NCBI GenBank assembly: GCA_963669175.1
Contig: OY769902.1
Span: 4,505,081 to 4,569,080 of the forward strand
DNA: 64,000 nucleotides
Reading direction: 5' to 3'
Source of the DNA: a bacterium
GTDB taxonomy: Bacteria; Electryoneota; Electryoneia; Electryoneales; Electryoneaceae
The notes beneath the pieces were generated by a model that worked only from the letters and a program-made list of their open reading frames with translations, had not been told where the DNA came from and ran no database searches. Shown piece by piece: positions 1-64,000 of this stretch. The position numbers were made by a program, and so were the translations under genes. Position 1 is the first letter of the stretch, and each line of letters starts with the position of its first letter.

Positions 1-1
1 C

Positions 2-241
2 ATACACGGAACGACAGAAGGTTGGAATGCACTCGAGTTGAAAGAAACCAAGGACATTAGCCGGGAAGAATGGCTTGATCTGATGATTGTGTCAGTCGGC
101 CGCATTCATGAATTCTGGCTGCCCTATAGGAACGAAATTCAGGGCAAACAGCCTCATCGCCAAGCCAAGCAAAAAACTCGACGCAACGATCCCTGCCCTT
201 GCGGATCAGGAAAGAAATTCAAACACTGTTGCATGAAGTGA
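2..241 (+). CDS. C-terminal part of a SEC-C-motif protein (open at window start)
   Basis: Frame open from nt 2 with no upstream stop. C-terminus is ...[20 protein letters not shown], a classical SecA-C/YecA-type metal-binding SEC-C motif. Confidence 0.5.
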
Positions 242-251
242 AGAGGATAAC

Positions 252-1202
252 ATGACCACACTTGCCCCCACAAATCCCCGGTCTCCTCTTGGCAGGTTGA
301 TTCAGGAGCGATTACTGGCTCACGGCCCCATGAATAAACAGACAATGCACAGGATTATCCAGGAAACCATTGAGGAATACAATCGATCTTCGCGGGATGA
401 ACTCGCAGGACTTTCGCCTGAACAGGTGCCAAAACTATTATCGTCTGATTATATCAGCGAAGATTCAGTCGTTAAACTGAATCCGGACATCCCATTTGAG
501 CGTCTGAAAGATCACGAACTTCTGAACAATGCAAGGAACTTCTTGAGTTTGTTGCAACTGGAGAACGGCACAAAAGCGACAAGTTATGGCTACCTGAATA
601 GGGCGTTTGTGGCAAAAGCTATAAAAGTGATGGTCTTTCCCGAGGAGTACCTAGAAAAGATATACCGAGTGAAAAAGGTCATCAACGAAACGGACGTATG
701 GAGCCTGCATCTCGTCAGGGCTCTCCTTGATACGAGCGGAATTGTCAGGAAGTACAAGGGAAAATTCATCGTTTCGAAGAAAGGGAAGCCCTTTACAGAT
801 GAAAAGAATGCCGGAAAGCTGTTGTATGAGTTATTCCTCGGATTCCATGGAAAGTTCAATCACGCTTATCTTGACCGCTGGCCTGAAACAATGACAACCC
901 GATATGCATTCCCCTTTTCGCTCCGCTTCGTGCATTATCGAAGAAACACCTGGATTGATAGAAATGACTTTATAAAGCTGCTTCCTCCCGGTGTGCTGGA
1001 ACATGAGTTCAGTATTGAACTTGGAGAATTCAATGAGCACCTGCCTACCAGTATCATTACTACCAGAATAATCAATCCACTAGAGATGTTCGGCCTTATC
1101 GAGAAACGGTACATTCCTGATCCCAAGTTCCCTGGAAGCACCATACTTTCGGCTATCAAATCCACCAAACTGTTTGAAGAGTTTGTCCGTTTTGAGCTCT
1201 AA
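252..1202 (+). CDS. hypothetical protein (316 aa)
   Basis: Long ORF 10 bp after the preceding stop on the same strand. No recognisable motifs. Confidence 0.4.
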   Translation: MTTLAPTNPRSPLGRLIQERLLAHGPMNKQTMHRIIQETIEEYNRSSRDELAGLSPEQVPKLLSSDYISEDSVVKLNPDIPFERLKDHELLNNARNFLSLLQLENGTKATSYGYLNRAFVAKAIKVMVFPEEYLEKIYRVKKVINETDVWSLHLVRALLDTSGIVRKYKGKFIVSKKGKPFTDEKNAGKLLYELFLGFHGKFNHAYLDRWPETMTTRYAFPFSLRFVHYRRNTWIDRNDFIKLLPPGVLEHEFSIELGEFNEHLPTSIITTRIINPLEMFGLIEKRYIPDPKFPGSTILSAIKSTKLFEEFVRFEL

Positions 1203-1573
1203 TATCATGTAACAGAAGCATCCGACGACTTCTTTTCGGTCTTCCATGTAGCAATAATTCTTACCAGTTGACGTCCTTGTATGGAAGATCGCTTTCTGCT
1301 TTTCTATCAAACTGGAAACATATCACTGAAAAAAAACTATCAGTAGGAATTCAAGTGGGACAACAATGAAGAAAGTCAGGAGTTTTAACAGTATAGATTT
1401 TATCGATGGATTCACCGTAGATCGCATAAACGGTAAACATAAATCTTCCTATAAATACGAAAAACCCCAGTTTTCACTGAGGTTTTCTGGCTCCTCAATA
1501 GGGGCTTACTCGGCCCCCCCCCTTATAATCCCCAAATTTCGCCAGGTTTTTCAATGTTTGGATCATCAAAGCG

Positions 1574-2926
1574 CTACAAGGATGCAATCCAATCCGGCAT
1601 CATCTCTTTTATCTCGATTTTCAACTCATCCAAGTCATCTTCTTCAATCAATTGTTTTTCCTCCAGCATGAAGGTGTAGAACTTCTTCAGACTGGCAGCA
1701 TTCTCCCGGATACTTGTAGCTGACGCCCATAGCGCTTTACGGATAAACCAGTATCCCAGAAAACCATTTACGTGGTTTACTCCCTCAGCAGCCGTGGTGG
1801 TATCGTCGTAGAGCAAGTACTGGTTCACATAGAAGTAAATATTTTCATAGTGTTTCCGGACAGTTTTCTCTGACAATCCTTTTCCACGCAACCAGAAGAG
1901 AAAGTCCGTCAACAGATTCTCATTTTCGTTACGAATCTTCTCGCATTCCTTCTCGAAGGTCTCATAATCGAAAGAAGCATGCGCTTCATTCCCCTGGACT
2001 CCTCCTATAAACCCTGAATCATTGATTGATATGATTCGCGCATTCATACCTTCATCATTTGGCTCCAGGTTCGTGTCATAATCCATGATTTCACGAATTG
2101 TGCGTAAAGATGATGACGGCGCACGCTTGGTCGATTTTTGCTGCCATGCCATAAACATGTTTCTTAGTGTCCCTTCAGCGCTTGCATTCTTTCCGTCCAT
2201 AAGTTGTTTCAGAACAGGTCGAACGTCTCCCATCGAAAGCACATCCAACCATTTTTCCACATCCTGTTGTAGAGAGTCGTCAGCCTGGTCTGTAGCGTTA
2301 TCTTGCAGCGCATCTTCCACAAGATCGAGATCCACTTCCAGAAATTCAGCCAGCGCTCGCTGGGCATTTGTTATTTTCCCCAATCCTGTAACACAGAATG
2401 GCTCCTTATCATCGTCGTCGAAAAAGTCATACAGCACAGCCATGAACCAGCCAATATATACGCTTCGATAATCTCCTCGAAGCAATTCCTCACGGATCGC
2501 CGCAAGACGTATCATCCACCCCTCGCCATCCTCCATGGCAAAACGATCATCATCATCTCCTTCCTCAAGATGCCAGGTCAGAATGATATGTGATTTCGTA
2601 AACGTATAATAGAAGAACTCATTCGCTGCTGCCTCGACAATCTCGCGTGGGATTGCTGAGAGTGGCACTCGAACCATCAATATTGCCGTCCGCCAATTGG
2701 CAACATAGATATGAACATCGAAATAGCGTTTCATCAGCGCTTCAGGATTGCCTTTAAAATCTCCCCAATTGTATACAGTGGTAAAACTTGTTGGTGTAAT
2801 ACGGGCTCGTGAATAAACAGATTGCAGAGCGTCAATATCATCCTCAGAAAGAGGTTTCTCTATCGCCAGAAACTCGTAGTACTGAAATTCACTCATCACC
2901 GGATTCCTTCTTTTTTTTGACTGCAC
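1574..2926 (-). CDS. hypothetical acidic protein (450 aa, DDDD/EE-rich)
   Basis: Long uninterrupted ORF. Several poly-Asp stretches. No recognisable catalytic motif. Confidence 0.45.
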   Translation of the reverse strand: MQSKKRRNPVMSEFQYYEFLAIEKPLSEDDIDALQSVYSRARITPTSFTTVYNWGDFKGNPEALMKRYFDVHIYVANWRTAILMVRVPLSAIPREIVEAAANEFFYYTFTKSHIILTWHLEEGDDDDRFAMEDGEGWMIRLAAIREELLRGDYRSVYIGWFMAVLYDFFDDDDKEPFCVTGLGKITNAQRALAEFLEVDLDLVEDALQDNATDQADDSLQQDVEKWLDVLSMGDVRPVLKQLMDGKNASAEGTLRNMFMAWQQKSTKRAPSSSLRTIREIMDYDTNLEPNDEGMNARIISINDSGFIGGVQGNEAHASFDYETFEKECEKIRNENENLLTDFLFWLRGKGLSEKTVRKHYENIYFYVNQYLLYDDTTTAAEGVNHVNGFLGYWFIRKALWASATSIRENAASLKKFYTFMLEEKQLIEEDDLDELKIEIKEMMPDWIASL

Positions 2927-3224
2927 GAAAGGAAGAATTATCGCCGAAATGAAAGTAGATTCTCCCGTTCAATTCACCGTTTTCTATGCAAGCCCACCCA
3001 CGCCCACAGGCTGGATCCATCTCGTCACTTCCATCCCAGGTGAATTCAATTCGTTCCTGTCCATTTGAACCTTCAACCTGGCAATCCATGAAGCCAACGA
3101 CCAATCCGAACTGAAAATCACCAGTTCTATCAGTGTTAAATTTCAGATATCCTGGTACTTCCATATCAATGAAGCTTTTATCCCACAGCTCCATTTCTTC
3201 GATCATCCATGTCCCGGTAAACAT
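2889..3224 (-). CDS. hypothetical small protein (111 aa), overlaps the 450-aa ORF by 38 nt
   Basis: Same strand and overlapping the downstream gene (coupling). Ends with KKKKESGDE. Confidence 0.35.
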   Translation of the reverse strand: MFTGTWMIEEMELWDKSFIDMEVPGYLKFNTDRTGDFQFGLVVGFMDCQVEGSNGQERIEFTWDGSDEMDPACGRGWACIENGELNGRIYFHFGDNSSFRAVKKKKESGDE

Positions 3225-3460
3225 GCCCTCCCCCGCTATGACTGTTTATACCTTCTCAAGTAATAATACTTGATAGTAGAAGCATCCACAATCTCAGAAA
3301 GGGTTATAGTAGTAGATTCCTTCTCGAAGATATCTACGCATTGTGTGATTTCTGCTTCATCGCCTCTTCAATTCCTCCTCGTTTATCTCTTTCCTGAACA
3401 ATTCTTTCATCCGACCTGATTCAAATTCATCAGAATTTTAAGCTTTGCATCCCAATCTTT

Positions 3461-3490
3461 CGCACGGATTGCATTTTGACGAGGCACAAC
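3461..3490 (+). repeat. solo copy of the IS481-like element terminal repeat (CGCACGGATTGCATTTTGACGAGGCACA)
   Basis: About 28/30 identity to the right ends at 15771-15800, 28980-29009, 41753-41782, 41823-41852 and 53766-53795. Confidence 0.5.
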
Positions 3491-3502
3491 CAGAATCCTG
3501 AA

Positions 3503-4246
3503 TCAGGAGGATGTGTTCCCTGGTCTCATCTGGATGATCCTGGTTTTTGCGAGCCACTGAATCACCGGGTAAGCCGGATCAAACTCATGCGGTTTTGCGG
3601 CAAGGTTGGGATTACCTGGATCATGGTGGTGGTTATTCTGAAAGAGTTCACCCAGGGTGAGAAAGTCAACTGGCAAGGCGTTTGTGGAGCGATCCGGGTT
3701 GTCGAAGTTACGGTAGCCGTACTTGTGGCCACACCAGTTGACAATTGCACCATGTACCGGCCCCATCACAACCTGTACTGGCAACAGCAACCAGTGCCAC
3801 CAGCGATTGGCAAAACGAATATAGAACAGCAGGTACAAAAGAATAAAAACTAGTGGATAAACGACATTACCTGTAATGATACGGTCAAATGTTTTCCATT
3901 CGGGGACATTTAGATCAAACTGCTTTCCCACTTCGGACCGTTTGTAAAGGATATCGCTGTAAATCCTGTAGGTACGCAACATCATATCCATGACATTTTT
4001 TGAATGGACCGGTGAGTGGGGATCCTCTGGTTTGTCGGCGTGGGCGTGGTGCAGACGGTGCAGGATGGCATAGGCACGTGGGTTGAGATAAGACGACCCC
4101 TGGGTTACAAAGGTGAAGATGTAGAAAAAACACTCCCATCTTTTACTCATAATGAACATCTTGTGGGATCCGTAACGGTGGAGAAAAAAGGTCTGAGCAA
4201 AACCCGCCAGCATCCAGTGCGCAAGAAAAAATGCCAGGATTGCCAT
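3503..4246 (-). CDS. membrane acyl-CoA/acyl-lipid Delta9 fatty-acid desaturase (stearoyl-CoA desaturase family)
   Basis: Three His boxes in canonical order and spacing: HRYGSH, HRLHHAH, HNNHHH. Hydrophobic segments present. Confidence 0.8.
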   Translation of the reverse strand: MAILAFFLAHWMLAGFAQTFFLHRYGSHKMFIMSKRWECFFYIFTFVTQGSSYLNPRAYAILHRLHHAHADKPEDPHSPVHSKNVMDMMLRTYRIYSDILYKRSEVGKQFDLNVPEWKTFDRIITGNVVYPLVFILLYLLFYIRFANRWWHWLLLPVQVVMGPVHGAIVNWCGHKYGYRNFDNPDRSTNALPVDFLTLGELFQNNHHHDPGNPNLAAKPHEFDPAYPVIQWLAKTRIIQMRPGNTSS

Positions 4247-4347
4247 GGTATCCTCCCCAGGTTTAGCCTTCCTGTTGTTCGAAAAGACCCCTCAGACTGC
4301 CGATCTTCTTCCAGCAGTACACGTTGGTTATTATAAACCTGCTTATA

Positions 4348-4375
4348 GCAATTAGCAATTAGCAATTAGCAATTT
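4348..4375. repeat. perfect tandem heptamer (AGCAATT)x4
   Basis: tatAGCAATTAGCAATTAGCAATTAGCAATTtac, about 100 bp upstream of the desaturase start codon. Confidence 0.8.
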
Positions 4376-4615
4376 ACTATCAGCTATCCAGAACAAACCT
4401 TGCTTTTCCACTACCATGTGGATAAAACAGGGATATAATTTACAGGACAAGGCCAAAAACTTCAGCAAAGTCAAAAGAATCTAACTATCCTCAGAGTCTG
4501 TTCTTTACAACAACCAGGTCAATAGTATTTTCGTTCTTGAAAGTATAGCGGTTGCCGAAAGTTTCTGCTGATTGAATAGCCGTTAGCCTGCTTCAGCAGG
4601 CTCCTCTTAGCACCC

Positions 4616-5031
4616 GGCTTTAGCCCTGTCTCTTACCCACATCTTCTGAAAGCTGTATCAGTAAAAGAGTTGTGGACATAGCATTTTTAGAATCCCGGCG
4701 GGATTCCCTATTTTAGCATAGTGTACAGGCCGTCTGTTTGGCCTGTACACTATGTCAGGTATTCTAACGAATAATCAACCCTGGAAGGGTTGCATAATAC
4801 GCGATTCATATTAGTACGTTCAATAAATACAGGAAATAACGCATTTTATATTCTATACAAACCAATTGGGTGTAAATTATACGTTATGCAACCCTTCCAG
4901 GGTTGAGATAAGGTTTGATCTTTTTCGTAGGGTAGACGCTAAACAGACAGCGTCAACCCTACGCTAAAATATACCACCCCCTCTGGGGTGGCAGAAACAC
5001 GAAGATGTGAGCAAGAGACAGGGCTTTAGCC
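4616..5031. mobile_element. MITE copy 1 (about 396-bp core) with Tn5/IS50-like mosaic-end inverted repeats
   Basis: Left end CTGTCTCTTACCCACATC at 4626-4643. Right end GATGTGAGCAAGAGACAG at 5004-5021. The core is flanked on both sides by GGCTTTAGCC. Internal hairpins present (GTGTACAGGCCGTCTGTTTGGCCTGTACAC). No ORF. Confidence 0.6.
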
Positions 5032-5177
5032 GGGTGAAAGGAGATAAGCGAAAATATGAGCGCGCTTTAGCGTGCTTGCATGTGACAAAGAATATGCATC
5101 TGAAAAGCACCCTGAAGGGCGCTCGATTAACTGGACATATGTTACCCATAGCTAAAGCTGTGGGCTAAGAGGAGCAG

Positions 5178-5591
5178 GCTAAAGCCCTGTCTCTTACCCA
5201 CATCCTCTGAAAGCTTTTTCAGCAAAAGGATTGTGGACATCGCATTTTTAGAATCCCGGCGGGATTCCCTATTTTAGCATAGTGTACAGGCCGTCTGTTT
5301 GGCCTGTACACTATGTCAGGATTTCTAACGAACAATCAACCCTGGAAGGGTTGCATAATGAGCAGTCAATATTAGTTTATTCAATTATTACAGGTAATAA
5401 CGTAATTTATATCCTTTATAAATCAATTGGGTATCAATTATACTTTATGCAACCCTTTCAGGGTTGATATGAGGTTTGATCTTTTTCGTAGGGTAGGCGC
5501 TAAACAGACAGCGCCTACCCTACGCTAAAATATCCCACCCCCACGGGGTGGCAGAAACACGAAGATGTGAGTAAGAGACAGGGCTAAAGCC
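5178..5591. mobile_element. MITE copy 2 (about 394-bp core), about 90 % identical to copy 1, same orientation
   Basis: CTGTCTCTTACCCACATC at 5188-5205 and GATGTGAGTAAGAGACAG at 5564-5581. Flanked by GGCTAAAGCC on both sides, the reverse complement of the copy-1 flank. Confidence 0.6.
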
Positions 5592-5903
5592 TGCTAAACT
5601 AGCAAGTTATTTGTTCCCATAGGATTGTAATTCATGATATGCTATTGCCGTGGAACCACTGCTTTGTTATAGATACTCAGCCAAAGGCAGCCCTGTTATC
5701 AACCTGAAACAGCAAGGACTTCCAAGAAATACTACAAGTTGTGATGAATGCGCTTAAACGTCATTCCCGCGAACCGTAGCGAAGCGACGTTTGCGGTGTG
5801 CGAAGCACAGCCGCACATATACTCCCTTCGAAAAACAGGAGGAGAACCCTGATCAAGTCAAGGATGACCTAACCGGAACTTACTTTCAAGATTGACTATA
5901 GCG

Positions 5904-6935
5904 TTAGTTCAATTTACTGAAAAGATAATGACTCACATACCACTCCTCACCATCGCGGAAGCGAAAAAGTTCTTCGCAGGCCATAAAGAAAAGTCTCCAG
6001 CGTTGCAGCCATTTCTTTGCCTGGTCTTTACCGTAAGTCTTCTCAAACAGGGCTATTATCTCTGTACGGTTGTTGTCCAGTTTGTCCAGCCAGGCACGGC
6101 TGGTCCTGGCGTAGTTCATACCGTTAACCTTCCAACTGTTTTCATGTTCCAGCTCCTGGCGGAACTCGGGAAGAAGGTCATGAGATGGCATCTGTCCGCC
6201 GGTGAAAAAGTGACGAGCCATCCAGTCGTCAGGACCGCTGTCTTCATAGGGGTAGGCATACCGGTCGTGGGTGAAAATATGGACAAAAAGCTTACCACCC
6301 GGTTTCAGCCAGCTCCCGACTCGGGACATCAGCTCCTGGTAGTTCCGCATGTGCTCAAACATCTCCACGGATACAATCCGGTCAAAGGTTTGCCCGGGGT
6401 TGAAGTCATTCATGTCTGTTGTGCGAACCTCGATGTTTTCCAGTCCAATCATTTTAGCCCGTTTCAGGATGAACTGCTTCTGATCGCGACTGTTTGAAAC
6501 TGCGAGAATGCGGCTGTTCGGGTAATGCTCAGCCATCCAGAGGGTAAGGGAACCCCATCCACAACCAAGTTCAAGAATCTCCTGGCCATCCTCCAGTTCG
6601 GCACGTTCAGACGTGAGGCGCAACATGGCCTCTTCGGAATCATCCAGTGTACGGACTTCATCCGGCCAGTACCCGCTGCTGTACTTAAGGCGTTCACCAA
6701 GCACCTTCTCGAAAAACAGGGGCGGCAATTCATAATGCTGTTCGTTTGCTTTTTCAGGTACCAGGGCTACCGGACTGGTTTTCAACTCTTCAATCCAGCG
6801 GTCACGCTGCTCGAGTGCAATCACCTCGGTTGGAGCACCCACTTTATCCAGTGTTTTTCTGAGACGGTGACGAATCCCGATCCGAATCAGAAAGTCGGGT
6901 ATTATACCCTGTTCAACCAGTGTTAAAATGCTCAT
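5904..6935 (-). CDS. SAM-dependent cyclopropane-fatty-acyl-phospholipid-synthase-family methyltransferase (short form, 343 aa)
   Basis: Has the SAM motif LELGCGWGSL and CFA-synthase-like C-terminal region. Lacks the N-terminal extension of the neighbouring paralogue. Confidence 0.8.
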   Translation of the reverse strand: MSILTLVEQGIIPDFLIRIGIRHRLRKTLDKVGAPTEVIALEQRDRWIEELKTSPVALVPEKANEQHYELPPLFFEKVLGERLKYSSGYWPDEVRTLDDSEEAMLRLTSERAELEDGQEILELGCGWGSLTLWMAEHYPNSRILAVSNSRDQKQFILKRAKMIGLENIEVRTTDMNDFNPGQTFDRIVSVEMFEHMRNYQELMSRVGSWLKPGGKLFVHIFTHDRYAYPYEDSGPDDWMARHFFTGGQMPSHDLLPEFRQELEHENSWKVNGMNYARTSRAWLDKLDNNRTEIIALFEKTYGKDQAKKWLQRWRLFFMACEELFRFRDGEEWYVSHYLFSKLN

Positions 6936-6949
6936 TGTATCCTCTTACG

Positions 6950-8197
6950 TTAAGGTTTTTCGAATGTCAGTTGCACAGTTCCAATGTGCTTCTCCATGAA
7001 ACCGGCTTCGCAGTAAGTAAGATAAAATCTCCACATCCTGATAAACCGCTCGTCAAATCCCATCCCTCGTATTTCAGGCAGGACAGTTTCAAAGGTTTGC
7101 CTCCATCGACGAAGGGTTTCCGCGTAATGCAACCCGATTTCCTCCAGGCCAGTGGGACGCAGATCGCTGTGTTTGGAAATGGTATCGAACAGATAGTTGA
7201 TCGAAACCAGGTTGCCGCCGGGAAAAATGTATTTCTTGATAAAATCGACCGACTTCCGGTATCCTTCATAATGCCGGTCATTCATGGTAATCCCCTGGAT
7301 TGCAATTGTACCGCCCGGTTTCAACAATCGGTTCAAGGTGCGAACAAATTCGGGAATAAAGCGGTGTCCAACCGCTTCGATCATCTCGATCGATACAATC
7401 TTGTCATAGGTTCCTTCCAGATTACGATAGTCCTCGTTGAGAACTGTTATCCTGTCTTCCAGTTCCGCTTCCCGGATACGTTCGACTGCCAGGGCGTACT
7501 GTTCATCCGAGATTGTTGTAGTTGTCACGCGACAACCGTAATTTTTTGCGGCATGAATGGAAAAACTACCCCACCCAGTGCCTATTTCAAGCAGGTTGTC
7601 CCCCGGATGGAGATCAAGCTTACGACAGATCCGGTCCAGTTTCTCGATGGAAGCCTCTTCCATGGTGGCATCTTCCGAAAGAAAAATTCCTGAGGAATAC
7701 GTCATGGTTGGATCCAACCAGAGCTGGAAAAACTCATTGCTAAGGTCGTAATGGGCACGGATATTCCGCTTGCTGCCACTGAGAGTATTTCTATTGTAAA
7801 GGTCAACCAGCTTATCCCTGAATTTCTGCAGCCCTGAAAGGGTTTTTTCAATCCCGGATGCAGCCCGGCGGTTCTGAATGAACAGGCGAAACAACCTTGT
7901 CAGATCATCACATTGCCAGTGCCCTTCAAGATACGATTCGGCTGCCCCAAGACTTCCACCAAGGGCGATGGCTCGGTAAAATGACGGATCATTCACATGG
8001 ATTGTAACCTGGATCCCTTCACTTGCATTACCAAAAACATGCCTCTCCCCATTTTCGATCAGGAGAATGCTACCCTGCTTTATTCCTGCCAGCTTGGCTG
8101 AGACCAGCGACCTGAAAAGGCCACCATTATAACGGACTGTGCCGGGTGCTGTTTTCTGTTCTCTATCCAGGACCAGGGTTCTTGTTAAATCACTCAT
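6950..8197 (-). CDS. cfa: cyclopropane-fatty-acyl-phospholipid synthase family methyltransferase (415 aa)
   Basis: Has LEIGTGWGSF SAM-binding motif and full CFA-synthase architecture. The stop overlaps the upstream gene start (ATGA). Confidence 0.85.
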   Translation of the reverse strand: MSDLTRTLVLDREQKTAPGTVRYNGGLFRSLVSAKLAGIKQGSILLIENGERHVFGNASEGIQVTIHVNDPSFYRAIALGGSLGAAESYLEGHWQCDDLTRLFRLFIQNRRAASGIEKTLSGLQKFRDKLVDLYNRNTLSGSKRNIRAHYDLSNEFFQLWLDPTMTYSSGIFLSEDATMEEASIEKLDRICRKLDLHPGDNLLEIGTGWGSFSIHAAKNYGCRVTTTTISDEQYALAVERIREAELEDRITVLNEDYRNLEGTYDKIVSIEMIEAVGHRFIPEFVRTLNRLLKPGGTIAIQGITMNDRHYEGYRKSVDFIKKYIFPGGNLVSINYLFDTISKHSDLRPTGLEEIGLHYAETLRRWRQTFETVLPEIRGMGFDERFIRMWRFYLTYCEAGFMEKHIGTVQLTFEKP

Positions 8198-8988
8198 ACT
8201 GCCTCCTTCTGAACCGCCACTCTTGCACTTCCCGGATTAGGGTAATACGTGGCGCCTTTGATTTTCAACTTGAATGCCTGCCAGTAGATACCGGCGATGA
8301 CCTTAATAGTCATCAATGGATACTGCACCATGATTTTCAGCAGGTTCCCGATTGTAAAGGGTTGTGACTGCATGAAAAGCGATGCGATAAATTTTCGTTT
8401 TCCTTCTTTTCTGTTCTCGATCTGCACATGCACATTTCGGCCTGGAAGGGAGAACTTCATGTCATACTGGTAATCCATGTCGAGAAATGGCGAAACATGA
8501 AACTCTTTATCTATCCTGAAATGGTACATTCCCTTGTTCCGGGACAGGTTCATCCCCGGTGTAAGGATATAGGAATGCCGTTCTTTCCAGGGAGTATTCG
8601 TTATCTCAGCAACGATAGTATCCACTGTACTATCCGTTTCATCAAAACAGTAGTAAAAAGTGACCGGGTTAAAGACATAACCGAAGGTGCGCAGATGAGT
8701 CAGCATCCTGATGGGCCCTTCAGGCAGCTTGCCCGTCGTTTCCCGGACCCGCTGACGTACTGCTGAATCGAGTGAAATCCCGGGGGCGCCGATATAATCG
8801 CTACGACGAAATTCCACCAGTGCCTTGTGGCGAGTGCTGAAGAGAAACGAATCCTTGACCAGGTGATCCAGCTCAGACAGGTCGATATAGGCCATGGAAA
8901 TCCGGTAGCGGAAACTGTGATCAATCTTTTCTGAGCGCCTGTGGGCGACAGTCCCGGTATACAGGCGGCTGTGTATCGTGTTTTCCAT
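8194..8988 (-). CDS. DUF1365-family protein (UfaO-like)
   Basis: N-terminal LYTGTVAHRR motif typical of DUF1365. Conserved position between the amine-oxidase-like gene and CFA synthase. Confidence 0.7.
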   Translation of the reverse strand: MENTIHSRLYTGTVAHRRSEKIDHSFRYRISMAYIDLSELDHLVKDSFLFSTRHKALVEFRRSDYIGAPGISLDSAVRQRVRETTGKLPEGPIRMLTHLRTFGYVFNPVTFYYCFDETDSTVDTIVAEITNTPWKERHSYILTPGMNLSRNKGMYHFRIDKEFHVSPFLDMDYQYDMKFSLPGRNVHVQIENRKEGKRKFIASLFMQSQPFTIGNLLKIMVQYPLMTIKVIAGIYWQAFKLKIKGATYYPNPGSARVAVQKEAV

Positions 8989-10277
8989 TACAACGATTCC
9001 TTCAGTGACTCAACAACGTCCAGCGCACTGACGACTCCATCCTCATGAAACCCGTTCCCCCAGTATGCACCGCAGAACCAGGTCCGGTTCACTCCATTGA
9101 CAAGGTGCTTTTGCTGCTGGGCGGCAATGCCTTCCGAGGTGAACAGGGGATGTTCGTACCGGATAACCCTGATGATGTTGTCTGGATTGATCTCGTCGTA
9201 ACGGTTGAGGGTGACATTATAGACTTTGTTCGTATTCAACCGTTGCAGGATGTTCATATTGTAAGTCAGCGCAACGCGGCCTGACTGCTCACGGGCGATA
9301 TGGTAGTTCCAGCTAGCCCAGGCAAGCTTGCGAGTCGGGAGCAGGGTCGTGTCAGTATGCAGCACCGCGATGTTTTCCTGGTAAGGAATCGCTCCCAGCA
9401 GCTTTGTCTCTATCGGGCTGGGATCAACGAGCATTTTCAAAGCCTGGTTGCTGTGCGCAGCAATGATGACTTCATCAAAATGCTGGGGTCGCTTTCCTTC
9501 AACCGTAATTTCCACGTGGGAGGGCAAACGGCGCACCGACACTACCGGGCTGTTCAGGTAAATCCTGTCAAGGAAACCGGCTGTCATCTTGTCGACATAC
9601 TGCTTTGATCCGCCTACAATCGTCTTCCACTGGGGACGATCCTTCAGATCAAGCAGGCCGTGATTCATGAAAAAACGGATATAATTCAGAGCCGGAAATA
9701 ACAGCATATCTTCAGGTACAGTCGACCATATGGCAGCACCCATCGGGATGAGATATTGTTCGATGAATTCCCGGGAATAGCCCCCATCCTTCAAATAATC
9801 GCCAAGTGTTATGGAATCCTTGCCGGATTCCAACAAGTCACGAGCTTCCCTGTTGAAACGCATGATATCTTTGATCATGCGATAAAAGGAGGGCCTAATA
9901 AGGTTGCGGCGCTGTGCAAACATTTTATTCAGCGAACCGCCATTGTATTCCAGGCCATGCACCTCGTCCTTCACACTGAAGCTCATTTCTGTCGGTTGCA
10001 CTTTCACACCCAGTTCATTCATCAGCCTGATAAAGTTCGGATACGTTTTTTCATTATGGACTATGAAGCCTGTATCAACAGGAATGATACTGCCATTTTC
10101 CTCGACCTCGATAGTGTTTGTATGACCGCCGATATATCCATTCGCTTCGAATACTGTGATTTCATGCGTACGGTGCAGCATGTAGGCTGCTGTCAACCCG
10201 GATATGCCCGTACCGATGATTGCAATGTTTTTCTTTTCCATGTTATTGTCCATCCTCTTTGCTGACCTTTTCTTCAC
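8988..10277 (-). CDS. FAD-dependent amine-oxidase/phytoene-desaturase-like oxidoreductase (UfaD-like)
   Basis: N-terminal dinucleotide-binding motif IAIIGTGISGLTAAYML...VFEANGYIGGH. 429 aa. Confidence 0.8.
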   Translation of the reverse strand: MKKRSAKRMDNNMEKKNIAIIGTGISGLTAAYMLHRTHEITVFEANGYIGGHTNTIEVEENGSIIPVDTGFIVHNEKTYPNFIRLMNELGVKVQPTEMSFSVKDEVHGLEYNGGSLNKMFAQRRNLIRPSFYRMIKDIMRFNREARDLLESGKDSITLGDYLKDGGYSREFIEQYLIPMGAAIWSTVPEDMLLFPALNYIRFFMNHGLLDLKDRPQWKTIVGGSKQYVDKMTAGFLDRIYLNSPVVSVRRLPSHVEITVEGKRPQHFDEVIIAAHSNQALKMLVDPSPIETKLLGAIPYQENIAVLHTDTTLLPTRKLAWASWNYHIAREQSGRVALTYNMNILQRLNTNKVYNVTLNRYDEINPDNIIRVIRYEHPLFTSEGIAAQQQKHLVNGVNRTWFCGAYWGNGFHEDGVVSALDVVESLKESL

Positions 10278-10809
10278 CCCAGGTTTGCAGGACGCGCTTT
10301 ACCTGGCTGATATCGTAATGCTGCTGTTCCAGGCGATCCAGGATCCCACTGTAGGTATTCTCATCGATTCCCGGTTCCCTGGCCATAATCCAAAGGTACC
10401 TACGGTTGGGTACACCAATGACTGTGTGACTGTAATCTTCTGCCAGGTCTATCACCAGGAAGTGAAAACGCAGGGGCCAGAAGAATTGGACCCGCCACTC
10501 AGCACCGGTGCCATCTTCCGGGATAAATCCACGGGCACGGAATTCCTTCCGTCTGCCATCCGGACTTTTATTGAAGAAAGTATAGGTGATATCAACATCA
10601 CCATCTTCACGAAGATCATAATGTTCTATAGCGTTAGTTGCATGTTTTTCCGCGAAAATCGGGATAAAAGCTATCACGTACCAGTCGCCCATAAAGCGAT
10701 CAAGGTTTACTTCATCAACTGTTTCCAACTGGGGAAGCGATGAAGAACATCCGGAAAGCAGAATGGCAGATATCAAGAGTACCATGACTGTGAGCAGTGA
10801 CCTGTTCAT
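10243..10809 (-). CDS. blc: bacterial lipocalin (Blc-like) lipoprotein
   Basis: Lipoprotein signal ...LLSGCSS. Lipocalin SCR1 motif GDWYVIAFIP. 188 aa. Confidence 0.7.
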   Translation of the reverse strand: MNRSLLTVMVLLISAILLSGCSSSLPQLETVDEVNLDRFMGDWYVIAFIPIFAEKHATNAIEHYDLREDGDVDITYTFFNKSPDGRRKEFRARGFIPEDGTGAEWRVQFFWPLRFHFLVIDLAEDYSHTVIGVPNRRYLWIMAREPGIDENTYSGILDRLEQQHYDISQVKRVLQTWGEEKVSKEDGQ

Positions 10810-11579
10810 GCCTTTTTCCTCCCCATGGGCAGAAAAGAAGGGGTTTCATTCATGTACCGGCTGTATTCCGGGTTGGTTTTTTCAAGAAGCGCATCGAGCA
10901 TCTTCACCCCGGATACACGGACTAACAGGAAGTTCATGATAAGGGGACTGATCAGCGCCCACCAGGCACCGGTAGAAAGACCAATCAGACCGAATCCCCA
11001 CCAGATCAAGGCTTCTCCGAAATAGTTCGGGTGACGACTGGTTGCCCATAACCCTTTGTCCAGTACCTTACCCTTGTTGGAAGAATTTTTCTTGAATTGC
11101 ATCAATTGCCAGTCCGCAACTGCCTCAAAGAAGAATCCGACAGTAAAAAGTCCGGCCCCGATCCAGGGAAAGAACTCCAACCCGGAATGAATACCACCCT
11201 CAAAGACTGCGTACAATGGCAGCGCGACAACCCACATTACTGTGCCCTGTAAGAGAAACACCTTGAAATAGCTCCTCCACCACCAAGCCTTGCCATTCTC
11301 TTCCCGCCACTTCCGGTAACGAGCGTCTTCCGGTTTGCCGGCATTGCGAATCCCTATGTGCAGCGCCAGGCGAAGTCCCCAAACCAGGACCAGCAGTAAA
11401 ACCAGAAGACGTAAAGGTGTATGCATTCCTCCGGTCAGGTACTGAAAAATGGCAACCACTAAGAAGCCCAACCCCCAGAAAATGTCCATAATTCCGGCAT
11501 CACGTTTGATCAGGCTGATCACCCAGACCAGTGTTACGAACCCGAGAATTAATACCCCTGTATAAGCAAGTGTGTTCAT
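10806..11579 (-). CDS. DUF1295-family integral membrane protein (steroid-5alpha-reductase/ICMT-like fold)
   Basis: Multiple TM helices. YRKWREE... and ATSRHPNYFGEALIWWG motifs typical of DUF1295. 4-bp start/stop overlap with neighbours. Confidence 0.65.
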   Translation of the reverse strand: MNTLAYTGVLILGFVTLVWVISLIKRDAGIMDIFWGLGFLVVAIFQYLTGGMHTPLRLLVLLLVLVWGLRLALHIGIRNAGKPEDARYRKWREENGKAWWWRSYFKVFLLQGTVMWVVALPLYAVFEGGIHSGLEFFPWIGAGLFTVGFFFEAVADWQLMQFKKNSSNKGKVLDKGLWATSRHPNYFGEALIWWGFGLIGLSTGAWWALISPLIMNFLLVRVSGVKMLDALLEKTNPEYSRYMNETPSFLPMGRKKA

Positions 11580-12280
11580 GGTCGTACCTCTGATATAACA
11601 GAATTTTCAATGTTGCCCTTGGCGGCTTCCCGCAGGACATCCTCAAAAAGACCGGCAATCCCTTTCCGGTTCACATTCTCCAGTATAAAATCCGGTATCC
11701 ATCCGCCAGGATTCATGTACAGACGATAACTGACCTGAAACTGACCATCAGCAACTGGTCTAAAAATCCAGGTCCCAGCCCCTTCATCTATCAACACTGG
11801 GGACCGATCCTTATGCACTGGGGGCAGTTCCAATCTTGCCAACTGCTCTTCGTTCAACAACACCCAGTCGGAACGAATATGTCCATCCACGCTTGAATAA
11901 GCGGGTCGCATTTCGAATACGACATACCTGTTTTTCATCAGGGGTACTTTGTAATACTGGTATCCGTAAATATTCCCGTTTTTCATTCCAATCAGGCTGC
12001 ATTCCATGGCCTTGTTACTGGTGATGATTTCATTGTAAGAAGCCACATTCTCAACCACTTGAACGATGGATTCAGGGGTTAAATCGGTCTCACTGCTTAT
12101 TTCCAGGGCCTGCAGTTCATATCCGGGAAGAGATTTTGAACGCAGAGTAAGACCATCATCAGTAGTTGAAACCATTTCCCATCCGTTATCCGAGTGAAGT
12201 TGTGCAAGAAGATGGTTGCTTCCCAGCGCCGTTGACGATGCAAGAAGAAGAAGTACCAGTACCAGTCTACTATTCAGCAT
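11576..12280 (-). CDS. secreted START/SRPBCC-like lipid-binding domain protein
   Basis: Signal peptide. C-terminal WIFRPV...GGWIPDFILENVNRKGIAGLFEDV resembles the START-domain lipid-binding signature. Confidence 0.45.
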   Translation of the reverse strand: MLNSRLVLVLLLLASSTALGSNHLLAQLHSDNGWEMVSTTDDGLTLRSKSLPGYELQALEISSETDLTPESIVQVVENVASYNEIITSNKAMECSLIGMKNGNIYGYQYYKVPLMKNRYVVFEMRPAYSSVDGHIRSDWVLLNEEQLARLELPPVHKDRSPVLIDEGAGTWIFRPVADGQFQVSYRLYMNPGGWIPDFILENVNRKGIAGLFEDVLREAAKGNIENSVISEVRP

Positions 12281-12905
12281 GATTTGCTCCTATCATCATT
12301 TTCTGAGACAGCCAGACGATAGCAAGTACAGCAGTGCCCCAAACCGCCGCAAGGACAAGCACCGTTGTCATAGTGGGGAGATTAAAATGAAGCACACCGA
12401 ATCGGACACCAGCCATATAGGAAGGTGGACCAAAAACCGCTCCAAGGATAAACGCCAACAGGTACCTTCCTTTTAACCAATTAAGCGAATGGTTGATCAA
12501 TGCGGCAAAACCGGCCCACATGGCTGTGATCCAAAGGGGAGCCAGCCAGATTGCCCCAGGCCAGCCACTGTCATATGAAATAAATCCCAAGCTGCTCTTA
12601 ATACTGTCAACCCCTGTGCCCGCCAAGGCAACAAACACGATAAACAGACCTTCTTTACTGCCATATCCGAGAAATCGAAAATGGAAAAAAAGAAATCCCG
12701 CCATCATCAAGGGGCCCAGCCAGGGAATGGCATACTTGACACCCAGGACACATGCCCACCAGGCAGCGTTAAAACCAAGCGCGTTGGCTATTACCAGGGA
12801 TTTGTTTGCTGTTCTATATCTCATGTTCCTTTTCCGGCTTTGGTTTAAAGACAGGCAAATACCCCGGGCTCTTACACCCGGGGCAGAATCCGGCATATCA
12901 ATCAA
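12270..12905 (-). CDS. DUF2878-like small membrane protein (true start probably the internal Met near 12824)
   Basis: Four to five hydrophobic helices. Gene context (CFA/DUF1365/DUF1295 cluster). 11-bp overlap with the downstream gene. Confidence 0.4.
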   Translation of the reverse strand: MIDMPDSAPGVRARGICLSLNQSRKRNMRYRTANKSLVIANALGFNAAWWACVLGVKYAIPWLGPLMMAGFLFFHFRFLGYGSKEGLFIVFVALAGTGVDSIKSSLGFISYDSGWPGAIWLAPLWITAMWAGFAALINHSLNWLKGRYLLAFILGAVFGPPSYMAGVRFGVLHFNLPTMTTVLVLAAVWGTAVLAIVWLSQKMMIGANHAE

Positions 12906-13084
12906 TCTTCGGGTTTAAGGGGCATTTCGTCAAAATTGACACAGCCCTGGGCACGCAAATCGCCATTCACATCCACACCACGATCACAAACCCAGTAATT
13001 GCCATGTGCATCGACTACGGTTTCAATCGGACGAGCGCTGGGACGAACAATGCCACTACCCATGTTTGCCATGTGATTACCCAT
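12902..13084 (-). CDS. small hypothetical protein (about 60 aa), first gene of the sigma-54 operon
   Basis: ATG (MGNHMANMG...) preceded by AGGAGA 7 nt upstream. Lies 47 nt downstream of the predicted sigma-54 transcription start. 4-bp overlap with the next gene. Confidence 0.35.
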   Translation of the reverse strand: MGNHMANMGSGIVRPSARPIETVVDAHGNYWVCDRGVDVNGDLRAQGCVNFDEMPLKPED

Positions 13085-13141
13085 TGTGTTTCTCCTTTCC
13101 AAGTTGACTTTGACTTTTTAACCTGTCGTTGCTTCTATTAT

Positions 13142-13157
13142 GGCAAGCGGTATGCCA
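13142..13157 (-). promoter_or_regulatory. sigma-54 (-24/-12) promoter TGGCAT-N5-TTGC
   Basis: The minus strand reads TGGCATACCGCTTGCC, with exact GG/GC spacing. It is oriented toward the lipid operon, and a sigma-54 enhancer-binding protein gene lies immediately upstream. Confidence 0.55.
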
Positions 13158-13183
13158 ATTTTAGACATACCTAACAATTTAGT

Positions 13184-13226
13184 GTATACAACACACTCTA
13201 TTCTTTTATTATCAAAAGTATACAAC
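13184..13226. promoter_or_regulatory. two copies of GTATACAAC (containing the palindrome TGTATACA) 34 bp apart; candidate enhancer (UAS) sites
   Basis: Located 30-70 bp upstream of the -24 element, where EBP sites typically lie. Confidence 0.3.
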
Positions 13227-13309
13227 GAAGGAAGCGATAGACTTCGAGGTTACAACCAGGAGGAGGTGACAACTAATTTTACAGTAATATGATGTCTAAT
13301 ATTTGACAG

Positions 13310-15124
13310 TTATACATCCCCTTGACCATACTGTTCCGGCCTTGAGAGGTTAAATTTTTTCAGCAGGTAGTAAATATATTGGCGGGTTACACCAAGTGCG
13401 CGAGCGGCATGGACGATGTTCCAGCTCCACTGTTGCAGGGTGGCCTCCAGGATTTCGCGGTCGATTTTTCTACGGACAGGGAAAGGTACCGGTAGTGGCG
13501 GAGAAATCGCTGGAGACGTGGTGTACGATCGTCCGGACGGTGTGTGTTTCTGAACTTCTTCCCTGGGCAGATGTTCCGGCAGCAGCACAGGTCCCCTGCT
13601 CATTATAAACGCACGTTCGATTGCATTGCGCAGTTCACGGACATTTCCCGGCCAGTTATGCTCCTGAAGGATATGAATGGTTTCCGCTGATATTTTCTCC
13701 ACCCGTGTGCCCAATTCACGGTTGAATTGTATACGGAAGTGGTCTGCGAGCAGGGGGATATCCTCTTTGCGGTCTCGCAGGGGTGGGATATGAATTGTGA
13801 CAACATTCAGCCGGTAAAACAGGTCTTCCCTGAAATGACCTTCTTGCACCTGGGCGTAAAGATTCCGGTTGGTAGCGGCTATTACTCGCGCATCTGCGGT
13901 CAGGGTTCGGGCGTCACCCAGTTTTTCAAACTGTTTTTCCTCCAGCACACGAAGCAGGGTGACCTGTACAGCAGGTGAGATATCGCCGATTTCATCGAGG
14001 AAAATAGTCCCCCCATGTGCCCTCTGGAACCGACCTATCCGGTCATTTACTGCCCCGGTAAAAGCCCCACGGACATGGCCAAACAGTTCACTTTGCAGCA
14101 AGGTGTCTGATAGCGCTGCGCAGTTCACCGCGACAAAAGGACCATCCTTACGTTCCGAGTATTTGTGAACCAGGGAAGCGATAATTCCTTTGCCGGTGCC
14201 GCTCTCGCCCAGCAGTAGTACCGTGGTCTTTGAAGGTGCGACCTTTATGATCAGATTATTGACTTCCCGTAAGCGCACGCTTTTTCCGATCAAATCACCA
14301 AAACTTCGCTGGTCTTCCACTTCCCTCTGCAAAGCATATAGGCGGCTTATATCACGGATCACCACCAATGCTTCATAGTAGTCCAATCCTTCGACTTCCA
14401 GGGGGCGTACATTGCAAAGAAACACCCGGAAACCGACAGGAAGGTCAACTTCCAGGCTCAAATCTCGTGTCGATTTTCCCTTATGCAGACTGCTGCGCAC
14501 ATGAGTATCCAGGTCTGCAAGTTCTCCACCGATCAAGCTGGCGAATGTCTTGCCAATAGCCTGTTCACGCTTCAATCCAAGCATTTTCAGCGCAGGATCG
14601 TTGATGCGTGCGATATGACCACTACTGGCTATTGCAAAGATGCCTTCATCGGCCCCCTGGAAAATGGCATTCAAGTGAGCCCGTTGCTGGAGGATGAGGA
14701 GTTCCGCCCGTTTTCGTTCATCAATACTCTGGTGGGCGATCACCGCCCCACCCTGCGGCATGCGCAGCGGAGTCACAAACATCTCAAACCAGAATTTACC
14801 CTCTGGAATATCGAAGCAGTATTCCTGGGAAAACACCTCCCGTGTTCCCTTCAGAACCTCACGGATGCCATCCAGAGCCTTTTGTACATCTGGATCACCT
14901 GAAGCCCCGGCCGTAGCGAAATAATCAATTCCGACACCATGAACAGTGTCCGGTCCGGCACCGTTCTCCGTGGCAAAACGCCGCCATGGCTCATTCACGG
15001 CAATGATCTTCCCGTTGCAATCGATCACAGCAATCCTTGCAATCTGCGAATCCAGCACGGAACGCGCGAACGATTCATGATCAAGTGAAGATGAAAGTCC
15101 CTGGTCTTTCTTTACCTTTTTCAC
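13310..15124 (-). CDS. sigma-54-dependent transcriptional activator with N-terminal PAS domains (NtrC family EBP)
   Basis: Walker [22 protein letters not shown] sigma-54 contact motif ([13 protein letters not shown]). C-terminal Fis-type [23 protein letters not shown]. Confidence 0.85.
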
Positions 15125-15221
15125 TCTTTTACTTTCCTGAGTCTTTCTGAGGATACTACCATATTTGGGATTATCGGTTCCGGGTTAAGGACCATCTATT
15201 GTATTATCATTGGTTCTATAG

Positions 15222-15800
15222 TCGTGCTCGGAAAAATTGTCGCATCATGTCATCCCCTCCCCGAATGTTGTAGTCGGGGATCAAACGGGGATCTCGTAGT
15301 TTTGCTATTCAATGCGACATTCTTTTTACAACCCGCTATAATAGGTTTCACTGACATCTTCCTTCGATACTCCAACATAAAAAAAAACAAATCCAGAAAA
15401 CTCAGATAGAGCGATATTTCTTCTTTACGCCCGACTTTGCCTTGGTGCAAACAAGCTGTCAGTGAAATGGAATCTGAAATGATAGCCTGTTTATCTCGTA
15501 ATGGGTTTGGAATGCCCAAGCGTCAGAAAAGTCGCCGGGGCAAAACAGCGAACAAGGTATCAATCCTGGTGTAAAAACTGGTTGTACCTTGTCCAAATTT
15601 CATCCGCTTTATTGGCACTGAGTTTCAGCGATTCCGAAAGGTACACGCAATCCCCAGAGAACTCAACCTTTCACGCGTCTAGCCTATATTTTTCCTAATT
15701 CCCACAGTGATTTTTTCATCCGACTCGACTAGAATTTGCTGGCCTTTTGAGGTTTTCACCTGGGGTTCCCGCACGGATTGTATTTTGACGAGGGACAGGC
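15222..15800 (+). mobile_element. internally deleted, non-autonomous derivative (about 580 bp) of the IS481-like element
   Basis: 15340-15420 matches the orfA region of IS copy 2, including the A9 tract at 15367. 15580-15800 matches the roughly 220-bp right arm and terminal repeat ...CGCACGGATTGTATTTTGACGAGGGACA. No transposase ORF. Confidence 0.45.
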
Positions 15801-15922
15801 AAAGCGAACTGCCTCACGCTTGAACTCTGGATCGTACTTGTTGCGATTGGACATGTGAACACCTCCTCGAAAAGAAAACTACCATCTCTTCTCTGTGTCC
15901 ACAAAATCGGGGGAGGCTCAAG

Positions 15923-18034
15923 TCAGCTCTGCAAACGGAAATCAATACTGCATTTTAACAGATAAATGTTTTCACCGTCGAAAGCATAGTCGATATCAAG
16001 CGGGGTTTGTAGCAAGTCATACAATTTACATATAATGCTTTTAAGCTGAAAAATCAGTTTTCCTGTAGGCTTTGTGATACTGCTTCCTTTAGATTGTTCC
16101 CAAACCTTTGTATAATCAAGGTTATTATCCAGGATTTTTTTCATGATATGGTAATAAGGTCTAATTGTATCCGATTCATCAAGTAAAGCGTCAATAGATC
16201 GTTGCTCTATTTTTCCTGTTGACAGATTGAGATAGCGGAAATTGTCCCAGATAGATTCTTCAGCACTCCAGTTCATTTCGCTACCCCCCCCTGCCATCTG
16301 ATCTGTGTCAAGAGATAGTTCGATGCCACGGTTGTTGGTGTTTAGTTTTTCAGGACGCAAACCCGGGAATATTGAAATTGTGACCCTCTCAGAATTTCTG
16401 TCCGTACTCCTTCGTCTTTTACCTTGTATCGAGATCCTTCCAGAAAAAAATGGAAAATAGAATTTTTCAGCGCGAACTCCCACAACCTTCTGAATAATTA
16501 TCCCCATCTCTTCACTGAAATCCGTCAGTCCATGTTCAGCACGATATTGGAGCGGCGCTGGTCCAAACGTGGATATATATACTTCGATCACAGCTCTAAG
16601 CAGATTCTTCAACTGCTCTGTTTTTGTACCACTATTGGGAAGCAGGCAGTAATCATATAACCCTGAGAATTTCAATCCGATTCTGTCTTCCAGCAGGCTG
16701 GAACTTCGCACAATCAAGGGTGAATCATTCATGTTTTCAAGTGTGTATGAAAGTGCTGATACCAGCCATTGAGGAGGGTGTGCTTTGAACACTAAATCGC
16801 GAACATAAGGGTATTCGATTTGTATCCGATTAATATCCTTATATTTATGCTCTGACAATTCTTCAAGAAGATCGTTGAATTGAAGAAAATGGTATAATCC
16901 GTCTGAGGTAATGTACCACGTGGTTGGAACCTTTACAGGCACCTTGCATACTTGCTTGTTCTGCGACTTCTGCAGCATGCAAGAAGCCAGTAATGTTTTA
17001 GCAGCTTTGTTACCTATTTTGCCATGGCTACCTGGAGGAGAGATCATATGGTCAACGAGGCTGTTAAAATGCTCGAAACGAATGTACGGTTTTGAAGCCT
17101 TGATGAACTCAAGTTGGTCAGACAAGAGCAAACGAGTAACTTGCACCAGAATACCTTCAACCAGCAAATCTGGCAGGTCGTTATTATTATCTTTATGATC
17201 ATGGAAATACTTAATAACATCAATAATATCACGTACGGAACACTCTGGAAGAATTACTTTCCGGATATAAGTGCCATATTTTTCCTGCCTCATGCATTGC
17301 TGAAATCGTACAAGAATATCATCTCTGGACAAATGACTTGAAATAAGATCAAATGCTTCATGAAGCACAATATCGTGTCGTTTTATATGGTCTGCATTAT
17401 AATGATCAGTTCTTTTTGTCGATTTGGTATCATCTAAGCGACCAATCAAGTTCGCCAGTTGCTTTTCAGAAATCAGGTTCTTCTCGCAAAGGTCAACTAA
17501 TGTTTTCCGAATAAACCGCTGATGCAAATCTTGATCAAAGTCCTGCAGACTGCGAACGGTAACCTTCCAATAATCATTGCTGTGATAGGATATGGTATGC
17601 TTCAGCAGGATATCTTCAACTAAATCGTTCTTAATCAGGAAGTCCCTGATAAGATGTGTAACAGACTGAAGAAGTGTTATCTCCTCAGAAATGAAAGGGT
17701 CGGGGTGTAACTTACCTACTTCAGGCATATAAGCTACACGAACAATCCCGACCCTTTCATTTAATACTATAATCGGCTCGGACAGAATTTCAGTGGACCC
17801 GGCGTAACCATCTGAATGGTAAATAAATGCTCCCAGCTCGATCTTCACTTTACATACTTCTGGATACATCCATCCTTTTGGAACAGTTTTTATCACATGT
17901 TCCAAAAATTTTTCCAAATTGGAGTTTTCTCGCTGCAACCATGAACTGATTGCATAATAACACTCGAGCTCTCGGGATCGCTTATTTAATTGCTCGAATA
18001 GCTCCGTGTCTGTATGAGATCTTGCAGTAGCCAA
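15923..18034 (-). CDS. PEP-utilising-enzyme-like (PPDK_N / PEP-synthase nucleotide-binding) domain protein with about 400-aa unknown N-terminal region
   Basis: C-terminal half contains IVRSSSLLEDRIGLKFSGLYD (cf. VRSSAxxEDxxxxSFAG of PpsA/PPDK) and a GIIIQKVVG segment. 25 bp downstream of the GltB-like gene on the same strand. Confidence 0.45.
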   Translation of the reverse strand: MATARSHTDTELFEQLNKRSRELECYYAISSWLQRENSNLEKFLEHVIKTVPKGWMYPEVCKVKIELGAFIYHSDGYAGSTEILSEPIIVLNERVGIVRVAYMPEVGKLHPDPFISEEITLLQSVTHLIRDFLIKNDLVEDILLKHTISYHSNDYWKVTVRSLQDFDQDLHQRFIRKTLVDLCEKNLISEKQLANLIGRLDDTKSTKRTDHYNADHIKRHDIVLHEAFDLISSHLSRDDILVRFQQCMRQEKYGTYIRKVILPECSVRDIIDVIKYFHDHKDNNNDLPDLLVEGILVQVTRLLLSDQLEFIKASKPYIRFEHFNSLVDHMISPPGSHGKIGNKAAKTLLASCMLQKSQNKQVCKVPVKVPTTWYITSDGLYHFLQFNDLLEELSEHKYKDINRIQIEYPYVRDLVFKAHPPQWLVSALSYTLENMNDSPLIVRSSSLLEDRIGLKFSGLYDYCLLPNSGTKTEQLKNLLRAVIEVYISTFGPAPLQYRAEHGLTDFSEEMGIIIQKVVGVRAEKFYFPFFSGRISIQGKRRRSTDRNSERVTISIFPGLRPEKLNTNNRGIELSLDTDQMAGGGSEMNWSAEESIWDNFRYLNLSTGKIEQRSIDALLDESDTIRPYYHIMKKILDNNLDYTKVWEQSKGSSITKPTGKLIFQLKSIICKLYDLLQTPLDIDYAFDGENIYLLKCSIDFRLQS

Positions 18035-18059
18035 TAGTGTATATCCAGTGTAAGAATCT

Positions 18060-19649
18060 TTAACTATTCAAGATCTCTTCTACTTCTTTCTGGTCCGCAT
18101 CCATAACATATTGAATCCCACTGATATCACTTGCTATCTTGGTAAGCGAAGCGATATCATTTCTTTCAATATGTTCCAGAGCAAACTTTCGACTTCCGCA
18201 CATAAGCTGCCTCAATCCCTGTGCAAGCCGCTCGTAATAGGTATACAATCCAATGGCGCCTGTGGGTAGCTTTTTAAACTCTTCATCACCAAGTTCGTTA
18301 CGAAGGTCTGAGGCCGTGACGAAAATTTCATCGATGGAATGACCAAACCGCTCAATATATACTGGAATATCGTTGTCGCGAATGGCCTTGCCGATTGTTT
18401 TTCCAACCATGGTAGCTGCAATAGCGCTTCTTGCCATTCCGATCAGTTTCACATAAGGCGCCCCCAACGCAAGTCCTTTGAAAATCTGATCTTCAAAGGT
18501 GAAACCGCCAGCAAGCGCTAATGCTGGAATCTTCTTTCCCTTTGCTTCAAGTTGGGATGCATATTTATGCAGGAGTGAATGAAGCTCAACAACAGGCACG
18601 CCCCATTCATTCATCATTCTCCAGGGACTCATGCCGGTTCCACCGCCAGCGCCATCCACGGTGAGCAGGTCGATGTTGTATTTACTTGCATAACTGATCG
18701 CGCGTGCCAAGTCAGCAGGACGATAGGCGCCGGTTTTCAGGAACACGTATTTGGCTCCAGCTTTGCGAAGCTCTTCGACACGCTTTGCGAAATCTTCCTC
18801 GTTGACCATGCCGATACGTGAGTGGCGTTCAAATTCCTTGAAGGCGCCTTTCTTGAAAGCTTCGATAACCTTGGGATCTGTGGGGTTCGGCAAGACAACG
18901 TAACCGCGTTCATATAGCAGTTGTGCTTTTTTTAGATCCTTGATCTTTACTTCACCGCCAATGTCTTTTGCCCCCTGCCCCCATTTTAACTCGACAATCT
19001 CAACCCCTAACTCCTGGATGGCATATTCTTGAACCCCCAGACGAGTGTCCTCAACATTCGCTTGTACAATTGTCGCACCATAGCCATCAATTTGATGATC
19101 CTGGAAAAGTTTAACGCGACGTTTCAAGTCGACAGTATCCACAACTTTGCCATTCTTGATTACAGTTTGCGGATCCATTCCAGCAACGTTCTCACCAATC
19201 GTCAGTCCAGTACCGGCTAACGCTGTTCCAATAGCAAGTCCTTCCCAATTATTCTTCGCAACATCTGTCGAACCAATACCAGGGATGATCCAGGGATAGC
19301 GGAATTTGATTCCATTATCCCCGCCAAAGTGGACTTCAAGGTTTACATTTGGGAAAATGGCCTTATCGCTATCAGCTTCAATTCCCACTGCCCCAACAGC
19401 TGTCCCCATGATATTGAAATGTGAATAGTCAACGGGGTAATCCTTTTCGCTCGCAGTCGTAATCACTCCAAAAGGTTGCGGATAGATCACTTCGTGTCCA
19501 CGATACGCTGACTTTCCAATTTCGCACATGCCTATGCAACCATCGACGCAAGTAACGCACATTCCTGAAATGGGCGTGATAGAACCTTCAGTCCTGTTTT
19601 TCGTCAGGGTTGCAGCGGACCTGTTTACTTTGGTTAAGCTTTCGGACAT
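18060..19649 (-). CDS. glutamate-synthase large-subunit domain-2 homologue (FMN-binding, archaeal-type GltB-like) with N-terminal Cys cluster
   Basis: TVDGAGGGTGMSP (GxGGTG FMN-domain signature). N-terminal CVTCVDGCIGMCE cluster. Confidence 0.75.
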   Translation of the reverse strand: MSESLTKVNRSAATLTKNRTEGSITPISGMCVTCVDGCIGMCEIGKSAYRGHEVIYPQPFGVITTASEKDYPVDYSHFNIMGTAVGAVGIEADSDKAIFPNVNLEVHFGGDNGIKFRYPWIIPGIGSTDVAKNNWEGLAIGTALAGTGLTIGENVAGMDPQTVIKNGKVVDTVDLKRRVKLFQDHQIDGYGATIVQANVEDTRLGVQEYAIQELGVEIVELKWGQGAKDIGGEVKIKDLKKAQLLYERGYVVLPNPTDPKVIEAFKKGAFKEFERHSRIGMVNEEDFAKRVEELRKAGAKYVFLKTGAYRPADLARAISYASKYNIDLLTVDGAGGGTGMSPWRMMNEWGVPVVELHSLLHKYASQLEAKGKKIPALALAGGFTFEDQIFKGLALGAPYVKLIGMARSAIAATMVGKTIGKAIRDNDIPVYIERFGHSIDEIFVTASDLRNELGDEEFKKLPTGAIGLYTYYERLAQGLRQLMCGSRKFALEHIERNDIASLTKIASDISGIQYVMDADQKEVEEILNS

Positions 19650-19662
19650 CGTGCACCTCTCC

Positions 19663-20367
19663 TTATCTCTGGGTAGTATTCTTTTCTTTCTCTAACTCGG
19701 CGATTTCGCAGGCTACACAAGGACTCATGTAGCACATCATATCGTGGAAACGCTCTTCTTCGATGCATGGGACCTGGATGTTGGCACAACCGCCGCAAAT
19801 CGCCTTATCCGGTTCATTGTAAGTGCAACGGAGTTGACATGCGGGACAGACATAGATACAGCCGCCGCATAATCGGCACTTCTCCGATTTCATGTCGAAA
19901 GGCGTATTGATTCTGCGATTCTGTCCACGTCCCTGAAAGCCGATAGCTCCAGCTACCATCTGTTCTTTACACATCCGAACACACAAACCGCACAGAATGC
20001 AATCCTCATGTTCCTGGCGAAAACGCTGCTGCATTACATGGTGTTCTGCGGCAAGATCCTGGATAACTTTTGACTGAGGACAGGAAGCAAGCAGAAGCTC
20101 GATGATCATTCTCCTTGCTTTGACAACACGTTCTGAAGCAGTATGAACAATCAGTCCCTCTTCAGCGCGGTAAGTGCAAGAGGTAACCAGACGTGATTTG
20201 GGTGGTTTCCCGATTTCTACAACACACAATCTACAGGCGCCATAAGGTTCCAACCCATCCATGTGACACAGGGTTGGAATGGGAAACCCCAGGAATCTAG
20301 CGGCTTCAAGCAGTGTTGCGCCTTCTTCCACTTGTACTGGAAGACCGTTGATCTTCAAGTTGATCAT
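19663..20367 (-). CDS. 2Fe-2S plus 4Fe-4S iron-sulfur protein (NuoG/HndD N-terminal-like)
   Basis: N-terminal 2Fe-2S ferredoxin fold (C..GACRLC). Several CxxCxxCxxxC motifs (CILCGLCVRMC, CRLCGGCIYVCP). Confidence 0.7.
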   Translation of the reverse strand: MINLKINGLPVQVEEGATLLEAARFLGFPIPTLCHMDGLEPYGACRLCVVEIGKPPKSRLVTSCTYRAEEGLIVHTASERVVKARRMIIELLLASCPQSKVIQDLAAEHHVMQQRFRQEHEDCILCGLCVRMCKEQMVAGAIGFQGRGQNRRINTPFDMKSEKCRLCGGCIYVCPACQLRCTYNEPDKAICGGCANIQVPCIEEERFHDMMCYMSPCVACEIAELEKEKNTTQR

Positions 20368-23300
20368 ACTACTGACTCCACTGTAATTTCGGTTTCAGGA
20401 GCTGTTTCGCTATCTGCCGTATGAGAAGTTTGAGTGAACTCCAGGTCACAACGGAGACACCGTAACGCTTCGCAACGAGCTGCGTCAGGCGTGAGAGTCT
20501 TCTCTACCTCTTCAAAACTGGTCCTGCGTTTTTCTGCTTCCGTTCTCTCAGGTTCGGAACGTTCAGCGAGGCGCTCGTCAATCTCCTCTTGCGGCAAGGG
20601 TTCCACATAAATTCCAGGTATCTTTCGAATCCCCTGCTGCCAGAGTTCTTCCTGATTCAGGTAACGTTCAATCATCAATGCCGCTTTTTTTCCGGCGGCA
20701 ATGGCATCGACCACCGTGTTTGGTCCAGTGACTACATCTCCACCGGCGAAAACCCCTGGTCTGCTGCATGCCAGTGTGTTCTGATCCACATCCAGAGTGC
20801 CCCATTCGGTCAGCCGTAATTCCGGTTCACCTGAAGGTGATATCGAGTCTGTGTCAGGTTGTTCACTTATTGCGACGATAAGTGTATCCACCGGAAGAAT
20901 AAACTCGCTGTGGGGAATAGGTACCGGACTGCGACGACCACTCTGGTCGATTTCACCCAACTTGTTTCGAATGCACTCAAGACCAACTACACCGCTACCG
21001 TCAGTTATAATCCGCGATGGTGTGACAAGTGTTTCTATTGCGATTTTTTCTTCGAAGGCAGCTTTGATCTCTTCATCGAAGGCAGGCATTTCTTCACGTG
21101 TCCGGCGATATAGAAGTGTCACTGAATCGACATCTTTCTGCCGCAGAGCGGTTCGGGCAGCGTCAAAAGCCGAGTTCCCGCCACCAATTACTGCCACTTT
21201 ACCTCGAGCCAGATTTTCACCCTTTACATTGAATGTCTTCAGGAATTCAATTGAAGGGTAAACACCTTCGCTGTCTTCGCCTTCTAATCGAAGTCTGCGG
21301 TCTTTCTGCGCACCGAGAGCGACAAAAATAGCTTTGTAATCATCGTCGAACAGCTTGTTGATTGTGATATCCTTGCCGAGTGTAGTATTGCAATTGATTG
21401 TAAGATTGGGATTCATTAAACTTGTGATTTCTTTTTCCAGAGTTTCCCGGGGAAGTCTGTAGGATGGAATACAACTGAACATCATACCGCCAGGTTTCTC
21501 ATCCGATTCGAATACTGTTACGGGATAGCCCTTCAATGACAGTAAATGGGCAGCGGTTAACCCAGCTGGTCCAGCCCCGATCACGGCCACTTTTTCCTCT
21601 TTTTTCTCAGGCGAGATCTCAGGTTTGTAAAGGGATGGATCCGTATTGTCTGTTATGAAACGTTTCAAAGCGCGAATGGCCACAGGAGATGTTCCGGTTT
21701 TCCCAAGTTTGCAGGAATCTTCGCATTTATGATCGCAGACTCTTGCACAAACCGACGGGAAAGGATTTGTCTCACGTATGGTTAGATACGCTTCATCATA
21801 TTCGCCCCGCGCAATGTGTGCAATGTAGCGCCAGGCTTCTGTATTGATCGGGCATGCCGCCTCGCAAGGCGCACCGACCAGCTCTGCGCATACACCCGCC
21901 CTGCAACGCTTATCAACAATATGTTCGATATATTCATTCCGGAAATACTTGAGTGTGGATAGCACTGGATTGGATGCTGTTTGTCCCAGACCGCACATTG
22001 TCGTATCTGCGACAACATGGGCAAGCTCCTCCAGCAAATCCAGCATGTCAAGTGTGCCTCTGCCTTCAGTGATATCTTCCAGGATTTCATACATTCTTTG
22101 TGTGCCCTTGCGGCAGGTATAACATTTACCGCACGATTCTTCTTTAAGAAAACCCATATAGTACTTGGCGATGTCAACCATACACGATTTGTCGTCCATA
22201 ACAATCATGCCGCCTGATCCCATGATCGATCCGACTTTTGCAAGCGAATCATAATCAATAGGAAGGTCGAACATGCTTGCGGGTATGCACCCTCCAGACG
22301 GACCACCCGTCTGAACAGCTTTGATTTGTGATTTTCCTACCGGACCACCACCAATATCATAGACTATTTCTTTGATTGTAGTTCCCATAGGTACTTCAAC
22401 AAGACCGGTATTCTTTATTTTTCCGACAAGGCTGAATATCTTAGTGCCGGAATTACCCGGCACACCGACTTTTGCAAACTCATCGGCTCCTTTACTAATT
22501 ATAACGGGTATGTTGGAAAGTGTTTCGACATTGTTAATGCACGTCGGTTTTCCCCATAACCCCTTTTGTACTGGATAAGGAGGCCGTTGTTTCGGTTCAC
22601 CAATTCTACCTTCAATTGATGCAATCAAAGCGGTCTCTTCACCACAGACAAAAGCGCCAGCGCCTTTGATAATCTCAATATTGAAATCGACATTCTTATT
22701 CAGAATGTTTTTTCCAAGAAGCCCCCGATCTGTCGCCTGTCGTATTGCAATCATCGCATGTTTGACTGCAAGTGGGTATTCGCTTCTTACGTAAATGATA
22801 CCTTTGGTAGCCCCTATTGCTATGCCACCAATTATCATTCCCTCAAGTACTGCATGGGGATTTCCTTCCAGAAGACTACGATCCATGTAAGCACCTGGAT
22901 CGCCTTCATCAGCATTGCAAATCAGGTATTTTTGACAACCTGTTTTCCCTGATTTTGACGCGAGTTCCCATTTCTTTCCGGTTGGGAATCCTCCCCCCCC
23001 ACGTCCTCGCAGTCCTGAACTCAACACTTCTTCAATAATCCATTGTGGATTATCCTTCATTAAAACTTTCGCAAGCGCCTGGTACCCTCCCAGCTTGATA
23101 TAATCATATATCCTGATAGGATCTATCTTCTCATTTTTTCCGAGTATTGTGCGTTTCTGCTTCTTGAAGAATGGTATATCTGCCTGATTCTTATGAAAAT
23201 CATGGTATTCTGATTCTCGATAGAGAAGTTCTTCAATCACTCTCCCATCAAGAGCCGCCTCAATAACGCGGGATATATCTTTGTTTTTCAGCCTGGGATA

Positions 23301-23573
23301 CAGGTTTCTACCAGGTTCTACAAGAATGAAAGGATCCATTTCACAGAATCCCTGGCAGCCTGTAATCCGAAGTGATATTTTCTCTTGAATGTTGTGTTCA
23401 AGGATGTACTTCTTGATTATCCTGATCGTATCCCCTGCTCCACTTGCTTTCCCCCCGGTGCCAGCACATACAACCAGAACAGGTTTTGTACCATTGAGGT
23501 TGTTTGAAAATTGTTTAGCAAAGCTCAGGAATTCTTCTACTGATGACAGCTTAGGCATTTCGCTACTCCGCAC
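20364..23573 (-). CDS. NuoF-like NADH-binding FMN/4Fe-4S flavoprotein fused to GltD-like FAD/NAD(P) oxidoreductase (1069 aa)
   Basis: N-terminal thioredoxin-like 2Fe-2S segment. GGGGFPTGKKW FMN site. ESCGKCYTCRKG 4Fe-4S. Two ferredoxin CxxC clusters. VAVIGAGPAGLTAAHLL and VAVIGGGNSAFDAART dinucleotide folds. Confidence 0.75.
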   Translation of the reverse strand: MRSSEMPKLSSVEEFLSFAKQFSNNLNGTKPVLVVCAGTGGKASGAGDTIRIIKKYILEHNIQEKISLRITGCQGFCEMDPFILVEPGRNLYPRLKNKDISRVIEAALDGRVIEELLYRESEYHDFHKNQADIPFFKKQKRTILGKNEKIDPIRIYDYIKLGGYQALAKVLMKDNPQWIIEEVLSSGLRGRGGGGFPTGKKWELASKSGKTGCQKYLICNADEGDPGAYMDRSLLEGNPHAVLEGMIIGGIAIGATKGIIYVRSEYPLAVKHAMIAIRQATDRGLLGKNILNKNVDFNIEIIKGAGAFVCGEETALIASIEGRIGEPKQRPPYPVQKGLWGKPTCINNVETLSNIPVIISKGADEFAKVGVPGNSGTKIFSLVGKIKNTGLVEVPMGTTIKEIVYDIGGGPVGKSQIKAVQTGGPSGGCIPASMFDLPIDYDSLAKVGSIMGSGGMIVMDDKSCMVDIAKYYMGFLKEESCGKCYTCRKGTQRMYEILEDITEGRGTLDMLDLLEELAHVVADTTMCGLGQTASNPVLSTLKYFRNEYIEHIVDKRCRAGVCAELVGAPCEAACPINTEAWRYIAHIARGEYDEAYLTIRETNPFPSVCARVCDHKCEDSCKLGKTGTSPVAIRALKRFITDNTDPSLYKPEISPEKKEEKVAVIGAGPAGLTAAHLLSLKGYPVTVFESDEKPGGMMFSCIPSYRLPRETLEKEITSLMNPNLTINCNTTLGKDITINKLFDDDYKAIFVALGAQKDRRLRLEGEDSEGVYPSIEFLKTFNVKGENLARGKVAVIGGGNSAFDAARTALRQKDVDSVTLLYRRTREEMPAFDEEIKAAFEEKIAIETLVTPSRIITDGSGVVGLECIRNKLGEIDQSGRRSPVPIPHSEFILPVDTLIVAISEQPDTDSISPSGEPELRLTEWGTLDVDQNTLACSRPGVFAGGDVVTGPNTVVDAIAAGKKAALMIERYLNQEELWQQGIRKIPGIYVEPLPQEEIDERLAERSEPERTEAEKRRTSFEEVEKTLTPDAARCEALRCLRCDLEFTQTSHTADSETAPETEITVESVV

Positions 23574-23599
23574 AGGTTGGTGTAAAAAAAATGAATGAT

Positions 23600-24448
23600 C
23601 TATAGATCAAGTACATGTCCCTTGCAGCCTTTCCTGGGGCAAATTTGAACAATGCCACCGCTGGAAACACTCATAAGAACCATGGGAACACCGCACTCCG
23701 GGCAGTTGACAGATCCTAATAATTCAGAATGACAATGTGGGCAAAAGAAATTGACGACCTTATCATCGGGAATTTCATACTCTGCTTCAGTTTTGTAGCT
23801 GCCATATAGACTCGATAATCGAAGCCATCCATGTTTATTTGCAAACGACACACTTACCCAAATCGCGGGATAACCATCCATGAAATGTTCAGGTGTCATT
23901 AAACTGTGGTTGCAGCGAGAGCAATTGACATTAATCGGAAATATCTTTTCGTCTGTTCCGGTATCCATTGCATCATACCCATTTTTTGTCACATCAATAA
24001 TTTCTTTAACCTTTTTGACATTTACCTGTGAAAAATAATGACCATCCACCACGACTACCGGGCCAAGGGCGCATGCACCAAGACAGTTTACTGTTTCCAG
24101 TGAAAATTCATTGTCTGCAGTTGTTTCGCCAGCTTTAATTCCCAGCTTCTTGGAAAACTCTTCAGCGATTGCGGAACCACCGCGTACATGACAAGCCGTT
24201 CCAAGACAAACTGAGCACTGATGTCTTCCACGCGGAGTCAGGCTGAAAGATTTGTAGAATGTGGCAACTCCGAAAATATCTACCAGTGAGTGCCCAGTCT
24301 CTTCTGAGACACTCTCCAGTACTTCGCGTGGCAAATACCCATACCTCGCTTGAACTTCCTCGAGAATCCCTATCAGCCCGCCTTGATCGCTTCTATACTT
24401 ATCTGTCAGCTCCTTCACATAGTCCAACGAAATGGTAGTTTTATCCAT
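23600..24448 (-). CDS. NuoE-like 2Fe-2S (24-kDa subunit family) protein with C-terminal Cys-pair extension
   Basis: CSVCLGTACHVRG...NCLGACALGP motif. C-terminal CSRCNH/CPHCHS/CPECG pairs. Confidence 0.7.
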   Translation of the reverse strand: MDKTTISLDYVKELTDKYRSDQGGLIGILEEVQARYGYLPREVLESVSEETGHSLVDIFGVATFYKSFSLTPRGRHQCSVCLGTACHVRGGSAIAEEFSKKLGIKAGETTADNEFSLETVNCLGACALGPVVVVDGHYFSQVNVKKVKEIIDVTKNGYDAMDTGTDEKIFPINVNCSRCNHSLMTPEHFMDGYPAIWVSVSFANKHGWLRLSSLYGSYKTEAEYEIPDDKVVNFFCPHCHSELLGSVNCPECGVPMVLMSVSSGGIVQICPRKGCKGHVLDL

Positions 24449-24500
24449 CTGCGTCCCCTAGTTGTAAGGATTCCGGGTTTCAGCTCATCCGACTTTGTAG

Positions 24501-24812
24501 TTACTCGTACAGTTCACAGTACCAGACTCCTCCGGTCTTTTGCGCGTGTACACAAGTCGCAGCATGCAAACAGTTAATGCATAGTCCCATGAGATGATCA
24601 TGGTATTCGACTTTGGGACGTTTTTCGGGGGGGCGTGGGAAAGGTTTGGAAGGTGGATTTTGGTAATCATCAAATTCTTCGCAGAACCAAATCGCTGTTC
24701 CGCTCATGATCCTGAAGGCACAGCCCTCGAAATGAATGCATGTTGCGCAGATACCATAGCTTCTCTCGGTTTCTACTTGCTCGATTGCTTCCATGATGCC
24801 CTCCAATGTCAC
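24501..24812 (-). CDS. small Cys-rich protein (103 aa), first gene of the redox operon
   Basis: CATCIHFEGC, CEEF, CINCLHAATC, YCELYE. Positioned 136 nt downstream of the sigma-54 promoter. Confidence 0.4.
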   Translation of the reverse strand: MTLEGIMEAIEQVETERSYGICATCIHFEGCAFRIMSGTAIWFCEEFDDYQNPPSKPFPRPPEKRPKVEYHDHLMGLCINCLHAATCVHAQKTGGVWYCELYE

Positions 24813-24957
24813 TTATAGAACTGTAGAACGTTTCTACAGTCCCTGTACCATCTCAGCACCCTCGAACAAGAAGACATTTGAAGAGTGATCCATGGGCAAA
24901 GATCTTTCAAATCTCAAGTCCTGCTCGGGGTGCTTGAGCGGTACCTAAGTGCTAATT

Positions 24958-24974
24958 GGGCAAAGGATGTGCCA
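24958..24974 (-). promoter_or_regulatory. sigma-54 promoter TGGCAC-N5-TTGC
   Basis: The minus strand reads TGGCACATCCTTTGCCC, a perfect consensus oriented toward the redox operon. A sigma-54 response regulator is encoded immediately upstream. Confidence 0.55.
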
Positions 24975-25200
24975 TTTAAAGGCGAATAGTTGTCATTCGT
25001 ATTTCAAGACTGCCATAAGCTTTACGTGCAGTAACTCAGGAAGATACGAGTCCTTCTTCTGCACAGTATTGCAGGATAAAAGAAATCTGACCTGAAAAAT
25101 GGGGCGTTTTACCCCGCCGGGGAATATCACCCCGTCATTCGAAATGAAATCTGGTACATCTGAGGTCAGAGAAAAGAAGGTTAACTGGCTGGAATCGAAA

Positions 25201-26562
25201 TCAATCGTTATTCTGGTTTCTTTTTATTTTCTCCCGCAGGGTCTTTCTGTCTATTCCAAGAATTTGTGCCGCTTTGGACTTATTGCCCTGGACTCCTTCA
25301 AGGACGCGCCTTATGTGTTCGGTTTCCAGTTCTGCAAGAGAACACCATTCACTCGCATTCACACAAGGGGAAAATCTCATCAATGAGGGAAGATCCGAAC
25401 TCTCTATGCGATCAGAATCCGTCATTACAATTAGTCTTGTTATAATATTCTCGAGTTCTCGGACATTCCCTGGCCAGGAATAACTCTTTAATGCCTGTAA
25501 GGCATTATCTGAAAACACAGGTGCAGGTTTTTCCATCTCCCGAGAAGATTTCTGAGCGAAATGCTTAATTAGCAATAGAATATCATCTCCCCTGTCACGA
25601 AGTGCCGGGACTGAAATCGTTAGTACATTTAACCTGAAAAACAGGTCTTCCCTGAATTTTCCCGATTTTACAAGCGCCTGAAGGTCTCTATTGGTAGCTG
25701 CAATAATTTTGATGTCGACTTTAATACTCCGATTGGATCCAATCATTCTTACTTCTTTGTCTTGCAGGACTCTCAAGAGTTTAACCTGCAAGTGCATACT
25801 GAGTTCACTGATTTCGTCAAGAAAAATCGTCCCGCCATCTGCAGTTTGAAAAAAACCTGCACGCGACCCGGTAGCCCCTGTGAAAGACCCCTTTACATGC
25901 CCAAAAAGTTCACTCTCGAGTAGACCATCAGGAATACCGCCACAATTCACCGGGACAAATGCTTTGGATGCACGTGCGCTGTGATAGTGTATTGCACGCG
26001 CAACGAGTTCTTTGCCAGTGCCACTTTCGCCGGTTACCAGTACAGTCGCAATACTTCCCGCCGATTTTCTTATTGGTTTATAAACATCCTGCATCGCTCT
26101 AGATTCACCAATAATTCCGAACTGTTCGTTTCTTGAACCGGTATCGGTATCATGATTAACAATTTTACTATGTCTAAGCTTTTGAAGCGCCTTCTCTACA
26201 GAAAGAATAAGCTCTTCATCAGTAAATGGTTTAGCAAGGTATCCTTCAGCGCCGTTCTTTATTGCTTCAACTGCTCCATTTATTGTCGCATATCCTGTTA
26301 CCATTATAATCCCTGTATTCCTGCAATTATCACGCACATGTCTAACGAGCTCAAAACCGCTGGTCCCGGGCATTCTATAATCGGTAATAACAAGATCGAT
26401 TACCTTTGTGTCCAGAATTTCCAGGGCATCAGAAACGCAAAAAGCAGAGCTGACAGGATACCCTTCTGCGGACAAATTTCGCTGAATTATTTCAATCGTA
26501 TCCTGTGAATCATCAACAACAAGTATGTTTTCCTTTTTACTTGCTTTATCCATCTTGATCAT
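25201..26562 (-). CDS. sigma-54-dependent two-component response regulator (NtrC family)
   Basis: REC domain (VVDDSQ..., ITDYRMPG). Walker A VLVTGESGTGKELVA. GSFTGA. C-terminal HTH AAQILGIDRKTLREKIKR. Confidence 0.85.
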   Translation of the reverse strand: MIKMDKASKKENILVVDDSQDTIEIIQRNLSAEGYPVSSAFCVSDALEILDTKVIDLVITDYRMPGTSGFELVRHVRDNCRNTGIIMVTGYATINGAVEAIKNGAEGYLAKPFTDEELILSVEKALQKLRHSKIVNHDTDTGSRNEQFGIIGESRAMQDVYKPIRKSAGSIATVLVTGESGTGKELVARAIHYHSARASKAFVPVNCGGIPDGLLESELFGHVKGSFTGATGSRAGFFQTADGGTIFLDEISELSMHLQVKLLRVLQDKEVRMIGSNRSIKVDIKIIAATNRDLQALVKSGKFREDLFFRLNVLTISVPALRDRGDDILLLIKHFAQKSSREMEKPAPVFSDNALQALKSYSWPGNVRELENIITRLIVMTDSDRIESSDLPSLMRFSPCVNASEWCSLAELETEHIRRVLEGVQGNKSKAAQILGIDRKTLREKIKRNQNND

Positions 26563-28255
26563 CCTCAGTTAACACTGGCATTTCAGTAAGCGGAAAATGA
26601 ACTTCGAAACTGGTACCCTGGCCGATTCCACTGGTCACATGGATTTTTCCGTTATGTGCAATCACAATTCCATGAACAACTGATAATCCCAACCCTGTTC
26701 CTTTGCCAACATCTTTCGTTGTATAAAATGGATTGAAAATCCTGTCCCTGCTACTCTTGGTCATTCCTATACCGGAATCAATAACTTTCAGGACCAGATC
26801 GCCTTCAGACTCGTATGTTCGAATCGCCAGTTGTCCCCCATCCGGCATCGCCTGAATCCCATTAACGACAAGGTTGACAAGCAATTGCTTTATTTGAACA
26901 GCATCTGCATACAACCCAGGCATGCCGTCATCAAGATTCATTACAAGCTCTACATCAGAGTCATGACAACGGTTTTCCAACAATAGAATACCGTCAAGAA
27001 TGACCTCATTGAGGTTGATTATACGTTTCTCGACAGGTAATTGGCGTGCAAAAATGAGGAGCTTGCGCACAATTTCTTTAGCATGAATTGCGGAACTGAT
27101 GATCCTATCTAAATCATGTTTTGTTTCCAGGCCCAGATCTGGCGCTTTTATTGCCAGTTGTGCAAAACCCAGAATGCCGCCAAGAGGTTCGTTGATTTCG
27201 TGCGCCACGCCAGCCGCTAGATTTCCTACTGTTGAGAGCCGGTCTGCGTGTAAAAGCTGCTCTTGCAGGACGAGTCTTTCATTTTCTGTCTCATCACGAT
27301 TAACAATCAACGCGATTTGTCTGGCTACTTCATGGATCAACTCAACTTCTTCATTCAGGAAAGCGTTTTCAGAAAACTCCGGCATGCCCTTTAAATAGGC
27401 GACTTCCACTGAACCGCGTTTTTGTCCATTGATTATAATTCGCACAGTTTGTTGGAATTTTCCCTTTCTATACCGCGAAGACATAAACGTTTTTTCATCA
27501 AGATCTATACGTGCAACGGCTATCTCGGGAAATTGCCAGGATTCAGGCAAGATATTTACAATACGTTGAAGTCTCTCTACGATGGGCTTCTCAACTTCTT
27601 CAGCAATCTTGGCAATGCCGTATAAACACGTCAGTTCTTTTACGCGCTCCCTGAGTGCCGATTGGACACGTCTGTCTGCTATGGCCAGCCCAATCGTCTG
27701 CGCAAGATCTTCAGCGAAATCCACTTCCTGTTCCGAATTATCGATATTATTCTTCAGTACAAGTATGCCTTCATTCTGAGGATCAATGTCAAAGAAAATG
27801 ACTACATACGAGCTAAATTTGAGTTCTCCTGATGAGAGGCTTTTCAAGGAATCAAGACTCTGCAGGTGATGTAAAAGAAATCCTTTCGTGTTATTTATCC
27901 AGTAACTACCTCGACTGGTTTTTAAGGCCAATGCCGCATTTTTATCTTTATGAATGATTTCAAGTATAGCTCCCGAAATTGCATCTCCTGAAAAAGTATT
28001 GATACTATTAGGCTTTCTTGTGCATCCCTTTAAAGAACTGCTGCTGATACCATCTCGATTGACCTCCCATATGTAAGCTTTCTCGTTATCTTCAAAACGC
28101 AGTTCGATAGCATCGCAGCTTATAGAGTTAAATAGTATTGCGGAAAGTTCTTGTAGAAACGCGATTCTGGAAACGCCTGAATTTCCAAATCGAAGAATTT
28201 GCACTGATAGTTCATGCAGTTTTTTATCTGTCTTTTGGCTATCAGTCTCAATCAC
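26546..28255 (-). CDS. sensor histidine kinase with GAF-like sensory region
   Basis: H-box HEINEPLGGILGFAQL. HATPase G-boxes (GTGLGLSVVHGIV). 17-nt overlap with the response regulator gene. Confidence 0.8.
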   Translation of the reverse strand: MIETDSQKTDKKLHELSVQILRFGNSGVSRIAFLQELSAILFNSISCDAIELRFEDNEKAYIWEVNRDGISSSSLKGCTRKPNSINTFSGDAISGAILEIIHKDKNAALALKTSRGSYWINNTKGFLLHHLQSLDSLKSLSSGELKFSSYVVIFFDIDPQNEGILVLKNNIDNSEQEVDFAEDLAQTIGLAIADRRVQSALRERVKELTCLYGIAKIAEEVEKPIVERLQRIVNILPESWQFPEIAVARIDLDEKTFMSSRYRKGKFQQTVRIIINGQKRGSVEVAYLKGMPEFSENAFLNEEVELIHEVARQIALIVNRDETENERLVLQEQLLHADRLSTVGNLAAGVAHEINEPLGGILGFAQLAIKAPDLGLETKHDLDRIISSAIHAKEIVRKLLIFARQLPVEKRIINLNEVILDGILLLENRCHDSDVELVMNLDDGMPGLYADAVQIKQLLVNLVVNGIQAMPDGGQLAIRTYESEGDLVLKVIDSGIGMTKSSRDRIFNPFYTTKDVGKGTGLGLSVVHGIVIAHNGKIHVTSGIGQGTSFEVHFPLTEMPVLTEDDQDG

Positions 28256-28476
28256 GTTCCAATTCCTTTTCCTTCAGAATAGCAATCAGTCCCCTCTTTC
28301 CGAATATGTACAAAGAGAACCTGAAAATTGGACAGTAATTCGGTTGAATATTTACCTTTCTCGGTTTTTAGTCCGCCATCTTTCATGGCCGCGCGAAATA
28401 GCTATCCTGGGTGTCAACGTCATCTCCTCGAAAAAGAGATCTGTATTATTAGTCCTCGGCAGAATAGGAAAACAGT

Positions 28477-28740
28477 TCATGAAAGAATGACGGTTTTATG
28501 ATGGTAATAATAATTGCGTACTGATTCTTCTCCGTTGTCTGATCGTTTTCCCGGAATAGAGCTTATCCGATACCTGGCCGTTGAGCGTTTATTATTGGCA
28601 AGTTGAGTTGCAACAGTTAAAGTACTTTCACAATTCATGTTCCGCAACTCAGTAATAATTCTTATGTTTTCAAGTTCACCTCCTTGCACTTTATTTTCTG
28701 TCACATTAATTGACTGGAGTTCCCCCGAAAAAGTGGACAT
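28477..28740 (-). CDS. hypothetical small protein (87 aa)
   Basis: ORF only. No motifs. Confidence 0.2.
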   Translation of the reverse strand: MSTFSGELQSINVTENKVQGGELENIRIITELRNMNCESTLTVATQLANNKRSTARYRISSIPGKRSDNGEESVRNYYYHHKTVILS

Positions 28741-28782
28741 GTAGTTAAGGATTGTTGAACTGCTTTTCGAACTCGTATGGGG

Positions 28783-29009
28783 TCAGGTACTCGTGCCTCG
28801 TTAAAATTCCATCCGCTTTACCGGCACTGAGTTTTGCGATTCCGGAAGGTATACGTAACGCCCAGATAATTCAACCTTTTACGCAACTGGCCCATATTTT
28901 TCCTAATTCCCACAGTGATTTCTTCATCCGACTCGACTAGAATTTGCTTGCCTTTTGAAGTTTCCACCTGGGGTTCCCGCACGGATTGCATTTTGACGAG
29001 GGACAAGTG
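28783..29009 (+). mobile_element. roughly 225-bp MITE derived from the IS481-like family (both terminal repeats, no ORF)
   Basis: Left end GTGCCTCGTTAAAATTCC resembles the IS left TIR. The rest is about 85 % identical to 15580-15800 and ends ...CGCACGGATTGCATTTTGACGAGGGACA. Confidence 0.5.
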
Positions 29010-29494
29010 ATTTTACATCAGAGTATCAAACGGGTTTGATCGTTTTGCTGTTAACCAACGGGTATAGAAATTCTTAGAGTTTTTAGAGTCTGGCGTTTTA
29101 ACTGGTTTTAGACTCTATTTTCTGTTAATCAGAAAGTGGCTTATAAAACCCGTAAAAATTGTTAAAATCGCGAACTTATGAGAATTGGAAGGGAAGTAAG
29201 GATTTGATAATTGAACGGTTGGAAACTGTGCAGCACCTCGCAAAAGGGGCAGTAAACTAAAAACCCAGAAAGATTATAAGCAACATTCTGGGGTAGGTGC
29301 TCCCCAGAAAATCGCTTATAAAACTGACTCTATATTCAATAAAGTATTGTTATATATTACCATAGAACCGAGTTGTTTTAAACTTCAAATAAGTTAAATT
29401 ACTACTATTTGCAAATCTTCCCACGAATTTCCAACCGACCATTTCGCGCCAGTTCACCGCCTGTTCTAATAAACGAGGGTTTTTGCCTGGTGTT

Positions 29495-29523
29495 TTCAAC
29501 CGATTTTTTTTGACGAGGGACAC
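29495..29523 (+). repeat. diverged solo right-end repeat (GATTTTTTTTGACGAGGGACA)
   Basis: Same orientation as the end at 29009. Shares ...TTTTGACGAGGGACA and upstream CTGG..G similarity. Confidence 0.4.
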
Positions 29524-29540
29524 CTGTACGAAAAGCTCAT

Positions 29541-30692
29541 TTATGCACCGCCGATCGCTGCGTGCGGGAAGGTCGGTTTACGTTTCTGAAACGACAGAAT
29601 GCCGGGCTTTTGGATTACGCCCTCGTCGATATTAATCGCTTGTCGAATAGTTTCGTTTTCCTGCCAGCGTTCACCTCCTGAGATCACATCAGGCAGATGG
29701 ACCACGAGAGCCGCAGAGACAGAACGAGAAGCGCTTTCCCACAGATAGCTTGGTGTATGATCCACTGCGTAGTAGTCTGCTTTTCCAATCTTGAACATTG
29801 GTTTTTCAAACGAGGTTGGTTTGGCATTGTAGAATCCCATATTTTCATCGCAACTGACATCAATGATGAGGCAACCTGGTATTAGATCGAATATCTCATC
29901 TTCAGAGATGAACAGCATAGGATGGTCAGGATCCTGGAATGTTCCGTTTACAATGATTTCTGATTGACTGATCAGATCATGCAAGGGTTCCTCGCTCCCG
30001 TCGTGCTCTGTCAGCACCATTCGTGCTTCCCCGTCTCTGCCTTCACGAATACGTACATATTCACAATCAAGCACTTCTTCCCGTACTTCCTGGTCGGGAC
30101 GGAAAATACAAATGGTGATATCTCTGAACCCGCGCGCTTTGAGAGCGTATATGGCTCCACGACTTACCGCACCGAAACTGAAGATAACAGATTTACGCTG
30201 GTTTCCGTAGTGTCCATCGATCCCTTTCAGTTGCAGGGCATGCAGTACTGCACAATAGCCGGCCATTTCATTGTTTTTATAAAATGTGTGGCGGCCCATC
30301 TCTCCATTGGAACTCCAGACATACATGTCCTCGAAGGCAATAAGTGTCTGCTTACGATCGATGGCGGCCTGGGTTATATCCCATTGTTGCACGCAGTGCG
30401 GCCATCCCCAGAGGATTCCACCTTCGCGCAGCTCCTGCAAATCTGCTAATACCGGCTTGGGCAGGATCACCCGCCCGATGTCGGCCAACAGTTCATGACG
30501 TGTGGCAATACCGCCTGTCTGAGCAGCAATCTCCGCGTCTTCTATACCCAGTGGCCTCCCGTAGCCCTCCTCAAAAATCAGTTGCCGACGCACCTTTTCA
30601 GGAAGACGCCCCAAGTGATCTGGATGGATTGGAATTCGCCGCTCATCTTCTTTTCGTGACGTACCGATAACTCCAAATGTATCGTTGTTCAT
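29541..30692 (-). CDS. alanine-dehydrogenase/PNT-fold protein (N5-(1-carboxyethyl)ornithine synthase / saccharopine-DH-like)
   Basis: AlaDh_PNT-like N-terminal domain and a Rossmann segment (VIFSFGAVSRGAIYAL) at typical spacing. 383 aa. Confidence 0.55.
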   Translation of the reverse strand: MNNDTFGVIGTSRKEDERRIPIHPDHLGRLPEKVRRQLIFEEGYGRPLGIEDAEIAAQTGGIATRHELLADIGRVILPKPVLADLQELREGGILWGWPHCVQQWDITQAAIDRKQTLIAFEDMYVWSSNGEMGRHTFYKNNEMAGYCAVLHALQLKGIDGHYGNQRKSVIFSFGAVSRGAIYALKARGFRDITICIFRPDQEVREEVLDCEYVRIREGRDGEARMVLTEHDGSEEPLHDLISQSEIIVNGTFQDPDHPMLFISEDEIFDLIPGCLIIDVSCDENMGFYNAKPTSFEKPMFKIGKADYYAVDHTPSYLWESASRSVSAALVVHLPDVISGGERWQENETIRQAINIDEGVIQKPGILSFQKRKPTFPHAAIGGA

Positions 30693-30739
30693 GTCTTTTC
30701 CTTATCGTTGTGTTCACAGGTACTGCAGGCAGTAAAACA

Positions 30740-32170
30740 TTAATGATATTGAACAGAATCAACTATGTGCTGGTGCGATTGCACTCGTGATACAGGTTGC
30801 GGTCCGTTTGCCCTCGGGTTCTTGAAATTTTCATAGGCAATCGTATCTAACCGTAGGTTCCTTCTGAAAGACAGGTTTCCGATAAGTGAGATAAGCGGTT
30901 GACGCCGATGCCAAAAGCTATCCCATACTCGCCCGAATACCCTCGGAATGGAATTGAAATAGTGGTTGCACTGGGTCATCTCGCTCATGACTTCTTCTTC
31001 AGAAAAGTGCTTGTACTTTGCCACTGGTAGGCTAAGAGTGTAATATTGCCAATCTTCAGGGTAGTTGTTTCTGGCGATTCGCCCATCATTGACCATCTGG
31101 TCCCAGAGACGAGTGCCAGGCAAAGGGGTTAAGAATAGTGCGTTAAGCATGTCCACCGAGTACTGTTGGGCAGTTTTCGCAATGAGTACACCAATTCCGG
31201 GTTTATCTACATCCAGGCCAATGATAAAGGACCCGACAACCAGGATTTTATGTTTCTGGATTCGCTTCACGGAAGCTCTGAAATCCCTGTTCTTCTGCAG
31301 ATTAAACCGTTTACCAATTTCTTTGAGTCCTTCAGGTGATGGCGTTTCAAATCCAATGAATACCCCCTTGCATCCAGCCTTCTCTGCCAGGGTCAGCAGT
31401 TCCTCGTCATCCGCAAAATTGATCGTAGCCTGCGATACCCACTCTTTCCCAAGGTTTGCGTCCGCGAGGGCTCGGAATAATTTTTTGGCCCGATTAATAT
31501 GTTCCTTCCGTGTGCCAATCAGGTTGTCATCAACCACCAGGATTCGCTTTTCACGGATCTGGCTGAACTCCTGTACGACATCCTCGATCGGTCTGTGCCG
31601 ATAGTGAGCGCCGTTGAAGGCAGTTACACTGCAGAAACTGCAGTTCAGAGGACAGCCGCGAGTTGTTTGAATCGCCCCGAATGCGTATGCAGGTGGCAGC
31701 AAGTCATGCCGTGCCGGAGGTTGGCTCATCAGATCATTGCTTTTGCCGTCGTACATCCTCATCAATCTGCCTTGATTCGCATCAGCTAATACTTCGCCCC
31801 AGACAGATTCGGCCTCACCGGTGACAACCGAATCAACATGCTCGAGAGCCTCATCTAAGCACATGGTCGCATGAATACCGCCCATGACCACGGGAATACC
31901 CTGTTGCATGAAAAGATCTGCGATCTCATAAGCCCTATTGGCTTGAGAGGTAAAGGCAGTAATACCGACCAGGTCCGGTGGAGGCAGAGTGGAATAGTCT
32001 GGAATGTTCAGGTTTTCGTCCACAATAGTGATTTCCCATTCGGCAGGGGTCAAACCAGCAAGAACCATAAGACTGAGGGGCTTCCACACCCGGTATTGGT
32101 TCCACCGGCTCTTCTTCGTATTGACAATGCTGACAATGGGATTAGAGGGATTTATGAGGTACAATCGCAT
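30740..32170 (-). CDS. B12-binding-domain radical SAM enzyme
   Basis: N-terminal B12-like domain. Canonical CPLNCSFCS (CxxxCxxC) radical-SAM cluster motif. 476 aa. Confidence 0.8.
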   Translation of the reverse strand: MRLYLINPSNPIVSIVNTKKSRWNQYRVWKPLSLMVLAGLTPAEWEITIVDENLNIPDYSTLPPPDLVGITAFTSQANRAYEIADLFMQQGIPVVMGGIHATMCLDEALEHVDSVVTGEAESVWGEVLADANQGRLMRMYDGKSNDLMSQPPARHDLLPPAYAFGAIQTTRGCPLNCSFCSVTAFNGAHYRHRPIEDVVQEFSQIREKRILVVDDNLIGTRKEHINRAKKLFRALADANLGKEWVSQATINFADDEELLTLAEKAGCKGVFIGFETPSPEGLKEIGKRFNLQKNRDFRASVKRIQKHKILVVGSFIIGLDVDKPGIGVLIAKTAQQYSVDMLNALFLTPLPGTRLWDQMVNDGRIARNNYPEDWQYYTLSLPVAKYKHFSEEEVMSEMTQCNHYFNSIPRVFGRVWDSFWHRRQPLISLIGNLSFRRNLRLDTIAYENFKNPRANGPQPVSRVQSHQHIVDSVQYH

Positions 32171-32275
32171 CTTGAACGCCCTTTGTTAGGTTCACACTCT
32201 TGACTTTTTTTAAGCACATCCTTAAAGCACTAAACTGAAATATGAGGGAATCTGATATCCAGTTTTCGTATTCCA

Positions 32276-33163
32276 TTATCCAACAACCACCTGATTCTTG
32301 CCGTTTCGTTTTGCCTTGTAAAGTGCACGATCAGCGTTTTCGATGAACTCTTCTGTGGTAATTCTTTCTTTATAAGAGGAAATCCCCAAACTAATCGTTA
32401 TGCAAAATTCACCGCATTTTATTTTCATTGTTTCTTCTCTGATTCTTTCTGCAATTGCTAAAATTTCATTCGTATCATCTGCAAATGGAAGAATGGCCAG
32501 AAACTCCTCACCTCCAAAGCGACAGCAGATATCCGAATCTCTTACCTGGTTGAGGATTGTATTTGCAAGTTCTATTAAAACCCGATCCCCCTCCTGATGG
32601 CCAAACCTGTCATTTACCAATTTAAAATCATCTATATCTATCATAAGTACACTTAAACCTTTACCATAACGGCGATGATTTCTGATCTCAATCGTCAGAA
32701 TTTCATAGCAGCTTGTATGGTTATAAAGGCCAGTCATTCCATCCTTCATGGAAAGATTAGCCAACTCAGAGACATGTGCTTCGGAGATTAATGTCGGTGA
32801 AATAAATTTGGTTTTTATGTTCGATAGATAGTCCAGGGTAGCGACAGTGATGGTGACAGGTCTGCAAAGCTGATCTATCATCATCTTTTTATGCGCGAGT
32901 ACCTTATTCCAAAGCTCTTCAGCAATATTTGGCGCGAAATAGTGGTGTGAAAGCGTATAGAACAAGTCGGAATAGAAGCTATCACCTCGTAGCTTTTTCT
33001 GCTTTGCAATCAGAGCTTTTTCCTTAATGGACATTTCACGGTCACCAGCATATGCAGAGACGATCTCAATACCGATCACATCTGACGAGAGAGTGCGACG
33101 AAGGCGATCGGCCTCACTTTCGTGCTTGGAATGATCCCCACCAGTATTATCGTTCCCAACCAT
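32276..33163 (-). CDS. GGDEF-domain diguanylate cyclase
   Basis: RFGGEEF active site. DIDDFKLVNDRFGHQEGD. Confidence 0.8.
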   Translation of the reverse strand: MVGNDNTGGDHSKHESEADRLRRTLSSDVIGIEIVSAYAGDREMSIKEKALIAKQKKLRGDSFYSDLFYTLSHHYFAPNIAEELWNKVLAHKKMMIDQLCRPVTITVATLDYLSNIKTKFISPTLISEAHVSELANLSMKDGMTGLYNHTSCYEILTIEIRNHRRYGKGLSVLMIDIDDFKLVNDRFGHQEGDRVLIELANTILNQVRDSDICCRFGGEEFLAILPFADDTNEILAIAERIREETMKIKCGEFCITISLGISSYKERITTEEFIENADRALYKAKRNGKNQVVVG

Positions 33164-33308
33164 AGGAATTTCTCCTTGAACTCCAGATTAGTGTGAAGAA
33201 TAAGTTCATGAACATTCCAAAAACGCTGTTATTTTTTGGATTATCTGAATATCACTCTTTACCGATAGCAACCATACGCGCTTACCTCGAAGCAGCCTTT
33301 TAGAACAC

Positions 33309-33896
33309 TTAATTACCATGATCTTCTTTGGAATTATCATCACTTACCGGCAGTGAGGCGGATTTTTTTCTAAATATGAACCAGATCCCAGTAACAATCG
33401 GTAGAATCGGCCACCATATGAGTACATCGTTCAGTCCCCCCCACTTTATCCAGCCATATTCCACGACAAGCATGAAAAAACCAGCCGCGAAAAGAATGAT
33501 TCCTGGATTCCAGTTTCTCTGTCGCTCTCGCTTCAAGATCGGTAAAATCAATAATGAGACACTCAACGCAAGGATTACCAGCGGCCAGTTGCGTGAGACC
33601 CCACCACGGATCCAGTCGTTACCATCCGCCAGGAAAATCAATCCCAGTAACACGAGAAATAATCCAGGGAGCAAACCGGAAGTGTTTCGACTTAGCCATG
33701 ATCCTGCCAGGCTTGAGCCGCCAAGAACCATCAGGATCAAAGGCCAGGTGATCTCAATCAACCCAAACTGTTTGACTAGAAACAGGATCCCGAGAAGAAC
33801 GAGTGCTAGACCAAAGGCGATACGGCTTCTGTTCGGCCGTACCCGCGAAGCTGGTTTCGCATCGGTGATATGGATGGCATGTTGTTCGATTGGCAT
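33309..33896 (-). CDS. hypothetical integral membrane protein (four to five TM helices)
   Basis: Hydrophobicity pattern only. Confidence 0.4.
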   Translation of the reverse strand: MPIEQHAIHITDAKPASRVRPNRSRIAFGLALVLLGILFLVKQFGLIEITWPLILMVLGGSSLAGSWLSRNTSGLLPGLFLVLLGLIFLADGNDWIRGGVSRNWPLVILALSVSLLILPILKRERQRNWNPGIILFAAGFFMLVVEYGWIKWGGLNDVLIWWPILPIVTGIWFIFRKKSASLPVSDDNSKEDHGN

Positions 33897-34090
33897 GGTA
33901 CACCTCTTGTTAAAAAGTTACTCCCGAGCACTTTGCTGCGGGAAATTGGTTCATGTGCACCATCGAGGTCGATCGTTCTGTGACCATTCGCAGTGCCATG
34001 GGTTACACTCAGTTTAGTCCATCCCCAGTGCAAGCCAGGGTGCCAAAAGTGTTTGGCCGCCCAGACCGATTACCAGGAAAGAACGTCAAG

Positions 34091-35170
34091 CTACTTCAAC
34101 AAAGCCATTTTGCTCGTAGCGCTGATGTTATTCGCCTTCATGCGAACGTAATAGATACCGCTCGGTTGCTGTGCTGCATTCCACGTGGTGCGATAACTTC
34201 CGGCTTCCATTGCTTGATCTACCAGGATTGCGATTTCATTGCCAAGTACATCATAAACAGCGATGGTCACATTGGATTGAATCGCCAGCTCGAAGGAAAT
34301 CTCGGTATTGGGATTAAATGGATTCGGGTAGTTCTGACCGAGAGAGAATTGAGCGGGGATCGCGTCGCCTGGTCCATCAACGTCACCCGTCGTTCTCGGA
34401 CGGGTGACGGTACTTGCATCGAGGGTGACCGCGGCAATACTTGCCAATAGCCTTCCTTCTATATTGGCGCCGGTATTGAGCGATATGGATTGGTCCGCCA
34501 TGATGGTGCATTTGAAGATGCAATCCGTTCCAAGGGTGGCAGAGGTGCCGACCTGCCAGAAAATATTTTCCGCCAGCGCGCCGCCTGCGAGAATTACCTG
34601 GACGCCATTCGCCACGTCGAGGTCGGATTCAATCTGAAAAATCCAGACATCTGTTTCGTTGCCCGAGAGGGTGACATCGGATCCGGCGATTGACGCAGTG
34701 CTGGTGAACCTGTATAAGCCCGGAACCAGTGTCATCCCGCCAATATTGCCGACACCCGGATTGAGGAATTCACCCACCGGGACAGGCGTCCGAGAAGCCG
34801 CATCGTTGTAGGCGATGGTCAAGTCACCCTTGGCAGCTGTCAGCAGCTCAGTGGCAATCACAGAGCCTACGGGCCCACTCGCATCAACCGTGTAGATAAA
34901 CCCGTCAACTTCCAAAGATGTCAATCCTGTGATCTCGCTTCCGGTTGCCGGGCTCAACCCTACGTTCCCGATGATTTCCGATGTCGGAATACTCGAGATC
35001 AACGAAGCGGCGAGGACGCTAAATCCATCTGCTTCGCCAAGAGGTACTGGTGCTTGTGGCGGCTGTGCGAATGCCATGACTGACATGATCAACGCTACTG
35101 CCAGAACCACAGCGCAGAGGCTGTTCCTCAAGCTGTAATCGTCCACGAAAGTTGTAGTTGGTTTTATCAT
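34091..35170 (-). CDS. secreted ice-binding-like (DUF3494) protein with T9SS C-terminal sorting domain
   Basis: Signal peptide. DUF3494-like N-terminal block. C-terminal LGQNYPNPFNPNTEISFEL...GIYYVRM typical of Por/T9SS CTDs. Confidence 0.6.
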   Translation of the reverse strand: MIKPTTTFVDDYSLRNSLCAVVLAVALIMSVMAFAQPPQAPVPLGEADGFSVLAASLISSIPTSEIIGNVGLSPATGSEITGLTSLEVDGFIYTVDASGPVGSVIATELLTAAKGDLTIAYNDAASRTPVPVGEFLNPGVGNIGGMTLVPGLYRFTSTASIAGSDVTLSGNETDVWIFQIESDLDVANGVQVILAGGALAENIFWQVGTSATLGTDCIFKCTIMADQSISLNTGANIEGRLLASIAAVTLDASTVTRPRTTGDVDGPGDAIPAQFSLGQNYPNPFNPNTEISFELAIQSNVTIAVYDVLGNEIAILVDQAMEAGSYRTTWNAAQQPSGIYYVRMKANNISATSKMALLK

Positions 35171-35504
35171 ACTTTCTCCGTCACTACTTCACCTGCATGT
35201 ACAGCAAATTCTGGTTTATGTCCTCATGCGATATCGTCATTGCATCAATTGGCTTCCTAAGAGCCATGATACCGCAATGAACTGTTCTGCCTGTTAAGAA
35301 TTTCCGATAGTATGGCCTATCGGAAAGCAGATGTAGTCGTGTCATGTCTTTTCACTCAAACACCAATTGCAATCAGATCCTCGGATCGAGATAGAAGTAA
35401 AAGTCGATGACAACCTGGCTGATCATGTGATGTCACCAAGCATTTCAAGACAAAGAACAGGTCACAGGCATCAATAGACTTTCCATCGACTGGTTCTGAC
35501 TGTT

Positions 35505-37154
35505 CTACCGTTTCGTCGCTGAAACACTACCCTTTGGCGACGAGTCGTTAACGATCAATAAATCAATCCTGCGGTTCTCGCCACGTCCTTCAGCAGTCTC
35601 GTTGCTTGCCACGGGCTCTTCCTCGCCACGTCCTTCTGCCGTAAGACGGTTTATATTGATCCCGCCAACGGTCGATAGAAAACCGACAACACTTTGTGCA
35701 CGTGCCGCAGAAAGTTCCAGGTTACGCTTGTCGCTTCCTATCTCGTCTGTATGCCCGATGATCAAAACTGTGCTTTCAGGAAACGTATTGATTGCCGACA
35801 CAACCTTGTTGAGCAAGGCATAGTTGGCGGATTCCACTTCGAACTTGCCTGGTTTGAAGTTGAATCCCTTCAGTCGAATCAATACGTTTTCACCCTGCCG
35901 AAAGACCACAGCTTCCTCTTTACTGAAAAGGTGCTGAGTCTGCGTAAAACGCTCCTGGGCACGATGTTCCCGCCTCTGCATTTCTGCTTGGGCCAGGGCC
36001 TGTGCTGACAGTCGCTCCTGGAGTGAAGCAACTTGCTCGGCAGCGTCTATCTTGGCCTGATTCAATCGTGTTGCGTTTCCACTGTTCAAGGCTGCGAGCT
36101 GACTCTCGTGAATCCTGAGAATTCTCTGCAACGCTTCCTCGTGAGCACGTTGTTGGGTTTCGATGTCGCTTTCCAGCTGCAAAGCCCTTTGCTGTGAAAT
36201 CTGATTGGTGTTGCGTATGTCCTCCATGACAGACTTCAGGGCCAGTGCATCGCCACGAAGCGCTGAAATGACCTTGGCGTTAGACTGGTCAAAGGGAAGC
36301 GTATCATCCCGAAGCGCATTGCGAACGAGCTGGAGCTGATTCTGGTACCAAAGCAGACGGTCCTCGTTCGAAAAATCCTGGGATTCGAAATACTTGATCA
36401 GAACAGTAATCTCGCGCGCCTGGTTCGCTAACCACGTTGCCTGATGGGCATGGGTGTTACTCTCTTCAACGCGTGTACGGTCGGCGTCAAGGATTGACAG
36501 AGCGAGTTTAAGTTCCTCACGAGCGTATTGAAGCGTCTTGGGAGCATAAGCATCCGCATCGGCCTCTTCAGCAGCCAAAACTGCCTTTTCGGCAACCGCC
36601 ACTGTTCCAGTTTTTAGCGCAGAAAGCTCCAGTGATGCATACATTTCAATCAGCGCCGACCGTTTCTTGCGCGCACTTCCGGTTTCACCTTGCTCAAGCA
36701 ATCGTGCAACAGCGCGAAAACCATCATCTGCAACTTCAAATTTTTTCGCGAACAGAAAATTGGCGCCTTGCAGGTTTGCTCGGGTCCGGATGTCGAGCAC
36801 TTCCTGCATTTCCAAGCGATTACTTGCAATCGTCTCGTTCAATTTCCGGAGGTTGTCCAGTCCGCGCTGAGCAGCCTCGTTAGCTTGAGTTTTGTCCGCT
36901 TTACGCGCAAAGTTGAATGCCTGGTCCAAATCCCGCTGGGTCTCCGCGAATAAGAGCGGTGCGAGTAAAGCACCGTCTCTGCCACGTGTGTCCTCCAGCC
37001 CGTCGCTAAGCTGCGCAACAGCAGTATATTGACGGACCACGTCTTGTCGGGTCAGGCTCATCGTGGCGCACCCATTCAGAAGGGCGCCCCAAAGGGTTAC
37101 ACCAATGAGCATGATCAGCATTTGGGAGATGCCAGCTCTCGATAACCTTTTCAT
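35505..37154 (-). CDS. OmpA-family protein with long coiled-coil region
   Basis: C-terminal OmpA-like peptidoglycan-binding motif (GHTDEIGSDKRNLELSAARAQSV). Signal peptide. About 400 aa predicted coiled coil. Confidence 0.7.
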   Translation of the reverse strand: MKRLSRAGISQMLIMLIGVTLWGALLNGCATMSLTRQDVVRQYTAVAQLSDGLEDTRGRDGALLAPLLFAETQRDLDQAFNFARKADKTQANEAAQRGLDNLRKLNETIASNRLEMQEVLDIRTRANLQGANFLFAKKFEVADDGFRAVARLLEQGETGSARKKRSALIEMYASLELSALKTGTVAVAEKAVLAAEEADADAYAPKTLQYAREELKLALSILDADRTRVEESNTHAHQATWLANQAREITVLIKYFESQDFSNEDRLLWYQNQLQLVRNALRDDTLPFDQSNAKVISALRGDALALKSVMEDIRNTNQISQQRALQLESDIETQQRAHEEALQRILRIHESQLAALNSGNATRLNQAKIDAAEQVASLQERLSAQALAQAEMQRREHRAQERFTQTQHLFSKEEAVVFRQGENVLIRLKGFNFKPGKFEVESANYALLNKVVSAINTFPESTVLIIGHTDEIGSDKRNLELSAARAQSVVGFLSTVGGININRLTAEGRGEEEPVASNETAEGRGENRRIDLLIVNDSSPKGSVSATKR

Positions 37155-37336
37155 CTTTTCTTCTCCTTGTTTGCTACTTCTACGTATGATAAGGCTGGCA
37201 ACAAGACGTTGCCGGTCTCAAATACCTGATGCTGGTTCGCGAAAACACCCCGCACCGTTTTTGTGTGTGTTGGCAGCGCCTTGCTGTCAACAGTTCAAAC
37301 CTTTTCAAACAACTTCTATTAATGCATAAAGTGTTG

Positions 37337-37825
37337 TCAGAACATCCAATGCACGCCTATTCCAAAGTCAAAATTGAAACCCGGTATCACACTTGCGCCT
37401 AGCTCTATATTCCATCCGATGGGAGGAAGAGATGCACTCAAACCGCGCCAATCGTACTCCACCCCAATGCCAACTCCCAAGCCCAATCCGTGATTGTTCT
37501 CATGCCACTTCTCATCGTCTTGCCATCCCCACGGGCTGGACTGTTCATCATTCCAGAGTCCCACAGTCCCTTGTCCGTAGGCATTCCAGAATTGTTTCTG
37601 GGTGAAACGACCCAGCACCCTGATTGCGACTGCATTGGCTCCAACATCAACGATACCCTGAAGCGCCAGGGGATTGGCAATTTCCATAACCCCACTGATC
37701 CCTGAAGCGAACTGCGCACCTTGCAGACCAAGACGGAACTTGCTGTCGTTGGCTTGAGAACTGCCCGTCAGGGCTATTGACAAGACAAGCGTGAAGAGAC
37801 TGATTATCATGCGTCTTTTTATCAT
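37337..37825 (-). CDS. small outer-membrane beta-barrel-like protein (signal peptide, C-terminal aromatic residue)
   Basis: Signal peptide. Alternating hydrophobic pattern. C-terminal ...GVHWMF. Confidence 0.4.
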   Translation of the reverse strand: MIKRRMIISLFTLVLSIALTGSSQANDSKFRLGLQGAQFASGISGVMEIANPLALQGIVDVGANAVAIRVLGRFTQKQFWNAYGQGTVGLWNDEQSSPWGWQDDEKWHENNHGLGLGVGIGVEYDWRGLSASLPPIGWNIELGASVIPGFNFDFGIGVHWMF

Positions 37826-37895
37826 CTTAACTTCCTCCTATCAGAATTTCTTTGCTTTGTTCATAACCTTTTTTGTTTGTATATTTTCCTTATTG

Positions 37896-38081
37896 TCATC
37901 TGAACAGATTTCTACTTCTAAAATAGCGGATCATTATAATAATAATGGCTGCTAATAAAAGTATATGAATATAACTGTGCATACTAAATGATGTTACAAG
38001 CCCAAAAGCCCATAATACCAGCAAAGTGATCGCGATAGCCAATAACATGATCTTTTCCTTTACAAAATGTTTTCGATGCAT
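37896..38081 (-). CDS. small membrane protein (61 aa)
   Basis: ORF with two hydrophobic helices. Confidence 0.2.
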   Translation of the reverse strand: MHRKHFVKEKIMLLAIAITLLVLWAFGLVTSFSMHSYIHILLLAAIIIIMIRYFRSRNLFR

Positions 38082-38277
38082 GAATGTACATCAACAGCAT
38101 TCATAAGCGTTATCAGTCTGCCATACGCAATTCTGCAAGACGCGCATGAATTATCTACAGTCGCTCAGCCTGCTTCTAACGGTATAATACTTTTCGAAGT
38201 AATTGCATATTATCCATAACCAGTTCACGCAATCCTCGCGTTAAACGTTGATAAAAACAGATAAATAGAAATCATCG

Positions 38278-39234
38278 CTACACAGCTTTCGGTAACGGCT
38301 CGTTTAAATCATCCGATACTTTCCCGATTTGATCTGCTTCCATCATCGCATTTCTCATCTGTTCAGTCAGTGAGGCCAAGTGACCTGGTGAGTGAGGGAT
38401 CAGAATCGCATTCGATCTTGATGACGCCCCGATTTCCTTCAGCATGTCGAAATACTGCGTCATCAAGACAAGGTTCATCACATCCTTGGCGGTCGTACCA
38501 GGCACTGATTTACGGAATTCATCCACAGAATCGCGAAGTCCGGCAACAATCGCCTGCCGTTGATCTGCAATACCCTGCCCCTGTAAAGCTTTGCTCTGTG
38601 CCTCACCTTCGGCAGCTTTTACTTTCAGAATCCGATCAGCTTCGCCGCGTTCGGTTGCCGCCACTCGCATCCGCTGTGCAGCGTTGATCTCGTTCATGGA
38701 TTCTTTCACTTTCGGGTCAGGATCAATGTCGGTAACAAGAGCTTTGAGGATACCGTACCCGAATCCTTCCATCACCTGCGCCAGTTCACTCATGACGATA
38801 TCAGCAATATCATCTTTCTTCTCGAAAACATCATCCAACTTGATCTTTGGCACTTGTGCCCGGACGACATCAAACACATAGGACGTGATCTGTCGATTGG
38901 GATTATCAAGCTTGTAGAAGGCATCATACACCTTGTCTGGAAGCGCATAAAACTGGACTGAGACCATCATCCTGACAAACACGTTGTCCTCAGTTTTTGT
39001 CTCAATCTCTACATCGAGTTGTTGAACACGCATATTAACAGAACCAGCCACACGATCTATAAAAGGGACTTTAGTATGTATACCTGGACCTGTTTCTCGA
39101 ATGAACTTTCCAAATCTTTGGATGATCTTGACAGAACGTTGATGAACTGTAAAGAATGTTGCTTTTAATACTGTTGATGCTAGAACAATCAATACGAAAG
39201 CAACAAATATAAATGCGATTTGTGGGGTCAACAT
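38278..39234 (-). CDS. SPFH/band-7 (stomatin/prohibitin-like) membrane protein
   Basis: N-terminal TM helix then band-7 core. C-terminal coiled coil (RGEADRILKVKAAEGEAQSKALQG). Confidence 0.8.
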   Translation of the reverse strand: MLTPQIAFIFVAFVLIVLASTVLKATFFTVHQRSVKIIQRFGKFIRETGPGIHTKVPFIDRVAGSVNMRVQQLDVEIETKTEDNVFVRMMVSVQFYALPDKVYDAFYKLDNPNRQITSYVFDVVRAQVPKIKLDDVFEKKDDIADIVMSELAQVMEGFGYGILKALVTDIDPDPKVKESMNEINAAQRMRVAATERGEADRILKVKAAEGEAQSKALQGQGIADQRQAIVAGLRDSVDEFRKSVPGTTAKDVMNLVLMTQYFDMLKEIGASSRSNAILIPHSPGHLASLTEQMRNAMMEADQIGKVSDDLNEPLPKAV

Positions 39235-39430
39235 GTTTATCCTTTCGAAGAAATGGACGTATCACGTATCCTGGCTATTATCCCAGGCCGGAAAAAAACA
39301 TCCGTTCTCAATACAACTATGTTCTCAGTTTGCCGGTATGGTCGGTTAAAAAGGTTGAGTGTGGAGTGGCTCAAATGCCAAACAAAGCGGATTCAGGTTT
39401 GGTAAGATGGATGAAGAATTGTCTTAGCGA

Positions 39431-40285
39431 TTATGCGCTTTCCGATGTTTCTTTGGAATTGGTCAACAGTCCTCTCTTGAGTATTGTGCTGAGGGTGAGT
39501 TTCCACTCTTCCCAAACCGTTTCGTCATGAAAATCACGCTCGTTAATCATCAGTATCAGGGGTGCGAGATAGATCGCACTATAACCGATCGCCAGCAGGC
39601 ATTCTCGTACGGCTTCAACTGGTAATTCTACAGCTTTGCCTTTCTTGACAGCAGAAAGGTACGCGTCATGAAAATGCAGATTTGCGCCAAGAGGGCCATG
39701 TTCCGATACGTCCTTCAGCGCATTTCTCAAATGGACCGCCCCGTCTGCGATCTCACGGCGAAGCAGTGAAGCCCATTGCGGATTGTCGTGAAGCACTGTC
39801 ATTAAACGTATGGGTGAATCAATCAATTTTTCCTCAGGCGACTGATTTTTACCATCTTCTCCGAAGATGACCGCCAGCATGCTCATACCCTCGTGCTTCA
39901 GCACTGATTCGTACAGCTTTTTTTTACTGCTGAAATAGTAGTGGATCATGACCTGCTTGACCCCTGCCTCTTTGGCAATAGCCCTGGTGCTCGTAGATTT
40001 GAAACCGTGCTTGGCGAATAACTGGGTAGCAGCGATGAAGATCTTACCAGCCGGTGTGTTCGGGTCAGGAGGCATTGGTGGTCCATCAATCCTTGTCACA
40101 GATAGTGTGTCGTCTGAAGAATTGAAATAGGGAGCCTTTGATTCCGTAGACAAAGACTTTCCGGCGGATGAAGTCATGTCGTTCAACTCCTTTTCATGGT
40201 CTGCTGTACAATCAGTGGCCCTAATCTTTCGCATGACACTGTCATATGATATAGACGATTGACACTGTCTATTGACAGTATACAC
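39431..40285 (-). CDS. TetR/AcrR-family transcriptional regulator (true start probably an internal Met)
   Basis: HTH FAKHGFKSTSTRAIAKEAGVKQVMIHYYF. Confidence 0.7.
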   Translation of the reverse strand: MYTVNRQCQSSISYDSVMRKIRATDCTADHEKELNDMTSSAGKSLSTESKAPYFNSSDDTLSVTRIDGPPMPPDPNTPAGKIFIAATQLFAKHGFKSTSTRAIAKEAGVKQVMIHYYFSSKKKLYESVLKHEGMSMLAVIFGEDGKNQSPEEKLIDSPIRLMTVLHDNPQWASLLRREIADGAVHLRNALKDVSEHGPLGANLHFHDAYLSAVKKGKAVELPVEAVRECLLAIGYSAIYLAPLILMINERDFHDETVWEEWKLTLSTILKRGLLTNSKETSESA

Positions 40286-40340
40286 TTATATTTCCATAAA
40301 TGCAAGAAGTTTCTTTAGTTTAATGAGAATAGAGCGGATG

Positions 40341-41852
40341 TGTTTCTCGTCAAAATGCACTTCAAAGCGCCAAGCCGATTTGTATCTAAGTTTCTTGGTG
40401 TGCCTCTTCAAAATTCCATCTGCTTTATCGGAACTGAGTCTTATCGATTCCGGAGGGTACACGAATTCCCCAGAGAACCCAACTTTTCACGCGCCTGAAA
40501 TAAATCCGTTGCATGAGGCCTCGGTCAATGTCGTTTCCTTCGCCAACCGATTTCCATACCTTACGCACTCGCCATCAACTGCAGTTGGAAAACCTCCTGC
40601 TGCGGCACCAGTTGGCAATCGTGCAACGAACCAGCAAGAACCCAGGCTTCGGAGTTCAGATCGAGCCCTTATTCTATTCCTGACTCGTTTGCTGAAGAGC
40701 TGGAAAGACGCCCTGATCATTGTGAAACCGGGAACCGTCATAAAGTGGCACCGTCAGGGCTTCAAGCTGTTCTGGCAATGGAAAAGCCGTCCACGTAAGA
40801 AGGGCAGGAATCGTATCAACCCCGAGGTCAGGAAACTGATCCGTGACATGAGCCGGGCCAATCCTCTCTGGGGTGCGCCACGCATTCACGGCGAGTTGAT
40901 GAGATTAGGAATCGAAGTTTCCGAGGCCACTGTCAGCAGGTACATGGTCAAGCAGAGGAAACCGCCATCCCAGACATGGCGCATCTTCCTGAACAACCAC
41001 GTGAAAGACATTGCATCCATCGACTTCCTCGTCGTGCCGATGGTCAATTTCAAGCTGCTGTACGTCCTGGTTGTCCTTTCACACGAACGGCGCAAGATCG
41101 TTCATTTTAATGTCACCGATTCTCCTACTGCTGTCTGGACAGGTCAGCAGATCATTGAAGCGTTTCCGTACGACACAGCTCCGAAATACCTAATAAGAGA
41201 TAATGATAAAATCTATGGTTTTGACTTCAAGGAGAAAGTCAGAGCCTGTGGTATCACGCCCATAAGAACAGCGTACCGGTCGCCCTGGCAGAACGCCTAC
41301 TGTGAACGGGTGATCGGTACGCTGCGACGTGACTGTATCGACCACATCATCGTTTTCAGCAGAAGACACCTGATGCGTGTTCTGCGCGAGTACGTTGACA
41401 CCTACTACAACTCCGAGCGTACGCACCTTTCACTAGACAAGGATTCCCCCGAACCGAGGCCGATTCAGGATTCAAAATCTGGAAGCATTGTTGAGATGCC
41501 GGTTTTAGGTGGACTGCACCACAGGTATTTCAGGAAAGCTGCCTGATTGCTGGTGTAGTGGCTGTCAGGTTTGAAGTCTGGTTGGTCGTTGGGTTGGTGA
41601 ATCAATCTGCGGGATTCTCTGCCTCAAATCTACAATTTGTGTGATTTTGCTTCATCTCATCCAAGATTTTCCTCATTCCCCTCATGCGAGACTGATTTTT
41701 TCTTCCGACTCGACTACATTTGATCAAAATTCTGAGTATTTCACCCTGTATTTACGCACGGATTGTATTTTGACGAGGGACAGGAGAAAATTCGTCAGGA
41801 TTTTGAGGTTCTCGCTCTCAATTTCGCACGGATTGCATTTTGACGAGGGACA
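40341..41852 (+). mobile_element. IS481-like (rve-superfamily) insertion sequence, copy 1, with tandemly duplicated termini
   Basis: Left-end-like sequences at 40341 (TGTTTCTCGTCAAAATGCAC) and 40399 (TGTGCCTCTTCAAAATTCC). Right ends ...TTTTGACGAGGGACA at 41782 and again at 41852. Internal rve transposase. Confidence 0.65.
40528..41546 (+). CDS. IS481-like DDE/rve transposase, split in two frames (orfA 40528-40683; orfB continues to 41546)
   Basis: orfA ...LENLLLRHQLAIVQRTSKN then a stop. The other frame continues ...EPRLRSSDRALILFL...VKPGTVIKWHRQGF... plus rve core (D, D, E region, SHERR, YRSPWQNAYCER). Frame change is at AAGAACCC. Confidence 0.7.
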
Positions 41853-41985
41853 GCTGACTCGTATTCAAGGCTGCGGGTGAGAAGTAACTTGTTTTGTTCG
41901 ATACGAAATCGTATATTGTCATGTGACAGTGTCGAACGACTAACCAACACGGCCATTCGCCAACCGACTCGAGTCACCGCCGGGG

Positions 41986-44900
41986 TTGTACCCACACCAG
42001 CCTTTTAGTTTTGCATCTCTCATGCCCCCTCGGCAGCCCTTGTTTGCAAAGAAAGGCAGGATGATGATGGCTTCCGGTATCGAAACTGCTCGCAAGACCT
42101 TCCTCCGAATCCTGGCAACATTTCAAGTGAAAAAACTTGTTCAGACTCCTGCCACCGTTGTACAACCGCTTCGTTCCGAATTGTTCAGCGCCGACCAAAT
42201 GGAACGCCACGGTAGAATCCTCGCCAATCTCCACCAGACAAAACACTCACGCTCGCGAGACCATCTCCTGCCCAGGTTGGCGGAAAACGAGATAAAGTTA
42301 CTCGAAGTACAACGATGCCTGGAAGAGGATATCCGGATCGACCGCAGGATCACCCCTGCCGGTGAATGGTTGCTTGACAACTTCTACTTGATCGAGGAGC
42401 AGATTCGGACAGCCAAAAAATACTTGCCGAAGCAGTACAGCCGTGAGCTGCCGTACATCGAAAATGGCCCATCGGCAGGACTTCCCCGCGTGTTTGATCT
42501 CGCATTTGAAACCATCGCGCATGGCGATGGCCGTGTCGATCCGGAGAATCTCAGCCGTTTTGTCTCAGCGTATCAATCCGAGGTTCCCCTGCAGCTGGGG
42601 GAATTGTGGGCGATTCCCATCATGTTGCGCCTGGCGCTAATCGAGAACCTGCGGCGAGTCGCGGATCGGATCTTTGCCGACCTGACCAACCGGAATCACG
42701 CGGAGCATTGGGCGGAACAAATGATTGAAGTGGCGGCGAATCACCCGACACAGTTGATCCTGGTCATTGCCGATATGGCACGCTCGAACCCGCCGATGGA
42801 GAGCTCTTTCGTGGCGGAATTGACTCGATTGTTGCAAGGGCATGGGCCGGCGCTGGCTCTGCCATTGACATGGATGGAGCAACAGTTGTCCGAAAGCGGA
42901 GTGACGGTCGAACAGTTGGTCCGCGCAGAAAATCAGAACCAGTCCACCGATCAGGTTACCATGAGCAATAGCGTTGGCAGCTTGCGCTTCCTCGGGACGA
43001 TGGACTGGCACGAATTTGTTGAAACCATGAGCACGGTCGAACAGATTTTATCGCAAGATCCGGTTGATCTCTACAGCAGGATGGAATTTGACACTCGCGA
43101 CCAGTACCGTCATGTGGTGGAAAAGGTGGCTCGCAGGAGTCCGCTGTCGGAAAGCGAAGTGGCTGGCGTGGCGATCGAATTGGCACGACAGGGATCGACT
43201 CGAGAGGGCGCTGCATCGCGTGAATCCCATGTCGGCTACTATCTGATTGACAAAGGGTTGCCGCTGCTTGAACGGCAGACAAGCATGCGCTTGTCCCCTG
43301 TGGCGAGACTTGGCAGGCTGCTTAGCAGGTTTTCAGTGCCGCTTTATGCCAGTGCCATTTTTCTCTTTGCCGTGATCACCACCGCGGGCTTTCTTGCCAA
43401 GGCATCCTCGGGCGGATTGCATGGTTGGGTTCTTGTACCCCTGGCCGCCCTCTTTCTCATCGCAGCCAGTCCGTTGGCCGTCGGTCTGGTGAACTGGCTG
43501 ATGACATTAACCACCAACCCTTCGCCACTGCCCCGGATGGATTACTCACACGGAATACCGTCGGAATTTCGAACTCTTGCGGTCATCCCCACAATGCTCA
43601 CCAGCGCCGCGAGTATCGATGCACTGGTGGAAGCGCTGGAGGTTTGTTACCTCGGGAATCGTGATCAGCATCTTCATTTCGGATTGTTGACCGATTTCCG
43701 CGATGCCAACAAGGAAACCTTGCCCGAAGACCAACCCCTCCTGCAACAGGTTCAGCACGGAATTGAAAAATTGAACCACAAATATCGGAGTTTTGCTGGT
43801 AACACCTTTTTCCTGTTCCATCGACCCCGGCGGTGGAACCCTCGAGAAGGTATGTGGATGGGGTATGAGCGCAAACGTGGAAAATTGTTGGATCTTAACA
43901 GGATGCTGCGCGGGGGAGATACGACTCCGTTTGCTGTGATCATCGGGGACGTTAGTGTGCTGTCGAATGTGAAGTATATCATCACTCTCGACACCGATAC
44001 TCAGCTTGCGCGCGACACGGCGAGACAGTTTATCGGCACGATGACACATCCGCTCAATCGACCGTTCTACGATGAAAAACACGAACGTGTTGTGGCGGGG
44101 TATGGAATTCTGCAACCTCGTCTTGCGGTTAGCCTCGCCGGTACTCGCTGGTCGCGTTACGCCCGCATGTGCACCACGGAATCCGGGATAGATCCCTACA
44201 CTCGTGCTGTATCCGATGTTTATCAGGATCTTTTTGGCGAAGGATCGTTCATAGGGAAAGGTATCTATGATGTAGATGCAATTGAACGCACTCTGGCCGA
44301 CCGATTTCCGGAGAATCGCATTCTCAGTCACGATCTTCTGGAAGGTTGTTATGCGCGGTCGGGATTGCTGAGTGATGTTCAGCTGTATGAAAACTACCCA
44401 TCTGCCTATTTTGCTGATGTTAACCGCCGCTATCGCTGGATCCGCGGAGACTGGCAGATTGCTCAATGGGCGCTGCCCCTCGTTCCCAATAAGACCGGTC
44501 ACACGGTGAAAAACCCGCTGTCGGCCCTGTCCATGGTAAAAATCTTTGACAACCTGCGACGTAGTGTAACCTCGGCCGGCCTGACCCTGCTGCTCCTGTT
44601 GGGTTGGTTTGTCCTGGTTGACGCCAGGTTCTGGACCCTGGCGGTGATCGGGATCGTGATCCTTCCCACTTTGCTCGCTTATCCCTTGACGCTGTTGCGG
44701 AAACCGGGCGATCAGACTCTCGCGCAACATCTCTCCGCGGAATTTCAGGTAGTCGCGAATCGCCTCCTTCGGGATGTCTTCACGCTTGTCTGCCTGCCAT
44801 TTGAAGCAGCCTACAGCCTCGATGCCATCGCCCGGACCCTATGGCGAATGGTGATCTCCCATCGACGGTTAATGCAATGGAATCCTTCCAGCGATGACTC

Positions 44901-47900
44901 CCAATCGGATCAAGTGGACATCGCTCGATCCGTGCGGAAAATGTGGAGTGGTCCATTTGTCGCCATAGTGGCCTTTATCGGCTTGGTTCTGTTCGACCCG
45001 GCTGCACTGATGTTCGCAGCCCTCCTGCTGGGGCTCTGGTTTTTCTCGCCGATCATTGTCTGGTGGATGAGCCGTCCGCCAGGGCGCCGGCTGGAAAAAC
45101 TCTCAGCGGATCAAATCGTTTATTTGAACAAGCTCGCCCGGAAAACATGGTCATTCTTCGAGACCTTCGTTGGCCCCGAGGATCACTGGCTTCCTCCCGA
45201 CAATTACCAGGAACAACCGGTTTCCGCGGTTGCGCACCGAACGTCACCAACCAACATCGGACTGTCACTCCTGGCCGCATTGGCCGCATACGACTTTGGA
45301 ATGATCTCAGCAGGAAAATTGATTGATCGCACCGCACACACCTTTGCGACGATGGCGAGCCTGGAACGATATAAAGGCCATTTCTTCAACTGGTATGACA
45401 CTCAGACCTTGAAACCCTTGTCCAATTACATTTCATCGGTTGATAGCGGAAATCTGGCGGGCCATTTATTGACGTTACACCCGGGGTTGCTTGGGTTGAT
45501 TGAAGAAAAGATCGTCGGCCCCCGGGTCTTTGACAGTCTTCGCACAAGCCTCGAGATATTGAGAGACACGATGGCCGTTTCGCAACGGCCGGTTTCGTTG
45601 GACCCCCTGGACGAACTCCAACAGATCCTGACGGCTGCACGTACCCCCCCAGCTTCGCTAATCGAAACGAAACAATTGTTGCAGAAACTGGTGACCAGCT
45701 CATCCCACCTTATTGCACATCTAGAGATCAGCCAATCCGCCCCCCAGGGTGATGAACTGGACTGGGCTCGGGCATTCGCGGTGCAATGTGCGGATATCCT
45801 TGACGATCTGACAGAACTGGCCCCCTGGATTGGTGTGGAATTCCCGCAGCAAGCCGGTGATCGAATATCCAGCCTTGACAGCATTCCCACCCTGCTTGAA
45901 GTAGCGGCACTGAGCGGGAAACTCCAGCCTGAATTCGATCTCTTCCATCAAATAGACGAATCGGAGGAAAACGGATCAGAAGTTGCCGAACTCGAACGTC
46001 TGGTTGTGGAAGGTAGTCAGCATGCCGCCGCACGGATCGCCATGGTCCAGATGCTGGCCACACAAAGCCAGGACATGAGCCAGATGGACGTTCGCTTCCT
46101 CTACAATGAGTCGCGACATCTGCTGACGATCGGGCATAATGCCGGGAAACAGGAGCAGGATGCTTCGTGCTATGACCTCCTCGCGTCAGAGGCGAGATTT
46201 TCCTGTTTTGTCGCCATTGCTCAGGGCCAGTTGCCGCAGAAGAGCTGGTTTTCCCTGGGGCGACTCCTGACCAATGTGGGCGGAGATCCAGCTCTACTGT
46301 CGTGGAGCGGGTCGATGTTCGAGTACTTGATGCCCCTGTTGGTGATGCCCACATACCCGCAAACGCTTCTTGATCAGACGTGCAGGGCAGTGGTGGCCCG
46401 GCAGATTGACTATGGAAACAAGAGCGGCGTGCCTTGGGGCATTTCGGAATCCGGCTACAACGCCATTGATGCGCAGAGGAACTACCAGTACCGTGCATTT
46501 GGCGTTCCCGGTCTGGGCTTACAACGTGGACTTGCGCAGGATCTGGTGATTGCACCCTATGCTTCTGCGCTTGCGTTGATGATCTCGCCGTTGGCCGCAT
46601 GCGAGAATCTCGAAAGGCTTTCCGGGGCAGGTTATGAGTCTCGGTTCGGTCTGTACGAGGCGATTGACTTCACACCATCCCGCCTTCCGCGTGGGAAATC
46701 CAATGCCATCGTCCATTCCTTCATGGCGCATCACCAGGGGATGAGTCTGTTGTCGTTGGCACGCCTTCTGCTGGATCAACCGATGCAGAAACGCTTTGCG
46801 TCAAATCCGCAGTTTCAGGCGACCATGCTGTTACTGCAGGAACGCATCCCGAAATTGACCTCCAGCTACAAGCCCACAACCGGAAGCTCTAAACTGATTC
46901 TGGCCTCAGATTCCTCCGAGATCCCTATTCGCGTTTTCACTACACCGGATACGGCCAACCCGCAAGTACAGTTGCTCTCCAACGGTCGCTATCATGTGAT
47001 GATTACCAATGCCGGCGGAGGGTACAGCCGATGGAAGGACATCGCCGTCACCCGCTGGAACGAAGATCGAACATGCGATAACTGGGGCAATTTCTGTTAC
47101 CTCCGCGATGTTGACAGCGGGGACATGTGGTCGGCGACATACCAGCCGGCACTCAAATCCTCCCCACAATTTGAGGCGGTTTTTTCGGAAGGTCGAGCGG
47201 AGTTTCGGGGGAGTGATCACAGCTTCGACACCTACTGTGAAATTGCGGTCTCCCCCGAGGACGACATCGAGATGCGACGGGTCCGGGTCACCAACCGTGC
47301 GAAAACCAGGCGTGTACTCGAGGTCACCAGCTATGCAGAGGTTGTCCTTGCCCCTGCCATCGCCGATGCTCTCCATCCAGCCTTCAGCAATCTCTTTGTC
47401 CAGACAGAGATCCTGTCCCACGAGCGCGCCATTCTCTGCACCCGCCGTCCCCGCTCCCCTGACGAAAAAGCGCCGTGGATGATGCATTTGATGACCGTGC
47501 ATGGGGCGGATGTGATGGGCGTATCCTATGAGACGGACAGGATGAAATTCATCGGCCGCGGGAACACAGTCGTCAACCCCGCCGCCCTAACGGACATCGC
47601 GGCAGGTGGCAGCGGGGGATTGTCGAATAGCGAGGGGTCGGTGCTCGACCCGATTGTCGCCATCCAATACCGGATCGCGCTGGATCCGGGAGAATCGGCG
47701 ACGGTTTACATGGTCACCGGGATCGGAGGCACTCGGGAGACGGCTCTCGGTCTTGTTGAGCGCTACCGGGATCGGCGCCTGGCGGATCGTGTTTTCGATC
47801 TGATCTGGGCGCACGGACAGGTGTTGCTGCGTCAGTTGAACGCTATGGAATCCGATGCCCAGCTCTATTTGCGCCTCGCCAGCTCGATCATTTATCCGAA

Positions 47901-50835
47901 CGCCGTGTTGCGTGCCCCTCAAAGTATCATCCTGAAGAACCGCAGGGGGCAATCTGGCCTGTGGGGGTACGCTATTTCCGGCGATTTGCCGATCGTTTTA
48001 CTGCAAATCGAAGATCCGGCGAACATAGAGCTGGTCCGCCAACTTGTCCAGGCACATGCCTACTGGCGTTTGAAGGGACTGGTGGTTGACCTCGTGATCT
48101 GGAACGAAGATAATGCCGGCTACCGGCAACTTCTCCACGACAAGATCACGGACCTCATCGCCGCGGCCAGCGATGCCGCCATGACCGATAAGCCGGGTGG
48201 CATTTATGTGCGTCCCGTGGATCAGATTGCCGAGGATGACCGCATTCTAATCCAAACCGTGGCGCATATCATTCTCACTGACCGGCGGGGTTCACTGGCA
48301 GAGCAGATGGGTGGCCAACAGTCCCTGGTCAAGATGCCGCCGCTCCTCGATGACACTCCTCCAGAACGGCCAGAGCACAAAGTGGTTGCTCCGCAGTCCC
48401 GAAGCGATTTGACGTTCTTCAACGGTCTGGGTGGATTCACGCAGGATGGACGGGAATATGTGATTACTACCGGGCGCGGGCGGATGACTCCGGCACCGTG
48501 GGTGAATGTACTGGCCAACCCAACCTTTGGGACTGTCGTTTCCGAAAGCGGTATGGGCTACACCTGGAGCGAAAATGCTCACGAGTTTCGCCTCACCCCC
48601 TGGGGAAACGATCCTGTGAGCGATGCAAGTGGGGAAGCCTTCTACCTGCGAGACGAAGACCGGGGCACTTACTGGTCGCCCACTCCTCTTCCATGTTGTG
48701 GCACGACACCGTATGTCAGCCGTCACGGATTCGGATATAGCGTGTTTGAACACGAAGAACACGGCATTCGTTCCGAAATGTGGGTTTATGTGGCGATGGA
48801 CGCCGCTGTCAAATTTACGGTCCTGACCGTACGTAACATGTCAAGCCGAACTCGCCACCTATCGGCGACAGGTTATGTCGAGTGGGTACTTGGCGGACTG
48901 AAACCGAAATCGGCCCAGCACGTAATCACAGAAATTGATCTGCACACCAATGCCCTCATGGCTCGCAATCCTTACAACACGGATTTTCCGGAGCGGACGG
49001 CCTTCTTTGAAGTTGACGAGGCGGCCAGCACGCGAAGTGGCGATCGAACAGAATTCATCGGTCGAAACGGCACACTTCGATCTCCTGCAGCGATGCGACG
49101 GACGGAGCTTTCGGGTAGAGTCGGGGCAGCTCTCGATCCCTGCGGCGCCATTCGTGTCAGATTCGATCTTGAAGCTGGACAGGAACAGCAGATTGTCTTT
49201 CGCCTGGGGATGGGTACAACTCGAGATGACACTCGGAATTTGATCCGCCGATTTCGAGGAGGGATTGCCGCTCGAGAAGCTCTCGAGAGCGTTTGGCAGC
49301 ATTGGACCCATACACTGGGTGCGGTGAATGTCGAAACACCCGATCCATCCCTGAATGTCCTGGTCAATGGCTGGCTGCTCTACCAGACTCTGGCCTGCCG
49401 CCTGTGGGCGCGAAGCGCGTTCTACCAGTCGGGGGGAGCGTTCGGCTATCGTGACCAGCTTCAGGATGTGATGGCGCTGGTCCATAGTCGGCCTCAGCTC
49501 ACCCGCCAGCATCTGCTGCTCTGCGCTGCCCACCAGTTCACTGAAGGCGACGTGCAACACTGGTGGCATCCACCAACGGACAGAGGTGTGCGAACTCACT
49601 GTTCCGACGACTACCTCTGGTTGCCTCTCGCCACAAGCCGCTATGTCCTCGCCACCGGAGACACCGGCGTGCTCGATGAAATGGTCAGTTTCCTCAGCGG
49701 CCGGGAAGTTCCGGCGGAAGAGGATTCCTATTTCGACTTGCCTACACGTTCAGATGAGATCGCCACTCTTTACGAACACTGCGTTCGCGCCATTCAGAAC
49801 GGACTCAAATTCGGCTCTCACGGTCTGCCGCTTATCGGATCCTGCGACTGGAATGACGGCATGAACCTGGTCGGGGATCAGGGCAAGGGAGAAAGCATAT
49901 GGTTGGCGTTCTTCCTCGTTGACGTGCTCCATCGTTTTTCCGGACTCGCCCGAGCGCGCGGTGACCTGACTTTTGCAGAGCTGTGTGATAGCCAGGCGGT
50001 GACCATCGGCAGGAACATTGACGAGCAGGGTTGGGATGGTGAGTGGTACCGCCGCGCTTATTTCGACGATGGCACCCCCCTCGGTTCCGCCACGAACGAA
50101 GAGTGCCAGATCGATTCCATTGCGCAAAGCTGGTCGGTTCTATCGGGCGCGGGAGATCAGGCACGTTCCCGAACGGCGATGGATTCCCTGGAGAAATGGC
50201 TGGTCCGCCAAGATTTGGGAATTGTCCAACTGCTCGACCCGCCATTTAATGCATCAGCGATGAACCCTGGTTATATCAAGGGATATGCCCCGGGCATCCG
50301 AGAGAATGGTGGACAGTACACCCACGCCGCCATCTGGGCGGCAATGGCATTCGCGAAGATGGGCGATGAACGGCATGCCTGGGAGCTCTTCCGAATCATC
50401 AATCCAGTCAACCATGCCCGTTCTGAAGATGAATCCGCGATTTATATGGTGGAGCCATACGTCGTCGCTGCGGATGTCTACGCTGTGACGCCTCATGTCG
50501 GTCGCGGTGGTTGGACCTGGTATACTGGCGCTGCCGGGTGGATGTATACACTGATTGTGGAATCGCTGCTCGGTGTCACACTCGAGGTGGATAAGCTACG
50601 GATCAAACCATGCCTGCCACCGGAATGGAAGAGCTTCGGACTCCACTATCGACATTGGGAAACAACCTATCATATCGATTTTAAGCAGATCGTCAGCGAT
50701 GTAGATGTCCTTGAGATTGTCGTTGATGGAAAACCACAGGCCGACAACACCATTCCACTCCAGAACGACAAGAACGAACACTATGTCAAAATCAAGCTTT
50801 CAACCATTCAAAAAAACTCACTCCATTCGGTGTAA
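41986..50835 (+). CDS. cgs: cyclic beta-1,2-glucan synthase (Cgs/NdvB/ChvB-type; GT84 glycosyltransferase plus GH94 phosphorylase-like, 2949 aa)
   Basis: Size and architecture: N-terminal TM region. DTDTQ DxD motif at about aa 670 in a GT-A-like block. Second TM cluster. C-terminal GH94 signature GYRDQLQD...HQFTEGDVQHWWHP. Confidence 0.8.
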   Translation: MYPHQPFSFASLMPPRQPLFAKKGRMMMASGIETARKTFLRILATFQVKKLVQTPATVVQPLRSELFSADQMERHGRILANLHQTKHSRSRDHLLPRLAENEIKLLEVQRCLEEDIRIDRRITPAGEWLLDNFYLIEEQIRTAKKYLPKQYSRELPYIENGPSAGLPRVFDLAFETIAHGDGRVDPENLSRFVSAYQSEVPLQLGELWAIPIMLRLALIENLRRVADRIFADLTNRNHAEHWAEQMIEVAANHPTQLILVIADMARSNPPMESSFVAELTRLLQGHGPALALPLTWMEQQLSESGVTVEQLVRAENQNQSTDQVTMSNSVGSLRFLGTMDWHEFVETMSTVEQILSQDPVDLYSRMEFDTRDQYRHVVEKVARRSPLSESEVAGVAIELARQGSTREGAASRESHVGYYLIDKGLPLLERQTSMRLSPVARLGRLLSRFSVPLYASAIFLFAVITTAGFLAKASSGGLHGWVLVPLAALFLIAASPLAVGLVNWLMTLTTNPSPLPRMDYSHGIPSEFRTLAVIPTMLTSAASIDALVEALEVCYLGNRDQHLHFGLLTDFRDANKETLPEDQPLLQQVQHGIEKLNHKYRSFAGNTFFLFHRPRRWNPREGMWMGYERKRGKLLDLNRMLRGGDTTPFAVIIGDVSVLSNVKYIITLDTDTQLARDTARQFIGTMTHPLNRPFYDEKHERVVAGYGILQPRLAVSLAGTRWSRYARMCTTESGIDPYTRAVSDVYQDLFGEGSFIGKGIYDVDAIERTLADRFPENRILSHDLLEGCYARSGLLSDVQLYENYPSAYFADVNRRYRWIRGDWQIAQWALPLVPNKTGHTVKNPLSALSMVKIFDNLRRSVTSAGLTLLLLLGWFVLVDARFWTLAVIGIVILPTLLAYPLTLLRKPGDQTLAQHLSAEFQVVANRLLRDVFTLVCLPFEAAYSLDAIARTLWRMVISHRRLMQWNPSSDDSQSDQVDIARSVRKMWSGPFVAIVAFIGLVLFDPAALMFAALLLGLWFFSPIIVWWMSRPPGRRLEKLSADQIVYLNKLARKTWSFFETFVGPEDHWLPPDNYQEQPVSAVAHRTSPTNIGLSLLAALAAYDFGMISAGKLIDRTAHTFATMASLERYKGHFFNWYDTQTLKPLSNYISSVDSGNLAGHLLTLHPGLLGLIEEKIVGPRVFDSLRTSLEILRDTMAVSQRPVSLDPLDELQQILTAARTPPASLIETKQLLQKLVTSSSHLIAHLEISQSAPQGDELDWARAFAVQCADILDDLTELAPWIGVEFPQQAGDRISSLDSIPTLLEVAALSGKLQPEFDLFHQIDESEENGSEVAELERLVVEGSQHAAARIAMVQMLATQSQDMSQMDVRFLYNESRHLLTIGHNAGKQEQDASCYDLLASEARFSCFVAIAQGQLPQKSWFSLGRLLTNVGGDPALLSWSGSMFEYLMPLLVMPTYPQTLLDQTCRAVVARQIDYGNKSGVPWGISESGYNAIDAQRNYQYRAFGVPGLGLQRGLAQDLVIAPYASALALMISPLAACENLERLSGAGYESRFGLYEAIDFTPSRLPRGKSNAIVHSFMAHHQGMSLLSLARLLLDQPMQKRFASNPQFQATMLLLQERIPKLTSSYKPTTGSSKLILASDSSEIPIRVFTTPDTANPQVQLLSNGRYHVMITNAGGGYSRWKDIAVTRWNEDRTCDNWGNFCYLRDVDSGDMWSATYQPALKSSPQFEAVFSEGRAEFRGSDHSFDTYCEIAVSPEDDIEMRRVRVTNRAKTRRVLEVTSYAEVVLAPAIADALHPAFSNLFVQTEILSHERAILCTRRPRSPDEKAPWMMHLMTVHGADVMGVSYETDRMKFIGRGNTVVNPAALTDIAAGGSGGLSNSEGSVLDPIVAIQYRIALDPGESATVYMVTGIGGTRETALGLVERYRDRRLADRVFDLIWAHGQVLLRQLNAMESDAQLYLRLASSIIYPNAVLRAPQSIILKNRRGQSGLWGYAISGDLPIVLLQIEDPANIELVRQLVQAHAYWRLKGLVVDLVIWNEDNAGYRQLLHDKITDLIAAASDAAMTDKPGGIYVRPVDQIAEDDRILIQTVAHIILTDRRGSLAEQMGGQQSLVKMPPLLDDTPPERPEHKVVAPQSRSDLTFFNGLGGFTQDGREYVITTGRGRMTPAPWVNVLANPTFGTVVSESGMGYTWSENAHEFRLTPWGNDPVSDASGEAFYLRDEDRGTYWSPTPLPCCGTTPYVSRHGFGYSVFEHEEHGIRSEMWVYVAMDAAVKFTVLTVRNMSSRTRHLSATGYVEWVLGGLKPKSAQHVITEIDLHTNALMARNPYNTDFPERTAFFEVDEAASTRSGDRTEFIGRNGTLRSPAAMRRTELSGRVGAALDPCGAIRVRFDLEAGQEQQIVFRLGMGTTRDDTRNLIRRFRGGIAAREALESVWQHWTHTLGAVNVETPDPSLNVLVNGWLLYQTLACRLWARSAFYQSGGAFGYRDQLQDVMALVHSRPQLTRQHLLLCAAHQFTEGDVQHWWHPPTDRGVRTHCSDDYLWLPLATSRYVLATGDTGVLDEMVSFLSGREVPAEEDSYFDLPTRSDEIATLYEHCVRAIQNGLKFGSHGLPLIGSCDWNDGMNLVGDQGKGESIWLAFFLVDVLHRFSGLARARGDLTFAELCDSQAVTIGRNIDEQGWDGEWYRRAYFDDGTPLGSATNEECQIDSIAQSWSVLSGAGDQARSRTAMDSLEKWLVRQDLGIVQLLDPPFNASAMNPGYIKGYAPGIRENGGQYTHAAIWAAMAFAKMGDERHAWELFRIINPVNHARSEDESAIYMVEPYVVAADVYAVTPHVGRGGWTWYTGAAGWMYTLIVESLLGVTLEVDKLRIKPCLPPEWKSFGLHYRHWETTYHIDFKQIVSDVDVLEIVVDGKPQADNTIPLQNDKNEHYVKIKLSTIQKNSLHSV

Positions 50836-50847
50836 CAATAGACACCC

Positions 50848-50876
50848 TTACGCTGAGGGGGGCTTTTTAAAATCGA
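50848..50876 (+). terminator. weak Rho-independent terminator candidate after cgs
   Basis: CCCTTACGCTGAGGG short stem-loop followed by GGGCTTTTT. Confidence 0.25.
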
Positions 50877-50929
50877 CAACGTACATCCCGATGGCACGGG
50901 GGGGGAATCTTGGCCTGGTACAGTCGCAA

Positions 50930-51313
50930 AGTGCCTACGTGGCGGCTTTCCAAGACGCTGGACGCGGAGTTCTACTTGGGAGCACTTCAGAGCGATGCGT
51001 TTACGATGGCTGGATAGATTACGGCGCGAAGATCAGCATGGACGGCAAGGGCCGCTGAATCAACAACCACTTCGTCGAACGGTTGTGACGAAGTGTGAAG
51101 CACGAAGAGGTGTACGTGAAGGCGTACGAGAGTGGCTGGGTGGCGAACGGGATCTGGCGGACGTTTTACTTTTTACAACGCGAAGCGTCCACACAGAACG
51201 TTCAACGATCAGACGCCGAACTAGATCTATTTTGGAAAGTCGAAAGTGCATCCGGAGGAGATTCGTGCTGCCTGATTCTCCTCAAAGTTCCTCCGCTGTG
51301 GCGATGGTTGTGA
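50930..51313 (+). pseudogene. C-terminal remnant of an IS3-family (rve) transposase OrfB, frame-disrupted
   Basis: Translation gives ...ERCVYDGWIDYGAKISMDGKGR*INNHFVERL*RSVKHEEVYVKAYESGWVANGIWRTFYF... (the IS3 OrfB tail) with two in-frame TGA codons and a frameshift. No upstream catalytic part. Confidence 0.5.
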
Positions 51314-51513
51314 TGAGCACCGTGCTGGCCATAGGAAGCTGGGCCTTCCCGCACAAGCTGAATGCCGCGATGATGCTGGTCACCGCCGAGACCTGCCAGC
51401 TCTAGCCGCTGGCCGTGCGCAATCTGCTCAGGGTGGACCGAATAACATGACAGTATGACAGTACGACGGAGTATGAGCTGACGAAACCGAACATAGCGAG
51501 TAGGAGAATAGAG

Positions 51514-52443
51514 ATGAAGATCGTCACCCTGACAATGAATCCGGCCATTGACGCCACCTGCGAGGTGGAGAATGTCAAGTCGGAGGATAAGCTGCGAACC
51601 AGCGCGCCAAGCTACGAGCCGGGCGGCGGCGGCATCAATGTCTCCCGCGCGATTCGCAAGCTCGGCGGCGAGTCCCGCGCCATCTACCCCGAGGGCGGGT
51701 TCAAGGGCAACCTGCTGCGAAAACTGATCGAAGATGAGGGGGTGACGCACACGCCCGTCGAATTCGAGGGCATGACGCGAGAGAACCTGACAGTCAACGA
51801 ATCCAGCAGCAAGGCGCAATACCGGTTTACCATGCCTGGTCCCGAGGTTGGACGGGATGTCCAGGAACGTTGTCTTGAGGCGCTCGTCGAGGGCGAGGCG
51901 CCGGAGATCATCGTCGCAAGCGGCAGCCTCCCGCGTGCGGTGGACGAGGACTTCTACGCACGGGTGGCGTGCAAGGCTAAAGAGCTGGGCGCGAAGCTCG
52001 TCGTGGACACTAAGGGCCTGCCGCTCTACCGCGCCGTCGAACAGGGCGTGTACATGATCAAGCCGAACATGCGGGAGGTCAACGACCTGACCGGCGAAGA
52101 GATCGACAGCGAGGAGAAACTGATAAGACTGGCCGGGGAGATCTTCGATAAGAAACGTGCCGAGGTGATCGTCATCTCGCTCGGCGCGGGAGGCGCGCTG
52201 TTTATCCACGATGGCAAGGTTCGGCCCATCCGAACACCCACCGTGCCGATCCGCAGCAAGGTCGGAGCGGGCGACAGCATGGTTGCGGGTATGGTGCTGA
52301 AGGTGGTGGAGGGCTGGGACGCTTGGAACGCAGCGGTGTACGGTGTCGCTGCTGGCGCGGCGGCAGTGCAGACTCCCGGCACGGAGCTCTGCCGCCGCGA
52401 AGATACCGAGGAGCTCTATGAGAGAATAAAAAAAGAGCTCTGA
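51514..52443 (+). CDS. PfkB-family sugar kinase (1-phosphofructokinase / tagatose-6-P kinase-like)
   Basis: PfkB signatures GGGGINVSRA and KVGAGDSMVAGM. About 62 % GC, unlike surrounding DNA. Confidence 0.8.
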   Translation: MKIVTLTMNPAIDATCEVENVKSEDKLRTSAPSYEPGGGGINVSRAIRKLGGESRAIYPEGGFKGNLLRKLIEDEGVTHTPVEFEGMTRENLTVNESSSKAQYRFTMPGPEVGRDVQERCLEALVEGEAPEIIVASGSLPRAVDEDFYARVACKAKELGAKLVVDTKGLPLYRAVEQGVYMIKPNMREVNDLTGEEIDSEEKLIRLAGEIFDKKRAEVIVISLGAGGALFIHDGKVRPIRTPTVPIRSKVGAGDSMVAGMVLKVVEGWDAWNAAVYGVAAGAAAVQTPGTELCRREDTEELYERIKKEL

Positions 52444-52459
52444 TACCCATCGTTATGAC

Positions 52460-53795
52460 TGTGCCTCGTCAAAATTCTGTCCGCCGCAACACCATTGATT
52501 ATCAGCGGTTTCGCTGATACCTTAGTTTTATGATAAACTCACTCAAAACCCTGGTACGGTCGATCCGAAATTGGTTTCAATCTCGGAACCAATTGGTATT
52601 GGAAAATCTGCTGCTGCGACATCAGATCGCAATACTCCAACGTAAAAAAAAAGCCAAGTCTAAATAAATCCGATAGAGCGATACTTCTTCTCTTTACCAA
52701 GCTCCTGAAGAGCTGGAAAGATGCCCTTGTCATCGTGAAACCGGAAACGATTATCAAATGCCACAGACAGGGATTCAGACTGTTCTGGCGCTGGAAAAGC
52801 CGTCCGCGTAAGAAAGGCAGGAATCCCATCAATCCCGAGGTCAGGAAACTGATTCGTGACATGAGCCGGGCGAATCCGATCTGGGGTGCGCCACGCATTC
52901 ATGGCGAGCTGATGAGATTAGGAATCGTGGTTTCCGAGGCCACTGTGAGCAGGTACATGGTCAAACAAAAGAAACCACCATCACAGACTTGGCGCACCTT
53001 CCTGGACAACCATGTGAAAGATCTCGTGTCAATTGATTTTCTCGTCGTGCCGACGGTTAATTTCAGGCTGCTCTACGTCCTGGTTGTGCTGTCCCACGAA
53101 CGCCGCAGGATAGTTCATTTCAATGTCACCGATTCTCCCACCGCTGCGTGGACTGGACAGCAGATCATTGAAGCGTTTCCATACGACACAGCGCCAAAAT
53201 ACCTGATAAGAGATAACGATAAGATCTATGGTTTTGACTTCAAGGAGAAAGTCAAAGCCTGTGGCATTACGCCAATAAGGACAGCGTACCGTTCCCCCTG
53301 GCAAAATGCGTATTGTGAGCGAGTGATCGGCACTCTGCGAAGGGATTGCCTTGACCACATCCTCATTTTCAGTCGACGACAGCTGATGCGTGTTCTTAGT
53401 GAGTACGTGGATACCTACTACAACACCGAGCGAACACACCTGTCACTTGGCAAAGATTCACCTGAGTCGAGGGAGATCCAGAATCCTGCGACAGGACGCA
53501 TTGTCGAGATACCGATCCTCGGCGGCTTGCACCACAGGTATTTCCGGAAAGCTGCTTGATCGTTGGTGTAGTAGCTGTCAGGTCGGAAGTCGAGTTTGTC
53601 GTTGGGTTGGTGAGCTAATCTGCGGGATACTCTGTCTCAGATCTTCGAATTGTGTGATTTCCACTCCATCTCGTCCTCGATTCTTCTTCGTCACTCCTTA
53701 CCCGAGGGATTTTTTCATACGAATCGATTCATTTTCGTCCTGGTTTGAGATTCTCACCCTGAATTTGTGCACAGATTGCATTTTGACGAGGGACA
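52460..53795 (+). mobile_element. IS481-like insertion sequence, copy 2 (1336 bp)
   Basis: Left TIR TGTGCCTCGTCAAAATTCTGTCCGC (52460-). Right end ...CACAGATTGCATTTTGACGAGGGACA (-53795). Transposase about 88 % identical at protein level to copy 1. Confidence 0.7.
52530..53559 (+). CDS. IS481-like DDE/rve transposase split at an A9 tract (orfA 52530-52667; orfB from about 52645 to 53559)
   Basis: orfA MINSLKTLVRSIRNWFQSRNQLVLENLLLRHQIAILQRKKK-AKSK*. The +1 frame reads KKKPSLNKSDRAILLLFTKLLKSWKDALVIVKPETIIKCHRQGF... through the rve core to the stop. Nine consecutive A at 52644-52652. Confidence 0.7.
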
Positions 53796-54179
53796 ATGTA
53801 CGCCTTCATGAACAAACACTGAATCAGAGGTGAAGCTACAACTGTCAACCATTGTGAAAACAGGATTGCTACCAATTGCTACTATCCCCACGGAACAGTT
53901 ACTAAATTCACAATGTGTAATAGCATTATTCAAGCTTGTTTTTTGATCAATTGCTGGCTCACAAGATTCGAATATACAATATGATATCTCTGAATTAACT
54001 GAAGAATTTTTCATAAGTTGTATGGTTGGACCAACTGTTCCCAGTCGTCCGGAAGTAAACATAATCGGATGATTCTCTGTGCCAATAGCAGTAATCTCGC
54101 CTTCAACAATGAATTTACACCCATCTCCTGCAATATAGGATCCTGGTAAAATAGTGAGTGAACCGCCAGCTAGGATGTG
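53754..54179 (-). pseudogene. internal fragment of a beta-helix-like repeat protein, truncated at both ends by IS insertions
   Basis: The reading frame is open up to the IS4 TIR at 54180 and runs into the IS481-like right end at 53795, where it acquires a stop. Confidence 0.35.
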
Positions 54180-55484
54180 TCACTGCTGTCCGGTTAATTG
54201 AGCATTGTTCTTGATTGCTGTTTTCGTTTTTGTTTTTCGATATCGCTTGTTCTTTGAAAGTCTTGCCACGCTTTGGCTACAGGGATACAGATCAGCAGAT
54301 GTGTGCTGATAAATACCAAGAGTTGATGAGTAGTGATTGCCTCGTCGGCGTTCTTTTGCAACACTCTTAGCAGGAGAAAGACGATCATGGCAACCCAGAT
54401 TTGCGACATCACTGCATTTTCGGATGTCCCCAGAAAAGACTTGATTTTCAGGTTCTGTTTCACCCATTTGAAGAACAGTTCAATCTGCCAGCGTTGCTTG
54501 TAGAGCTGCGCAATGGTCAACGCGTCTATTTCCAACAAGTTTGTCAGAAACCACAATTCCTTTTTTGTTTCCGGATCGGTGAAGTGTACCAGGCGCAAGG
54601 GATCAGGATAGTGGTCTGCCGGGGTTCCGTCAAAATGACCAATCCAGTCACCACGGACACCTGTTCCGGCTTCCACCTTTCGTTTTTCGGTCCATTCAAA
54701 GCCGACGTTGCTTTTCATGCGTGTGACGAAAAAGGCCTGGTTGCGATTGATCCTGGCAAACCAGGCGCTGTCGAAGTAGCCACGGTCAACCAGATAGGTT
54801 GTGCCTGACGTAATGGGCATGGTTCGCGCCGCCCCGATATCGCTGACCTTGCCGTCGGTGATGACAATGTCTTGTGGAATAAGCCCGTCATGATCCAGTA
54901 GGGTGTGCAGTTTCAGAGCACCTTTTGTTGTGCGGTATTTTGCCCAGGGCAACCGTTCCAGGCATACCGGAATCAGCGTGCTGTCAAGCGAAAGAAGTTT
55001 ACCGGGAACGGGAAAATCATGCTTGGAAAACCTGTCACAGAAAAGGGCGAATAATGCCTGAAACAGTTCGTAGTAAAATCGCCAGTTAATCCGCTTGTTC
55101 GCTTCTGCCAGGGTCGACTTCTTTACATTGACCAAGGGGTCCATTGAGAACAGGGATGCCGTTGCATGCTGAATATCGCGTGTCGACTTCAATCCCGCCA
55201 ACTGTGCGAACATCAGAACCGCAAAATGGGTGGATGCCGTAAACACAGAGGCATATTTATCAACATGATACTTCGTGGCAAGCTTGTCAAAGAGCTCGTT
55301 GGGTACAAGCTTTTGTATCTGCATCAATACGGTTGTAGATTGAGCCATGACTTGCATCCTCCGTTGATGAGAATGTGTGTGCAAACTCAATCTTACCAAC
55401 GGTACCTTGTGATGCAAGTCTTTATTATTATACAATCTCCGGGATAGTTACACGAAATCGTGATAACCTACCGGACAGCAGTGA
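54180..55484 (-). mobile_element. IS4-family insertion sequence (1305 bp) with 14-bp terminal inverted repeats CCGGACAGCAGTGA
   Basis: TCACTGCTGTCCGG at 54180-54193 and CCGGACAGCAGTGA at 55471-55484. Single DDE_Tnp_1 transposase gene. Confidence 0.75.
54194..55348 (-). CDS. IS4-family DDE transposase (DDE_Tnp_1)
   Basis: ATG at 55348 with GGAGGA RBS. Motifs DxG...; YKQRWQIELFFKWVKQNLKIK (YREK region typical of the IS4 family). Confidence 0.85.
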   Translation of the reverse strand: MAQSTTVLMQIQKLVPNELFDKLATKYHVDKYASVFTASTHFAVLMFAQLAGLKSTRDIQHATASLFSMDPLVNVKKSTLAEANKRINWRFYYELFQALFALFCDRFSKHDFPVPGKLLSLDSTLIPVCLERLPWAKYRTTKGALKLHTLLDHDGLIPQDIVITDGKVSDIGAARTMPITSGTTYLVDRGYFDSAWFARINRNQAFFVTRMKSNVGFEWTEKRKVEAGTGVRGDWIGHFDGTPADHYPDPLRLVHFTDPETKKELWFLTNLLEIDALTIAQLYKQRWQIELFFKWVKQNLKIKSFLGTSENAVMSQIWVAMIVFLLLRVLQKNADEAITTHQLLVFISTHLLICIPVAKAWQDFQRTSDIEKQKRKQQSRTMLN

Positions 55485-55800
55485 TGTTGAGACCATCAAC
55501 GCTAAGGTTACTAAAAAATCCCCTGGAAATTATGCATTGGGCAACAAGGACAATGAAGGTTCCTTTCTAGTTGGGTATGTCGGTCGTGCAGACCAGGATC
55601 TTAATGCACGTCTGAAGTCATGGGTGAGTAAAACGAAACGACCTCTTTTCAAGTACAGTTATGCCTCGTCAGCCAAAGCCGCATTTGAAAAAGAATGCGA
55701 AAACTATCACGACTTTGATCCACTTGGAAACGATATTCACCCTGATCGCCCCGATGGCACTGATTGGGGATGCCCCTGCTGCGACACTTTTAACGACTGA
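55485..55800 (+). CDS. GIY-YIG-like small nuclease-domain protein with C-terminal WGCPCC cluster; 5' end abuts the IS4 TIR and no start codon remains
   Basis: PGNYALGNKDNEGSFLVGYVGRADQDLNARLKSW fits GIY-x9-11-YIG-x-A-x-x-L-x-x-R-L. The frame is open back to the IS boundary. Confidence 0.45.
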
Positions 55801-55827
55801 ATCAACTATAATAATGCGGAGATAGTT

Positions 55828-58800
55828 ATGAACGATCCAGGCGGATCAAATTGGCACATTTGGGATCTTCATATTCACACGCCATTCTCAGCATTGAACA
55901 ATGGTTTCCCGAATGACTTCGATGAGTATGCCAAGCGTGTATTTGCTAAAGCTGTTGAAATGCAAATTGCTGCAGTTGGAATTACGGATTATTTTTGTAT
56001 AGAGGGCTATAAGAAAATCCGGGCGCTCCTTAACAACAAAGCTCGTTTAGAAGAGCTTTGTGGCAGTGGAATAGCTGAAGCCGTCCAAAATATCCTTTTT
56101 ATCCCAAACATTGAATTACGCGCTGATATAATAATCCAAGACGTTAGCGGTAAAGACAGCAGGGTTAATTTCCATGTATTGTTCTCCGATGAGATATCAC
56201 CAGAACAAATCGAGGAAAATTTCCTTAGAGAGATAAAGTTTACTAAGGAAGGTAACCCAAGTGGAGCCGACGAATCATGGTCACTTACGATAAGCAATTT
56301 AGAGATCCTAGGAAGAAGTTTGAAAAAACAGCATCTCCCCTTTGCAGAAAAACCGGATATAGAGATTGGCATGATGAATGCCGTAGTCAACCATAGTGAA
56401 GTCAGCAAAATCCTGGCTAATAAACCCTCAATCTTTGGGAGCCGATACCTCCTAGCAGTCGTTGCAGATGAAGACTTATCAAAATGTAGCTGGAACGGCC
56501 AAGGACATCTGACACGAAAAGTGATGATCCAGAAATCAGATATATTGTTCTCGTCCAATCCAAGTACTCGAGAATTTGGACTAGGTCTTAAACATCCGAC
56601 TATTGATGAGTTCAAAGCTGAGTTTAAAACCTTTAAGCCGTGTATTCACGGGTCAGATGCCCATGGCTTAAAGCATCTATTTATCCCTAGTGAACAGAGA
56701 TTCACTTGGATCAAGGCTGATCCGACATTTGCTGGGCTAAAACGCATCTTGAGGGAACCAGAATCTCGAGTTTTCATTGGTCAAGAACCACCCGCCATTG
56801 ACCAACAACGTAATAATAAGACACGTTATTGTGAGAAACTGTCATTTGAAAAACTTTCAAAATCCGCCTTTGATGAACTTTGGTTTTCCGGCGATATACC
56901 TTTAAATACTGGTTTGGTAGCTGTGATCGGGAACAAAGGTAGCGGCAAGAGTGCGCTGGCTGATTCTTTAGGATTGGTTGGTAATTCGCCAAGAGAGAAG
57001 CACTTCTCTTTTCTCAATCTCAACAAATTCCGCCGTCAGCGCGAACGCAAAGCTGAACACTTCAGAGCATCCCTACATTGGCTTTCCGGTGACATCAATT
57101 CGCGACTTCTATCTGAAACCGTTGATACGACCTCTGTAGAACGGATTAAGTATATTCCTCAAAACTACCTTGAAACGATCTGCAACGAGGTTGCAAGTGG
57201 TGAGGGTAGCGAATTTGACAAAGAACTAAAAAGTGTCATTTTCTCCCATGTCCCTGACCATGAACGACTTGATTGCCAATCATTTGATGATTTAATGGCT
57301 TTCAAGACAAACGAAACTAGTGAACGCATCAAGTTATTACAGAAAAGGTTACACAACATTAACGAGCGAATTGTAACTTTGAATGAAATGTTAACTGATG
57401 AATATCGGCAAAAACTTGAGCAACAATTAGAACATAAAAAACTTGAGCTTGACGCTCACAACGAAGTTAAACCGAAAGAGATCATTCCTCCAGATAAAGA
57501 TCCTGTTGTAGGAGACAAAAATGAGAAACTTGCAGCAGAGATTGAAAAGCTTCGTAGAGAAATTGAACAAATTGATTCGAATATCTTAGATATCAAATCC
57601 CAAAATAAGTATATGCTTCGTCGCAAAGCATTAGCTGAAAAACTGAAAGCTAAGCTCGAAAATCTTCAGCGCAGTTATAACGATTTTTCAGCAAGTTGTT
57701 CTGAATGTGAAGAATTGGGTTTACAACCTAAAGATGTCATCACATTCAAAGTTCATTTTGAAAAATTAGAGGATATCATATCAAGTGCTGTTCTCGAAAG
57801 TCGTAAATTCTCGAACATGCTTTTAGAGGACGTAGAGGGTACCCCAGTCAATGAAAAGAAACAAAAGCTTGCAAAGGTGAAAGAACTCCGCAATACCATG
57901 AGCGCTGCAGACCAACAATATCAGCAGTATCTAGAAGAACAAGCGAAATGGGAAGCTCGTAACAAAGAAATCATTGGTTCAACTGATACCCCCAAAAGTC
58001 TTGAATATACCAGAGCACAACTCAAAAAATTGCTTCTACTTCCAACCGAACTCTCCACAAAAAAAGAAGAGCGCATCGCGATTGTCCAAGCAATCTTCCA
58101 AGAAATCGACAATTTGGCAAGTAAATATGCCGCATTGTACAATCCAATTGAACAGGCAATAGCTGGAGATCCCCTGAAGGATCGGGGTCTAGAACTTGGT
58201 TTCAAGGTATCTATTGTCGCAAAGAGTTTCGAGGATCGTTTCTTTAATCTGATTCAGCAAGGTAGACGAGGAAGTTTCTGCGGTGTTGAAGAAGGACAGA
58301 AGCGACTTCGAAAAATGTTACGCGAAGCCGATTTCTCGACTACACAAGGCGTTGCGATCTTTATCAAGGAAATAGATGATGCTTTAACATATGACCTTCG
58401 CGATGATGAGCATCAGCTTGTACAGATCACAGATTTAGTAAAGAAAGGGATTGAACCTGTCAATGTTTACGATTTTGTCTTTGGTTTAGAATACCTCTTT
58501 CCTCGCTACGCGCTTACTTGGGGAAATCGTACTCTTGACCAGCTTTCACCAGGCGAACGCGGAGCCTTGCTTCTTGTATTTTATTTATTAGTAGACAAGG
58601 ACACTATCCCTTTGGTTATTGATCAACCGGAGGAAAATCTTGACAACGAATCCGTCTATCGAATGCTTGTACCTTGTATTAAAAAAGCGAAGGAGCGACG
58701 CCAAGTGATTATTGTAACACATAATCCGAATTTGGCAGTTGTCTGCGATGCAGATCAAATTATATACTGCGAAATGGACAAACCTGGAGGGAATCGAATA

Positions 58801-58920
58801 ACATATACAACGGGATCCATCGAAAATCCTGCTATCAACCGCCATATTGTTGATGTATTAGAAGGTACTCGTCCAGCATTTGATGTTCGCGATGCGAAGT
58901 ATAAACTTGTAGACTTTTAG
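55828..58920 (+). CDS. PHP-domain phosphoesterase fused to Rad50/SbcC/SMC-like ABC ATPase (1030 aa)
   Basis: PHP motifs WDLHIHTPFS, NIELRAD, NFHVLF, HGSDAHG. Walker A VIGNKGSGKSALADSLG. About 330-aa heptad-rich coiled-coil insert. ABC signature-like LSPGERG. Walker B LVIDQPEENLD. H-loop VIIVTHN. GGAGA RBS. Confidence 0.75.
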   Translation: MNDPGGSNWHIWDLHIHTPFSALNNGFPNDFDEYAKRVFAKAVEMQIAAVGITDYFCIEGYKKIRALLNNKARLEELCGSGIAEAVQNILFIPNIELRADIIIQDVSGKDSRVNFHVLFSDEISPEQIEENFLREIKFTKEGNPSGADESWSLTISNLEILGRSLKKQHLPFAEKPDIEIGMMNAVVNHSEVSKILANKPSIFGSRYLLAVVADEDLSKCSWNGQGHLTRKVMIQKSDILFSSNPSTREFGLGLKHPTIDEFKAEFKTFKPCIHGSDAHGLKHLFIPSEQRFTWIKADPTFAGLKRILREPESRVFIGQEPPAIDQQRNNKTRYCEKLSFEKLSKSAFDELWFSGDIPLNTGLVAVIGNKGSGKSALADSLGLVGNSPREKHFSFLNLNKFRRQRERKAEHFRASLHWLSGDINSRLLSETVDTTSVERIKYIPQNYLETICNEVASGEGSEFDKELKSVIFSHVPDHERLDCQSFDDLMAFKTNETSERIKLLQKRLHNINERIVTLNEMLTDEYRQKLEQQLEHKKLELDAHNEVKPKEIIPPDKDPVVGDKNEKLAAEIEKLRREIEQIDSNILDIKSQNKYMLRRKALAEKLKAKLENLQRSYNDFSASCSECEELGLQPKDVITFKVHFEKLEDIISSAVLESRKFSNMLLEDVEGTPVNEKKQKLAKVKELRNTMSAADQQYQQYLEEQAKWEARNKEIIGSTDTPKSLEYTRAQLKKLLLLPTELSTKKEERIAIVQAIFQEIDNLASKYAALYNPIEQAIAGDPLKDRGLELGFKVSIVAKSFEDRFFNLIQQGRRGSFCGVEEGQKRLRKMLREADFSTTQGVAIFIKEIDDALTYDLRDDEHQLVQITDLVKKGIEPVNVYDFVFGLEYLFPRYALTWGNRTLDQLSPGERGALLLVFYLLVDKDTIPLVIDQPEENLDNESVYRMLVPCIKKAKERRQVIIVTHNPNLAVVCDADQIIYCEMDKPGGNRITYTTGSIENPAINRHIVDVLEGTRPAFDVRDAKYKLVDF

Positions 58921-58998
58921 GATAGTTTAAAATATTCATGCTTTTACTTGCATGGCAGTTGTATAATACGTACTTGTATTATCATGTGTAATAACTTG

Positions 58999-59844
58999 TT
59001 AATTTAGAAAAATATCTGTAATCAAGGTACATCGGCAATTCGGATGCGCTGGAATAGGTGGCAATTGATTTAAAATATACTCCTGTCCATTCAACGGACC
59101 GCAAACAGGACAAACTCGTTCGTCCAAGGCCGTATACCACACAACTTCCTCAACTTTCATGTCTTTGTATAGATGTATCCTGCCTTGGTTATAAGATCGC
59201 ATGACTTCTGTCCGTGTAATAACTTCAATCCTATTCTGAGCCGTCTTAAACACCTTCTTCCCCGCGAAGCGAAATTTATCCTTTTCTGATGGTTTGATTA
59301 CATCCCCAATATCCAGTGCGATTTGACCTATATCCCGACCAGAAAGAATACCCGCCTGCAGGTTGAGCTTGATGTCATCCAGCAATCGATCTGACACCGT
59401 TCCCAATAGCTTGATGTTACACAGAGCCAGGTTTTCCAGTGCTCGACCATCAATCGTATCAAACGCTTTATCAATTATCGCCTGCCAGGCTTCAGTTTCC
59501 TTCAATCCCATCACCCCGCTGTCCCTAAGCTCAAACACTCCCCGTTCGATTCCCAGTCTAAAAGCGTCTTTTGTCATTGGACGGGCAAGTGAAGTTGTAG
59601 ACTTCTTCAGCTCCTTCATGACTGACTCAATCCGGTCGAGGATAGATTCAAGACGTCGCTTCCAGAGGGCAGATCCGGGTGCGACACTTTTCATTTCCGC
59701 CACACGTAAAAGTTCACTCCGAACCTGGGTTGCGGCCTGTTCGAGTGATTTCAGAAGAAGCGTTTCCTGTTCTGCGGTGTACTGCTGAGCTGCCTTCAGG
59801 GAGATGTTCAGCTCAACTTCCAGCCGAGGATCGATAGTTGCCAT
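58999..59844 (-). CDS. phage head-morphogenesis protein (Mu gpF / SPP1 gp7 family)
   Basis: C-terminal CPVCGPLNGQ...HPNCRCT block and conserved central region. Adjacent to the portal gene. Confidence 0.7.
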   Translation of the reverse strand: MATIDPRLEVELNISLKAAQQYTAEQETLLLKSLEQAATQVRSELLRVAEMKSVAPGSALWKRRLESILDRIESVMKELKKSTTSLARPMTKDAFRLGIERGVFELRDSGVMGLKETEAWQAIIDKAFDTIDGRALENLALCNIKLLGTVSDRLLDDIKLNLQAGILSGRDIGQIALDIGDVIKPSEKDKFRFAGKKVFKTAQNRIEVITRTEVMRSYNQGRIHLYKDMKVEEVVWYTALDERVCPVCGPLNGQEYILNQLPPIPAHPNCRCTLITDIFLN

Positions 59845-59847
59845 GAA

Positions 59848-61308
59848 TCAATGATCCTCAGAGTGTGTCTGCTGGAATTGAATATCTCGATTCACTTCAT
59901 CATATAATGCTTCAACATCCGCATCAGATTGCGGGTTATCAGTCTTGTCGTTCTGCGATTCATCCTTCGCCAAGCCCAGATATTTCCGTGCCTCATCTCG
60001 AGTGAGTACATCCTGCAGGGTTAGACTGGCGATGATCTCCGGTTTAAGCAGCCTGGACATACGCGATTCTTCGCCATTGTAGTTTTCATCTTCCACTGAA
60101 GGCTGCAATCCAAGCCTGGATTGAAGGGTTGCCCTGCTGACCAGACCGCGATCATACAGCTCCATGTACATCTTCCGACGATCCTGTTCTTCAGCCAAGT
60201 CGAGATCATCAAACTGATAGGTGATTTCAGCATCATCATTTCCTTGCATTTCCAGCCAGTCCAGATAGACCCAGTCGAGGATCTCCCTAACAATCCTCTT
60301 AATCTCAGACAGCATGATGATGATCTTTTTAAACCCGACCGAAGCTGTTGCGAAATTCGGTCCCTCACCTGTGACAAGACTTTTCACAAATCCCAAGGCC
60401 ACGATGATATCGCTTTTTACTTCCTTGACTTTCTCTTCGGTTCGAAGGACTTCACCCTCAGTGCCGTAGGTTTTCACATCCACGTAATAGGGAACGACTA
60501 CACCTTGCTTCGGGTCCATCTCGTCCAGGATATCACGAATCTTCTCGATCATCTCCTGCTTGGGTGTGATGATCTTGTCACCGAACTTACCGCCAACAGA
60601 GATGAAACGGAGTGGAGTTGTCCAGCGTTGGGCAATTGCCTTTTCTGCGTTCCGGTAGTGGCGCATGAGCTGGATGGATTCAAAGGCAGGCTGAACAATG
60701 GAAACGCCATGCAAGTTGAAATCCGGACTGTCCCATTTCGCCCGGAAGAACTGTTCCGGTTCAAGGCTGATTTCTTTTCCCATGCCAGCAGCAGCCTGGT
60801 CGTCTTTCTTCACTTTCTGCTTGATTTCATCGATCTCACCCGTTTCATCATCAAGCTTGTAAGTCAGGCCAATAGGATTTAGACATGTAATCCGTTCGTA
60901 GTCCTTGAAACCGTCACCTGATTTCTTACCACCATACTGCTTATAGGCAGCGCACTCGCCCTTAACTAACAGTTGCAAAACCATGTCACGGATGAGCTTG
61001 TCCATCCCAAGGCGACGGTGGAGTGCTCGAGCCTTCTTTTGCGTATCTGCAGCATCCACGAGCGGGATGATCTGCTCCCCAACTGCAAACACACGCCAGG
61101 CATTGACCGCGTTGTTCACAATCGGTTCGCTGGTGAAATAGTACCAGGCAAGCTGTGCCATTTCTTCCCATTTCTCGGGTACACCTTCAACCGTGTCCAA
61201 ACCATCTGTTGCACCACCCATACGATTCAAGGCAGCGCCATGGGCAACATCAAATCCAGAAGAAACAGGGTTGCGTCTCTGCAACCCCAGTGCTGAAAGC
61301 AGGGTCAT
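59848..61308 (-). CDS. phage portal protein (probable)
   Basis: 486 aa, between the terminase large subunit and the Mu-F-like gene. Acidic C-terminus. 3-bp gap to the downstream gene. Confidence 0.5.
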   Translation of the reverse strand: MTLLSALGLQRRNPVSSGFDVAHGAALNRMGGATDGLDTVEGVPEKWEEMAQLAWYYFTSEPIVNNAVNAWRVFAVGEQIIPLVDAADTQKKARALHRRLGMDKLIRDMVLQLLVKGECAAYKQYGGKKSGDGFKDYERITCLNPIGLTYKLDDETGEIDEIKQKVKKDDQAAAGMGKEISLEPEQFFRAKWDSPDFNLHGVSIVQPAFESIQLMRHYRNAEKAIAQRWTTPLRFISVGGKFGDKIITPKQEMIEKIRDILDEMDPKQGVVVPYYVDVKTYGTEGEVLRTEEKVKEVKSDIIVALGFVKSLVTGEGPNFATASVGFKKIIIMLSEIKRIVREILDWVYLDWLEMQGNDDAEITYQFDDLDLAEEQDRRKMYMELYDRGLVSRATLQSRLGLQPSVEDENYNGEESRMSRLLKPEIIASLTLQDVLTRDEARKYLGLAKDESQNDKTDNPQSDADVEALYDEVNRDIQFQQTHSEDH

Positions 61309-61327
61309 TCTTTACTCCAGTATCTGG

Positions 61328-61534
61328 CTATTCCTCGCCGGTCAGGAAACTGACAATCTCTCCAAGAAGGTCTTCAACATGGCCGAGGTCACCCACATGC
61401 GCGAAGGTGATCGGTTCATCCTGGCCGTGTTTCTTGAGTTCCGTTTGCATCTTCCCGATCAGTGATTGAATCTTTGCCTGTTTTTCGTTGTAATCTTTCT
61501 TGGCTTTCGCTTTTCTTTCTTGCTGTGTCATCAT
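61328..61534 (-). CDS. small phage protein (68 aa, Lys-rich)
   Basis: ORF between terminase and portal genes. Confidence 0.3.
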   Translation of the reverse strand: MMTQQERKAKAKKDYNEKQAKIQSLIGKMQTELKKHGQDEPITFAHVGDLGHVEDLLGEIVSFLTGEE

Positions 61535-61642
61535 CGCCTCCTTGTAAGGTGTTGTTTCTGCTGTGCTTCTGCACTAATCAGCGATGAATTGTATGCGATT
61601 ATCAAGTCCTTGTGCTGGCTTCTGAAGGCACTCAAACCCTTA

Positions 61643-63262
61643 TCAGAACTTGAAAATCGGTTTTGTCGTTACGGGCATGATAGCGATCTCTTCCACATTG
61701 GTCTCGATCTCCTTCATCTCATCCAGTTCCACTGCCAGAACAGCACACCTGACCGCATCGATGATGTGATCACGCCCTTTGGAATAGATCACCTTCCCGT
61801 TGGTCATCGTGTATGTCTGGGTGGTGAACTGATCTTCGATTTCCAGATCGCTGTCAGGAAAGCTGATCAGCTTTCTTGCCAGACGACCGTTGATCAGACT
61901 GGTCATCAACTCCTTGGTACGCTTCTTGATCTGCTTGCCAGAAGTGTTGAACCCAATGGTGGTCGACGAACCGAAGTCGAAGGCCTGCAACCTGTCCCCG
62001 AAATTGTGATCCGCGAACTTGTCGAGGCGTTTCAGGTCCTGTTCGACTGCCAAACCATTCCCGCCCTTGTCAATCCCGATCCAGGTGAACTCGAAGTAGT
62101 TGTCCAAGACAGCAACCGCTTCAGCGATATAAGGGTAGGCAACATGTTCGAGGTGAACACGCAGCACTGCGTTCAGCAAACCTTCATCATCCCGTTCAAA
62201 CACCACCAGTTCGCATGGATCTGACGTATATCCAAGGTCGCCCCCCAGCACGTACTCACCTGGCTGGGGTGTCAATCCCAGCAACAAGTCAAACCGTGTA
62301 CGGACTTCATCATCACCATCACAGTCCAGCATCTCCTCACCGGTGATCACCACCTTGCGGTAAGCATGGATTACTTTCTGGTTGGCATGGAAAGCCTCGA
62401 CATTGAATGCTGCATAAGAAGGACTGCCGTGTTCGCCAAGAATCTCATGCTGGTATCCTGAAGTATCACGGCCACCGTAAAACTCGACCAGTTCTTCTTC
62501 ACGCTCCTTTGTCCAGTTAGGATGAAGCATTGAAGGCCAGCGCACGACAAACCAGCGTCCGGTCTTATCCTGGGTCAGTCTGTAGTAGGTTGAATCCCTA
62601 AGTCCATTGGGATTGGAGTAAATTCGCATCGTGCCATTGGCGTTCAAGCATCGACGCAATGCTTTCCAGGCTCGCTCAGTCAACCATGCACCCTCATCGA
62701 CCCAGATCCGATTTACGTGAAGCGATCTTAGCGACTGCCCCTTGTCACCAGCTGGCCGGAAGTGAACCAGCGTCCCACCAGCGAATCGGATCTGGTAATA
62801 GGGCTTTCGTTTGATATCCAGGTGACCAAGACGATTCCTGGCGATACTAGCTTCCAGATCTGCATTGCTGAATATCTGATGTTCCACTTCCTCAATGATG
62901 GTTTCCAGATGTCCCTGATGTGGAGTGACAACCAGCCCGCTGTCATGTGGTGTTGTGAATCCGAAGTGCAAAACCAGGGTAGTTAGGACGATGGTCTTTC
63001 CGACCTCACGGCCATCCTGATGAATGATCTGAGGATGATCATTACGCAGATCCTCAACCTGATGCTCCCAGTATGCCCTGATCGTCCCGTCCTGGTTTGC
63101 CAGAAACTTCTCGCCCCATTGCACCGGGTCTTTCAGGATGCGATAAGCCTGGATCATCTCATCGGACAAATCGCTGGAAGCCTTATGATGATTAGCTTCA
63201 ACAGGCATATCTACCCCCTTGATAGTCCGTATAATCCATGCCATGTTGTATGCGAAAACCAT
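61643..63262 (-). CDS. phage terminase large subunit
   Basis: Walker A-like HQDGREVGKT. Terminase ATPase/nuclease architecture. Position before portal. Confidence 0.75.
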   Translation of the reverse strand: MVFAYNMAWIIRTIKGVDMPVEANHHKASSDLSDEMIQAYRILKDPVQWGEKFLANQDGTIRAYWEHQVEDLRNDHPQIIHQDGREVGKTIVLTTLVLHFGFTTPHDSGLVVTPHQGHLETIIEEVEHQIFSNADLEASIARNRLGHLDIKRKPYYQIRFAGGTLVHFRPAGDKGQSLRSLHVNRIWVDEGAWLTERAWKALRRCLNANGTMRIYSNPNGLRDSTYYRLTQDKTGRWFVVRWPSMLHPNWTKEREEELVEFYGGRDTSGYQHEILGEHGSPSYAAFNVEAFHANQKVIHAYRKVVITGEEMLDCDGDDEVRTRFDLLLGLTPQPGEYVLGGDLGYTSDPCELVVFERDDEGLLNAVLRVHLEHVAYPYIAEAVAVLDNYFEFTWIGIDKGGNGLAVEQDLKRLDKFADHNFGDRLQAFDFGSSTTIGFNTSGKQIKKRTKELMTSLINGRLARKLISFPDSDLEIEDQFTTQTYTMTNGKVIYSKGRDHIIDAVRCAVLAVELDEMKEIETNVEEIAIMPVTTKPIFKF

Positions 63263-63280
63263 CTAAAACAGGGAGAAGGC

Positions 63281-64000
63281 CATGACTTGGGAAGAAGCAT
63301 TTGCTGGATTCGAGACACATATGCAGGCTGCAGGAAAGTCGCAGCATACGATTTCCGCATTCCTGACTGACCTTGGCAAACTTGAAAAAGCTGTCCAGGC
63401 AGATCCAGCCTCGATCACCGCTACAGATCTGGATCAATTCCTGGTTGCTATGAAGACCAAACCCGACGGATCGGACCGGAGTCCAAACAGCATGAACCGC
63501 CTGAAAACCGCTATTCGTTCTTTCTTCAACTGGCTTCGTCAGGCTGGCATGATTGAATCGAACCCTGCTACCGGTATCAAAACCAGCAACGTTTCCCAGA
63601 AACCGCCCGTTTACCTCACCGAAGAGGAAGAGAAGAATCTGCTTCGCTGTCTTCGGTACAATCGCACCAGAAAGCATGCACTCCGTGACAATGCCATCAT
63701 CCATCTGATGCTGGACTCCGGTATTCGCGTTGCAGAACTGGTTGGACTTGATCTCACAGACATCGATGGCAAACACCTGAGGGTCCGCCTCGCCAAGGGT
63801 GGCAGTCCAGTCGTTAAGTTCCTGCCAGCTAGAACACGCAAAGCCATCGGCACCTATATACAGAAGGAACGTCCTCAGTTTGAAAAGCAAGACAGCACAA
63901 AAGCCCTGTTCATCAACCAGCAAGGAACCAGACTGCAATCTCGAGCCGTCCAGGTATTGGTTCCAGCATGGATCAAACTTGCAGGAATCACCAAATCGGT
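63281..64000 (+). CDS. tyrosine recombinase/integrase (N-terminal SAM-like domain and start of catalytic domain; runs off window end)
   Basis: ATG at 63281 after GGAGAAGG. XerC/D-like N-terminus (TISAFLTDL...NRLKTAIRSFFNWL) and start of catalytic domain (RDNAIIHLMLDSGIRVAEL...RLAKGG). No stop before nt 64000. Confidence 0.75.

Follow-up and report, generated by a model that had tools for sequence, protein, structure and literature searches.

A stand-alone TrlF-family gene, encoding a predicted ATP-dependent nuclease, beside a truncated GIY-YIG gene in a mobile island

Two genes lie in tandem between an insertion sequence and a prophage remnant in the window (the whole stretch of 64,000 nucleotides of contig OY769902.1 that was analysed): a small one for a GIY-YIG-type protein and a large one for a 1030-aa fusion of a PHP-like phosphoesterase with an ABC ATPase. 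Do they form a dedicated two-gene nuclease or defence module, as an earlier note on this DNA had proposed? We consider it likely that they do not, and that the large gene encodes an intact, stand-alone PHP-ATPase fusion, predicted to be an ATP-dependent nuclease of a mobile island, which has no partner in the upstream GIY-YIG gene. Features of the locus are listed in Table 1.

Table 1. Features of the locus, in window positions (aa numbers refer to the TrlF protein)
Feature	Position	Strand	Remarks
IS4-family insertion sequence; transposase ORF 54194-55435	54180-55484	-	15-bp terminal inverted repeats, Pfam
GIY-YIG gene remnant, 104 codons + stop	55486-55800	+	5'-truncated copy of a conserved 116-aa stand-alone family
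Intact TrlF-family gene, 1030 aa	55828-58920	+	N-terminal PHP-like phosphoesterase joined to an ABC ATPase of SMC/Rad50 type, with a coiled coil dividing its head
PHP-like metal-dependent phosphoesterase domain, aa 1-320	55828-56787	+	predicted nuclease
ATPase head, N-terminal lobe, aa 335-480	56830-57267	+	Walker A, Q-loop Q445
Antiparallel coiled-coil insertion, aa 486-780	57283-58167	+	long helices in structure model
ATPase head, C-terminal lobe, aa 790-1013	58195-58866	+	signature, Walker B/D-loop, H-loop
Prophage remnant, convergent with TrlF	58999-63262	-	Mu-F-like head protein, portal-sized ORF, large terminase; context, outside the TrlF unit
Mu-F-like head protein	58999-59844	-	Pfam Phage_Mu_F 3.4e-13
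Portal-sized ORF	59848-61308	-	size
Large terminase	61643-63262	-	Pfam Terminase_6N 1.9e-05

The large ORF carries every motif that the earlier note had quoted for it, and these are nearly invariant in 115 homologues. Far from being an unknown fusion, the gene is, by its profile match, a full-length, stand-alone member of the named NCBI family TrlF (NF045780). The match scores 706 bits (E 1.2e-211; the curated NCBIfam cutoff is 350 bits) and runs end to end, from aa 6 to 1026 against positions 2-944 of the 944 in the model. The window protein is also of the same length class as the family, which shares the N-terminal 'histidinol phosphatase'/PHP annotation and the ATPase. A ribosome-binding site, GGAG, is found 8 nt 5' of the ATG.

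The reading of this protein as a PHP domain joined to a coiled-coil ABC ATPase like that of Rad50/SbcC agrees with both motifs and structure model. The PHP motifs are DLHIHT (aa 13-18), NIELRAD (aa 94-100), NFHVLF (aa 114-119) and HGSDAHG (aa 274-280), and the motif residues are D13, H15, H17, D54, E96, H116, D214, D277 and H279. All ATPase motifs and eight PHP metal-site residues are about invariant across the 115 homologues. The PHP site departs from the canonical one, with TDY in place of TDH and with H15 replaced by Gln in half of the homologues; this leaves its activity uncertain, and likewise whether it acts on DNA, RNA or a nucleotide. Only sub-threshold PHP matches were obtained when the N-terminal profile was compared with PDB sequences. 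The ATPase, of ABC/SMC type, has its Walker A, Q-loop, signature, Walker B and H-loop all intact: Walker A (VIGNKGSGKS) is at aa 366-375, with the codons for GNKGSGKS at 56929-56952, and the C-terminal lobe contains LSPGERG (aa 906-912), LVIDQPEENLD (aa 929-939) and VIIVTHN (aa 960-966, where THN is the H-loop). The signature, Walker B/D-loop and H-loop of this lobe are invariant across the 115 homologues. An insertion of about 295 aa, with model helices at aa 486-546, 559-623, 645-716 and 738-780, interrupts the head, and a C624-x-x-C627 pair (57697-57708) sits at the predicted apex of the coiled coil. The CxxC pair is found in 39 of the 43 homologues that are at least 57% identical to the window protein and is missing from more distant family members. 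The window protein belongs to a 1030-aa clade that has both TDY and the apex CxxC, in which the pair may bind zinc and could be a Rad50-like hook.

The small gene is in a different state. Its first 13 codons and start codon (family consensus MASLNMNGPYKLD) are gone, replaced by the end of the insertion sequence at 55484, and the sole in-frame start codon past that end is a TTG at Leu56. The copy in the window is probably a pseudogene. The GIY-YIG assignment itself holds: the protein shows the GIY-YIG alpha/beta fold, and among 27 members of its family Y29, Y44, R47, E83 and N95 are invariant and R55 is near-invariant. Judged by pattern, the conserved GNY...YVGR...R...E...N of this family would match the residues that are catalytic (Tyr, Tyr, Arg, Glu and Asn) in the GIY-YIG superfamily (UvrC N-domain, R.Eco29kI, T4 EndoII, I-TevI and PD-T4-3). 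The family differs from the rest of the superfamily in being a minimal stand-alone protein of 116 aa whose C-terminus carries an added tail rich in H and C (CPxC). No Pfam or NCBIfam model matches the small gene at threshold, the nearest being T5orf172 (E 0.079; 13.9 bits vs a cutoff of 20). This unannotated 116-aa family recurs elsewhere beside CBASS, TIR, HEPN-like and R-M genes.

What removed the 5' end of the small gene is seen at the insertion sequence. Its transposase matches DDE_Tnp_1 (3.6e-28) and DUF4372 (7.9e-14) in Pfam, and its inverted repeats (54180-54194 and 55470-55484) are perfect over 15 bp, 100% complementary and the sole copies in the window. The element had been described as inserted exactly at the 5' end of the GIY-YIG gene; instead it lies between two unrelated truncated genes, the GIY-YIG gene on the right and a beta-helix gene on the left, whose frame is open to 54179. 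No target-site duplication is visible at its flanks, and past the far end of the element lies the beta-helix gene fragment, not the lost 5' part of the small gene. We read the upstream gene as an independent gene of the island that stands by itself and lost its 5' end in an IS-associated rearrangement, and not as a functional partner of TrlF. Any promoter formerly upstream of the small gene is lost to TrlF as well. A promoter scan gave a single promoter-like site, inside the end of the IS (55407-55436), which is not above the shuffled background, and expression of TrlF in this genome is uncertain.

The wider surroundings bear out the mobile-element and defence-island character that had been suggested for this location. 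G+C content is 0.37-0.43 in the TrlF region, 0.48-0.52 in the prophage remnant and 0.58-0.62 in the host flank; the TrlF gene is in a low-G+C mobile island of foreign composition, between IS elements and the prophage remnant. The phage genes reported downstream are there on the minus strand (Mu-F-like, portal-sized and terminase ORFs), but the integrase reported with them was not seen 3' of TrlF in the window; the sole integrase-core ORF of the window is an IS-type rve gene upstream (52735-53559). The window is free of tRNA genes, which are possible markers of an integration site.

The case for a two-gene module, with the small nuclease as effector or partner, starts from the arrangement in the window. 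The small gene does lie just upstream on the same strand, its stop codon 27 nt ahead of the TrlF gene, though it is not intact as had been assumed; both genes have similarly low G+C (0.40-0.43), and elsewhere the small gene is often found 10-50 nt ahead of another gene. Such a pairing should recur in other genomes, as the earlier note had proposed to check, and it does not: none of the 81 independent TrlF loci (75 of which include 500 nt or more upstream) contains the small gene, nor does any of nine further plasmid or viral loci, and no full TrlF gene occurs in any of ∼103 small-gene loci. The single near miss, L132, has a distant ABC C-terminus on the upstream rather than the downstream side of the small gene. 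Among TrlF genes, the closest relatives (72-73% identity) are without the small gene, and the closest relatives of the small gene (79-85% identical to family member P0001 and at most 77% to the window copy) are followed by other genes. Clustering of neighbouring ORFs over the 81 TrlF and ∼103 small-gene loci gave no conserved partner for either gene apart from R-M genes, a DUF1016/YhcG-like gene and integrases. In the window itself, the small gene is truncated, whereas every TrlF motif is kept. The co-occurrence counts largely refute the module, which we now regard as highly improbable; the spacing, shared strand and similar G+C would be compatible with the two having once formed an operon in this lineage.

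The experimentally tested analogue closest to TrlF is Ppl. The single-gene 'ppl' system that the earlier note had named is real: it is a validated anti-phage system made of an ATPase and a PHP domain in one protein (PMC11482910). Ppl (NF042955; PADLOC PDLC02208), which comes from P2/P4 hotspots, shares with the window TrlF this one-protein plan of PHP plus ABC-type ATPase, and a TrlF-family member likewise occupies an accessory slot of a P2-like phage. Sequence likeness between the two is recognisable in the C-terminal ATPase lobe, which is the sole part of TrlF that aligns by sequence with Ppl and with other defence ABC ATPases (AriA, LmuB and GajA). The PADLOC run suggested for this locus did return Ppl as best match, but over the C-terminal lobe only (83.3 bits; aa 904-1021), and PADLOC 2.0 has no full-length model for the window protein. 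Assignment to Ppl was rejected, the NCBIfam model giving no full-length match and 108.7 bits (best stretch aa 900-1021) against a curated cutoff of 1000 bits; NCBI assigns a family each to Ppl, TrlF and Spaf_1101. MADS3, AriA, LmuB and GajA were also rejected as family assignments, their matches being limited to the generic ATPase lobe.

TrlF genes are abundant (at least 554 matches among species-representative genomes; 2522 protein clusters; numerous plasmids) and have no fixed partner. Their spread over the phyla is patchy, and their surroundings are variable, mobile or R-M-linked. Type I R-M genes (HsdM, HsdS or HsdR) are found within 4 kb of trlF in 15 of the 81 loci, and in these HsdS typically ends 8 nt before trlF, with hsdR after it. 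Two loci, L024 and L038, read hsdM-(yhcG-like)-hsdS-trlF-(orf)-hsdR along a single strand, where hsdS directly adjoins trlF; the association is seen in L009-L012 too. Integrases are near trlF in eight of the 81 loci; on conjugative plasmids, homologues named 'TrlF family AAA-like ATPase' by PGAP lie beside IS elements; and in a P2-like Yersinia phage a TrlF-family gene (464.8 bits) lies between gpA and the portal gene, an accessory-gene slot. Because of these contexts, and because Ppl is the best PADLOC match, we favour a role in defence: by analogy, the window TrlF is probably a Ppl-like ATP-dependent nuclease acting as a single-gene anti-phage system. Rad50/SbcC, proteins of the OLD family and those of the Ppl type suggest by analogy how it could work. 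On ATP binding, two protomers would engage their ATPase heads, and in the window clade a CxxC zinc hook may also join them at the tips of their coiled coils. The complex would recognise foreign DNA or DNA ends, which the attached PHP domain would cut, giving single-gene immunity against phage or plasmid.

The R-M contexts lend themselves to a more specific reading, in which TrlF is a restriction-linked guard like PrrC or RloC, silenced by or cooperating with type I R-M and firing on inhibited restriction or DNA ends, so that the window copy would be an orphan without its R-M partner. The prrC gene is located between hsdS and hsdR of EcoprrI, a position that TrlF also often takes within type I R-M operons, and the 15 R-M-linked loci with their hsdS-trlF-hsdR order speak for this reading. 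RloC combines a Rad50-like ATPase, a coiled coil and a zinc hook with a nuclease, a layout that TrlF parallels, down to the CxxC of the window clade. The effectors differ, however, being a C-terminal anticodon nuclease in RloC/PrrC and the N-terminal PHP domain in TrlF, and TrlF has no sequence-family match to them, nor any Pfam match to the RloC/PrrC ATPase family. About 80% of the loci, including the window and the plasmid and phage copies, are without nearby R-M genes, and R-M operons are common landing sites of many unrelated defence genes; we judge the guard reading quite unlikely. A repair or recombination nuclease serving the adjacent prophage or the host, as a single-chain analogue of SbcCD/Mre11-Rad50 or T4 gp46/47, has in its favour that TrlF adjoins phage morphogenesis genes and that PHP domains serve PolX and EndoQ as nucleases for proofreading or repair (PMC11482910, its ref. 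93). TrlF also resembles SbcCD/Mre11-Rad50 in its Rad50-type head with antiparallel coiled coil, in the metal-dependent nuclease (in TrlF the predicted PHP nuclease) placed on the head, and in the CxxC at the predicted apex, which is clade-specific rather than family-wide and would bind zinc if it acts as a hook. But Mre11/SbcD is a separate calcineurin-like subunit, whereas TrlF has its PHP domain fused in cis and no calcineurin-like gene adjacent to it in the window; the TrlF coiled coil is much shorter; and the TrlF gene is outside conserved repair contexts. The earlier note had also allowed for a phage-borne recombination nuclease, which the viral counts disfavour: seven of 50,697 phage records match TrlF (just one of which spans more than 50% of the length), as do seven of 2.9 million viral contigs. 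TrlF and the phage genes converge in the window and are unlike in composition, and the Yersinia phage copy is in the accessory slot, not in a replication or recombination module. The earlier note would have counted it against the module if homologues occurred only in core DNA-repair contexts without the small gene; they do occur without it, but their patchy, variable, mobile and R-M contexts are not conserved core repair neighbourhoods. A repair role is thus very unlikely.

There remains the system after which the family is named, the temperature restriction locus of Photorhabdus laumondii, a three-gene operon trlR-trlF-trlG (Hapeshi et al. 2020, PMC7554251). Deletion of this operon lifts growth arrest at 36 C (PMC7554251), which would favour growth control, rather than anti-phage activity, as the function of TrlF. 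Yet the temperature-tolerance mutations selected in that study, the sole one on a TrlF, were all in trlG and none in trlF, whose role there was left open (PMC7554251), and arrest by the AlbA_2/ATPase protein would itself fit an abortive-infection system misfiring at high temperature. While trlG and trlR adjoin trlF in Photorhabdus, they are no part of the HMM definition; the window has no neighbour like trlG (AlbA_2 + HATPase_c_4) or trlR, with the convergent Mu-F gene downstream, and no trlG/trlR-like neighbour cluster appears among the 81 loci. We consider this reading extremely unlikely.

The TrlF family, then, was already known and named by NCBI, with its resemblance to Ppl, and the new pairing of genes that had been proposed is not real; the window gene alone is routine, one more TrlF copy. 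A bolder proposal, unlikely as it stands, is that TrlF proteins make up a widespread group of single-chain immune nucleases ('PHP-Rad50'), a good part of which would sit, as PrrC does, in the hsdS-X-hsdR slot of type I R-M operons as a back-up guard firing on DNA ends or restriction inhibition, with zinc-hook dimers in the window clade. The wider value of the finding is modest but real, as TrlF is common and is without a PADLOC model, and its contexts (type I R-M operons, a P2-like slot and IS/integrase-rich islands) make the family a good candidate for an ATP-dependent nuclease defence.

The 1030-aa product of the large gene is a bona fide member of the TrlF family by curated criterion: it matches the NCBIfam model NF045780 (TrlF family AAA-like ATPase) from end to end, with 706 bits against a cutoff of 350. 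Two other NCBIfam models cover the C-terminal ATPase lobe only, namely Spaf_1101 (115 bits, cutoff 475) and Ppl. TrlF is a family already named, and the protein in the window adds one member to a known kind. All motifs that the earlier note quoted for this protein were found in the ORF.

The N-terminal domain adopts a PHP fold, and its set of metal-site residues is conserved. It resembles the PHP-fold enzymes PsfC (14.0), EndoQ (13.8), RNase AM (13.8) and 3o0f (12.5). When the N-terminal 335 aa were run as a profile against PDB sequences, PHP proteins were the only matches, every one being below significance; a Pfam search returned SMC_N and AAA_21 and no match to a PHP model. D13, H17, D54, E96, H116, D214, D277 and H279 of this domain are invariant in 115 homologues. 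Position 15 is either His or Gln, and TDY stands in place of the canonical TDH. The rest of the protein is an SMC/Rad50-type head with a full ATPase motif set (Walker A K374, Q445, LSPGERG, DQPEE and H965, invariant in the same 115 homologues) and a coiled coil (aa 486-780). A CxxC motif (C624, C627) at the predicted apex of the coiled coil, kept in 39 of the 43 homologues with 57% identity or more and lacking in TrlF members of lower identity, may be a clade-specific zinc hook like that of Rad50.

Features of the TrlF region and its flanks in the window
Feature	Coordinates	Strand	Source
pfkB kinase	51514-52443		Pfam
IS-type rve/HTH transposase fragment (second, partial IS-type gene)	52735-53559		Pfam
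Right-handed beta-helix ORF fragment	53754-54179	-	Pfam
IS inverted repeat, left	54180-54194		
IS4-family transposase (DDE_Tnp_1 + DUF4372)	54194-55435		Pfam
Predicted sigma-70-like site, TTGTGA-18-TACAAT	55407-55436	+	
IS inverted repeat, right	55470-55484		
GIY-YIG gene remnant	55486-55800	+	
TrlF gene, 1030 aa	55828-58920	+	ORF listing
CxxC motif of TrlF (aa 624-627)	57697-57708	+	
Phage block downstream of TrlF: Mu-F-like protein, portal-sized ORF, large terminase	58999-63262	-	Pfam

The composition scan divides the area into three blocks: the host flank to about 52500 (G+C 0.58-0.62), the segment 55500-59000 (0.37-0.43) and the phage genes to its right (0.48-0.52). In the phage block the terminase is followed by a 68-aa ORF, the portal-sized ORF and Mu-F; the block breaks off abruptly at ∼58999, and capsid and scaffold genes are missing after Mu-F. 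The prophage appears truncated at the point where the low-G+C TrlF segment starts.

The small same-strand ORF ends 27 nt upstream of the TrlF gene. As mechanically listed, from a GTG at 55375, it starts within the IS, since the IS end is set by perfect 15-bp inverted repeats (further copies of which are absent from the window). Its homologues are usually 111-120 aa long and begin MASLNMNGPYKLD; when the family is aligned, the window copy sets in at residue 14. Beyond the IS end a TTG at Leu56 is the sole in-frame start codon, and its use would cost the protein conserved N-terminal sequence. Nor does the lost 5' end lie across the IS; the minus-strand beta-helix frame there is open right to the boundary and is thus 5'-truncated as well. 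That the IS sits between two unrelated genes, both decapitated, argues for an IS-associated rearrangement rather than a clean insertion, and as no target-site duplication is visible at its flanks, its junctions record a deletion or rearrangement. These observations contradict the earlier note, in which the IS had inserted exactly at the 5' end of the GIY-YIG gene; the small gene in the window is most likely a pseudogene. The predicted sigma-70-like site lies in the right IS end and points out towards the remnant and TrlF; it could be a source of transcription for TrlF once the native promoter was lost (overall, the promoter scan did not exceed the shuffled background).

A two-gene module of GIY-YIG and PHP-ATPase genes had been proposed, and a search for such neighbours in other genomes found the adjacency in none. 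TrlF loci were drawn from five metagenome/MAG contigs of the closest relatives (72-73% identity), 80 loci from species-representative genomes and nine plasmid and viral loci, and were reduced to 81 independent loci, 75 of them with at least 500 nt upstream. With 27 members of the small family as queries, tblastn gave no match in any of the three sets; conversely, none of about 103 small-gene loci (L001-L008 and L094-L188) contains a full TrlF gene. Clustering of neighbouring ORFs revealed no conserved partner for either gene. The pairing in the window is incidental and its GIY-YIG copy is broken, so the finding is a further TrlF member. Of the small-gene loci, only L132 (2764-3300) has any TrlF-like sequence: the C-terminus of a distant ABC ATPase, 33% identical over 183 aa, stops ∼140 nt before the GIY-YIG gene, in the reverse of the gene order in the window.

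The small-gene family is well conserved (377 database clusters and >468 metagenome hits), and neither Pfam nor NCBIfam has a model for it; the small protein matches only T5orf172 (E 0.079) and PADLOC PDC-S14 (E 0.0026), both weakly. Invariant in the family alignment are GNYA.G, V.YVGR.D, F..SYA, K, E, H, N..HP and CP.C. In the C-terminal tail H88, H98, C109 and C112 are invariant and C84 nearly so, residues that possibly form a zinc knuckle. Fifteen copies are on viral contigs. The genes that follow are heterogeneous (a CBASS HNH-SAVED and CD-NTase pair, HsdS, HsdR, DUF2971, Schlafen/AlbA_2, Hypoth_Ymh, ThsB-TIR, PD-(D/E)XK and HNH among them) and no partner is conserved, so the small gene has the look of a stand-alone gene belonging to regions that resemble defence islands.

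Among the 81 independent TrlF loci, 15 have type I restriction-modification (R-M) subunit genes within 4 kb and eight have integrases nearby. In two of them, L024 (3790-16824) and L038 (3679-14250), the genes hsdM-(yhcG-like)-hsdS-trlF-(orf)-hsdR follow one another on a single strand, and only a few nucleotides separate the end of hsdS from trlF; loci L009-L012 are arranged similarly. The prrC gene of EcoprrI occupies the same slot as trlF in these hsdS-trlF-hsdR operons. A restriction-linked guard of the PrrC/RloC kind is an unlikely role for TrlF. Near-full-length copies named TrlF by PGAP were found in 19 plasmid records, with ISNCY, IS5 and IS66 elements as examples of neighbours. TrlF is rare in phage records, and viral contigs hold seven copies. 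L198 (1757-4372) is an 872-aa gene of the P2-like Yersinia phage vB_YenM_42.18 (OM046624), annotated 'chromosome partition protein' and located in an accessory slot between gpA and the portal gene gpQ; its product scores 464.8 bits for TrlF (cutoff 350) and 126.5 for Ppl (cutoff 1000) in NCBIfam, keeps the canonical PHP motifs DLHIHS and ITDH, and directly matches PHP-type NCBIfam models.

Ppl, the one-gene PHP plus ATPase system mentioned in the earlier note, is indeed described, as an uncharacterised anti-phage system (PMC11482910; also 10.1101/2025.09.30.679545). It is the best PADLOC match of the large protein, over the C-terminus only and ahead of generic defence ABC ATPases; membership was rejected by the curated criterion (108.7 against 1000 bits). 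In the most likely mechanism, by analogy with SbcCD/Mre11-Rad50, to which TrlF is likened without being a member, two TrlF protomers would engage their heads, driven by ATP, and would possibly be linked tip to tip by zinc hooks in the clade of the window protein; the assembly would recognise foreign DNA or DNA ends, and the cis-fused PHP domain would cleave. TrlF would then be a single-chain SbcCD-like nuclease put to use in immunity, which is also what has been proposed for Ppl. That it is instead a nuclease of repair or recombination we consider distinctly improbable. The family name derives from the 'temperature restriction locus' trlR-trlF-trlG of Photorhabdus laumondii, where trlF is annotated as a histidinol phosphatase and the phenotype comes from trlG mutations only (PMC7554251); that TrlF is part of a TrlG-type growth-arrest system is highly improbable. 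The value lies not in the window locus but in the abundance of the TrlF family, its lack of an assigned function and its R-M-embedded subset.
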